Assembly (NCBI GenBank): GCA_951406725.2
Contig: OX597829.1
Location: 52,576,001-52,640,000 of the forward strand
Direction of reading: 5' to 3'
From: Octopus vulgaris
Taxonomy: Eukaryota
Length of the DNA: 64,000 nt
Shown here: in pieces, positions 1-64,000 of the stretch
Layout: each line of letters opens with the position of its first letter
Position numbering within the stretch: position 1 is the first letter of the stretch
Notes under the pieces: model-generated
Seen by the model: only the letters and a program-made list of their open reading frames with translations
Told to the model about the DNA's origin: nothing
The model's database searches: none
Program-made: the position numbers and the translations under genes

Positions 1-741
1 ACGAAATGTGTTCCTTTCTTTTGCATCTCTTACCAAGAGGAAGATATGTTAAGCACTCACAGGCACATTTGTTATAATTGGGAAAAAATGATAGAAAGAA
101 ATAAGGTAGCTCATGTAATGAAGGAGATTATCAAAAAGAACATGTTAAATTAAGGATTTAACATAGTTTTGGATGAATGAAGGTTTGATACACAATTTTT
201 TTTTTTTTAAATAGTAATTTTTGTGTGAATAATATTTCTGTGGTGGAGGGTTAATTTATTTGTTCACAAGAATGTTTGTATGTGAACCTAATTTCTTTTG
301 AGAGTGAAGCTTTTCTATCAAAGGCCAAATAAATTAGGAAACAAAGGAGCAAAAGGACACTATGGGAATAATTGAAAGAACCTAAAGGAAAGAAAAAAGA
401 AAAAAATCAGCCTAAAAATCCTGCATACTGACAGGAGCTAGAAGGGAAAAGAAAGGAAAGTTGTTTATCAGTGTCGGTCTGTATTGTCAGTAAGATTATA
501 AAAATCTTCTGGAGTACATGTACTTTCAAAATTTATTTCTGACTTCAGCATAAGAATGCAGATATTTTATATTTTTCTGGCCCCGATACATTCCTTGCTT
601 TGTTAACTTCTGGAGGGTGAAAAGCAAAGTTCAATCCAAGGGAATTTGAACTCAGTGTCAAGGAATGTAAGTGAATGCTTTCAAAGTATTTAATTTGTCA
701 CTCTATCAGTGCCATGCAAAGACTTTTAATATTGGTTTTAA

Positions 742-952
742 CCCTTTAGTGTTGAAACCGGCTAAAATATTCTACCTATTTTTTGTTCAAACTAGTCAGA
801 TACGGTCATTCATAGCTATCTTATTGTGTCATTTTAAAAATAAACAATCACATCATTGAAATCTCAAAGCCATGAAATGATGCAAGATTAATTTTACATG
901 GTGTGAATACATAAGCTTTACATTTGACAGAATAATCTGAATGCTAAAGGTG
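742..952. mobile_element. piggyBac-type MITE, family P2
   Basis: TTAA|CCCTTTAGTGTT ... AATGCTAAAGGTG|TTAA: TTAA target duplication with CCC..GGG-type termini. Related copies at 27103, 35923 and 48281. Confidence 0.7.
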
Positions 953-1437
953 TTAAAGGCCAGCAGTTTTAGGGGAAAGAGGATAGCTGATTATATCAAC
1001 CCCAGAATTTAACTGGCACTTTATTTTATTGACCCCAAAAGGATGAAAGGCTAAATTGGCCTCAGTGCTGGGTCTAATTTCTATAAAAAATCTGAAGAGA
1101 TAACTTTAAAAAGTGACTGAATTGCACTGCTAACACAGATGGGACATAGTATTGATTTATGAACCTTTAATATGCTTGGTTGCATAACAAAATACAGTGT
1201 TTCTACCAGTAATTAATTAAACTGATTATGTTGAATTGGCCTTGCATATACTTTTCTTGCCATCATTTCATTATATGGTACTCTGTACTTTATCAACTTA
1301 AATTAAACATTTTTTTCACAATGTTTTTGTTTTTCTTGTTTCCTTCCCAACTAATTTTGACCTCTTGTTCGTATTCCTTCAAGATAATGGCTTTTTGTTT
1401 TGTGCTTCATAGTTATTTGTATTAATTATCCCGTTAT

Positions 1438-1812
1438 AGGTGCAAGTGTGGCTGTGTGGTTAAGAGCCTTGCTTCCCAACCATGTGGTCTTGGGTTCAAT
1501 CCCACTGTATGTCAGTTTGGGCAAATGTTTTCTTTGATTAGCCCCAAGCCAATCAAAGCCTTCTGAGTAGATTTCTTCTGACTGAAAGAAGCCTGTGCGT
1601 GTGTGCGTGCGTGTGCGTGTATGTGTGTGTGTGTGTCCTCTATTCTATTTGACAACTGGTGTTGGTTTGATTGTGTTTCTTTAACTTAGCAGTTCAGCAA
1701 AAGAAACAGATAGAATAAGTACCAGACTGGAGTTAATATGTTCAACTAAGCCCTTCAAGTGCTCCAGCTTGGCCCTGGTCTAGAGACTGAAGCAAGTAAA
1801 AGATAGAAAAAA
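1438..1812 (+). mobile_element. tRNA-derived SINE family A (about 400 bp, CORE-like), diverged copy
   Basis: Head gtggctgtgtggtaag...gggttcaatccc (pol III A/B boxes), internal (TG)n, tail aagtaaaaga. Confidence 0.75.
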
Positions 1813-1874
1813 GATACTCTTTACTGAATATTTATTTTTTGCATAAAGTCTCTCTTTGAAATTATTCTTGTATT

Positions 1875-2245
1875 TTTTGCTTGTCTTAGTCATTGTGGCC
1901 ATGCTGGGGCACTATGTTGAAGTGTTTTGTCAATGAAATTTACACCATTCCTTTTTTTTTTTAAGCCTAGTACTTTATTGGTCTTTTACCGAACTGCTAA
2001 ATTACACGGACATAAAGAAACCAAAACTGGTCAAGCTGTGGTTTGAATAGACACAAAGGTACGCGCGCGTGCACACATACACACACACACACACACGTGT
2101 ATGTGTGTATAGACACATACACAATGGACCTCCTTGCTGTTTTGGTCAGTCCAAGGTTATAATGGAAGACATTTGCTCATGGTGCCATGCAGTGGGACTG
2201 AACCCAAAACTGCAAATTGAACTTATCAACCACACAGCCATGCCT
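1875..2245 (-). mobile_element. SINE family A, diverged copy
   Basis: Reverse complement of family A (ggccatgctggggcac ... gtgggactgaaccc ... accacacagccatgcc). Confidence 0.7.
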
Positions 2246-2329
2246 CCCCATGGTAAACATGTCAGATTTTGGAGTGGTGTGTTTGGTGCTCACATGTTTA
2301 TTTTTGCATCTCTGTTTTAAATGAGGAGG

Positions 2330-2653
2330 AGACCTCCTTCGGTCATGAATGACCATGGCATTGCACCTAGAAAGTTACCCTCCTAGGCACAAGTTTGCGC
2401 AAGGTTGTTTGTGGAGGCCCATGCATACCAGCTTTCCCTCTCCACACCACTGATGTTATCCAAGGGAAAGGCAAAGGGGCCGACACAGCTTCGCACCAGT
2501 GATGTCATAACTCATTTCTACAGCTGAGTGAACTGGAGCAATGTGAAATAAAGTGTCTTGCTCAAGAACACAACATGCAGCCCGGTCTGGGATTGGAACT
2601 CCCAACCTCATGGTCATAAGCTCGATGCTCTAAACACTGAGCCATGCGCCTTC
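2330..2653 (-). mobile_element. tRNA-derived SINE family C
   Basis: Minus-strand head ggcgcatggctcagtg...gagttccaatccc and body gttgtgttcttgagcaagacactttatttcac. Near-full copies also at 34931 (+) and 59584 (-). Confidence 0.8.
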
Positions 2654-2805
2654 ACACTTTAAATATCAATCCAATATACTTTATAATATTCCTTTGTAAT
2701 CTTCTCTTTCATTCGTGCGTGTTGTACACTGTCAAGATCATTGATTCCTTTATATTTCTGTGTGTGTGTCAGGTGTAATTCTTTTATTTCAGTTTCATCA
2801 TCTGA

Positions 2806-3093
2806 CAGCGGTTCTCAGTTGGGGGTCCACATGACCCTTGGGGGTCCATATAAGAATTTTGTCGTTAAAATTTATGTGTGATAAATTGGTTATACTTCTA
2901 TGATACACAAAATGTTTTAGCAATTTTTTTAATACAATTCTTATCAATATTCAATTATAAAAAAATTTAATAGGATTTTTTCAAACATCGAATCGTGTTG
3001 AGGGTCCATCCAATTAAAATAGAAATTAAAGGGGTCCATCTGAATATAACAGAAATCGAAGGGATGTAGGTTAAAAATGTTTGAGAACAACTG
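2806..3093. mobile_element. hAT/Charlie-type MITE
   Basis: Terminal inverted repeats CAGCGGTTCTCA ... TGAGAACAACTG, repeated internal GGGGTCCA motifs, imperfect atctgaca/atctaaca flanks. Confidence 0.7.
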
Positions 3094-3792
3094 ATCTAAC
3101 ATATTAGTGTTAATTAATTTTCCTTTCTTCAAGTTTTCTTTTTTATTTTCCTAGTTTACCATTTAACTAATCCAAACCTGTTTCTCTGGTAGGTAAAATA
3201 ATGTACTGTCTACAGTAATACATCTAGTTTTTTTTTTACTATCTGCAGTGTATGAAGTGGTTCAGACAAAAGATAATCTACTATTTCTATAACATTTGTA
3301 TCTGAGTCCAGTTCAGTTTGATATGATAGTTAAAGGTGTTAGCACCAGATAGAAACGGGGCAGAGAGATGGAGCCTTATGAGGAGATTTGGTAGATGGAA
3401 ACTGGAAGACGTTCATTGTATATATATATGTGTATGTATGTATATATCTATGTTTGCTCACCCCCGCTATCACCTAACAATGGTGTTGCTTTGTTTACAT
3501 CCTTATATCTTAGTAGTTTGATAATAAAAAAAAAAGTGATCAATAGAATAAATACCAGGCTTAGAAAAAAGTACTGGGGTTGATTTGTTTCACTAAAACC
3601 GTTCAAGGTTTCACTGCAATCAGTTAATTGGAACAAGTAATTAGTAAAAAGGTTCCCTCATTTAGAATATCTCTACTCATATTTTTTTGTATTGTGTAAC
3701 TGATGCTGCCTTACTCATGGTCACTGTTCCCAGTCTCCACACATGAGCAATACTCAATCGAAGGATGCTTTCTGGTAATCATTCCATGCTGT

Positions 3793-3949
3793 GAAGATGC
3801 CGACGACCGCTTTGTTCAAAGTCTCCCTTGACCTCAAGTGGCCTGAACTCTTTACATGAACACCACCCTATACATAACTCCATGTCCCCCTACAAGGCCT
3901 TGCGTTTTGCTTTTTGAGCCAAAAATTAACTAACTAACTAACTAACTAA
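3793..3949 (+). mobile_element. 5'-truncated CR1/L2-type LINE end with (AACT)n tail and 28-bp flanking direct repeat
   Basis: Encodes VKMPTTALFKVSLDLKWPELFT*, resembling the CR1 ORF2 C-terminal FKxxLDxxW motif, then a 3' UTR and an (AACT)n tail. Flanked by atgctttctggt(a/t)atcattccatgctgt at 3765-3792 and 3950-3977. Confidence 0.7.
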
Positions 3950-4116
3950 ATGCTTTCTGGTTATCATTCCATGCTGTATTCAAACCCTTGTTTCTCCTTC
4001 TACAGTGTTTGGTTATGACTTTGTTGATCATTGATTGATCTTTGCAGTCATAAGAACCTTTCCTGTACTCATTCAGTTCATCTAGAAACAAAGATGTCTG
4101 TATTTTATTTCAAGTA

Positions 4117-4538
4117 TTTACTCTTTACTATTTTACTCTTTTACTTGTTTCAGTCATTTGACTGCAGCCATGCTGGAGCACCGCCTTTAGTCGACCAAAT
4201 CGACCCCGGGACTTATTCTTTGTTAAGCCCAGTACTTATTCTATCGGTCTCTTTTGCCGAACCGCTAAGTGACGGGGACATAAACACACCAGCATCGGTT
4301 GTCAAGGCAATGCTAGGGGGACAAACAGACACACAAACACACACACACACACACACACACAATATATATATACATATATACGACAGGCTTCTTTCAGTTT
4401 CCGTCTACCAAATCCACTCATAAGGCATTGGTCGGCCCGGGGCTATAGCAGAAGACACTTGCCCAAGATGCCACGCAGTGGGACTGAACCCAGAACCATG
4501 TGGTTGGTTAGCAAGCTACTTACCACACAGCCACTCCT
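4117..4538 (-). mobile_element. SINE family A, young full-length copy
   Basis: CpG-retaining; near-identical to the reverse complement of 4845-5241. Confidence 0.9.
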
Positions 4539-4565
4539 TTACTTTCTGTGATATTATTGCATTTA

Positions 4566-4782
4566 AGGTGGCAAGCTAGCAGAATCGTTAGCACAATTGG
4601 CAAAATGCTAAACGATATTTTGTTCTATCTTCATGATCTGAGTTCAAACTCTGCTGAGGTCAGCTTTGACTTTCATCAATTCAGGGTTGATAAACTAAGT
4701 ACTAGTTGCATACTAGGGCTGATATAATCGACTTGTCCTTCCCCCAAAATATCAGGCCTTGGGCTTTTAGAAGAAAGGAGAT
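4566..4782 (+). mobile_element. SINE family B, diverged copy
   Basis: ggtggcaagctagcagaatcgttagcac...tctgagttcaaac...ctttcatc...gataaactaagtac. Confidence 0.7.
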
Positions 4783-4844
4783 TATTGCATTTAAGGCTTT
4801 GTAGCTTGTGGATCATGTGCTCTGTGTATAAACAATGTACATAA

Positions 4845-5021
4845 GGCGCAGGAGTGGCTGTGTGGTAAGTAACTTGCTAACCAACCACATGGTTCCGGGT
4901 TCAGTCCCACTGCGTGGCACCTTGGGCAAGTGTCTTCTGCTATAGCCCCGGGCTGACCAATGCCTTGTGAGTGGATTTGGTAGACGGAAACTGAAAGAAG
5001 CCTGTCGTATATATGTATATG

Positions 5022-5052
<31 letters not shown>

Positions 5053-5241
5053 TTGTCCCCCTAGCATTGCTTGACAACCGATGCTGGTGTGTTTATGTCC
5101 CCGTCACTTAGCGGTTCGGCAAAAGAGACCGATAGAATAAGTACTGGGCTTACAAAGAATAAGTCCCGGGGTCGATTTGCTCGACTAAAGGCGGTGCTCC
5201 AGCATGGCCGCAGTCAAATGACTGAAACAAGTAAAAGAGTA
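4845..5241 (+). mobile_element. SINE family A, young full-length copy
   Basis: GGCGCAGGAGTGGCTGTGTGGTAAG (A box), GGTTCAGTCCC (B box), CORE-like ccttgggcaagtgtctt, internal (TA/TG)n, tail gtaaaagagta. Confidence 0.9.
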
Positions 5242-5943
5242 TAAAACCAAACTTCAACTGAAGAAGAAATACTCACTATGTAATGATAGAATGTGGGGTT
5301 TATTTTCACAAGGGAGAACAGTAAATTGTGATTTGGTATTTTTGCTGGTATACTCTTCACTTTAAAAATTGATTTGTGTATGTCAAAAGAAATCCATATT
5401 ACAGTTTAAATTTGTGATACAAAGCTTAAATGAATAAAATTAGAATTTTAATCCAATTTTTATCTCGCCACACATTTCCATTCTCTTGGTTGGTGCTTAA
5501 TGTCTGAGAAGAAATGGACTTGCAATTGATAACAGTTTCTGATCCGCAAGAAAAGATTAGTTTCCTGTCTGATTAGCATTATGAAAACCATCTATTGATC
5601 CTTTCAATCACAGTAATTATGAGATCAAGTGTTTTTTTTTTTTTAGTATTCTATTAATCTTTTTACTGGTTTTAGTTAATCTGCCACTATTCTAGGACCT
5701 CCACCTTTATTTTATTTTATTTTATTTTTATGTGTTTGTTTTTACTTTAATCATAATTATAGTGAGCTGTACCTTCATACCTATTTCCACAATTTGTTCT
5801 AGATTGAAATCTTAGAAATAAATTCTACCTTAAGAAACTCATTTTTTTTTCTAATTTTCTTGTATATTTGCAATATTTCTGTAAAAAAAAAAATCCGTTG
5901 ATCTCTTGATTGTCTTAATTATTATTTATTATTTATTTTACAG

Positions 5944-6022
5944 ACTTTCATAAATGATGTACGAATTCCCGAACAAGAATATATAACATTGGAAGAAAAA
6001 TATACAATACGCCTTGGATTTT
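5944..6022 (+). CDS. CEP170: Internal coding exon of a CEP170-like centrosomal protein gene (C-terminal part of the FHA domain); 79 nt, phase 0 to phase 1
   Basis: Acceptor ttttacag at 5936-5943. Translates as [26 protein letters not shown], matching (from memory) human CEP170 [26 protein letters not shown]. Ends at a U12 donor ATATCCTTT. Upstream exons were not found in the window. Confidence 0.9.
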
Positions 6023-6380
6023 ATATCCTTTGTTTAATATAAAATTCAACCAAAACTACCAGGTTGTACATTTTGAGTAAAATTCCATTCTTAGTCAAGG
6101 CATCATATAATCGAACAGGAAATGAAATACTACTCTGCTAGTGTGGTGGTTGAGTGTAGTGGTTCAAATCCAAGTTATGATTTTGAAAATAGAGTGACTG
6201 GGTCAATGATTTCAAAGTCAAGCCTTTTTAAAATGTCTGAGGTTGTCTTTAAGATGATTGGTTTGGATGATGTTGCATCACAGGGTTTTTGTTTTGTTTT
6301 GTTTTGTTTTGTTTTGTTAGGTTTTAGAATTATAATAGTTTTGGATTCTGGGAATTGATTATTTGTCTATGTGTTTGTGT

Positions 6381-6680
6381 GAAGGCATGTGACCTAGTGG
6401 TTAGGGTGTTGATCTCTCAATTTAGTGATCATGGATATGATTCCCGGACCGAGTGGCACATCGCGATCTTGATCAAAACACTTTCATTTCATGTTGTTCC
6501 AGTGTGCTCAGCTTAAACAGGTAACCCTGTAGTGGACTAGCCTTCCAATCAGGGGAAATGTTGGCCACCTGTCTTAGCCAGCAGGAGGGCATCATTTGAA
6601 AGGTAAAACAATGCAAAACATTGTCACCAGCAATGTAACAACAATTGATAGTCTGCTCTATCAGATGATCACGGGATATG
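6381..6680 (+). mobile_element. Diverged tRNA-derived SINE whose tail is shared with the SINE at 56822
   Basis: tRNA-like head gaaggcatgtgacctagtggttaggg. Tail ttagccagc...tcatttgaa...aaaacaatg...attgtcaccagcaatgt matches about 57024-57130. Confidence 0.6.
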
Positions 6681-7510
6681 TATTTGTAGATACACTATTG
6701 GCGTTAGGAAGGGCATCCAGCTATAGAAACTATGACAGATCAGATTAGAGTCTGGTGCAACCATCTGGTTTGCCAAACCTCAGTCAAATCATCCAATCCA
6801 TGCTAGCATGAAAAGCAGACGTTAAACGATGATGATGATGATGATGACTTGGTGTGTGCAGGGGATTTCTTCAGGTTCAAGATACTTTATAGGGTTTTAG
6901 TGTTATGTTTATAATTTCAGAAGCCATGAAGCTTTTGAGTTTTTTTTAAAAATTTCCCTATTGTTCTTTTTTTTTGTTTGGGCGTGTGTGTTTTTCTAAT
7001 AGAAGGAAGTGGTCCAAATTATGATCTGAGTGGAAGGTGTATATTTTATAGTTCTATTTTCCTTATATGTTGCTGCAATCTTTTGTTAGAGAAATATTTT
7101 TATAAAGTATATGAGTATGGAAGTTGTGATGATGTGATCAGATCTCTATCAACATACACAGTGCAGATGAAGTGTGAACACAATGCATAACAGTACAATG
7201 TCTAGACCAGTAATATAATATCCACTGGGCAGTCAACTAAATATTTATGAGTAGCCTGTAAATTCAGTAAATCAGATAGCATTTTGTATCCATTTGTCAG
7301 ATCAATGTTTCCTCTTTTATTTTGGTGTTAAGGAATGCAGCTCCACCAACAACCTTAACTGAGCTCTTTGAAAGCAGCTCTTCTTCATAAGTCACAATTT
7401 GTAGCATTTGAAAAACATATTACTAACAGTGAATTATATTTACATTTTGGTTTTGTATTCTTATTAGATGAATAGTTGAAATGGTTGAAATCTCTCATTT
7501 GCAATGTTTT

Positions 7511-7788
7511 TTGCCAGCCTAGTCTGGCACCTGTGTCGGTGGCACAAAAAAAAAAACACCATCTGAGCGTGGCCGTTCGCCAGCCTCGTCTGGCACCTGT
7601 GTCGGTGGCACATAAAAAGCATCCACTACACTCATGGAGTGGTTGGCGTTAGGAAGGGCATCCAGCCGTAGAAACACTGCCAGATCTGACTGGCCTGGTG
7701 CAGCCTTCTGGCTTCCCAGACCCCAGTTGAACCGTCCAACCCATGCTAGCATGGAAAGCGGATGTTAAACGATGATGATGATGATGAT
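7511..7788 (+). mobile_element. Retroposon family D (RTE-like 3' tail ending in (GAT)n) with two internal 62-bp units
   Basis: ggttggcgttaggaagggcatccagc...cccatgctagcatggaaagcggatgttaaac(gat)n. Other copies at 6698-6846, 12730-13057, 14773-14928, 20876-21237, 41440-41624 (+) and 33398-33509, 24684-24860, 53613-53760 (-). Confidence 0.8.
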
Positions 7789-8664
7789 ATGCATATTCTG
7801 GCAAGTAAACCAACCCTTGTTTCACCTACGATTTTTCAACCTATATATCCTAACTTGAGTCAAATGAAGGTCTGAAAAAGAATTTTAAAGATTTGTATCC
7901 AATATGGTGCAGTGTCTATGTTATGTTCAATACGGCACAAGTAAAACCAAATGCCCCTATTTGAATGGTGTGCTTTCAATTAATCTGGTCAGACAAGCTG
8001 CCAACAACAATTTAAATCTTCTATTACCAGACATCCCCATTCAAGAAATGTGGCATGAATGTCTGGTCTACATTGGTCTGAAATATCTCATCTGTGCATG
8101 CCATGATTATAGATCATAGCAGTAGTTCACCAACTGAACTGGTTGGTCCTGGCTGTTGACCATTTATTTCTGTTCATCATCTTGTGGTATTTGACATTGA
8201 CCCAATTAGTTCATCTGCTGAAATAGTTCTCATTCTTACTAATGATAAAGATTGAAATTTGTAAGTTATAATTGGTCTTTAAGAAAATTAACAGAATTTT
8301 TATAGATTCCAATTTAAATGTATTAAGACTATTGAAATAAGAGATGGTGATGGCAGCTGCATGCCTTCAAGAAGAGAATGGATAGTACGAGGTGAGTGAT
8401 GTATGTCAATATTGAGTGACCTACAAGAGAGGAAGTGGTGACTAGAAGTGTGCGTGTGTGTGTGTATTTTATGACTCAGGCATAGCAATACATTCATGCT
8501 TTAGAGTAAGCCATCAGGTTGAGAGTTAATATAAATTAATGAATGACAAATAAGAGGAATTATGCAATCAATGTTCATTAGTTTACAGCTGTTTCTGCTA
8601 TAATTAAGCAAGTGTCCAGAGCTGAGCACTCATTATGTAATTTTATAATCAAGTTTATATACAA

Positions 8665-8957
8665 CTAGCAGTATCGCCTGGCGTTGCTCGGGTTTGTAAG
8701 GGAAATAACTATATAAGCATTTTTAGAGAGTTATAGCCATAAAATAGCAAAAAAATGCATTAAAATGGAAAAAAATTATGGTAAATTTTTTTTTAAATCG
8801 TAGACTCATCGTAGGCACACGCTAATACCCAGAAGGGCTCGATATGAATCACGACTATAAGATACCTGGTTTTGGTTAAACTGCATCGCAAAATGTGGGA
8901 GTAGTTAGGAATCTAAATCGTAGGAGACAGACACAACCTTACTTTTATATATAAAGA
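8665..8957 (-). mobile_element. Non-autonomous Helitron
   Basis: Minus strand: A|TCTTTATATATAAAAG ... CCCGAGCAACGCCAGGCGATACTGCTAG|T, giving 5' TC, 3' CTAG, a subterminal GC hairpin, insertion between A and T, and no TSD. Confidence 0.82.
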
Positions 8958-9323
8958 TATACAGGATGATTTACATATATGTGTTTTAGAAGTTTTAAAG
9001 GCGGTGCTCCAGCATGGCCGCAGTCAAATGACTGAAACAAATAAAAGTAAATAAAAGTAAAAGGCAAATATGAAATTTGAAAATATGGTTAGGTTGATTT
9101 GTAATTTTAACTTCACTTATACTTTAATAATTTATTTTATTTTAAATCTTTTTGAATACTATCAATTTCTTTTTTTTATTATTAAAAATGAAAAAGGAAA
9201 TGATATTCAGAATAAACATACTGATATTTATTAATGTTTAAGTTTGTAATAATCATTTCTCAAGTCTATTTTTATTTCTTCATAATTTAAGAGATCTCTG
9301 TTTTTTTCCCTTAACCATTGTAC

Positions 9324-9448
9324 CTCAGTCAGTATATTATATAGAACAGGTATTTGATACTCCATATAATGTTGAAGAGGAAAACGGTTCCCCTGATAAA
9401 ATAACTACATGGCCTTCAAATTCTCATGAAACAATGGATGAAGTTGAT
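9324..9448 (+). CDS. CEP170: Internal coding exon of the CEP170-like gene; 125 nt, phase 1 to phase 0
   Basis: After the AC acceptor it reads (S)QSVYYIEQVFDTPYNVEEENGSPDKITTWPSNSHETMDEVD with no stop and ends at a consensus donor GTAAGT (9449-9454). Confidence 0.82.
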
Positions 9449-10645
9449 GTAAGTATATTAATCCATTTTATGTTATTAGTAAATATTAATAAAAGGAAAT
9501 TGAGGAAAGAAAAACGTTTATGTTCCCAAGAATATTAAGCTCATCTTTAGAGAGTATATTTACAATTATTCACTGTCTTGTTCCTGGATAAAAAGCCAGC
9601 ACATAAATTCACATTATGCTGTAGTAGCAGTGCTATATTGTAAACATTACCAATACCATATATTTTAATGTACATGTGTTGTTTAAATGCCAGAAGGTGT
9701 AGATTTTTTCATCCAGGGGAAATTCCTTTCAAGATGTATAGTGTTAAAAAACACAATATGCTTCAGAACTAGATGAAACAAAATCACTCCCAGTGCATAA
9801 TTTTATTCTTGGATGTATACATATTTTCTGAATGGTTTCTGACTAAGAAGCTTTATTTTTATTACATTTTTATTTAATAGATCATTGGTTCTCATTTAAT
9901 TTGTAGCAGAACTTAAAAGAAAAAGAAAATCACAGATCCCATATCTACATTCTATACACAATCTCTGCTACCCTTAAATGCTAACTGAAACAAAAACTGT
10001 TTTGGAATTTATTCATTTGTATATAAAAGAAAAAGCAGCATGAAACTTGTTTTAAATATGGTGAAATGCTACTTTTTACTGAAGGAAATTTTTATTAAAT
10101 TTTATTAAAAGGCATCTTGTAGACCTCCAGGATTTTTTTCTACAGAACTCTAGGGTTCCCTAGAACCCTTTCTAAGAGCCATCGCATTATACTACTTCAT
10201 TGTTAAAAATAAAGGCTCTTAGTTTGAATCCAGTATAGGACAAAGTATGTACCCAGGAATAAGATACCTCTTGACCATCTGAAGTGAAACCAGCCACAAT
10301 ACAGTGAAAATATAAGCTTTGTAAATTATACACTCTGTAGTTTTAATAATGAGAGGAATTATAATTTGACAACAATTCATATCAGGCAGTGATTTAAAAG
10401 AATATTTGCATACAAATGCAATTTACAAAATAGTTTGGAAACTGTTTTAAATTTTTTGTTTTTCTTATTGTCCCTTAACATATGTATATATTCAGAAACA
10501 GCATTGTATATCTGGTGTTTTGCACAAGGAAAAATGCTAATATTAAATTTTTCAAATAATTTTATTGCCAAAGACATCATAACTGGAAAATTGTCAGTTT
10601 TTCCAGATTCTAATCCTACAATCCATATATTTCATAGCATAATAC

Positions 10646-10689
<44 letters not shown>

Positions 10690-12129
10690 TATATAAAATC
10701 TTACATACATACGCACATGTATTTATGAGATATTACTAGTTTCAGCCAATTGTATGTGGCCGTGAAGGACATGCTCATAATATATATTATATTGGAAGCA
10801 TAACTGTGCTTGAGTTTAATTGGCAGCTTTTTTAAATGGTACTAGCACAGGTGCTTTTTATAAGGTGCCAACATGGACCATGACAAAGATTCTGTCCAGG
10901 TATATTAACCCTTTCATTACTGTATTTATTTTGAGATGGTCTGTGTTTCTTTCAATTGATTTAAATATAACAAAGAATTTAATAAAATAATTTAGTTATC
11001 ATTAAGCTAGTATTAGGAACACTAGTGTTAATAACTTTCCATTTCTTTATTAGTCCTTTGTTTAATTAAGGACAATAACATTCCTAAAAATCTATTGTCT
11101 GAAGACCTTCTTTCCTTCATCTTCTGAATGAAGTGGTAGTAGTTGCGTATTTTGCAGTGTTTTCATACCAAGCAGCAAAGGATCATGGGAATAATATTGT
11201 TACTGATAAAAATTGTTGTAGCTGTGCTTAAAATTGCATGGTATCTATATGGTGGTTTTTCTTTTTTTTTAAAGTTTGTATTTTGTCATTAGTTTGGAAC
11301 TAAAGGTTAAGCAATTTTAAATCCTGCAACAATCATTTCATCAGTTGCATTATTCCCCCTGTTTCCACATAGCCTACCACAAAAACAAATGCGAGATGTT
11401 ATAATGATTCTTTTGTTCTCTCCCTCCTTCCTTCTTTTCGTTTCTCTCTCCCTGTTTTTGTGTGTGAGGATATTTCTATCTTTTGGCACTACCTTAAAGA
11501 ATTTTTAACTGAACAAACTGACAAATTTTTAAAGCTTGGTACTTATTCTATCAGTCTCTTTTGCCAAACTGCTAGGTTATGCAGGCTATAAACACACACA
11601 TGATAGGCTTCTTTCAGTTCCCATCTACCAAATCCACTCAAGGCTTTGGTGGGCCTGAAGCTATAGTAGAATGCACTTGCTCAAGGTGCCATGCAATGGG
11701 ACTGAACCTGGAACCATGTGGCCGGGAAGCAAGCTTCTTACCACACAACCACACCCGTGCCTATGTATGAGGAGAGGGAAAATGTTTAAGTGTTCAGTTT
11801 ATAAATTGTAATGTGTGTCTCTCTCTCTTTCTCTCTTTATATCTGTATGTGTGTATTTGTGTGCATGCATGTGTTTGTGTGTACTTCCAGCTTCCAGTGT
11901 TAAATGTCCAGTCAACTCTGCCGAATCATCAATGTCTAAACAACAGTTGTCTCATTCTGTACAAATCATGGTAAGACTGTACACCACCATTGCCACTTCA
12001 CTCCTGAAGATTAGACTGAGGAGGTCTTCAAAAGAATGTTATTGTTGCTTCTAGTTAAACATAAAGAACTAACAATGAAATATCATCACCTCTTTTGATT
12101 TGTTGGGTAACACAGGTTTACCCCAACAA

Positions 12130-12490
12130 TTTTCCAAAACATTCTGTAACTGTACGTTTATTTTTTGCTTGGTTCTACATTATTCCTCCTTCATAAGTTT
12201 TCATCAGGTGATTCTTAGGTATCCTATGCTTCAATCTAAATCTAGCCTTACTAAACAACCTTCCAGTTTTCCTAACATGTAGCCTACTCGCCTTCATGTT
12301 TGGTATTTTTGCCCAATGGGTTCCAGCTTGGTTTCTGCCCAGAAGTTTTTGTTGCTCACATAATTTCTGGATTTCTAATGTTTAGGATGCTTCAAGTACC
12401 ACTGTGAAAATTTGAAACTTTCTGAGGATATTTTGAGTTTCTTTGTAATGGACTTAGCAAACCCATGCAGCAGGATGGGTTTGAAACATT
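12130..12490 (-). mobile_element. Degenerate RTE-clade LINE ORF2 C-terminal fragment
   Basis: Frameshifted minus-strand translation ...ILNIRNPEI...SNKNFWAETKLEPIGQK...VGYMLGKLEGCLVRL... resembles the RTE post-RT pattern ILxIxWPExISNxxLW...IGHxLRK. Confidence 0.5.
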
Positions 12491-12500
12491 CAGGGTTTAA

Positions 12501-12721
12501 CCCTTTCATTACCAACCTGGCTGAAACCGGCTCTGGCTCTGAATACAAATGTCTTGTTTTCATTAGTTCTGAATTAAAATTTTCCACCAAACTTTAGTCA
12601 CAATTTATGTTCCTAACACTAGCTTAATGATAACTAAGTTATTTTACTAAATTCTTTGTTAAGTTTAAAATTAATTGAGAAAAACACAGAGCATCTCAAA
12701 ATAAATACAGTAATGAAAGGG
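12501..12721. mobile_element. piggyBac-type MITE, family P1
   Basis: TTAA|CCCTTTCATTAC ... GTAATGAAAGGG|TTAA: perfect 12-bp TIRs and TTAA TSD. Confidence 0.9.
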
Positions 12722-13836
12722 TTAATATACCTGGACAGAATCTTTGTCATGGCCCATGTTGGCACCTTATAAAAAGCACCTGTGCTAGTACCATGTAAAA
12801 AAAACTGCCAATGCCAGTGTCACATAAGAAAAGCGCTCGTGTTGGTACCATGTAAATAGCATCTGTTCTGGAACCATGTAAAAAGCACCCAATACACTCT
12901 GTGAAGTGGTTGGCATTAGGAAAGGCATCCAGTTGTAGAAAGCATGCCAACACAGACAAATGGAGCCTGGTGCAGCTCCACGGCCTGCCAGTTCTTGCCA
13001 AACCATTCAACTCATGCTGATATGCAAAACGGATGTTAAATGTTGATGATGATGATGTTATGTAATATTAAAAGCTTTACTCACTCACCTTAGTCACCAT
13101 TGCATTGTATCCCTAGTTTGGTGCCAACCTTTAAAAAAGTCATTAACGAAAGACTAAACTTGAATGCAGTTATGTCCACAGTCTCTCTCTCTCTCTCTCT
13201 CTCTCTACTTCTCATATGCACGTGTATATTTGTGTATATATTTTAAAACTGAGGTAGCTACTCAAGTTGCAGGCTCTTGGTATGGAACTCTGCAATGAAC
13301 AAAACCTCAAGTCACAGTTTAAATAAATACATGAATAAACTCAACGTTAGGCAACATGTACAGTTTCATCTTGTGTTTACAAACTGTAATATTTGGCAAT
13401 CTCTCTCTCTCTCTTTCTCTCTATCCCTCTTTCTGTCTGTTTGTCTGTGTGTCTCTCTCTGTATCCATAACATATGGTGTAATCTATTATGTGGTGTGAA
13501 TTGTAAACATACTTAGGGTTTATTGATGTAAACTCAGCAAAAGAGTTAAAGCATCAGTTAAACTGCCCCGGGAAAAAGAAGAAACAAGTCTCATCCTTGA
13601 CATGGGGCAACCTTATCTATTGCTGGCATCAACCCTCAATCTACATATGAATGTATGTATGTATATATCTATATAATGTGTGTGTACATGTATATATATA
13701 TATACATATATATATGTATTACATACATACATACGCATATTTACATGTAGGTTTATGTTTATATATATATAAATAAAGCTACATGTAAATATGCATATGT
13801 ATCTATACATATATATATATATATTTACACACACAT

Positions 13837-13875
<39 letters not shown>

Positions 13876-13878
<3 letters not shown>

Positions 13879-14270
13879 TCTTTTACTTGTTTCAGTCATT
13901 TTACTGTGGCCATGCTGCAGCACCACCTTTAGTCGAGCAAATCGACCCCAGGACTTATTCTTTGTAAGCTTAGTACTTATTCAATCGGTCTCTTTTACCG
14001 AACCACTAAGTTACGGGGACATAAACACACCAGCATCGGTTGTCAAGCAATATTGGGGGGGGGCAAACACAGACACACAAACATATACACACACATACAT
14101 ACATATGAGAGGCTTCTTTCAGTTTCTGTCTACCAAATCCACTCACAAGGCATTGGTTGGCCTGAGGCTATAGTGGAAGACACTTGCCCAAGGTGCCATG
14201 CAGTGGGGCAGAACCCGGAACCATGTGGTTGGTAAGCAAGCTACTTACCACACAGCCACTCCTGCGCCTA
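13876..14270 (-). mobile_element. SINE family A, full-length copy
   Basis: Reverse complement of family A from tail (tactcttttacttgtttcagtc) to head (ccactcctgcgcc). Confidence 0.88.
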
Positions 14271-15278
14271 ATATATATATATATATATATAATATACACA
14301 CACACATTGTGAATGTATATACAGTTATATTTTTGTGTGTGTGTTCTGTTTGTATATCCTTCCATTCACCTGCCCATCCATCTACCCATTCATCCTTTAC
14401 TTGAAAAACAGTTACAGTTTAGAAACAGAAAGGGCATCTGGCTGTAAAAATTAGTTTCCCAATCCTATGTGTTCATCCAACATATGGTAGGGTGTCGGGC
14501 AAATATATGGTGTGTGTGTGTATGTGTACATATATATGCACATATGGGTGTGTGTATGTGCATATATGTATTATGTCAACATATGCACATACATCATACA
14601 CCGTCATATATTCGACAATGTATAAGTATATAAATGTGTATATATGATGTCAATGTATTGGCATGTATCAGCTGTGTATGCATATGTGTGCACATACAAG
14701 TGCATGTATATACATATTTACATACATGTGTGTGTGTGTGTGTGTGGTAATTGTGTTTTGAACTACCTTGATGTAGTGGTTGGTGTTAGGAAAGGCATCC
14801 AGCCGTAGAAACAATGCCAGATCAGACTGGGCCTGGTGCTGCCTTGTGGCATCCCAGACCCCAGTTGAACCGTCCAACCCATGCTAGCATGGAAAACGGA
14901 CGTTAAACGATGATGATGATGATGATGATAAACATCATGATGGGTAATAAAATTAAATCTATTTCTGTATTTCTCTATCCTGGTCCTTCACCCCACTCAA
15001 ACTTTGGTCCTTCATCCCCCCAAACTTTGGTCCTTCCCTCCCACCATAAAAAAAAAAACAACAATATTATGAATTTTTGCCTTTACTCCTGTAAAATAAT
15101 ATAAAGCTTAATGCCAATTCAATAGAGAGAAATACAATAGGGCTATTGTGTTTTTCTCTTTTCCTGTTTTGTGTTAGTCCTTACATTATCTAATATCAAT
15201 TTTGTAATCTAAATCTTTTGCAGGTTTCATTAACAATTGTCTTTCATTGTATATATTGAATGTATTTTATTTTGTGAC

Positions 15279-15322
<44 letters not shown>

Positions 15323-17134
15323 TGGAAGATGTATATGAGCCATTCACAGTTACACAGTAATTATAATCTTTTCTTAAACATTTATCATTTGGTATCAAAA
15401 ATCTTTGTCATACCAACCACAACCTGATCACTGACATGCCTTCACTGTAACTGGAAACTTTGTCAGTGACCAGGCTGTAGTTGGTGTGATGAAAATTTTG
15501 ATTTTCAAATAAGAAGTGTTTAAATGAAGTGAACAGTTTTTCTGTTTTTGAACAGCTAATATGTATCTTCCTTGCTGTAAATGTTTTAGCTTCAACATAC
15601 AGCTGCAGATCAAATCACTTGCCAGGCAAGAACATCTAGAATTATGTATTATATTTTTATGTCACCATAAGCAGAGGAACGATGGAAAAATACTGTTTAA
15701 TATAAATATTAGTTACACAAGCAGTATTAATGCCAAATGGCAATCTATATATCCAACTTAATGTGGATGTATTGTAAGAATGCTGAATAGTACAATATTT
15801 GATTTATTTTAACTATACATCCTCGTTAAGTTGACTATAAAAATTGCCTATTGTTTGATATAATTGCGATGATGAATTTAATTTAGTGAGGGATTTTTCT
15901 GGGTGGAATGTTTGAAATGAATTATATTTTTCATGATGTTTAGGAAGTAGTAGTATAGTTTCTGTAGATCAGATGAACATTGAAGTTTGTTCGATTCTGT
16001 TGCTGGCACTGAAATACTGTGCCTTGAACAAGTGACTAAACATTTACCCCCCATCTAAGTTACTTGGCTGCAGAAATAACAGGCAAGTCTTATTTAAATT
16101 GTATTTTGTCATATCAAAAGACTGAAGGATTTCATTAGCGTAGATCTAATCACAGTATCTGAAGCAAAAGAAGAAAAAACCCTGTTTGGATTGCTTTTGA
16201 TCATGGATCTACACAAATAGGATTTGCTTGGGATCAAATAATAATACAGCAACAACAACCTGCTTGTATAGCAATTTAGAACAGAAGATAAAACTCCTTC
16301 GATTAAGTTTACAAGCAGATTGATGTTCCATTTAAGTATATTACAAGCAATATAGATATATCAAGCTATTACCTCCCTTACATCACTCCACTCTTCATTT
16401 CTCTCATTGTTTAAAAAAGAAAAGTTTTCTCATTCACTAAAGCATATTAAAGTTTAAAATTATTGATCAGATGATTATCGAATTATATCAATTAGTTATT
16501 TTAAATGTATTTTGCCACATTATCATTTGAATTTTCTTTTTTGAAATTTAAAATATAATTTTAGAATGTGGCAATTTAATGTTTATTTGCTTTTTTTTTT
16601 ATTCATGCTTATTTTGCTTATATATTAAAATTTGCATATTTGTTTCTCATCAGTTAAATTATTCATAAGGATAAGGAGTTACATGAATATGTAATTTAAT
16701 GCTTAAACTAATGCTAACGAATAAGAGAGGAAAGAAAGTAACTATAAAAAGGAACAACATTTTGTGTTCTTAACCACATTATGGGTGGGATTTATCGTCA
16801 CTTAGGCAACCGTTTTATTCTTTATTCTATGAGGGCGAGAAAGAAATGGAGTAAAAAATGTAAGTAGCTATTACACCGAAGATAAAGGTTAATAAAATAT
16901 TTGTTGCTATGACAATGCGATGACACTGGGTACAGAATAACCCATTTCAAATGATAATGACTTTGTTCGTTTTTTGACAGTAAGGTTCTATAAAAATAAT
17001 AACAAAAGAAATGGAAACAAAATTGAAAAAAAGAAAATCTCTCAATAATAAATAATAATGATGATGATGATAATAATAATAATAATAACAACAACAACAA
17101 CAAACATAATAATAACAACAATAACAGCAGTAAT

Positions 17135-17795
17135 AATCCTTTCTACTAAAGGCACAAGGTTTGAAATTTTGGTGGAAGGGACTAGTCAATTAGATAAACC
17201 CCAGTACGCTACTGGTACTTAATTTATCGACCCTGAAAGACTGAAAGGCTAAGTTGAGCTTGGTGGAATTTGAACTCAGAACGTAAAGATGGATGAAATA
17301 CTGCTAAGCATTCCACTGAGCATGCTAACGACTCTGCCAGCTCACCACCTTAAATGATAATGATAATAATAATAATAATAATAGTTTCAAGTTTTGATAC
17401 AAGATCAGTGATTTCAGGGGAGGGTTAAGTCGGTTATATCGGCCCTAGTGTCCAGTTTGTACTTATTTTACAACCCCAAAGGAATGAAAGGCAAAATTGA
17501 CTTTGGTAGGATTTGAACTCAGAACGTAAAGATGGATGAAATGCTGCTAAGCATTTTGTATGCTAACAACTCTGCCAACTCATCGCCTTAAATGATAATG
17601 ATAATGATAATCATCTATTCTATTATAGGCACAAGGCCTGAAATTTGTGGGGAGGGAGCCAGTCGATTAGATTGACTCCAGTACACAACTGGTACTTAAT
17701 TTATCAACCCCGAAAGGGACTTGAACCCAGAATGTAGTGATGGACGAAATACTGCTAAGCATTTCATCCAGCGTTCTAACGATTCTGCCAGCTCA
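17135..17795 (-). mobile_element. Three tandem SINE family B copies separated by (AAT)n
   Basis: Three repeats of ggcacaagg...ctggtacttaatttatcgacc...gaatttgaactcagaacgta...ctgccagctc. Confidence 0.75.
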
Positions 17796-17801
17796 ATGCA
17801 C

Positions 17802-17839
<38 letters not shown>

Positions 17840-18474
17840 GTAATAATAATCCTAATAATTTTAATGATAATAATAAATTAAACAATATACAATACACACA
17901 TGCTGTATGTGGGCGGGTGATTTTACAAGCACACACATGCGTGTGAGTGTGTTTAATCTATAAATTTTGAATATGAGAATCTCAGATATTAGAAACAACA
18001 ACAACAACAAACATAGATTACGAATTGTTCACTGGAATATTATTAAGTATGAAATAATGAATCTGAGGTCTTACAATTTATCCAGTTGCTGCAGCCCCCC
18101 CCCCATACACACACCCCACACACAAAACAGCTAGTCTTTTTTTTTGATAAAAAAACAAAATAAAAGATAACTAGGGATCATAAAACCTCTGTACATTCAC
18201 CCAATTCATGTAGTTAATAATTGTATATTTCATGAGTGCTTCCCCCCCGATCATCCAAGTGTGACTGAATTATTGTGTCGCCGACAATAAAGGCAGAATG
18301 CAGATTGGTGGTTAGTGTGCAATGCATAGTCGATGCCATGCTTTTCTGCAATGGTACATTGAATGTACACTCAATAGTCCATTCAATGATTTTTCAGATA
18401 CTTTAGGGTTTTATCAATCCCAGATGGACAAAAGGGGAAGTCTAACCCCGTGAACTGTTTAGAATTAAATGAGA

Positions 18475-18828
18475 TAATAATAATAACAATGATGATGATG
18501 ATGATAATAATAATTATAACAGCAACAATACTACTACTAATAATAATAATGCTAATAATGACAATGACAACAACAATAATAATGCTAATAATAATAATGA
18601 CAATGACAACAATGATAATAATGACAACAACAACAATAATAATAGTAATAATAATAACAACAACAATAATAATAATAATGATAATATAACAACAACAATA
18701 ATAATACCAATTAATAATAATAATAATAATAATAATAAACAATAATAATGATAATAAACAACTATAATATTAATAATAACAATAACAACAATAATAATCA
18801 CAACAACAACAACAACAATAATGATAAT
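18475..18828. repeat. Compound trinucleotide microsatellite (AAT/AAC/GAT)n, about 350 bp
   Basis: Direct reading; it generates the spurious poly-I/L/T ORFs at 18383-18801. Confidence 0.95.
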
Positions 18829-19319
18829 GGGAAAATGTGCATATCAATCTTTTGCCATGACAACAGAAATGTCCTTCTTTGTCACAATGCCAAGTTTTGT
18901 GAAAGGGGCTGAAATTGTTGGTTGAATTGGTTTGGCATACAGCTGTTAAATACTTTTGCCAAACTTAGCAATCTTGGGTAGTTAATTGAATAAATAGCAT
19001 AAACCACTGAGAGGGGCCACTCACTGCTTTGTCCATCTGCCCCACATTAAGTTGATCACGAATCAGTGAGGGTTGGTGTCTCTGTGGTTAGGGGTTTGAA
19101 GCAACAGATGTAAAAATTGCCATCAAATCATACCTTGCTGTCTTTGAGTAACTTGGACACATTGGATAATGATGTCTAATTGACACTGCACGTCTGGAAA
19201 AGATAGATGTATAACGCGTTTGGAGATGATCCGTTCCGTTAAGTGTTTGACCTGTGTCTAACCAACAGCAACAATGGTCAAAATTTCTGCTTTAAATTGA
19301 AACTTTTTTTTTTATTGTT

Positions 19320-19527
19320 TTACTTTCTTATTGTTTCTAGTCATTTGGGTGATTGCCAAAGTGAGCCACAACTGAAGGGTTTAGTTCATCAAATCAACTC
19401 CAATATTATATTTAAGTCTGTTACTTATCCTGTCAATCTCTTTCCATTGATTTGATCAATTACAAGGATGTAAACAGACCAACACCAGTTGTAAAACTGT
19501 GACACACAGACATGCACAAGGACACAT

Positions 19528-19568
<41 letters not shown>

Positions 19569-20245
19569 CAATGGTAAAAAGACACCCCCCCCCCCAGTTT
19601 CTGTCTGTGTAGTTCACTCACAAGGCATTGATTGACCCAGGATTGTGTCAAAAAAGAAAAAAAAAAATATCCAAGATGATGCATCGTAGGACTGAACTGA
19701 AAACCATATGATTGTAAAGCAAACTTCTTAACCACACAACCATGGGACATCGTCTGATTGTTAGAATATATTCAACACAGAATATTTATATAGCCTATTG
19801 TTTTTATTTGTCCTTGTTTTCATTCTTTCAGATCATTTATAATATTCGTTGATTGGTTAAGAAGCTTGCTTCCTAATTATGTGGTCTTGGGTTCAGTCCC
19901 ACTGCAAGGCACCTTGGGTACATGTCTTCTAATATAGCCTCAAGCTGACCAAAGCCTTGTAATTGGATTTGGTGGACAGAAACTGAAAGGAGCCTGTCGT
20001 GTGTGTGTGTGTGTTTATATATATTTGTGTGTGTGTTTGTGTTTGTTCTCCACAACTGCTTGACAACTGGTGTTGTTTCGTGGACATCCCTGTGAATTAG
20101 CATTTTGGCAAAAGAGACCAGTAAATTAAGTACCAAGCTTTAAAATAGTAAAATAATTACTGGGGTCGATTTATTTGCTTAAACCTTTCAAAGTAGTGCC
20201 CCAGCGTTGTGCAGTCCAATGACTAAAACAAGTAAATGATAAGAA
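19320..20245. mobile_element. Two diverged SINE family A copies head-to-head (19320-19745 minus, 19855-20245 plus)
   Basis: Family A motifs in opposite orientations. Confidence 0.7.
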
Positions 20246-20875
20246 ATAAAACATTTGTTGAGTTCTTTTTAAATTAGTTTATCCAAAATGATGCATTCTT
20301 ACATAAAACAAAATTTCACAATTGATTAATTAAAAAAAAAAACAAAAAAAAACGATAAAGCAAATGGACTTTGTTTCACGAATGTGTGACAAAAAAGTTA
20401 TGAATTTAAGTTCTTCCTCGCAAATAATTTATAAGTAGAAGTCAATTATTTTGTTTATTTCTTTCATACTAGCTTGCCTATTATGGAATGTCATTTAATC
20501 CATATAGTTATAATCCGGTATGTATCTCATTTCATTCATGTTTGCACTTGTGTTTGATTATATATCAAAAGTCTCATCGTTGCACCCACCATATGGCACA
20601 ACCCAAATCCTTCCTTCCTTCCTTCCTTCCATTCCTTCCTTCCTTTCTTTCTTAACCAGAATGACTTTCTCGATCTGGTTTGCAGTATTTTCCCTTTTTT
20701 TAAGTATAAATCTTATCCATCTAGTTACTTAGTAAAATGTGTGTGTGTGTGTGTGTGCCCAATTCAATGTTAGTGATTTAGTAAGCATTTATTAGTTATT
20801 GTGGAATGATTATTAATGTTTAATGTCCTGATTTTGAAGATAGTCACATGTTATGTAATGATTATGAATTCAAGA

Positions 20876-21237
20876 GAACCATCCGAACGTGGCCGCTGCC
20901 AGCGCCGCCCCGACTGGCCTCGTGCCGGTGGCACGTAAAAAGCACCATCTGTTTGTGGCTGTTGCCAGCCTCGTCTGGCCCCGTGCCGGTGGCACGTAAA
21001 AAGCACTATCCGATCGTGGTCGTTTGCCAGCCTCGTCTGGCACCTGTGCCAGCGGCACGTTAAAAGCACCCACCACACTCACGGAATGGTTGGCGTTAGG
21101 AAGGACATCTAGCTGTAGAAACATTGCCAGATGAGATTGGGCCTGGTGCAGCCTTCTGGCTTCCCAGACCCCAGTTGAACCGTCCAACCCATGCTAGCAT
21201 GGAAAGCGGACACTAAACGATGATGATGATGATGATG
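20876..21237 (+). mobile_element. Retroposon family D with three tandem 61-66-bp internal units
   Basis: Three units accatccga.cgtggccg.tgccagcctcgtctggc.cc.gtgccggtggcacgtaaaaagc, then the shared tail and (GAT)n. Confidence 0.85.
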
Positions 21238-24200
21238 AATTTGCTGCTGGTGTCATGAGGATGCAACTCTTTGGAAATGGTCCTTCGGCCTTTGATGTCC
21301 ATAATTTAATCTGTAAGGCAGCAGCTTCCTTTCACTTTATGGGTTGTCCTGTAGCCTTTGGACTTCCCAGATTCCTCTTGTAAAGCGGCAACTATTATTC
21401 GACTGTAGCCAGTTACTGGATTTGTCTAAATCTGGTTGTGGCCACTTGAAGAAGAATAAGACACCATAATGATGCATACACTATGAAAGATTCTGTATTC
21501 ATTGAGGTTTAAAATACATTTTCAATGATTTGATTTGATTTATATTTTTCTCTTTTTTTTTCCCTCTCATATCAGGATTTAATCTCATATGTGTAATTAC
21601 TTTGTTTTCATTGTACATTAATTGTGCTCCAAAGAAAACCTGGAGTGGATTTATTTTCTCTCAACAGGGAACAGAAAACAAATGTGTCACCTTTTAAGCC
21701 AGTCATTAACTTTGCAACAGACAAATAACAAATATTGACTTTGGAAAAAGGAGTTAACACAATCTAGATGTTTCATTTATGTAACAGTTGTAACCATCTT
21801 GAAGTGTTCTGTACAACTGCATAACACCAAGAATAAACAAACAGTTTATGTCAATCAAGATTAAAGCATTCTCTTGAAAGGTCAAATGCTATTACACATT
21901 AGAATTATTCTTAGTGTTGTACGATGTATTTGTTTAATGACAACAGGCAAATGCATGCTTTGCTGGTTTGGTGATGATTAAAATCTTAGTGAACTGACTG
22001 ACCATTGATTGCAACCGTTTCCATTTCCAGTAGAAATTACTTTATTTAAATTTTATTGTCAATGTCCTTTGTGTGTGGAAAGGGTGGGTGGGAGATGAGT
22101 TTCCAATGTCTCACCTTTAAATTTCCTCTATTCTAACTGCTTGCAATTGTGTAATATGCAATCTACAATTAATGGTAATAATTGCTGTCTAGAATTATCT
22201 GGTTAGTATACAATATGCAATTATGTCTCATAGAATCATATTTCAATTCAGTAAATGCTCTTTTGTTTAATTCCATTTGATATTGCTCCTTTTTCAGTGT
22301 TTATTCATGCGTCATTGATACTTTACAGGTGTGGTGGTGAAATACCGCAATTCAATTAACATTAAAAAATAAATAAAAACATCGAGAATATAAAAATTAT
22401 CAGCACAGATTATTTTGAGTGACCAAGCTGACCAAACTAAAATATTTCTCTTTTCAGATTAAACTGCTAATGTTGTGTGTTTATATTTGTACACATGTAT
22501 TATATTTATTTACTGACATCATTGCACCTCCTTTGTCTATGTGCATTCACATAACAAATACTCATAACTCTGTAACTCTCTCTTTGCCTGTCACTTTGTG
22601 TGTGTGTGTGTGTGTTTAAGACAAAATGTATGAGCCACGTTACATACATCTTGCTTTGGCTGGCATTAATTCTGAATAAGAACTGATAAGTGGTGGCTGT
22701 TGGGAGCTCTTCCACTCTCTCTTGGCAATATTTTTTGGGAAGGTGTGTAGCTTAGTGGTTAGAGTAATCAGTTTACAATTTTAAGGTCATGAGTTCAATT
22801 CCTGGTGACACATTGTGTCCTTGAGCAAGACACATTATTTTGCATTGTTCCAGTTCATTTAGCTGGCAAAATTGAGTAGTGTCTGTAATTAAAAGGATCA
22901 GCTCTCTATGATGAGACAATGTGAAATTCCTTCAACTGATGGTAGCATTGAAAAACAAATGGGGAAAATGCGAGAGAATGATTTCTGAAGGATTTCTTCC
23001 TGTAGTCCTTCTCCTATGTGATAATTAGATTTGTTTCAATAAAGTGTTTGTGTTCCTGGTGTTTGCTTTATAGTCACATTGTTCAGGATTTGATCCCACT
23101 TCATGGAACTTGGATAAGTGCCTTCTATTTGAAGACCCCAACTCCTTAAAAATGGAATTTTGTACATGGAAACTGTGTATAAGCCTCTTAGATTTACTAT
23201 ATCTTTTGTGGATGATAGTCTTAATCTGTGCCTGCTTTAATCCTTTGCCTGTCCAAAGTATTTTCATAAGTTTGTCCTAAGCATTCATTCTTGTTTTCAG
23301 ACTTCTAGTTGGTCCTTGTTTCAGGAGTAATTTAAAGCTTTTCTTTCATAAGTCCCAAGTTATTTCGGTTGAAAAAATAAATTGGGAATGTGTATCATAT
23401 ATGATGCACGTGGATACTGGGGAAATATGTTCTGTGTATCACAAGGGATGTACAAGAGAGGATAAAGTTAACATCACCGTCTAGATTTAGTGGAGTCCAA
23501 TATACTGCAAGTGTTCATTTGAAATCCCCTAAGTATTACAATGCTTTTCTTACTGCAGCAACTCACAAATCATTTCTTTCCTTCAGTCTTAGAGGCTTTG
23601 GAAAGACTCTCATAGGGGTTGACCCTACCTAATTTCTGAATAAACCATATAAGCAACAAATGGAAACAATCTTTTCTCCTGATACCTAGATATTTCTATC
23701 AGGAGTAAGAAAAGTCTTCAGTATAGTTGTTTGTTAATGTCATGAAAAGGATGTTGTTTATTGTATGACACAAAACTGATAAATGGAGTAAAAAAGCAAA
23801 AAAATGGATAAAATAGAGACAGATATTTTGGTATTGATATAATTCATTTTTCAAATAAGGATCAGGTTTTATTACTCCTGTTATCTCAAATGATGTTGCT
23901 TCAACATTTGAGTTATGAAGATGTGCAATGGAGGAAAGAAAATTAACGTCTAAGCATGATTAGAATAGATGATGCTCGTTAAAGTATGCAGGTAATTTGA
24001 AATGATAAACACGAATTTTCTTTGAAGTCTCAAGTTTTTCAGCCCCCTAAAGGGCAAAATCTTCAAGAAAACAACCTAATTAGCAACTGACTTCCCTTTT
24101 TTTTTTCTTTTTCTTTCTTTTAATAATACTCTGCATGGACTGCAGTTATTGAATGGAACTTCTGGCACTGCTGACTTCTTAAGAGTAGCAATCGTTAAAT

Positions 24201-25899
24201 GTTAACATTCTTTCCATAGGTCACTTGACTCATAAGGTCTGTGTGTATTTAAGGCATTCTTAACACAAGACAAATGAAAAACAAATTCTTTGCTTTCTCT
24301 ATTTCTTTCCAAATGAATCGTTAGCTAATTTTGCTTCTAAGTAGAGCAAGATAAATAGACAAAAATATCTTGTCTGAAGACCAGTTCAGTGCTTCCAAGA
24401 GAATGCACATCAATGGCACAAGAAATATACTTAGTCATATCAGTGTTGTAGCCTGATTGTTAGTTGAGGTAAAATTCCTTGTAGATTGTGTCTACTTCCT
24501 CTTGTCCTAAAACTGATGCTACTTTTTAGTCATCTCCCATCACTTTTGCAGCTTATTCTAAATCTAAGCTTATTTGGTGATGCAAAATTCCTCTTGAAGT
24601 AGGTTTTTTTTATTCGTACTCTCCATGTGGTAATCACTTATAATAGTTTTATCCACATTATGGGAATTAGAAACCCCTATTTTCATCATCATCATCATCA
24701 TCATCATTATTTAACGTCTGGTTTCCATACTGACATGGGTTGCACAGGACCCAAAGTGTCCAAGGACTATATCAGGCTCTATGTCAGCTTTGGCTTGATT
24801 TCTATGGCTGGATGCCCCTCCTAATGCCGCCCACTTTGCAGCATGTAACTGGGTGCTTTTTTTTCTTGCATCCAGAGCAAGTGAAGTTGTTAGGCAACTT
24901 GCAAGACTGTGGACATTGGGTGGGAAGCGGGGGTACCTTATTCTAGGAGAATAAAAGGTAGAGAGGAGTAAAGTATGAGAGAAAGGGGCCAGAGCAGAAT
25001 GGGTTTCTTGTTATAGAAGAGCCACATGACTGTTCACATTTTAGAAGAGAAAAGTGGCATGTGTGGAGCTGGAGATTGGTGATGAAGTTCCAGAATAGAA
25101 TGGACCTTCAGTGTAGACTGTGGCTAGGAATGGATGGGGCAGGGGTACCAAGAGTGAGTAGGAGTATGTCTGATGGTGCAGGGCAACAATATAAGAATGA
25201 TGCTACAGTAAACAGTAGGGTGAAAGAGGGATGACATGCTGGTGGCTAAGTTGCAGGGGTGGGTGAGGATCTTTATATTGTAGTTTTTTGAAAAAAAAAG
25301 ATCATTTTTATTTATTTATTTATTTTTTTATCGTTAAAACATGACAATATTTCATTGTCATGCTTATTACTGTCTGCTTTATTGTCAATACTTTCCGAGA
25401 TTGACGAGATCACTCTACGCACTCTTAGAGATAGCCCTTTACTTTCAGAAACTTACTATTTGATTTTGCTAAGAAAAAAATGTTATGTGTATGTTTCTGG
25501 AAAAGTCTTCATTTTTAATTTTTGTATGTTTAATGTAGACAAATTGGAAACTTCAACATAAAAAAGTCCATATAGAAGCTATGTGTATGAAACATTGATT
25601 ACATAAATTTTGGTGAATAAGCATAAGCACTTTCTGAAAATATCAATATTTTAGACAAAGAAACAGCCATTGAGCATAAAATGATTTGGGTTAGAATCTA
25701 ATGATTTTTAGTATGTTATATAAGTGTAGGAAATATTCATGCATAATTCTCTTATTTTCTATGTACTATCAGAAATTTAGATCTCTGCAAGGCTAAATAG
25801 TATTATAATGATGGTAATTTATTTATGTTTGAAGAACATGAGGAAGAGCAGCGTGCCCTCGAGTGGCTTTGTAACCAAATCTTCATTGCTGCAGGGTTT

Positions 25900-26385
25900 T
25901 TATTTCCTGCTTACACATAATAGCGAGAGCCAGTCTGTGTTATCTGACCCCAGTTCTTTAGACTTGGAGATCTGACCACAGTGGATCAGCAGGCTAAGAC
26001 AATTGCTGTGACAAGCAAACTGTAGGTTTTTATATTGCCGTGGTCTTTTAGATGAATTGCCTTACAGGGCTTGGAGACCTCTCCCTACCCTGGAGTTGCC
26101 AGTAGGGAGTCAAAGAGGACACCAAACTGAGGAACTCCATTCCTTGATTTGCTGTTGATCTTGACTCCCCAGGCCTTTTCCTTTCTCAAGGTACTCAGAA
26201 GGCTTTGTGTTGGAAGTTTGTCCCATAACATGATAATTAACTCACAGCTGGGATCCTGATGGGTGCTACTACCCTGGGTCAGAGTAGTGACTAAGCAATG
26301 GCTCCACATTCCTCAAAATGCTGGAAAACTAGAACCAGGGTCCCACTACTAGATGCAGATTAAGGTCATACAAGGTATCATAATA
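25900..26385 (-). mobile_element. Old, unclassified retroposon-like relic
   Basis: GC-richer block; the minus strand contains atgaccttaatctgcatct...gtggagccattgc...actctgacccagggtagtagcacc, resembling LINE-tail sequence. Classification uncertain. Confidence 0.35.
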
Positions 26386-27102
26386 CCATGTGGTCAAACA
26401 GCATGTGGGTACTCCCAAAAGTGTTGGTGTACAAGTTTGAATCAAACTGTAATTTTTACAGGTAAAAAGTAACAATTGTCAATTACAACATTTGTGAAAA
26501 TGAAATATATTGTACATGTATTGCTATTTTTCCTTTTTCTTTTTATTTTGCTTGTATCAGTCATTTGACTGCGACCATACTGGGACACTTAACTTGAAGG
26601 CATTTTAGTTAAAATGATGACACCTCCCACCTCCCCAATATTTTTATTAAAGCTTGTTATTTAGTCCGTCAGTCTCTTTTGCTGAGCTGCTAAGTAGTGA
26701 GTTTATAAACAAGCTAACATTGGCTGTCAAGTGATGCAGGACATGTACACATATATGTATTCATACATATATGTATATACGATGGGCTTTCACCCAGTTT
26801 CAGTTAATCAAATTCACTCAAAAGGTATTGCTCAGCCTGAGGCTACAGTTGAAGACTCTTGTCCAAGCTGCTGTGCAATGAAGCTGAACCCGAAACCATG
26901 TGGTTGTAAAGTGAACTTCTTAATTACACAGCCGTACTTGTGCCTATGTGTATGTCCATGGAATAACATATGAACCAACATATATAATGTGAACAGAAAT
27001 GTGGTTGCCATAAAAGGAAATCAACATACACGGTCTGTAAGCTGGTGGAATTGAGACACAGCTTATTGATGTCCCATTCAACTAAAACATGTATTGTATT
27101 AA

Positions 27103-27445
27103 CCCTTTAGCATTTAAACTGGCCGTATCCAGCCAAAATATCCTACAAGTTTAATATTCAAACTGGCCAGATCTGACATCTCACACCTAGAATATCAATT
27201 TTGAACATAAACAATCACATCATTGAAATCTCGAGGCTATAAATAATGCAGGATAAATTCAAAACGATGTGAAGAAATACAGGGCTTGGAGACCTCTCTC
27301 TACCCTGGAGTTGCCAGAAGGGAGTCAAAGAGGACACCAAACTGAGGAACTCCATTCCTTGATTTGCTGTTGATCTTGACTCCCCAGGCCTTTTCCTTTC
27401 TCAAGGTACTCAGAAGGCTGACTGAGTAATGTGAACACTAAAGAG
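27103..27445. mobile_element. piggyBac-type MITE family P2 carrying a 142-bp captured insert
   Basis: TTAA|CCCTTTAGCATT ... CACTAAAGAG|TTAA. Segment 27278-27419 is a copy of 26063-26204. Confidence 0.75.
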
Positions 27446-27670
27446 TTAAGATTAGTTCAACAAGAGTAACAACAACTGGTTCTGCTCTGGCTGATTTTCA
27501 TACGAAATGTGATGTAGAGTAGCTTTCAGTTCTGTTGTTGTTGTTGTTGTTGTAGGCTGGATAACTAGCAGAGAAATACTGGTATCCTATTGGTCCAGTA
27601 AGCAGTGTTAACTGGTGATGAATTCAACTGCACTTGGCTGCATAAAGGTTGTTAAAAGGATTATAAGAAA

Positions 27671-28060
27671 CTAGCAGTATCATCTGGCGTTGTTCAGGTT
27701 TGTTTCGACCCTTTAGAATTGGAATTTTTGAAAAGTAAAAATTTTGCATTATGTAGCTTGTTATTCTCTTTAAGTGAACATTTTTCTGGTTGAAATACAC
27801 TGAAAAATGGTGACACAGCAGTCAAAAAATCGTAAAAAATAAGGATTTTCATAGAAAAAAAGCACCTTTTTGATGTAAATAATTTTTGGTGTTAACATGG
27901 TCTGATTTAAATTTTTTCTTCTACGGAAGGAAGAGCAAGCCTTCTGTTATCATACTTTCAATTTTGGTCAACTTGCGCTGCAGGGTCTCCAAGGAGATAG
28001 TGTTAGTTGAAGGCTACCAAACCTGGCATATACAGACAACTTCAGCTTTATATATATAGA
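27671..28060 (-). mobile_element. Non-autonomous Helitron
   Basis: Minus strand A|TCTATATATATAAAGC ... AACAACGCCAGATGATACTGCTAG|T; termini of the same type as 8665-8957. Confidence 0.8.
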
Positions 28061-28597
28061 TATAATTCAGTGGATTATAAAGAAATGAATAAAGCTAGTT
28101 GTCTTATGAAAAATTGTCATCTTAGGAAGAAGAATTTGTAGCATACTAGTGCTGCTGCATTCTAGGGTTAACCAACCATTTTCATTTTCAATTGGAATTT
28201 GACCTAAAGGGGGAAAATATAATTATTCCAAATTCTTGCATCATGTATGTAAACTTCATTGTAGTTAGCTTCAAACATCACCTCAAGTTATATATATGAA
28301 AAAATATAACTTGGTAAACACTTATTTCCTTTTCTTCTGCTTATTCACTTTTATGAGTAAATTATTCTTAGTATGTAGTCCCTCCCTCTTTTTCCTCGCC
28401 CACCCTTAAAAAAAAAAAAAAGAAAGAAACAGCATCAAAGAAAATGAAAGCAATTTTCTTGAAGAAATATGCTGAAGTACTAGTTTCAAACTAAATAACT
28501 AAGAATATAGAAAAGTGTTCAACTCACACCCTTAACTATCTCGCACATAATGTGACTGTACAGTGGAAGGGATTACTTCAAAAGTAAGTATGTATGT

Positions 28598-29002
28598 ATT
28601 CTTTTATTTGTTTTAGTCATTTGACTGTGGCCTTGCTGGAGCACCGTCTTTTGAGTCGAACAAATTGACCTCAGGACCCATTCTTTGTAAGCCTAGTATT
28701 TATTCTATTGGTCACTTTTGCTGAACTGCTAAGTTACGGGGATGTCAACACACCAACATCGGTTGTCAAGCGATGGTGGGGAGACAAACACAGACAGTCA
28801 AACATATACATGCATATACACACATACATATATATACATATATATGACAGGCTTCTTTCAGTTTCCGTCTACCAAATCCACTCACAAGGCTTTGATTGGC
28901 CTCAGGCTATAGTAGAAGAACCGTACCCAAGGCGCCATGCAGTGGGACTGAACTCAGAACCATGTGGTTGGTAAGCAAGCTACTTACCACACAGCCACTC
29001 CT
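28598..29002 (-). mobile_element. SINE family A, full-length copy
   Basis: Reverse complement of family A. Further diverged copies at 11480-11765, 26545-26945, 30805-31135, 32390-32840, 34065-34345, 43485-43930, 52965-53345, 62545-62690 (-) and 29686-30180, 39300-39755 (+). Confidence 0.85.
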
Positions 29003-31542
29003 ATACCTTTATTTATTTATTTATTTTATTCATGTGTGTCCATGTTTGTATTTTAAATAAGGTCAAGTAGTTTTAATAATTTTTTCCGGACATCTTTTTA
29101 AACTGGGAACCAGTTTTCAAATTCCATGACAGATATATTTCTATGTGTTAATTTTCCCTTCATTTAAAAGCTTGCTCAAAGTTATATATACATACATATA
29201 TATATATATATAAAGTGTTAATGGTGATGGGTCATTGTGGTGAATAAAGAGTTGGATGCTGGTCAGAAATGTGCCATTCAACAAGATTACTCTTTAGTAA
29301 CATCAGAGTATGAACTAGCAGACACAAGACAACCTAGAAATTGATGGTATGGGAACTAAGAGCTCTTCTTGACAAGATGTACTTTCAAAGAAGTACTCGG
29401 TGACATGTATGATGTAATGAGGAAAAAGAAAAAAAAAAAAATTTAAATTAAAATCCAATCCAAAATTGTGTGTTAATGATAATCTTTGCTGAATGAAAGG
29501 GAGATATTTCTGAAAAATAAATTAATTAAAAATTAAATAGGTGCATAAAGTGACAAACGAGTGTGATCTTTACCAAGTACTGTCACAATACTATTGCGAC
29601 ATGTTTTGGTTCTATTAGATCTTCTTTGTGAAGTATGATCTTATTAGTAATTTTAATCTGCCATTGATACAAACCCTATTTATATGGGCACAAGCATGCA
29701 TGGCTGTGTGGATAAGAAGCTTGCTTTGCTACCATGTGGTTTCAGGTTCAATCCCACTGCATGACATCTTGGGCAAGTATCTTCCACACTGGTTTGCTCT
29801 GGGCCAACCAGTGCCGCTGGTAGATGGAAACTGTGGAAGTTCATAAGGTATACACACACACACACACACACAGAGGTTTTTGGAACAGGCTCTTGAAATA
29901 TATATAAAGCTATAAATAATAGCATATAAATATCGGTTGAAAAACTCGTGTGTGTGTGTTTATCTGTGTTATGTGTGTGAGTCCTCATCAACAGTGGTTG
30001 TTGATTTATTGTAATCTAGCATTTCAACAAAAAAATGACTGATAGAATCAGTACGAGACTTCAAAAAAAAAAAAACTATAAAAAAGGTCTAAGTACTGGG
30101 GTGAATCTATTTGACTACAGCCCTTGAAAGCAGTGCTCCAGCATGGCAACAGTCCAGTGACTGTAACAAGTAAAAGATAACTAATACTGTTTGCAATTCA
30201 TTCTTTAATTTGTGGTACAGATATGTTCATTTACTTCTCTTTATTTTCACCTCTCTATTTATTATCTTCCCATATTTTTGTTGTATATATATCTATTTTG
30301 TATTTTTGTATTTATATTTGTGTGTTTATATAATGTTTTAAACATCTCTTTTTTGTGTTGTAAGATGTTAAGGGCTGCAGATTGTTGTATTTAAAACAGA
30401 AACATATTTGACTTTCCAACAACAGATGGAATAAATTTTGTCAGCCATTTGTAGCAGTAAATCAACTTTTAAAAGATTTCTGTTGCTTTTAAGGTTTATA
30501 CAGTAAAAATATATTTGTGTGTGTGTGTGTGTGTGTGTGGTGGTAGTGGGTGGGGGGGAGAGACAATAATACTGATTCATTATAAATTGCTTTTTTTCTT
30601 TTCTTTTATTCTCTTTTTTTTTTTTCTTACACTTTTAATTAAGCAACAGCAGATTTCATAAATCTGTCTCTGCCAATGTCTTCCTGCCTGCCTGTCTGTC
30701 TGTTTTTTTTTCCACTCCTTCCCCCTCTCTCTTCCTCCTCCTTTCCTTCTTTCTCTTCTTCCTCCCTTCCCTCTTCTCTCTCACACTTCAAACATCTCTT
30801 ACCTTTTATCTTCTACTTGCTTCAGTCATTTGACTGTGGCCAAGCTGGAGCACAGCCCTAAAGGGTTTAGTCAGACAAATCAATCCCAGTATTTTTAAGC
30901 CTGGTATTTATTCTATCGGTCTTTTTTGTTGAACTACTAAGTTCTGGGGGTCATAAATATACCAACACTAATAGTCAAGCAGTAGTGGGGAACAAATGCA
31001 ACACATACACACATGACAGGCTTCTTTCAGTTTCCAGCCACTAAATCCACTCACAAGACTCTGGTTAGCACCATTCAGTGAGACTGAACCCAAGACCACT
31101 TGGTTGGGAAATAAGCATCTTAACAACACACTCACACTTACACCATGTGTGTAAATTCCATATTGTAACAATATGAACTTAACAGAAAGTTACGGACAAA
31201 TCTATAATCGTTAGACCTGGGGATTTTGGTGGGGTGAGGTGGTGAGGGTAGAAATAATGCTCTTCTGTTTAGGAAATACAGAGTAAGTTTTTTTTTTTTT
31301 TTCTTTTCCGCTATATATTCCTGTGAGAAATTACCCATGACATTGGATCTGATAAGTTCATATAAATGTAATAAGAAATTAATATTTAATACTATTTCAT
31401 ATGTTATTTTATTTTTTGGCATACAAACACAAGTGTGTGTATGTATGACGTATAAATGTGTGTGCATGCACATGCAAGCACACACACACATTCATGCACA
31501 CACACATATACATATATATATCTATATCTATATATATATATA

Positions 31543-31769
31543 TATTTCTTTATTGCCCACAAGGGGCTAAACATAGAGGGGACAAACAAGGACAGAAAAA
31601 GGGATTAAGTAGATTATATCGACCCCAGTGCGTAACTGGTGCTTTATTTATTGACCCCGAAAAGAAGAAAGGCAAAGTCGACCTCTGCGGAATTGAACTC
31701 AGAACGTAGCGACAGACAAAATACTGCTAAGCACTTCACCCGGCGTGCTAACGTTTCTGCCAGCTCGCC
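31543..31769 (-). mobile_element. SINE family B, young copy within (TA)n
   Basis: tatttctttattgcccacaagggg...cgaccccagtgcgtaactgg...ggcaaagtcgacctc...ctgccagctcgcc. Confidence 0.85.
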
Positions 31770-32288
31770 TTATATATATATATATATAATATAGTCACAT
31801 GCACAACTATGTATGTGTGTGTGTGTGTATATATATAAACATATGTTTCTATGTACTTGTGTGTATGTATAGATATGTGCTTGTGGGTGGAAATATATGT
31901 TTGTGTATAACATGTTTACCTTTTAATCTTTAGTTTTCCAGATTTTCTTTCTCATCTTCCTTTTTTTTTTTAATCAATTTATGCTATAAAAAAAGGTACC
32001 TCCTTGAAGAGAGAAAAAAAACCCATCCCAAAATCAACAACCCACCCTGATGTTAACAAAGAGGTGTGTTTGGTCTTACTTTTGTTCACTCAACCTTGCT
32101 TTTATGTGTTCCATCTGGCAAGGATTCCTCTCTTTACTGTTGATCTTTAATCTACAGGCTAGAGATGCTTAATGGTTTAAAATGTGTAAATCTGCGATTC
32201 CCATAAGAATAGTCTAGTAAGATCAAGGGGCCATCTTGTGATTTCCCATGTAATTTTTAACTTTACATTGTTTTGAATCTTCATATGA

Positions 32289-32328
<40 letters not shown>

Positions 32329-33509
32329 GATACACATGGTCGTATCTCAACTTGGATTGTTTTGAGGTACGTCTTCTCAACTTTGTATTACACTTGTTTT
32401 AGTCGTTAGACTGTGGCCATGCTGGGGTACCACCTTGAAGAATTTTAGTCAAGCGAATTTATTCTAATACTTGATTTTTTTTTCTTCTTAAGCCTAGTAT
32501 TTATTCTATCAGTCTCTTTTGCCGAACCACTAAGTTAGATGGAAATAATACACCCAACATTGGTTGTCAAGCAGTGGTGATGGACAAACACAAACAACAA
32601 AGAAGCATGTGTACATTCACACATACACACACATGCACACACATACACATACATTCACACACTCACACACAAACATGATGAGCTTCTTTCAGCTTCCTTC
32701 TACTAAATCTGCTCAAAAGGCTTTGGTTGCCCCAAGGCTATATAGTAAGAGACACCTACCCAAGGTGCCATGCAGTGAGACCGAACCCAAAACCTTGTGG
32801 TTGGGAAGCAAACTCCTTACCACACAGCCATGCCTGCTCCTATTTATGGAAAAAATAAACCTCAGCATCACTCAATTTATCTAACTTCACAGTAATCTCG
32901 GCAAACATATTTAAAAGTATAAAAATTGAAGAAAGAAAAAAATAAAACACCTAAAAATTAATACTGAAGTGGAAAATCAAATGAAATTACATTAAAACAG
33001 ATATAAACTAATAAAGTTTTAAATGACTTTTTGAGTCAATGTTAGGTTTTCTTTTTAGTTGCATGATCTTAGTTAAGGTATATATATATATATAGGTAAC
33101 ATATAGTATAATTATAAACAGGGCAAATTTTAGCCATTTCTCCAAAGACTGAATAAAATGAGGAAAAACCGTAATTGATTTTTGAATCTAATTATGTTCT
33201 CATCAGAGGCATCTACACCATTCTGACAGTCTCCAGAGAAACTAGCAGTCAAATTGTTTATATCCTCAACAAATGCAGCACTTACTCTATGAAGGAGTTC
33301 CTAATTTGCATACCGAAAGGGTTTAACACTTTAAATAACAGCTGCCTGTCAACGAGGATCTTAGTCCACACAGTATCAAGGCATGATATAATAAATATCA
33401 TCATCATTGTTTAACGTCCGTTTTCCATGCTAGCATGGGTTGCACGGTTCAACTGGGGTCTGGGAAGCCAGAAGGCTGCGCCAGGCCCAGTCTGATCTGG
33501 CAGTGTTTC

Positions 33510-33825
33510 GGGGGGTGCGCATGGCTTAGTGGTTATGGGTATTCTGCTCATGATTGTAAGGCCGTGAGTTTGATTCCCCACGGCACATTGTGTCCTTAAG
33601 CAAGACACTTTATTTCACGCTGCTTCAGTTCACTCAGCTGGCAAAAATGAGCTGTACTTTTACTTCAAAGAATTGTCACATTCTGTGTCATACTGAATCA
33701 CCCTGAGATCTGCTTTAAGAGTATGCTTGTCTGTGGAGTACTCAGCCACTTGCACGTTAATTTCACGAGCAGGCTGTTCCATTGATCAGTTAGAACCCTC
33801 ATCGTCATAACCGACAAAGTGCCAG
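33510..33825 (+). mobile_element. tRNA-derived SINE with a family C-like head and a different tail
   Basis: ggtgcgcatggcttagtggtta...gagtttgattccc...ttgtgtccttaagcaagacactttatttcac, then ctcagccacttgcacgttaatttcacgagcagg. Confidence 0.65.
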
Positions 33826-34930
33826 GGTGGGCATGTGTGCAAGTGGATGCATGAAAGGGCCAATAAATATTGCATTCAAAACTAAAATGATGCAGGGGAA
33901 AAATTTTGTACCAAGATTTAACACTAAATTAGGGGTGAGGCTTATACATGTATGCATACATGATTGTGACCTATACACAAGTAGATACAGTGTGTATATG
34001 CGTGCGTATATATTAATCTTATTAACTCATCTTTCAGAGAAATCATTCATCTTTCACTTGTTTTTTGAACCTGGCACTTATTTTATTGGTCTTTTATGCA
34101 GAATCACTAAGTTATGGGGATGTAAACAGACCAACACCGGTTGTCAAGCAGTAGGGAAGTTGAGCATTTGCACATGCACACACACTCTCTCTCTCTCTCT
34201 CTCTCTCTCTCAAGAGGCTTCTTTCAGTTTCCATCTACCAAATTCACTCACAAAGCTTTGGTCGGCCCAAGGCTATAGTAGAAGACACTTGCCCAAGGTG
34301 CCATGATGTGAGACTGAATTGGAACCGTGTAGTTGGGAAGCAACCACGTGGCTGAGTTTTGGTTTTGATATTTCTTATGAAATAGAGGAAAAGAACTCTC
34401 AAAGAACCCAATGTTATTGTACTTGACGGATGGATAAACAACATACACAAAGACTTACATTATTATTTCGCATTTTTGCTCTTTTCTTTTTTTTAATCAT
34501 CTTTTGTGTTAATAAATAAGTTAATTAGTATTTGAAGTTATAGAACAAAGAATATTGTTGTTTTTTTTTTTCTTCCCCTCTCTGCTTCCTGATTTTGTTA
34601 GTTAAGGAGAAAAACAGAAGTTATTTCTACTTGCAGAAATATCTCAACTGAATGAGCAAAGAATATCTAGAGTAATTCATCCTTTGTTACCATGTTTTTA
34701 TTTCAATTAATTTGGAAAAAATTTTTTAAATAACCACGTCATAATTAATCTGATGGTTGGAACTTAAATTAACACAAAATTTTGATGAAAGATTTTAATT
34801 TAGATTTAATTTTTACAGGAAGTTTGTATCATAGAACTTGTCAATGTTTCAGACATGTTGGCATCAATAGGGTTAATATAGTGTTTTGGTTACATCTCAG
34901 ATTGTATACATCTTTAACCTACTATCTCTT

Positions 34931-35246
34931 GAAGGTGCATGGCTCAGTGGTTAGAGTGTCAGGCTCACAATCATGAGGTAGCGAGTTCAATTCCTGGACT
35001 GGGCTGTGTGTGTCGTGTTCTTCAGCAAGGCACTTTATTTCACGTCGCTCCAATTCACTCGGCTGTAGAAATGAGTTGTGACATCACTGGTGCCAAGCTG
35101 TATCAGCCTTTGCCTTCGATAACATCGGAAGCATGGAGTGGAGAGGTTTTCCATAAACAACCTTACCTGGACTTGTGTGCCTTGAGGGTAATTTTCCAGG
35201 TGCAGTCCCATGGTCAGTCAAGACTGAAGGGGTTCTTTACCCTTTA
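34931..35246 (+). mobile_element. SINE family C
   Basis: gaaggtgcatggctcagtggttagag...gagttcaattcc...ggtgcagtcccatggtcagtc; matches 2330-2653 and 59584-59916. Confidence 0.8.
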
Positions 35247-35350
35247 TCACCTCTTAAGAGACTCAAGTATAGGATATTGATATATTGATATATATCAACC
35301 ATATATCAATGGTTGATATTGAATTAAATATCAACCATTGATATTTAATT

Positions 35351-35384
<34 letters not shown>

Positions 35385-35388
<4 letters not shown>

Positions 35389-35570
35389 TAAGGACTGAGC
35401 ACGAAAAGGTGGTCAGTCAACATGCTAGATATAGACGTCAAATCGCCATTCTCCACAAAGATTTTGTTCTCAAATTTTTATTTGAGAACAAAATCTTTGT
35501 GGAGAATGGCGATTTGACGTCTATATCTAGCATGTTGACTGACCACCTTTTCGTGCTCAGTCCTTAATTG
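35385..35570. repeat. Perfect inverted repeat: 91-bp arms, 4-nt loop
   Basis: 35385-35475 is the exact reverse complement of 35480-35570 (checked base by base); loop TTTT. Lies in a block bounded by (TA)n tracts. Confidence 0.97.
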
Positions 35571-35660
35571 GTATATATAAATATTTTAATCTTCGGATTC
35601 TTTTTAATGTGCTAGACCACTGGTTTTAATTGACTAATATCAATTTTTACCCTTAATTTT

Positions 35661-35710
<50 letters not shown>

Positions 35711-36221
35711 AATAATTCTAAGTTGTTAGGAACAGAAATGTTAGAAGGGGACAGTAGAATAGGAGAAATGGCTATTACTCTGACGTTTTTCTTAGTCTCC
35801 ATAACAATATAAAAATTCTTCTGAGTAGGTACTGCATTGGAGTTGCTGGGACAGGCATGTTGTTGGTTGAGAATTGGATATAAAGTAATTAAATTAGTGA
35901 GAGTATGTGACAAAATAATTAAGCTTTGGTATTTAAAGCAGCCATATTCAGCCCTAATATTCTACCTGTTTATTTTTTAACTGGCTAGATCCAGCTTGTC
36001 ACATCTACCCTACAATGTCATTCTAAGAATAAACGACCACATCTTTGAAATCTCAAAGCTATGAATAAATAACTATTACATCTGAGAAAATAAGCTGAAA
36101 GCTAAAGGATTAAACTAGACTCGGGCCACATAACAACAGTGATCTCTGCATAGGTACCAAGGAAAGACAGATTATTCTGTCTGAGTTATAATTTAATTAA
36201 CTTTTCTACTAAGATAATACT

Positions 36222-36575
36222 GTATCTTTCCTCATTACATGGGATTTGTATCGAATGTCATGATGTACCACAGTCCATGCTTACACCTGAAGTTCTTTAG
36301 AGATAGACCTCATTGAACTTCTGGGGTTTTCATCGATAATGTTTTGAACATGTATAAATTCCAGTGTCCTTTTAGTGTCTGAGCATTGTGAATGTTTTTT
36401 TCTCTCTCTGATACTGGTGAAACATTACCATCACATGCCTCCAATTCCAACTGAACTTTGTGTATAAATGATCTTGCAATACTTGGAAAGTTGCTAATTT
36501 GTAAATCACTGTGGTTTACTTGTATAGCAACCATGACTTCTGGTCTTTTCATTTCTTGAGTTAGCATATCTTGAA
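36222..36575 (-). mobile_element. Tc1/mariner-superfamily (probably maT/DD37D-like) transposase N-terminal relic
   Basis: ORF 36310-36567 LTQEMKRPEVMVAIQVNHSDLQISNFPSIARSFIHKVQLELEACDGNVSPVS continues after frameshifts as ...QNIIDENPRSSMRSISKELQV...HDIRYKSHVMR, a typical double-HTH region. Confidence 0.65.
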
Positions 36576-36579
36576 AGGG

Positions 36580-36830
36580 TTATCAGGGGAAAATAAAATA
36601 AAACATTAAATATGCCTCGCGCAAAATGTGACCACGTGTGTACCGTTGGCGATTTTTTTCCCTTTGTCTTCTCTTCTCTGGATCTTTCCTTCTCCTATGT
36701 TTCCGACGAAGAGCTCCGCTCGAAACGTTGAACCCTCCTACTTTTCTTCTTTCCTGAGCGTCCAATAATACTATATTTGTTCCACATCCTCGCATTGTTG
36801 TGTTTTTTTTGTGCTTTCTTGTTTGGATTA

Positions 36831-36836
<6 letters not shown>
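36580..36836 (+). mobile_element. CpG-retaining element containing the hammerhead fold and ending in (TA)n; probable Penelope-like pseudo-LTR fragment
   Basis: Distinct CpG-containing block, hammerhead motif, pyrimidine-rich tail running into (TA)n. Class inferred from the ribozyme type. Confidence 0.5.
36699..36733 (+). ncRNA. Minimal type I hammerhead ribozyme fold (Penelope-associated type) with a U4C core variant
   Basis: GUUU / CCGACGA-A / GAGC-UCC-GCUC / GAA / ACGU-U / GAAC: stem I GUUU:GAAC, 4-bp stem II, palindromic AACGUU stem III, predicted cleavage after 36729. Confidence 0.62.
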
Positions 36837-36865
<29 letters not shown>

Positions 36866-36887
36866 CAAACACACACATGCATGCACA

Positions 36888-36921
<34 letters not shown>

Positions 36922-37095
36922 CCCTTCCTTTCTCTCTCCACTTTCCTGTAGCATTTCTCTCTCCCATTCTCTCTCTTGCTCCCCCTCCTCTCTCTTAATG
37001 AATATCATTTTTTCACAATTCAAGTTGTCTGATATTGCTTAATTATTTTCATTTTCAGCCATGTTTAGTCTTTATAACTCAAATCTTAACCATAC

Positions 37096-37252
37096 TCAGG
37101 AATGGCTGTGTGGTAAGAAGCTTGCTTCCCAACAACATGGTTCTAGGTTCAGTCCCACTGCATGGCACCTTGGGCAAGTGTTTTCTACTATAACCTCAGG
37201 TTAACCACAGTCTTGTGAGTGGATTTGGTGGACAAAAACTGAAAGAAGCCTG

Positions 37253-37299
<47 letters not shown>

Positions 37300-37503
37300 G
37301 TTTGTGTGTCTGTGTTTGTCCTCCTACCATTGCTTGACAACCAATGTTGGTGTGTTTACATCTCTGTAACTTAGCATTTCAGTAAAAGAGATCAATAGAA
37401 TAAATGCTAGGCTTACAAAGAATAAATCCTGGGGTTGATTTGTTCGACTAAAGGTGGTGCTCTAGCATGGCCGGCTACAGTAAAATGTCTGAAACGAGTA
37501 AAG
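37096..37503 (+). mobile_element. SINE family A with expanded internal (TA)n
   Basis: caggaatggctgtgtggtaag ... gaaacgagtaa. Confidence 0.85.
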
Positions 37504-37687
37504 GAATTACAGAATACCAACAAAACAATGCTAGCTTGTTTCTTTCTTTACCTCTTCCTTGAATTTCTTTTCTTTTCTGAAAGACACTGGTATTCTTATT
37601 AGTAAAGGTCAATGCTATTGGATGCTTTAATAACTGTTGATTTGGATAAGTGCTAATGTTAAGGTCAGCTGACATAAAATAAATTCC

Positions 37688-37689
<2 letters not shown>

Positions 37690-37749
<60 letters not shown>
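37690..37749. repeat. (TG)n microsatellite
   Basis: About 30 units. Other long tracts: (AT)n 10649-10686, (CT)n(AT)n 38778-38861, (CA)n 46141-46245. Confidence 0.95.
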
Positions 37750-37751
<2 letters not shown>

Positions 37752-38555
37752 CTTTCCTCTTTATCAGACTAAGACATTCCAGTCTTATAAATAGATTGGC
37801 AGAGGACAGAGGTGGGAGATCAAAGTCAATCTGTTCTCTTTTGATGGTCACATTGTAAATTTGGAGAAGTGTTTATTGTGGTGAGGAATGGACATTATTT
37901 CAATGCTGAATATCATTTTAAATGTTTCAACATTTATGGAACTCAAAGTTTGGTCATGTTTCAGCCTTATTAGGATCTCTTCAGTGAAGTGTAGATGTTG
38001 CTGTGTTTACTGATGTACTGATAAGAGAATCATGTAAGATGTACATGAGTAAGCATGAAAAGTTAGAATTCTTTTATTCTGGGGTAATTAGTCAGTGACG
38101 TCATCTGCTGTGATATTTTTTTTATTATTTAAGTGTGCTAATATCTCACCAGCTCTTGTAAAGTATTACACATTTACTTAGTGATTATCTCATCCCTATT
38201 TTAGCAAGAACTGTAAAGTCTGTGATTTTGCTGAAGAATTCTAATAAAACAGAAACATGCTATGAGTTATTTCTCATATTTATTTGAAATGTATAAAATA
38301 TTATTAGTCATTGAACTAATGTTGTCTTTTCCTCACCTCGCAATCATTTCTTAATTAGTGTTTAATGTCCTCTACATTATGTTAATATTAACTTAACTAT
38401 TGTGTTTATATGGATGTATATCTATTCTGTCTCTTTTATTACAAAATATTCATTTCTCTGAATTTGCTTGCTGTACTGTGCAAGGTTCTTACCACACACA
38501 TACACATATGCACACACACTATATATGTGTGTGTGTGTATGTATATATATATATA

Positions 38556-38772
38556 GGAGATAGGGGTACATTACGCCGCAATAATATATGTATAGAAATT
38601 AAATATAAATTACAAAATGGGGCAAGAACGCAAAAGCACACAAAGAGACGGCACAAAAAAACAGACGGGTCATTCGAAGCCTCTAATCTTCAGTCGGGAA
38701 CTGGATCATCTTAGCAATTTCGGCTGATTAATCCTTGATATCGCTCCGATACGGCCAGCCCCAAAGAAAAAC

Positions 38773-38778
<6 letters not shown>
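38556..38778. mobile_element. Unclassified CpG-retaining element embedded between (TA)n and (CT)n(TA)n tracts
   Basis: Sharp compositional block with many CpGs flanked by microsatellites; no ORF. Confidence 0.45.
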
Positions 38779-38865
<87 letters not shown>

Positions 38866-40206
38866 GTGCTTAACCGTGTATGGAGTATAAAACCTTGTTC
38901 TGCACATGATTTTGTTTGCTCTTCTCTGTATATATTTACCATTACCAGCTGCTCTGTTTCTATTTGATATTTTTTTTTTTTTGGGTGGGTTGGGGAGCGA
39001 TGGTGGTGGTGGTTGTTCGTTCCTTCTTTTAATGAGCAAAAATATTTTGTAGAATATCAGTGACTAATATAGAGAGGAGTCTTAGAAGGAATTTCTGTTG
39101 GTAACATTGTTGTTAAAAGAATAAAGCTTCAAAAAGATGGAAAAAGAAAGAAAAAAGCTAACTTCAACAATTACCCTGATAATTATAAGACACGTAATTC
39201 CACTGCTATTGCAACACTCTTCGTGTGGGGTATGGGGGATATTTATAGTATATCCTAGAATATTCTACTTGAAAATAGATATCATATAAAATGATTGTAA
39301 AGAGGATTGGTTGTGTGGTAAGAAGCTTGTTACCCAGTCATGTGGTTCTGGGTTCAGTCCCACTTTGTGGCACCTTGGGAAAGTGTCTTTTATTATGTCT
39401 TCAGGCCATATCTTGTGAGTGGATTTGATAGATGGGAACTGAAAGAAGCCTATTGTGTGTGTGTTTGTTTGTTCTCCTTCCAACCACTTGACAATCAGTA
39501 CTGGTGTGTTTACACTCCTGTAACCTAGTGGTTTGGCAAAAAGAAACTGATAAAATCAGTATCAGTATCAAAAAGAAAAAATAAGACCTGGAGTCAAGTG
39601 ATTTGGCTAAAAATACTTGAATGGGGTACCCCAGCATGGCCACAGTCCACTGACTGAAACAATTAAAAGATAAAAGATATACTGGGATTGATTTGCTCAC
39701 TAAAACCCTTCATGGCCACAGTCCAATGACTGAAACAAGTAAAAGATAAAAGATTACATAAACTGAAGAATATCAAAAAAAAAAAAACACGACTACAGTA
39801 ATAATAATGATCTCGAACTTTAGCACAGATCCGCAGACACCATGTGATGAATGGAATTGATTTAATTGTCCATAATAATTAATCATGCAATGTCATGTGG
39901 TTTGTGAATATTTTTGCATCATTGGTCAGTTTACTGTATTTTTACAATATTAGAAGCAACAAGGGAGTGCTTGGGTAATACGGAGGGAATAAATGTCACA
40001 GGACATGTCTACCAGTTTACTTTCTCCATGAAGTATACATCTGAGAAACACAAACACACACATGAGTGTGTGTGTATGTGTGTATTGTAAATTGGGAGAC
40101 TTGTTAGATTTGAACTTGTAAATAAAAATAACTAATAATTTAATTATGTAGTAATTAGTCTCACACCTTAATATTTAAAGTAGTAGTAGAAGAAGTAGTA
40201 GTAGTA

Positions 40207-41290
40207 ATCATTTATACTATAGGCACAAGGCTTGAAATTTGGGGTAGGGGGTATTTGATTAGATTGGCCCAATATGCAACTGGTACTTAATTTATTGACC
40301 CTGAAAGGCAAAGTCGACCTTGGTGGAATTTGAACTCAGAACGTAAAGACAGTCGAAATACAGCTTAGCATTTCGCCTGGCATGCTAACGATTCTGCCAG
40401 TTCACCGCCTTAATAATAATAATGATGGTAATAATAATAATAATGGTTTCAAATTTTGGCAGAAGGTCAGCAATTTCAGGGCGTAAGTCAGTTCAATTGG
40501 CTCCAGTAAAATTCTTTGAAGATTTATTTCTCAAATTTTTTGGTGGGGGATTTTTTCTTAAGTTTTAAGACTCAGAAGGCCAGTTTCTCAGTTTCCATGG
40601 GATGTAAATAACTGAGATCACTACAATCCCCTGAATGGGATGTTGATCCATTGCAACGCACAATGGTGAGGTTAAGGGGCCAAGTTGATTGCATTGACCC
40701 TCAATATTCAATTGGTACTTTATTCTATTTATTTCTTTATTGCCCACAGTGGGCTAAACATAGAAAAGACAAACAAAGACAGACAAAGGGATTAATTTGA
40801 TTACATCTATCCCAGTGCATAACCTGTACTTATTTAATCAACCCCGAACGGATGAAAGACAAAGTCAACCTTGGCAGAATATGAACTCAGAACATAGCAG
40901 CAGACGAAATACCTATTTCTTTATTGCCCACAAGGGGCTACACACAGAGGGGACAAACAAGGACAGACAAATGGATTAAGTCGATTATATCGACCCCAGT
41001 GCATAACTGGTACTTATTTAATTGACCCCGAAAGGATGAAATGCAAAGTCGATCTTGGCGGAATTTGAACTCAGAACGTAGCCTCAGAACGTAGCAGCAG
41101 ATGAAATACCTATTTCTTTATTACCCACAAGGGGCTAAACATAGAGGGGACAAACAAGGACAGACATAGGTATTAAGTCAACTATATCGACCCCAGTGCG
41201 TAACTGGTACTTAATTTATCAACCCCGAAAGGATGAAATGCTGCTAAGCATTTTGCTTGGCGTGCTAATGATTCTGCCAGCTTGCTGCCC
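40207..41290 (-). mobile_element. Cluster of SINE family B copies, including a head-to-tail trimer (40728-41290)
   Basis: Repeated tatttctttatt.cccacaaggggcta...gacaaacaaggacagac...cgaccccagtgc units. Confidence 0.8.
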
Positions 41291-44200
41291 TTTAATTTAT
41301 TTTACTTTATTAACTCTGAAAGGATGAAAGGCAGAGTTGTCCTTGATGGGATTTGAACTCAGAATATAAAGGGCTAGAATAAATGCCACTAATCATTTTG
41401 TTGCAATGTAGGTGTGGTTAACAGAATGAAGTTATTGTGCAGGTGGTACGTAAAAAGCACCCACTACACTCACGGAGTGGTTGGCGTTAGGAAGGGCATC
41501 CATCTGTAGAAACACTGCCAGATCAGATTGGAGCCTGGTGCAGGCTTCCTGGCTTCCCAGACCCCAGTTGAACTGTCCAACCCATGCTAGCATAGAAAAC
41601 GGACGTTAAACGATGATGATGATGTACTTATGAATCTGCCAACTAACCACCGCCTTAGTTGCCGGGTTAGGAATGTCATATTGAAAAATGCCATAATAAA
41701 AATAACATTGGTAGTGGATATGATGTTATAATTCAAATTCCTGAGAGTTTTAACCTTATTTACCTGCTAATTCTGTGACCTACATTAGGATTAGTTATAT
41801 AATTTCCTTTAAATAACTTCATTCTGTTAACCACACCTCACACCGCAATAATAATAAAAAAAACCCCAAAAAAACGTTTCTACAGTTGTTCCTTAGGGTA
41901 GTAATTGTATTCATTTGGAACTGCATTAACCAGCAGGACCCCTGACAGAAAATTGATGGATCAAGACTTCTTTCAGATTTTATCTGCCAAATCCACTTGC
42001 ATAGCTTTGTGCAATCCAGGGCTCTAGTAGAAGACATCTGCTCAGGATGTCAAGTAGTGGAACTAAACTTGGAACTATATAGTCATACCACATCTGTGTG
42101 TGTGTGTGGGGGGGATCCTATCAGAATTCATTAGCCCTGGGCTACCGTATTAGCTAAATCTCCTGGTTATACACCCTTAATATTGTAATATTTAATGCAA
42201 TATCTAAAAGGATCTGTTGCACTGGTTCTCAAAATGATGAAAACCAGGCTGGGTCAGGCCAGGCTCCTCCCTAGATATCAGGGAAATTCCTTTGGTATCA
42301 CCTCCCCCTTTTTTATTAACAAGATGACTAAATAGATTTTTGCGTCTGTGTAATTTTCTTCTTTCTTAACCACGGTGTTTGACAAGTTTATAGGTTGGAA
42401 ACCGTCTTAATTTCATTAAACATGACAATTTGTCCACCCCCCCCTTTTCAGTCTTCACACACCTACCCTAGGGCTGCTTGTGGTGGTAGTGGTGGTGGTG
42501 GTGGATGACTGTCTGCCCCAATCCTATGAGAAGTACTAAACTATTTTAATTTTGTTTTTTTTTTATCATTAATAATGATTTTTTTTATTATTCCCTCTCT
42601 CTCTCTCTTTCGGAGAGGCACTGAGCAGCTATACGCACACATACACACACGGCAGTAACTTCCGCCTACCGAATTCAATCACAAAGCTCCGGTCGGCTTG
42701 GGGCTATAGCAAAAGACACCTACCAAAAGTGCAACGCAGTGGGACTGAACCCAAAACCATGTTGCTAGGAAGCAGATGGTGAGCTGCCAGAATTATTAGC
42801 ATGTTGGACAAAATGCTTAGCGGTATTTTACCTGTCGCTACATTCTGAGTTCAAATTCTGCTGAGGTCGACTTTGCCTTTCATCCTTTTGGGGTTGATAA
42901 ATTAAGCACTAGCGAATCACTGAGGTCAACGTAATCGACTAATCCCTTCCCCTCAAATTTCAGGTCATGTGCCTAACGACTCTGCCAGTTTGCTACCCTA
43001 GTGGCGAACTGGCAGACTTGTTAGTGTGTCAGACAAAATGCCGCGAAGTATTTTGTGTCTTTACATTCTCAGTTCAAATTCCACTGAGGTTGACTTTGCC
43101 TTTCACCATTTCAGGGCTCAAAAGAAAAAGTAAAATAAGTACCAGTTAAGTACTGGGGGTCGATGTTTTCAACTAGCCTCTCCACCAAACTTGCTGTCCT
43201 TGTGCCAAAATTTGAAATCATTATTATTAATTCAAAAGAATAAAGAATTATGCAAATATCAAATAAGATAGATAACTGTAAGAAAAAAATTATCATAAAC
43301 TCATAAAATGGATATTTTCTTTGTAGTCTGTCTTCGTTAAGAATTGCTATTGTTTTTTATTTTTGTTTCTAATTGTGAAAAAATGAAAATAAGGGAAATA
43401 TTCTGTTTTTATTTTTTTTCTGTTTGTGTGAGGATTAAGGATTTTGTCCTTAGCCCAAGGTTATGATTGGGGGTTACCTTCATATTCTTTGACTTGTTTC
43501 AGTCATTGGAGTGTGGTAATGCTTGGGCCACCACCTTGAAGGGTTTTCAGTTGACCGAAACAAGCCCAGTACATTGTTCTTTTTTCAACCCTGATACTTA
43601 ATCTATCAGTCTCTTCTGCCATGCTGCGAAATTATGGGGGAGTGTACACAAACCAACACCGCTTGTCAAGCGATGAGGGAAAGGAGACAAACACAAAGAC
43701 TCACATGTATATATGTATGTGTGTACATACATACATACATACATATATATATATACATATACACATATGTGTGTGTATGATGGGCTTCTTTTGGTTTCCC
43801 TGTACCAAATTAACTAATAAGTCTTGATCTGTCCAGGGTTTTAGTAAGAGACACTTCCCAACGTGCCATGCAGTCGGACCAAACCCGGAACCGTGTGGTT
43901 GGGAAACAAGCTTCTTAACCACGCAGCCACACTAAGTGATGTTTACATTATTAGTTAGTATTATGTAAACACTGGCAAGGAATCTAATACTGAGGTCAAA
44001 CATTCCAGGAATGTTCTGGCAAGCTGGCTTAGCAATTCATTTCGTTGCAAGCTGAATAAGAAAACACTTCGAAATTTGTGGGTTTTTAAATGCTAAATCG
44101 TTAAATTCATTTCGTGAGTATCTCTTCACCGTCTTCAATAAATGTCATTAATTCTCTTAAATGATAACTCAAATTATTAACTTTCCTCTTCTTTTTTTGC

Positions 44201-44986
44201 GACTAATTGATAAGAAGATAATAAAAAGTTCAGTTAACATATAAGGCAGATAAATGTCTCTGCAGACCAGATACTATTTATTGTTTAATTGCTTCCAGGT
44301 ATGTGTACATTGTCAACAGTTTGTTGTTAAGTTAGCTAAAATACTCATACTCCCTAAAGTGATGTCTTAAATTCTCTTTGTAAATAATTATAGTAAATGA
44401 AATATCGTTTCTTTGTGTTGTAGCTATTTTAATTGTTTCAGCATACTCACGTGCACGCTGGCATTCTCATACACACCCGTCCTACATACACGCAAATATT
44501 TTTCCACACAGACATATATTTAATTACGCATGTATATACTGCATGTATTAATAATAATAATAATAATAATAATCTATATGTAAGATGCAGACACAGTAAT
44601 ATTTAGAGCTGTACAATATTTCATTACAGTATCAAAGACAGATAACCTGTACTCGTATTCAGGTAAAGTTAATGCAACCTTCTTTTAATACATAATATGT
44701 TTTCCATGTAGCTGGCAAGCATATTACTTTCTATTATTACACCTGGCAGGTATGCTGTTTTGGTTCTCAAGTTTTAACTGATCTGTTTTTTACTGTGGAG
44801 GCCTGTGATAAGTGATGTTTTCAAGTCTGGCAGATACCTTACCAAAGTTTAACTGAAAATAACTTCCTGTATTTGTTTATTGGTTTTCATTGATAACAGT
44901 ATCACTATCATGTGCCTGTTTCTATTGTTATCTAAACTACCTAATTTATCAAGTCTCATGTTGGCTAAACACTTTTCTATTTAAAG

Positions 44987-45473
44987 GAAACTGTAAATCA
45001 AGAGGCACCGAATCATGAAGAATTTGAAGAGCAGCAAAGGAGCAATGGAAATCTTCAGCAGAATTACGAGAGCAGCTATAATGGATACATATCAAACGAT
45101 CCCAATCATACGTGGCCTAGAAAGAGGCGTCCAAAAAGCTGGACATCTCAGTCAAATTATAGTTCTCAGCTTGCTGAGGAGAAGAAAAGATCTTCTTACC
45201 ATGTAGAGTCCACTGTTGATGCTGAGCAGGACTATCTCAACAGTATTCCACCGTCCATAATGAAGCCTTCACATTCTACTCTTGGAAATTTACAAAGCCA
45301 AAATAATAATCTTTCATACACAAAAAGTGACTTTGTTTCTATGGAGGGTGTACCATCAGCTCCTGAAAAGACACAACCACCAGTGAGTCACAATAACCAG
45401 ATTTCAGTGAAATCTCCTTCATACTCCGAGGCTGGTGGAGCAAATGAAAATAATACCTACCGAACTAGAAATG
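44987..45473 (+). CDS. CEP170: Probable next coding exon of the CEP170-like gene; 487 nt, phase 0 to phase 1, low-complexity S/N/Q/E-rich region
   Basis: Acceptor ttttctatttaaag (ends 44986). 162 stop-free codons, ETVNQEAPNHEEFEEQQRSNG...NDPNHTWPRKRRPKSWTSQ...GGANENNTYRTRN, then donor G|GTAAGA at 45474. Phase matches the preceding exon and ORF 45260 is in the same frame. Assignment to this gene rests on strand and phase, not on recognised homology. Confidence 0.72.
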
Positions 45474-46198
45474 GTAAGAACATATACTTTATTATTATTA
45501 TTGTTATTATTGTAATCCATTTTCCACCCTTCTTGCTATTATTGTTATTTCAAGTGCCTTTTCTTTTTTTATTGTGGGCTTTTGTGCCACTACTGTATGC
45601 AGTTTTGTGTATCTTGGATATAAGCAGTGTTTTGTTTTGGTTTTTTCTTGTTGGCTATAGTATTGACAGTACTCTGTGATACGTGTACAGTGTCGAGAAC
45701 TGCTATTTTCTGTACATAACTGTAAGATCTGTGTTTGGTTATATACTTGTCTGCATTTAACCATTCACATGGAACCTATCATAAAAGAAATTGTTTCTGC
45801 TTTCAGTCACCCTCTCCATTCTAATAATCTCTGTTTTTCAGATCTTTATGTACAGATAATCTCTCCATTTCTTTTAGCAACACATTATCATCCGTTGAAA
45901 CTGATCATTCAGTTAAGAGGCACTTAATTTCCTTGTGATCCTTCACAACTATATCTGATTGATTTGCTATAAATGCCTTTCTCTTTGAGAATTTGGCATG
46001 CCTCACATAAGAGTAATTTTGTCATTCTCCAAGATCTTTTCTCATATATACATATAATATATAGCATCTCTTTTCTGTGGATATTTTATAAAACCAACAT
46101 AGTTCCTTACCTATAAAAGCTCAAACTCTGTCATATGTTTGCACACACACACACATGCATACACATGCACACACACACACACACACACGCACACACGT

Positions 46199-46248
<50 letters not shown>

Positions 46249-46884
46249 TCTCTCTTTTTGGTCAAAACAGCTGGCCAGCCAGAACAATGTGATTATATTT
46301 TTACACTTCCTCCATATGTTTTTCACTTAATCTTTTGTGTATTTCTTTTTATCTGATTACCAGATAAGTTACGCATAAATTGGAAGGTATGCATCTAAAT
46401 GCTGAAAGGCTAACACCTATTTTAAGAAAAACACTTTAACCACACATATGTGCCCTAAATTTTATTATTTCTCAAATGTATCTGTATGTCTCTTTAAACT
46501 TCACTTGTTCATGTTTTTACAAAAATAATCTTGCTTCATCACAGTAGTACTAACTAAAAACCGTGTGTGATGGATACATTATTTAAATGTCACAAAGGTT
46601 TCAATATATAAGCTGTCATTATGTCGATTATTGAGGTGGTATTGTTATATTTGTCACTGATGACATCTTGGCTTTTTGCATGCTAGGAAGTGTTATGTCT
46701 ATAAATTAAAATTTCATAAGATATTTGCATTGCCATTTTCTAAGAGAAATGGAAGTTTATAAGGTTATCAGTGAAGTTTTACTATAAGGAAAGGAAAGTG
46801 AATGCCATTCTCCATGTAATGTGTGTGTGTGTGTGTGTGTGTAAGTATGTATGTATCTTTATATGTAAGTACATTAATATTTAA

Positions 46885-47103
46885 CCCTTTCGTTACCAAC
46901 CCGGCTGAAACCGGCTCTGGTTCTATAGTACAAATGTCTTGTTTTCATAAGTTTTGAATTAAAATCTTCCACCAAACCTTAGTCACAATTTATGTTCCTA
47001 ACACTAGCTGAATGATAACCAAGTTATTTTACTAAATTCTTTATTATATTTAAAATGATTGAAAGAAACACAGCATCTCAACAGAAATATAGAAATGAAA
47101 GGG
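46885..47103. mobile_element. piggyBac-type MITE, family P1
   Basis: TTAA|CCCTTTCGTTAC ... AATGAAAGGG|TTAA; colinear with 12501-12721. Degenerate reverse copies at 34681-34872 and about 52375-52590. Confidence 0.88.
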
Positions 47104-48280
47104 TTAAGTATTGGGTATGTTCCTAGTAGTATGGAGGTAAAGCACATTCACTGTCTGTGGCTATCTGGTGTCATCCACAGTAATTGCACAATTGTCATTG
47201 GCTCTACTTTAGTAAATTCCCAGTGTATGTTGAGTATAAAACAAATGATAGACAGAAAATGGAATACAGGAGAAACTTTATTGCTCACAATAATCATTTT
47301 TGACACATCCTGCATTGATCCCTCACAGGTGGGGATCATCAGGTGAGATAGTACTATTACAGCACCTGATGAGATGCTTATGTACTGAAGGATGCACCAC
47401 AACTAGTTGTATTGTTTACCGCCCATGAGGGATCAATGCAGGAAGTGTAGAAATGATTGTTGCGAGCAGTAAAGTTTCCCGTATATTCCGTTTTCCATCT
47501 ATATTGTTTGTTCTATGAGTGTGTATGTGTGTGTAAGTGTGTGTATGTGTGCGTGTAAGTATGTGTGTAAATATGTATGTGTAAGTATGTGTGTATAAGT
47601 ATGTGTGTGTCATAGAATCTGGAACAAGCTCAGGCTGCTTGGTATCAAAAGGGTTAATACTTTTCTGATTTTTCTAAAAGTAAATATATTTACATGTGTT
47701 ATTTTTGATTTAAATTGTAGGGGGAATCAAAGATCCGATCACTTTAAACTAAAGAAACCCAGCTTCATTATCTGAGTAATCAATTAGTTAAGGTTGATGA
47801 CGATTTCTAGATAATAAATTACACTAGTTCATGCAAACAAAATGAATTGGTCCATTGAATGTGTCACTATATGGAACACCCAATGGATGAACTTCCATGC
47901 GGAAATATCCCTCAAACCATGCTCTGTCTTTGAAAAGGCCATACATGTTGCATAACATGGTTTTGGGTTGTCTGTGCATCAGAAAAAAAAAAAGATTATG
48001 GTCATTGTCAAGATGCTTTTAATGATAGGCCCGCTTGGTCATAGCTCATATGGGCCTAAACAAGAAGGGTATCTCTTCATAGCTGCTTAACTGCTAGAAA
48101 TAGCAGTCAGTTTTCCTTCAAATGATATCTTAGAAAATAAAATAAAAGAAACCCTAATGCAGTCTCAGATACACTATCTGAATTAGGGGTGGATTAACCA
48201 TTGCTGGAAAACATATGATCATAGGTGAAATACCTGTATAAACCAAAACAAAAAGTTGCCTTTCTCATATGGTTCTTTAA

Positions 48281-48436
48281 TCCTTCAGCATTCAGATTAT
48301 TCTCTCAAACTTGTTTTCATTTAATCATGCATTATCTTGTAGCTTCAAGATTTCAATGATCTGATTGTGTATTTCTAGGATGACATTGTTGGATATGTGT
48401 GAAAGGCTGGATGTGGCAGCTTTAAAAACTAAAGGG
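48281..48436. mobile_element. piggyBac-type MITE family P2, reverse orientation, internally deleted
   Basis: TTAA|TCCTTCAGCATTCAGATTATT ... CTAAAGGG|TTAA. Confidence 0.65.
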
Positions 48437-48675
48437 TTAACTCTGTAAATTAGATTTAAATTATGTATCTTGAAATTAAGCTCACAATGACTTAACCAAC
48501 ATACAAGAACAATAATTAAATATATTGCTACAAAGTTTGTATATTGAGAATATCTTTAAAAAAAACAATGTTTGTTTCGTTAAAGTGTAAAATTTGTAAT
48601 TTTGCTTTTCAATCTTAACAACTGAAGAAAATGAAGAAGAAACGTTTTGTAGCGGAAAAAGAATAGAATAAACAT

Positions 48676-48720
<45 letters not shown>

Positions 48721-49231
48721 AAATAACATTAAATAAGTAAGTAATACCAGTTGTGTAGCAAAAAAGAAGAAAATTGCATGGATTCTGTTAGTCATCATTG
48801 TTGTCTAACTGTATGGTGTAAGCTGTGTTCTTCAAAGCTGAAGAGAAAAAAGAAAAAAAAACACGGTTGGAGATGTTTTCTAAGAGGAACACATCATGGG
48901 ATGATGGAATGTCTGTTGATTAGGCTAAGTAAAGTTAGGAATAGTTTAGATGTTTATTTTCTGCAAGAAATTTTTGTCTGGAATTTATGGCTGTCTTTTG
49001 GCAAGCGTTTATATGATGAAAAAATAATTAAAATAAATGGTGAAATCTTATATTTTGTAATAAATTTGCAATGTCTTCAGGTGCTTATTTTGTAACAGCA
49101 CAAGATTCATCCACTATAATTAATTTTGATGATAATGGAAATGTATAACTCAAAATTTAATTCCATGTTCTAATTGGGGTTGGGGTGGGGAGGTCATCTT
49201 CATAATGACATAACTGGTCATACATAAATAT

Positions 49232-49503
49232 TTACTCTTTTATTCTTTTACTTGTTTCAATCATTTGACTGCGGCCATGCTGGAGCACCACCTTTTAGTC
49301 GAGCAAATCGACCCCGGGACTTATTCTTTGTAAGCCCAGTACTTATTCTATCGGTCTCTTTTGCCGAACCGCAAAGTGACGGGGACGTAAACACACCAGC
49401 ATCGGTTGTCAGGCAATGCTAGGGGACAAACACAGACACACAAACACACACGCGCATATATATACATATATATACGACGGGCTTCTTTCAGTTTCCGTCT
49501 ACC
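49232..49503 (-). mobile_element. SINE family A, young 3' portion
   Basis: Close match to 4117-4410; head missing. Confidence 0.85.
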
Positions 49504-49916
49504 ATATTTTTATATATATATATATTTTATATATTTTCTTTTTTAAAAAATTTTAATTTTTATTTTAGTAAGGCATGATATTGCCTAATAGTTGGAAGTT
49601 GGCCAGATATGTTTGTGTGTGGGGGATGGGTGTATGTATGTATGTGTGTGTATGTATATATATGTGTGTGTACTCTCCAGTTCATTATTTACATTGGACA
49701 GATATGTGTCCTCATTTTGTTTGTTGTTACCACAAGGATGTTTTGGCCGAGTTACTCTCCAGCCTTCATTAAGTATCCTGGTAGAATTTTGATCCCCACC
49801 CTGGGTTCTCATTCCTAAGGTTTTTTTTCTTTTTTTGCTGATGTTATTGTTATTATTTATTCAAGGCACTACTTGGAATTGAACTCACAATTTTGGGGTA
49901 GTAGCCTGCACTCTTA

Positions 49917-50150
49917 ACCTATTTCTTTATTACCCACAAGGGGCTAAACACAGAGGGGACAAACAAGGACAGACATAGGTATTAAGTCGATTACATCGAC
50001 CCCAGTGCGTAACTGGTACTTAATTTATCGACCCCGAAAGGATGAAAGGCAAAGTCGACCTCGGCGGAATTCGAACTCACAACGTAACGCAGACGAAATA
50101 CCGCTAAGCATTTCGCCCGGCGTGCTAACGTTTCTGCCAGCTCACCACCT
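49917..50150 (-). mobile_element. SINE family B, young full-length copy
   Basis: CpG-intact. Core gcctttcatcctttcggggtcgataaattaagtaccag resembles the Deu/Nin-type SINE domain. Confidence 0.9.
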
Positions 50151-53100
50151 TTACACTATATGCCCGTTACACTATTACACTATATGCCTGTGGGCAATTA
50201 TTGAGTGAATTTTAGGGCTTATAAACCTAATATTTTCCTATCCTTCCTTAATACTGGTTCCCATATGCTGTTCATATCTGTACTTGGTCTGCTTAGGAGG
50301 CTACTGTGTCCTAGCATATGTGCTGCTTCTTTTAGTTTCTGTGTTTTCCAGTGGTGTTCTCTGTCTATTATTTTAACTTCATCCCACAAGGGACGGTAGT
50401 CTCCGCTTTTCCATACATGATCAGCTACACCCGATATAAATAATGTACAGAATTCCTCATTTCAAAAATAGAGAACAATATATATTGGTTGTTGTTTTTA
50501 AAAGCACATATCACCTTCTCATGTTAGATACAAATATTTTTTTATGGTTTTCCTTTAATCTTCAGAGGAAACCTACCTTTGTCACTTGATACATTTGCTG
50601 TAGTTATTTTCTTTGTCATTAGAAATAATTTATGATGTTTAGTGGAGCACGAAACAACTGGTGTACTACATCACACTTCAATACCTACAGCGTAATCGTC
50701 ACTTAAAGTTGTTAGTCCAAATCCCAGTCGAAGGGCTGCCAAACACAGCACTATTACAACAACTTCAATGGTAGCAATTCTGATGAGTTAATTAATGGAT
50801 GATATTATTGATGAAGTGGCAAGCTGGCAGAATCATTAGTATGCTGGCCAAAGTGCTTAGCAGCATTTCATTTGTCTTTACGTTCAGTGTTCAAATTTTG
50901 CAGAAATTGACTTTCTTTTCATCCTTTCAGGTTGAATAAAATTAGACCCAGTTCGAAACTGGGGTTGATGTAGTTAACTTTTCCTCTACTAAAATTGCTG
51001 GCCTTGTGCCCAAATTAGAAACCTATTATTATCTTTATTGACAATAATGTGGTAGACCACCCACCATTCTACCACATTATTAAATGTCAATGAGTGTTTA
51101 AATATAAAGTAATATGAGGTTGATGTACTTTACATACATCTATGTATAACACACACACACAAATGCAAAATTTATCTGAAACTACTCTTTTAGATAAAGG
51201 AGTTGCCATTACTTGATAACTGGCAGGTACCAGGTTTTTGCAGTTGCTGTTATGGTTTAGATTATTATTTTGCTTGGAAAGAAAGAGCAGGTGGCAACAA
51301 GAAGGGCATCAGGCTTTAGAAATTCTTCTCCAATATCCTCACTTTTGACCCATGCAAACATGGAAACTAAATGTTTAAGTGATGATCATCAGAAATGGTC
51401 ACTGTGTGCCTCACCAGTGTCTCTCTCTACCCTTGTCCATATTTTCCCTGCAAGCACCAGTCTTTAGAAAATCATGCTGAACATGAACTGTATTGGCATC
51501 ATCAATTTGGGAGGAGCTGAATTCAAGTTCAAGCAGAGTTGCCATTGTTTTCCATTTCTCAACACCCTAACCCTCACCATCTAGAGTGTCTAGAGTAACT
51601 ACCCGTATATATTGGGTTTGATTTGATCAACTGTAGCCAATAGCCACCGTGTTATAGTTTGTCATTTCGTGCTGATACAAGGAATCGATTGGCACAGTCT
51701 CAGCATAGTTAATGAGATGTGTATATGTTGGTGAACAAAATCTATTGAAATATAATTATCTCTTGTAATATTTGTTAACAATTACAAATATGTAAGTAGT
51801 GCTTCAATTTGCTTTGGAAGGTGAAAGTGTTTTTGGTATAATTTCTACTCATATCGAGTTAGCCAAAAGCACAAATCGTGACTGATAGCTTATATTCTGG
51901 GAATTGACATGACACATGTGAGCTTAGACAACAGTAGACAAAGTATGCATATGAATTTGGTCTTTACCAATCAATATTTGCCTGAGACAAACCTACGAGC
52001 CATAGGATACAGACAACAACATTGATCAATTGGCCAGAACAGTTTAAAAAAAAAAAATGTAGATGTAATTTTAATCAATGTTGTAACTAGAATGGTGTCT
52101 ACACTTTTTACAGTATTTAGTTTTTATTGGTAAGAGAGCAAGGGAGATTGTGGGGGAAATGACTCATTGCTCAAAAATTGATCCAGCTTCTTTGGATCAA
52201 TGAGGTTGCATGAGTTGAAGCAAAGGTTAACACTGATGATTGAATGAATGATAATATACGCAGAATGCCACAACTGTTTTTGGTTGAAGCCAACGAGAGA
52301 ACTTCTTATACATGGTTGTTTGACTTGCTAGAAACTGCAACCAAATATCTCCCTACATTGCATCCTACCACCTCAATGCCTGTGTTACTATATTTCAAAT
52401 GAAATACCCTGCCTTTGTTTCAATTAATTTTGAAAATTAATGAAAACTTTACTAAAATAACTTTGTAATTGTTGGAACATGAATTAGCACAAAATTTTGA
52501 TAGGTTTTTAATGTAGATCAATTTAAATCAGGAAGTTTGTATCATAGAACCAGGGACAGTTTAAGGTGGGTTGGTATCAGACAGTTCAAATGATAAAGAG
52601 CATATTTGATAATGTAGTCTTAGATGCATACTGCTTAAAAAAGAGAGGGGAAGGTCATAACTGGAACACCGTTCATCATAACACTATTTGATCGAGGTTG
52701 ACCTGAGGCTTGAACAATGAGTTTTGGTTAGGCAAGGTTTAATAGATTTCATTTGAATGAAAAGATGCAACTCTGGAGATGATCCAGGATTAGAATGGAA
52801 ATATTAGTGGGTCAGATATTATTGGTGATGGTTAAGATGGATTAGTATAGAAGGAGCAGGAGTAAGTTCATTGTAAGAGGTGTGGAGAAGGCTGAACACA
52901 CTGGGATAGTCCATGATGGTTGTGTTACCACAGAAATTTTCGGATATGTAATATGCAAGTTGTTTTTCACTTGTTTCAGTCATTGGATTTTGGCCATGCT
53001 GGGTCACTGCCTTGAAGGGTTTAGCTGAACAAATCAAACCTGGGACTTACTTATTTCATAAGGCTTGTACTTATTCTAGCAGTCTCTTTTGCTGAACAGC

Positions 53101-53196
53101 TAAGTTATGGAGATATAAACAAATCAACTTCTACTGTCAAGCAGGTGGGAGGAACAAAGATATACATACGCATGTATGCACATGTTTGCATGTGCA

Positions 53197-53251
<55 letters not shown>

Positions 53252-54181
53252 GATGGACTGCCACATAACTTTCATCTACCAAATTCACTCATAAAGCATT
53301 AGTTAACTTGGGGCTATAGTGGAAGAAACTTGCCCAAGAGGCTATGTTTTTTTTATATATAATGTGAGGGTGTTGTACTCCAGGGTAATGAAGATGAATC
53401 AAGATTTTGTTAATTATATGATTTTTTTTTTAAAAAAAAAGCAATTTTAGGTGAATTGGAATAAGTATTTTTTTAAACAACAATAGTTAAATGTTTTGTA
53501 AAGTTTGAACTTAATTGTCATGAGCTAATGTAGACTTTGATATGTCAATATCATGTTGGCTTTTGTTTGGCATGATTTAGATTTGGGCTGACATAGATAT
53601 TTAATTAGGCTGACATCATCATCATCATCATCGTTTTAATGCCCACTTTTCCATACTTGCATGGATTGGGTTTATTGAGGTAGATTTCCTGCAACTGGAT
53701 GTCCTTCCTGTCACCAACCCTCACCTGTTTCCAAACAAGGTAATATTTCCCCGTGGCTGGACAGATTTTTTTTTTTTTGTAGAACATTAGAAATGAATGA
53801 CAATGCTAGTAATACAGGGATATTCATTTCACAGCCATCATGTGATGTCAAGATAAGAAGACACAAACGTACACACACACATCTGTACTCGTATACTATA
53901 GGTTTCTTTCAGTTTATACCTGCCAAGTTCACTCACGAGGCTTCGGTCAACCTTGCCCAAGGCGACATGCAGTGCGACTGAACCTGGAACCATGCGGTTA
54001 GAAAGCTTACCACAGACGTGTCAAGACAACAAATTTTCTATCATAGTAGGCAATGTTGAAAATGATAAACATCTCTCTTCATCAGTCTCTCTTAGAAGCA
54101 GGTTATGTAAATCAACTCAATGGAGATTCTACAAGGTCACTTGATGTGCTAGAAATAGTAGCACATCTAAGTTAAAACCAT

Positions 54182-54415
54182 ACCTATTTCTTAACTATCC
54201 ACAAGGGGCTAAACACAGAGAGGACAAACAAGGACAGACAAACGGATTAAGTCGATTATATCGACCCCAGTGCGTAACTGGTACTTATTTAATCGACCCC
54301 GAAAGGATGAAAGGCAAAGTCGACCTCGGTGGAATTTGAACTCAGAACGTAACGGCAGACGAAATACGGCTACGCATTTTGCCCGGTGTGCTAACGTTTC
54401 TGCCAGCTCGCCACT
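54182..54415 (-). mobile_element. SINE family B, young full-length copy, inserted in an older unclassified repeat
   Basis: Near-identical to 49917-50150. The flanks (tgctagaaatagtagc... / ...tcctagatata...ggtcattacaggaatgcc) belong to a repeat also seen near 16050, 19090, 47900-48240 and 52315-52720. Confidence 0.88.
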
Positions 54416-54923
54416 TAAACAAGGCAGAGGGCTCATTGGGTAATGTAAATGTAATCCTAGATATACCTTTTAAATAAAACATAGCATGGTCATTACAGGA
54501 ATGCCATTGACCATAGCTTTACTCATCACACCCTCCTTGCACCACCAGTGTGCCCATGATGGAGCACTAGTTTCAAAGATTGTAACAGGTCATACTGCTA
54601 GCCCAGTAATTAGACTTGTTTATTTTATTTTATCATTTCTTTGAAAATTGCTTTGTTTTTGACATAAAGGAACCTTACTTGACACTGGTAAATGTGAACA
54701 CGCGCATGCATCTATGCATGCATGTGCATGCACTCTCTCTCTTTACTGCAGTTTTCATCTACTAAATTCCAACAACAAGATATTGTCACTTTGTTGATGC
54801 AGTAGTAGAAGTTACTTGCCCAAGGTGCCATGCAGAAGTTCAAACCTGAAACAATGTGATTGCAAAACAAACTATTTCTCACATGACTATTTCTCTCCCT
54901 CTCTCTCTCTCCCTCCCCCACTC

Positions 54924-54959
<36 letters not shown>

Positions 54960-56774
54960 GTGTGTGTGTTCATTATTTGTATTGAGTTAGTTTCTCTGTG
55001 TAGTTTTTTTTTAGAGTTATTCAGTTCTTTAGGAATTTTTCAAGGGGACTCGTGTGAGGGTCAAATTCTTAACAAGTGCTCAAGTTAAATTACGTGTGTA
55101 TCTTATTGTTGTTCGTCAGCTGCTGGTCTTATATGGAAGTCTTTTAGAGAATTTCAATAACAATTAAGTGTTCTTGTTAGTAGTAGTTCCTCCACAGTTA
55201 ATTCCTGCTACAATCAGTCGTTGGAAGAGTTACAGTTGTATTCATGTCTACATTTCTCTGCCAGTTCTTGTTTTCTGTTGAGCTTCTGAAATGGCTGAAA
55301 GTAAATGTAGTATTTTTTGGCGAGGCAAAGATTTTGTTTTTTTGTAGTTGTTTTAATTTCAGCTCTGGACCAACTCACTGACTGTTACCCCTGTAGCCGA
55401 CTAATGTGTAATATGCTGATCAGGAGGACCATAAATGTTATATTCTGATAAGTGTGTGTGTTACATGGTTTCGGGCTCAGTCCCACTGCGTGGCACTTTG
55501 GGTAGGTGTCTTCCGCTATAGCCCCGAGCCGACCGAAGCTTTGTGATTGAATTCGGTAGGTGGAAGTTACTGCTGTGTGTGTATGTGTGCGTATAGCTGC
55601 TCAGTGCCTCTCCGAAAGAGAGAGAGGGAATATATATATATATTTGTGTGTGTATATTAATCATGGTTTTACATTTCTAGTTTGGAATAGCCTAAGAATG
55701 AAAGTACATCTCTGATAAAGTAGATTTTTAAGAGGTTTCCCAACCATTTTTCTGGTTCCTTAAGAAAACAATTGAATATCTTTATATCATCTGTAATCTC
55801 CACAGCTAAAGCTTTCAAATAAATAACTGTAGATTCATCTATATTATACATGTCTTAGGTATTGTGATTTCTGACACATCTTGATGAAATTTTGAGCAAC
55901 AATAGAATGAATCATCAACTGTTTGCTTATGGATAATGTGTGTGTGTGGGTGGGTGGGTGGGTATGTATATATATGTGTGACTGCAGATATAACCTTCTC
56001 ACAATGGATATACAATACTCTATTAAACACCATAACCAAGATATTTTTTCTATAAAAATATGTTGTTTTTTTTTTCATATTGCTGGGTGGCAAGAACTTG
56101 GAATTAACAACAAACAATGCTAATAATAATAATAATAAAAATCATAATCATAATAATAATAATAATAATGATAATAATAATAATCTTTTGATTGTCTTTT
56201 ATTATCCATCTGGCATTTCCATTTGCCCATTGTCTCATTTGCCAAGGTATATTAACTCAGCAGGAACTGTCATAAATTTTCTTTTATATATTTTTAAGGA
56301 AAAAAAAAAACATTAAAAGAAAATTCATCAGTTGATTGAATGACTCCATAGATAGAATGAAATAAACTACATATATACAAACAATCATAGATAGACACGC
56401 TCACATTCAGATTCTCTGTATAAAAATTGGAACATGATGCAATTATAATAACATGTATGTATGTTTGTGCATGTATATGTGCATACACATATTTGTATAT
56501 TTGTGACACTGTATATATTTATGTATACATTTATATATCTGTGACATAGTGTGTGTGTGTGTGTGTGTGTGTGTGTCTGTCTGTCTGTCTATATGCATGC
56601 AGATCCTTATGGTGCATGCATAAGCATGTGCCAAGTTGTAGGCTATCATTTTGCTCTCAGGCATCTGAATCAATTTTACATAGAAGTACATATTTCCAAA
56701 GAGGCAAAGTCTTAGACTGTGATTCTCTTTAAATTTGAGCAATACAAGGTGCTGCTGCTAGTGTATTTAACTAG

Positions 56775-56805
<31 letters not shown>

Positions 56806-56821
56806 ATGTAAATATACTCGT

Positions 56822-57133
56822 GGGGGTGCAATGGCCCAGTGGTTAGGGCAGCGGACTCGCGGTCGTAGGATCGCGGTTTCGATTCCCAGACTGGGCGTTG
56901 TGAGTGTTTATTGAGCGAAAACACCTAAAAGCTCCACGAGGCTCCGGCAGGGGGTGGTGGCAATCCCTACTGTACTCTTTCGCCACAACTTTCTCTCATT
57001 CTTTCTTCTGTTGGCTAGCTCGCTTAGCCAGCGGGGTGGCGTCATTTGAAGGCTAAAACAATGTGAAGCGCATTGTGACCAGCGATGTGTAGCAACATCT
57101 GATAGCCTGGTCAGTCACGGTGATCACAGTGAT
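56822..57133 (+). mobile_element. tRNA-derived SINE family E, young
   Basis: Head gggggtgcaatggcccagtggttagggcagcggactcgcggtcgtaggatcgcggtttcgattccc, unique body, tail ggtcagtcacggtgatcacagtgata. Confidence 0.8.
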
Positions 57134-58070
57134 AAATATACTCATGCAGTAATTTTCATAGACCTTCACAGTAAAAAACAGATTGGTTGAATTTGAGAAC
57201 CAAAATAGCACACCTGTCAGGTACAATGATATAAATATGAATATACATACACAGGGGAAAATGGTTAATGGCATTTTGTTTGTCTTTGTCCTGAGTTCAA
57301 ATTCTGACAAAGTTGACTTTGCCTTTCATCCTTTCAGAATTGATGAAATAAGTACCAGTTATGCACAGGGATCAATGCAATTGATTGCCCCTTCTCCTAA
57401 AATTTTGGGTCTTGTACCTATGGTAGAAAGGCTGTATATATATGTGTGTGTGTGTGTATGTTTGTATTTATGTTTGTATGTTTATGTATGTCTGTGTATA
57501 TGTATGTATATGTAAACAAAAACAAGCTAAGACAAATAAAGGTGGCCAGTGGTGTGTATTTAAACAACTGACAAATAAAGGTACATCAAATACCATCGAG
57601 ATGAATTCTTTATGTATTGAAGTTACCTCCACTTCTGCAGAAGGTAAAGCAATCACTTGGGGACAATTGGAACTGACGTTGAATCAGAAAGGGGAGATAA
57701 TTTCAAGAATGAAGAATTCTCTGAAATTGACATGTCATTTAGGAACAGACTGGCTGATTGTCCAAAGGCAAAAAGCCAGCTGTAGACATCTGTTTCTGCT
57801 TCAACAAACATCATCAGTACAGTAGTTGCCCTACCTTGTCTCCAATACAGATTATTTAGATATATACAAAATAAATAGAACGCATTTATGATCAAGATGA
57901 TTTGCATATTTTAAACAAAATTGAGCCAAGGACATTAACTCAGTGGCTGTCCTGTTTAGTCAGGAAGGGCATATTCTGCTGTTTGATCAACTGACTTATC
58001 TGATGATTGAATTAGAAGGTAAATGGCAGAATATTCCATAGGCAGCCTGTCAGTAAAGAATATGAATGAA

Positions 58071-58303
58071 AGGTGGCGAGCTAGCAGAAGCGTTAGCACA
58101 CCGGGCGAAATGCTTTGCGGTACTTCGTCTGCCGTTACGTTCTGAGTTCAAATTCCGCCGAGGTCGACTTTGCCTTTCATCCTTTCGGGATCAATAAATT
58201 AAGTACCAGTTACGCAGTGGGGGTCGATGTAATCGACTTAATCTGTTTGTCTGTCCTTGTTTGTCCCCTCTGTGTTTAGCCCCTTGTGGGTAGTAAAGAA
58301 ATA
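58071..58303 (+). mobile_element. SINE family B, young full-length copy
   Basis: aggtggcgagctagcagaagcgttagcac ... gggtagtaaagaaata. Confidence 0.9.
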
Positions 58304-58462
58304 AAAGAAATAATATGAATGAATGATCATAGAAAGAACAGGAGTGGCAAGATTGTTTTTAATTACGGATATTATCTTGCAGACTCTGTTTTATTTACAA
58401 GTTTAGGGGTTGGTCTGAAGTTCTTGTAAATCCCATGCCCAAAGTGTCAGTCAATGGTATAA

Positions 58463-58696
58463 GGCGGCGAACTGGCAGAAACGTTAGCACACTGGGTGAA
58501 ATGTGTAGCCGTATTTCGTCTACCATTACGTTCCGAGTTCAAATTCCGCCGAGGTCGACTTTGCCTTTCATCCTTTCGGGGTCGATAAATTAAGTACCAG
58601 TTATGCACTGGGGTCGATGTAATCGACTAAATCCATTTGTTTGTCCTTGTTTGTCCCCTCTGTGTTTAGCTCCTTGTGGGTAGTAAAGAAATAGGT
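58463..58696 (+). mobile_element. SINE family B, young full-length copy
   Basis: ggcggcgaactggcagaaacgttagcac ... gggtagtaaagaaataggt. Confidence 0.9.
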
Positions 58697-58966
58697 ATTG
58701 AGCTCGAGACATTGTGATTCCAAAAATGAACATTAACTTTTGGCCATGTTTCATGCAACACACACACACACACATGAGTGAGCAAACAAATGAAAGGAGC
58801 ACTCAATACTTTTGGTTGAAGTTACCTGTATCTCATAACAATTTGGCATGTCTTGAAACATCTGTTGACTTGGACAGGTTCTGTGCTCATGAAACTCTAA
58901 GTAATGTGAAACCGAGTCAAACTGTCATTAAATATACACAGACACAGACAGAAAAGTATACATAAA

Positions 58967-59008
<42 letters not shown>

Positions 59009-59030
59009 GTTATATTTATATGTATATGTT

Positions 59031-59081
<51 letters not shown>

Positions 59082-59583
59082 AATTCAGAGTGTGCAATCA
59101 AAGCAGCTGTATAATGTAAACATTACCAATATCACATAACGTGTGTTGTCTAAACACCAGAAGCTGTGGGTTTTTATGTCTGGGAGAGAATCCTTTTAAA
59201 GACACGTAGTGCTAAAAAACGCAACATACCTCAGAGATAGTCAAAACAAAATCATGATCACAAGAACAGCAGATATGTTATTTTGCTGTATTTGCAGTTT
59301 ATCAATTCTAGTCTATAAAAGTCTATGCAACAGACAGTATAAAAACTATTTGTTGATTTGCAAAGTTGCAGCTTAAGTTCAATAAACTCAGATTATACAA
59401 TGGAAACAGCTCTGTAATGTGAATGTTATCAATATCATATATTTAACGTGTGTGCATTGGTTAAATGCCAGAAGCTATGGGTTTTTTTTTTTTGTGTCCT
59501 GGAAAAATCCTTAAAGTTGTATAGTGCTAAAAAACACAATATATTATACACACACATCACACATGTTGAGCTGAGCTGAGCTG

Positions 59584-59916
59584 AGACCCCATTCGGTCAT
59601 GTCTGACCATAGGATTGCACCTAGGAAGTTACCCTCCCAGGCACAAGTCCATGCAAGGTTGTTTATGGAAGACCAGCAGTCGCCCATGCATACCAGCCTC
59701 GCCTCTCCACACCACCAGTGTTATCCAAGGGAAAGGCAAAGGCCGATACAGCTTGGTAACTGTGATGTCGCAACTCATTTCTACAGCTGAGTGAACTAGA
59801 GCAACAAGAAATAAAGTGTCTTGCTCAAGAACACAATACACAGCCTGATCCGGGATTTGAACTCACAACCTCGCAATCGTAAGTTCGACGCTCTAACCAC
59901 TGAGCCATGCGCCTTC
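59584..59916 (-). mobile_element. SINE family C, well preserved
   Basis: Minus-strand head gaaggcgcatggctcagtggttagagcgtcgaacttacgattgcgaggttgtgagttcaaatccc. Confidence 0.85.
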
Positions 59917-60879
59917 ACATCACACATGTAAGTATGCATTGATACATAATGTGTATACTGATGCATATGCATAACAGTAGGCATTTTTTTCCTTCTACAG
60001 TTCTGTATCTTACTTCAGGAAAGTGCAAATCAATTAGCTTAGTTTAAAGTATCTTTATCTTGTTGGTGTGCATGTGTGTGCACACACTTGTGTTTGTATG
60101 CAAATTTCCATACCCTCCTCCTCCTCTTCAATGTCATTTCGTGTCTGTCTTCTTCACTGGCTTGAGTCCAATGGATTGTCATGGTCCAATCCATTTCTTG
60201 ATTGGAGTTATTGCTCTCATATATTGATTGAGGACATTATCTCCACATGCGAATTCCATTTTCTCTTTCCTTTGTTTTTTGCATGGTTTCTCTAACTGGA
60301 TGCTCTCCCTAATGTCAATCACTTTTCAAAGTGCACTGGGTGCATATACGAGTCATGACGTGAATGGTCTAACACTACAGAGCTCTTTTATTCTAGGTTA
60401 CCTGTATTTATTAAGGTTAACATAACAGAGAGAGATAGATAGATAGAAGAGAGTGAAAGGTAATAGGGCTGGGGTAATAGGAAGGAGATCAAGAATGATC
60501 AAGCAAATATAGACAGTCCTCATAGGTAACATGGTATAGTCCTAGAAGAAGGAGTAGGTGATAAGACAATGAAAAGAGAGTGAGTGCAATAGACAGAAAC
60601 TGAACAGGAACTAAAAGGGCAGGTGAGGAACCCAAAATTAAATGGACACTCTTCATTATAATGCTGCTTCAAACATGTCAATGTATTGGGCAAACGGCCA
60701 AAAACTACTAAAAACTAGACTCCATATTTAAATGTATTAACCAACATCATTTTGCTTCCAGAAAAAAATTTTTCAAAAACGATGGTGCCTATTTTCTTTT
60801 AAGATGTCTGTGTACATCACCACACTCATTCATACATTTCTGTTGCCATGTTCACAAAGATGGGTAGGTTTTTTTCCAA

Positions 60880-62450
60880 CACTTGTGTGTCACCATTCAT
60901 TGTGGAAATTTATCATTTCCATTGCGAGATTCCGTCATCTTGACATGAATCTTTACCACTTTATCCAGCGTCATTCTAGGTCTCTCTCTCTCTTCCATAC
61001 GACCAAATTTATTTAAATGAAGTCTTCCATACATGTGCTTGTTAGTGCAGTCTTCTCTCTTGCACACTTCATCTGAAGCTTCTGATATCCAGATTGTTTC
61101 TTGGTTCATTTCTGCTCTGCCACTCATGCAATTCTAGATTTTGCTTCCATGTCTGCAATTTCTTCTAAATCTTGTACATGTTCAATTATAAAAACTAGGT
61201 CATCAGCATAAAGGAGTCCCAAACACTGATGGTCTTAAACTCTCTTGTTATTATTTGGAGGATCGTAACCAATGGAACATGCTTGATTAATTTCTTCCTT
61301 TCTGTTTTTGCATCACACTCTGTGCACAACCATCATCCAAATTCCACTTTCCTCTCGGAGGGAGAGATCTTTTGTTACCAACAGAATTAATAGCTTCTTG
61401 AACTGTTCCATCTTGTTCTTATTCTGACCACTTTACTTTTGAAATGTGTACCTCCATTGATAATTGGGTCAGCTCGTTAATAAACACTATCAATTATTTC
61501 TTGGGAACCTCCTGATATTTGAAAGTTTCTTTCTCAATTGTACTTTTGCTTCTGTCTGTCTGTGCATTTTTTTCATATGTGGCGCCTATCTTCTTTGTCC
61601 ATAGTTTACATTGGGTGCACCATATGGAATTATTATTACCTTTCTTTATATTGAGTGCAGCATTTTCCCTGATAGCAGTAGTCTCTTGTTGCATTCTTGT
61701 TTATTAATAATTTAGTGTTTGTAATTCTAGGTTTTGCTTCCATGTCTACAATTCTAAACCTTCTTCATGTTTAGTTATAAAAATCAGATTATCAACATAC
61801 AGGAGTCCCAAAGACTGGTGGCCTTAAACTCTCCTTCCTGTTCATGAACTGGAGGATTATAATAACAAGAGAGGGCCTCTACCTGTATGCTAAATGTGTT
61901 GCCCAACTCCTTGCTAATTCTCACTTTGCCTACATTTCTGTACATAGCTTGCATTGCCTTCACAAGCCATTCATCTACCTCTAGCTAATTAATAACCGCC
62001 AGACTACAAAATGTGGGACTCTGTGAAAAGCCATTTCCAGGCTGATGAAGGAGAGATATTGTAGCTCAGTACTTCTCTTGCATTTGTCTCACTTGAAGAT
62101 GGCATCAATGGTATCTCTTCCTCGCACAAACTTTATATCTCATCAAGGTTAATTCTCTTACAATTTAGTTGTATAACTCTTTCACTAACCTTCATAACCT
62201 GGTCTATTTAGAGTAGCGCATTTTGCTTGTTTGTGCAGTACTTGATGCTACACTTGGCATTGGGCATGGCACCTGCATGTCCTTACTGATTGGTTGTGCA
62301 TGATAGTCTTGATATATTAGATATTTGAAGTATCTCAGCAGCTACAATTGTGGCCCATCCCTGCCTTTGTAACCTTAACCATACTTTTGACTATATTTAT
62401 CGTAATATGTGTCAATGGCAAGTCTGAGGTACTCCACCTCTCTCTTTTAC
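60880..62450 (-). mobile_element. Degenerate RTE-clade LINE ORF2 (reverse transcriptase, Cys-rich insert, C-terminus)
   Basis: Minus-strand motifs in order: FVRGRDTIDAIF..RQMQEKY (about 62070-62130), FISLEMAFHRVP (62015-62050), LLYVDNL (about 61790), NSIWCTQCKLWT (about 61610), LLILLVTKDLSL (about 61370), LLYADDLV (about 61200), RERPRMTLDKVVK (about 60960). Many stops and frameshifts. Confidence 0.8.
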
Positions 62451-62765
62451 TCTTTCAGTCTCCCAATCACCTCTCATAATAATATTACCGTCTTTTCAGT
62501 GTCAGTAAGGGAAAAAAATATGTTGCCTCTTGTTCTGTTCACACAGTTTCCATCTGCCAAATCCACTCACAAGGCTTTGGTCTGCTCGAGGCTATAGTAG
62601 AAGGCATTTGCCCAAGGTGCCATGCAGTGGAACTGAACCCAGAATCACATGGTTGGTAAGCAAGCTACTTACCACACAGCCACTCCTGCACCAATTTATT
62701 TATGTTTTGGTAGAGTGGGTGGGGTAAGGTATTGAAACCTGCCCTTGCCAATCCTTACTCTAGAT

Positions 62766-63212
62766 CAGTGCTTCCCAAACTTTTTTCTCTGGTCCGCTTT
62801 TTCGGAATTAATATTTTGCTCATGCCACACCAAAGGTCCAGAGAGAGGGTTAAAGGGAAATAATCGCAGATTCGAAATTGGAACTTTGTCATTGATAACT
62901 ATCTCCTTCCATTTGCAGACCATAGTTACTATATTCTAAGTACTTGATATAAAATGCAAAAGTATCACAATGAAAAAAAAAAAAAAATCAATCAATAATT
63001 ATTTATAATTATTTATACTGGCATTCATGCATACAATTACAAGTAATCCATAATATTTTTTTAAAATTTTGAAATCATATCTATTTTTGTTATATGATTT
63101 TTTTTTTTTAAAACTGTTTCCAGCTGTTTGATTATCCTTCAATCATTCTGCCTCACCTGCTATCCTCTTCCGCTGCACCTGTGTGGCATGCCACACCATT
63201 TGGAAACCACTG
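62766..63212. mobile_element. hAT/Charlie-type MITE
   Basis: TIRs CAGTGCTTCCCAAA ... TTTGGAAACCACTG; 8-bp TSD CTCTAGAT/CTCTAGAA fits the NTCTAGAN preference. Confidence 0.8.
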
Positions 63213-63244
63213 CTCTAGAATGGAGAAAGCTTGACCTTAAATAC

Positions 63245-63470
63245 TATGGAGTGGCATCCAGTTTGGGAATTGGTTGAGCATTCAGTCCCAAAGTTAGGCG
63301 CTAGACTCTCCAAGATCTCCCTCTCTCTCTCTCATGTATATCTCTGATATCTTTTCTCCTCAGGGTAGTCTCAGTTCTTCTAACCTCTCCCAGTAATTGA
63401 GGTAATCCGCTAGGTGTAAGAGTGATGGATTGCCTTGGGGGTCTACAGTTTGTTTGATGCCATGTAGTAA
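63245..63470 (-). mobile_element. CR1/L2-type LINE ORF2 C-terminal relic
   Basis: Minus strand LNYWERLEELRL...ILESLAPNFG resembles the CR1 pattern YxERLxxLxLxSLExRR. Confidence 0.6.
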
Positions 63471-63863
63471 TCGCAGTTGGGAGCGATAGTCCAAGTGACT
63501 GACAACAAATGTATTCCACATTATCAGTTTGGTTCCCTTTTTATTTCTTGTTTGGAAAAGAATCAGAATCTAGCCAAGCAGCCAGCCAGCCATATTGTTG
63601 CCATTGTAGTAATATTGATACTAAACGATGCAATATTACTGACATGGATTTCCGGATTATTTAATAATTGTGTCTCCAAGATTGTAATGCTCCTTTGCTC
63701 TGTATATTCTGTCTGTCATTTGTTTGTACACTATATGCATGTGTGTGTGTGTGTGTGTGTGTTGTGTTTGTGTGTGCATGTGTGGAATAAGAAAAACACT
63801 AGTATGAGGTGTGTCATTTGTTTGTAGACTGTGTTTGTGTATGATGAGAAAAGCACCCAGTAT

Positions 63864-64000
63864 GAGGTGTGGCTGTGTTGTAAGAAGCTTCCTCCTCAAC
63901 CACATGGTTCCAGGTTCAGTCTCACTCTATGGCACTTTGGGCAAGTGTCTTCTACTTATAACCTCGGGCCGATCAAAACCTTGTGAGTGGATTTGGTAGA
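63864..64000 (+). mobile_element. SINE family A head, truncated by the window edge
   Basis: ggtgtggctgtgttgtaagaag...ggttcagtctcac...ttgggcaagtgtcttctac. Confidence 0.8.

Follow-up and report, generated by a model that had tools for sequence, protein, structure and literature searches.

The locus analysed here raises the question of whether two short exons in the genome of Octopus vulgaris, lying about 3.3 kb apart, are joined across an intron that starts with AT and ends with AC, and, if so, whether the minor (U12) spliceosome is responsible for its removal. The window, a 64,000-nt stretch of genomic DNA, had previously been described from its letters alone as holding such an intron in a CEP170-like gene. 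According to the analysis, Octopus CEP170 contains an AT-AC intron that is spliced out, situated at the codon that is also interrupted in human CEP170 and CEP170B, likely excised by the minor spliceosome and likely present already in the bilaterian ancestor. We assign this reading a probability of about 95%.

Intron Ends, Motifs and Flanking Exons

The features of the locus are listed in Table 1. The 79-nt exon is preceded by a polypyrimidine tract and a CAG acceptor, starts in phase 0 and ends in phase 1. It is 100% identical to O. vulgaris proteins and is included in the spliced contigs described below. The intron that follows opens with ATATCCTTTG and closes with TTTTTTTCCCTTAACCATTGTAC, and its 3' end reads T7-CCCTTAAC-CATTGTAC. 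The 125-nt exon has no stop codon in the joined frame and is directly followed by GTAAGT, as had been claimed; if the intron were retained, the frame would be closed by a TAA at 6040–6042. The coordinates, AT-AC ends and U12 signals given in the preliminary description were thus borne out by the sequence and by the RNA junction 6022^9324. The exception was the branch site, which had been written as TCCTTAAC; the actual letters at 9308–9315 are CCCTTAAC, agreeing at seven of eight positions, with one mismatch.

Table 1. Features of the CEP170 locus in the window.
Feature	Position	Strand	Basis and remarks
79-nt coding exon	5944–6022	+	C-terminal part of Pfam FHA of CEP170; residues 73–98 plus 1 nt
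AT-AC intron	6023–9323	+	3,301 nt, phase 1; contig junctions
U12-type 5' splice site ATATCCTTT	6023–6031	+	Sequence; junction start in 4/4 runs
ATG and GT donor (AG/GTGAGT) of candidate intron-internal exon	8378–8391	+	Fits start of O. vulgaris model CAI9734797 (P0002)
AG acceptor, 32 nt 5' of AC	9290–9291	+	Fits CAI9734797; reads through branch site into 125-nt exon
Predicted U12 branch site, T7-CCCTTAAC	9301–9315	+	Sequence motif; 8 nt before intron end
AC 3' splice site	9322–9323	+	Junction end in 4/4 runs
125-nt coding exon	9324–9448	+	Predicted last FHA β-strand (residues 102–108) and linker; GT donor
45-nt in-frame cassette exon, same gene (AG/GT)	20473–20517	+	Included in some Octopus models, skipped in others
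487-nt downstream coding exon, same gene (AG/GT)	44987–45473	+	Match to Octopus proteins

The consensus of the U12-type 5' splice site is RTATCCTT(T). The same motif is seen in the supplement rows for human CEP170 and CEP170B in PMC8280824. We considered whether the motifs could by themselves prove the intron, and rejected this, as both the donor and the branch motif occur at chance level: RTATCCTTT has one match against 1.98 expected, a count reached in 85 of 100 shuffles, and TTCCTTRAC with at most one mismatch has 35 sites against 34.9 expected. The combination CCTTRAC..YAC is found three times on the plus strand of the window, once at the spliced end of the intron. The intron is taken to be real because the RNA junction is present in all four runs placed on the locus and because the protein match continues across it.

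A second TCCCTTAAC lies at 10471–10479, in the GT intron 3' of the 125-nt exon, and is followed by AG (10492–10493) rather than AC; the site at 10471–10493 matches none of the Octopus proteins compared with the window. The AT-AC intron also contains several copies of high-copy genomic repeats, and the repeats at 6689–6855, 7500–7790 and 8650–9050 have very deep cover by RNA-like contigs.

Transcript Evidence for the Junction

Of 24 sequencing runs listed, 21 were guessed to be RNA and none is on record as RNA. Contigs of four RNA-like runs, from four studies, were placed on positions 5800–9600. The joint 6022^9324, which skips the 3,301 nt from AT to AC, was present in contigs of all four, with no ambiguous letters and with 80 nt on the shorter side. 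The joining contigs had depths of 47.4, 11.2, 5.5 and 3.0, and their listed pieces were confined to the two exons, as expected of spliced RNA. Among the joints listed for the four runs, from which 13 weaker ones were omitted, 6022^9324 was the sole joint between the two exons, and none used other, GT-AG sites in its place. A genome-wide match found a single copy of the 79-nt exon, and a processed gene therefore does not account for the joined contigs.

Contig pieces with a depth of 2–5 were present in the AT-AC intron and in the upstream GT-AG intron alike. Contig depth was rejected as a gauge of intron retention, which contigs cannot measure.

Host Gene and FHA Domain

By sequence similarity, the host gene is Octopus CEP170, in agreement with the CEP170/FHA host and the molluscan origin proposed beforehand. 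The 79-nt exon matches PDB 4jon, the FHA domain of human CEP170 (E = 1.1e-6), and the 125-nt exon matches O. vulgaris proteins at 100%. The joined peptide aligns to the human CEP170 FHA domain without gaps across the junction (E = 1.3e-26), and this domain is its sole PDB match at E < 1e-5. The Octopus models are 1,231–1,594 aa long, and several are named CEP170- or CEP170B-like in the public annotation. A Pfam search with one of them (P0003) found no second family at E ≤ 0.001; a relative in Dreissena carries the name “CEP170 C-terminal domain-containing”.

The Pfam FHA domain (PF00498) covers residues 35–97, and therefore ends at the junction. The intron had been placed where the FHA domain ends, which holds for this Pfam boundary; it does not hold for the predicted fold, as the next exon encodes a further predicted strand. 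In the AlphaFold model of a fragment of 162 aa from O. bimaculoides (pLDDT averaging 60, and about 78–87 over residues 51–110), this strand is at residues 102–108, so that the intron is predicted to precede the last FHA strand. The preceding FHA exon, which ends in GT, is located outside the window, ≈19.3 kb to the 5' side of the 79-nt exon.

Downstream, the four spliced contigs match one base, a G, past 9448. We infer that this base agrees with the exon at 44987 and not with the cassette at 20473–20517. A long low-complexity triplet-repeat tract at 18383–18843 has repetitive open frames on both strands.

Annotation in Octopus and Other Molluscs

We retrieved 19 Octopus proteins, from O. vulgaris, O. 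sinensis and O. bimaculoides (the main cluster is represented by 15 of its 22 members). The AT-AC join was present in all 13 models that bear an FHA domain. The suggestion that the intron was probably mis-modelled by GT-AG annotation therefore fails for Octopus.

The comparison with other molluscs used protein models. Thirteen of 14 non-Octopus matches aligned through the junction with a difference of at most one residue. In a model from Solemya velum (P0029), the sequence runs past the junction after residue 99 into D-I-L, and the following strand is absent. We infer that this model may represent read-through of an ATATCCT donor, which suggests that the same intron could be present in a bivalve.

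The Same Position in Human and Mouse CEP170

The earlier statement that CEP170 is a minor-intron gene in human proved correct. The supplement of PMC8280824 catalogues introns of human CEP170 and CEP170B as AT_AC, U12 A-type, and in the supplement of PMC6717393 both mouse Cep170 and human CEP170 are entered as minor-intron genes; passages of two preprints also describe CEP170 in this way. The splice contexts given in PMC8280824 place the cut in both human genes at G/AT, between the first and second bases of the Asp codon next after F-G-Y. The alignment between octopus and human is gapless at the junction, and therefore codon and phase agree: as aligned, the octopus intron occupies the same codon as those of human CEP170 and CEP170B, in phase 1. 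The shared codon and phase make it most likely that the intron was inherited from the bilaterian ancestor, as had been supposed, the two lineages compared being mammals and octopus.

In PMC8280824, the values reported for the human CEP170 intron include a PSI of 0.19 in control HeLa cells, rising to 0.81 once CENATAC had been depleted for 48 h, and PSI values of 0.23 and 0.10 in other controls.

Molluscs are described as relatively rich in minor introns by Larue and Roy (2023; PMC10639083), whose survey covers both O. sinensis and O. bimaculoides. The accessible part of its supplement had no match to CEP170; the intron-level online database of that study probably already contains the octopus intron. 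Literature searches on CEP170 with minor or U12 introns and on U12-type introns in Octopus (preprint supplements excluded) found no paper on the octopus intron, a search on the minor spliceosome in cephalopods found no paper, and the supplement of PMC7367187 gave no match.

Minor-Spliceosome Components in the Genome

The genome has matches to all four minor-spliceosome snRNAs above the Rfam cut-offs, with scores of 94.5 bits for U11, 125.2 bits for U12, 96.9 bits for U6atac and 83.8 bits for U4atac. There are five matches to U11, three to U12, two of them over the cut-off, three to U4atac, one of them over the cut-off, and at least 43 matches to U6atac over the cut-off, dispersed across many contigs. 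Exons of the CCDC84/CENATAC family were found as three matches that lie within 36 kb. Duplex folding of the donor at 6023–6031 gave −6.6 kcal/mol with the 5' end of the genome's U11 and −6.4 kcal/mol with its U6atac. The branch site gave −9.8 kcal/mol with the genome's U12. The snRNA pairing is consistent with the assignment and not diagnostic, because stronger pairing with U12 is obtained for other 19-mers within the intron (reaching −13.4 kcal/mol); duplex energy was for this reason rejected as proof of the branch site.

The 13 best U6atac matches are all full length. In 11 of them a repeat also found in or near the window begins within 7 nt along the T-tail, compared to three of the 13 for the upstream flank. 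No convincing target-site duplication was found at these 13. The dispersed copies are probably U6atac-SINE chimeric retrocopies, or arose when SINEs were inserted into the T-tail. In mammals, chimeras of U6 and LINE-1 have been described.

Proposed Mechanism and Alternatives

Around the observed junction, host gene, position, phase and four minor snRNA genes, the steps of removal can be drawn from the established pathway, and U12-type removal in octopus is likely. U11 would pair with ATATCCTT at the donor, U12 would pair with the CCTTAAC box of the branch site, whereupon U4atac/U6atac.U5 would join and U6atac would take the place of U11. Branching would occur at A9313 or A9314, and the intron would be cut out at AT and AC. 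This would restore the split Ser codon and supply the rest of the protein, which consists of the last FHA strand, as predicted, and ≈1,400 further residues. If the intron were kept, translation would end six codons on and the RNA would likely be degraded, and FHA-bearing CEP170 would therefore depend on minor splicing. That minor introns are rate-limiting is a general hypothesis, which according to PMC8280824 is questioned in the field at the level of single genes.

A possible addition to this reading, which we consider doubtful, is that the intron acts as a regulated bottleneck, and that the major spliceosome joins an intron-internal exon (donor after 8391) to the acceptor ending at 9291, giving a CEP170 that has lost the FHA domain but still has the C-terminal, centrosome-targeting region. 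The bottleneck is favored by the high baseline retention of the human intron (PSI 0.10–0.23 across three data sets in PMC8280824), against which low-depth intron pieces are seen in the upstream GT-AG intron of octopus as well. The bypass is suggested by CAI9734797, which has no FHA domain and whose first residues fit exactly an ATG at 8378, the donor after 8391 and the AG at 9290–9291; the donor matches the consensus AG/GTGAGT. The supplement of PMC6717393 lists human and mouse CEP170 for CAT6 (alternative 5' site) and CAT7 (alternative 3' site) around the orthologous intron in several tissues, the filter for these categories being passed in five of 11 mouse columns and six of eight human columns. 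In human CEP170, the C-terminal region targets the protein to the centrosome, according to PMC13019896. However, only one of the 19 Octopus models has this form, no joint to the acceptor at 9290–9291 was among the joints listed for the four runs, and no contig in the four runs covered 8213–8466, although absence in contigs weighs little. We also considered the FHA-less models of other molluscs as support for the bypass and rejected them as not diagnostic. The other FHA-less Octopus models and those of bivalves begin at the first Met past the junction or elsewhere, which does not reveal the start of the transcript, and the FHA-less scallop and Gigantopelta models begin before the junction. A broader form of this idea is an ancient isoform switch, shared by octopus, mouse and human, in which the major spliceosome would link an internal exon to an AG immediately 5' of the U12 branch site and give an FHA-less CEP170 that escapes control by the minor spliceosome; we regard this as improbable.

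It is very improbable that the intron is of the U2-type AT-AC class and is removed by the major spliceosome, as is a minority of human AT-AC introns. Such introns do exist, 85 of them being included in the analysis published as bioRxiv 10.1101/2020.08.06.239418, and there is a run of T residues before the 3' end of the octopus intron. Against this reading, the U12 donor ATATCCTTT of the intron is complete, a CCTTAAC box lies 8 nt from the intron end, and its human ortholog is U12-type and responds to CENATAC depletion with the rise in PSI reported in PMC8280824. That splicing proceeds mainly through nearby GT-AG sites, with the AT-AC form being minor or a guess of the annotation, is scarcely credible: AG dinucleotides are available at −32, −30, +5, +9, +21 and +26 from AC, and CAI9734797 uses an internal GT-AG pair, but 6022^9324 is the sole exon–exon joint listed, in all four runs, and all 13 FHA-bearing Octopus models use it.

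Significance and Comparison with Known Systems

The transcripts remove the intron as predicted, at the human CEP170 codon, and it is therefore real, likely ancient and of an already well-known kind of minor-spliceosome intron. The public Octopus annotation already models it correctly, and its position is that of a catalogued human minor intron. The result is a transcript-confirmed AT-AC intron whose codon, phase and subtype are the same in cephalopods and mammals. The gene is centrosomal, and the sensitivity of its human intron to CENATAC is strong. Specialists expect such conservation of minor introns, and the surprise is therefore small. The octopus intron could be used as an RT-PCR reporter of minor splicing. 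The bypass exon, if it is real and common to mammals, would matter more, as the ratio between FHA-bearing and FHA-less CEP170 would in that case be governed by minor splicing. By category, the octopus candidate resembles the CAT6 and CAT7 entries of mammalian CEP170.

The closest known system is the intron of human CEP170 (chr1:243200836-243211885), which, as recorded in PMC8280824 and PMC6717393, has the same AT-AC ends, ATATCCTT donor, codon and phase 1 as that of octopus. It differs in its length (≈11 kb, compared to 3.3 kb in octopus), in its branch box (TTCCTTAGC, compared to TCCCTTAAC), in the distance from this box to the intron end (9 nt, compared to 8 nt) and in the split codon (Asp, compared to Ser in Octopus); dependence on CENATAC is shown for the human intron only. 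The donor sequence of mouse Cep170 is identical in the supplement of PMC6717393. In the vertebrate paralog, the human CEP170B intron (chr14:104877964-104878442), as catalogued, likewise follows F-G-Y in phase 1 and has AT-AC ends and a CCTTAAC box, as in octopus, whereas the introns of the paralog are short, with 479 nt in human CEP170B and 416 nt in mouse Cep170b, compared to 3,301 nt in octopus.
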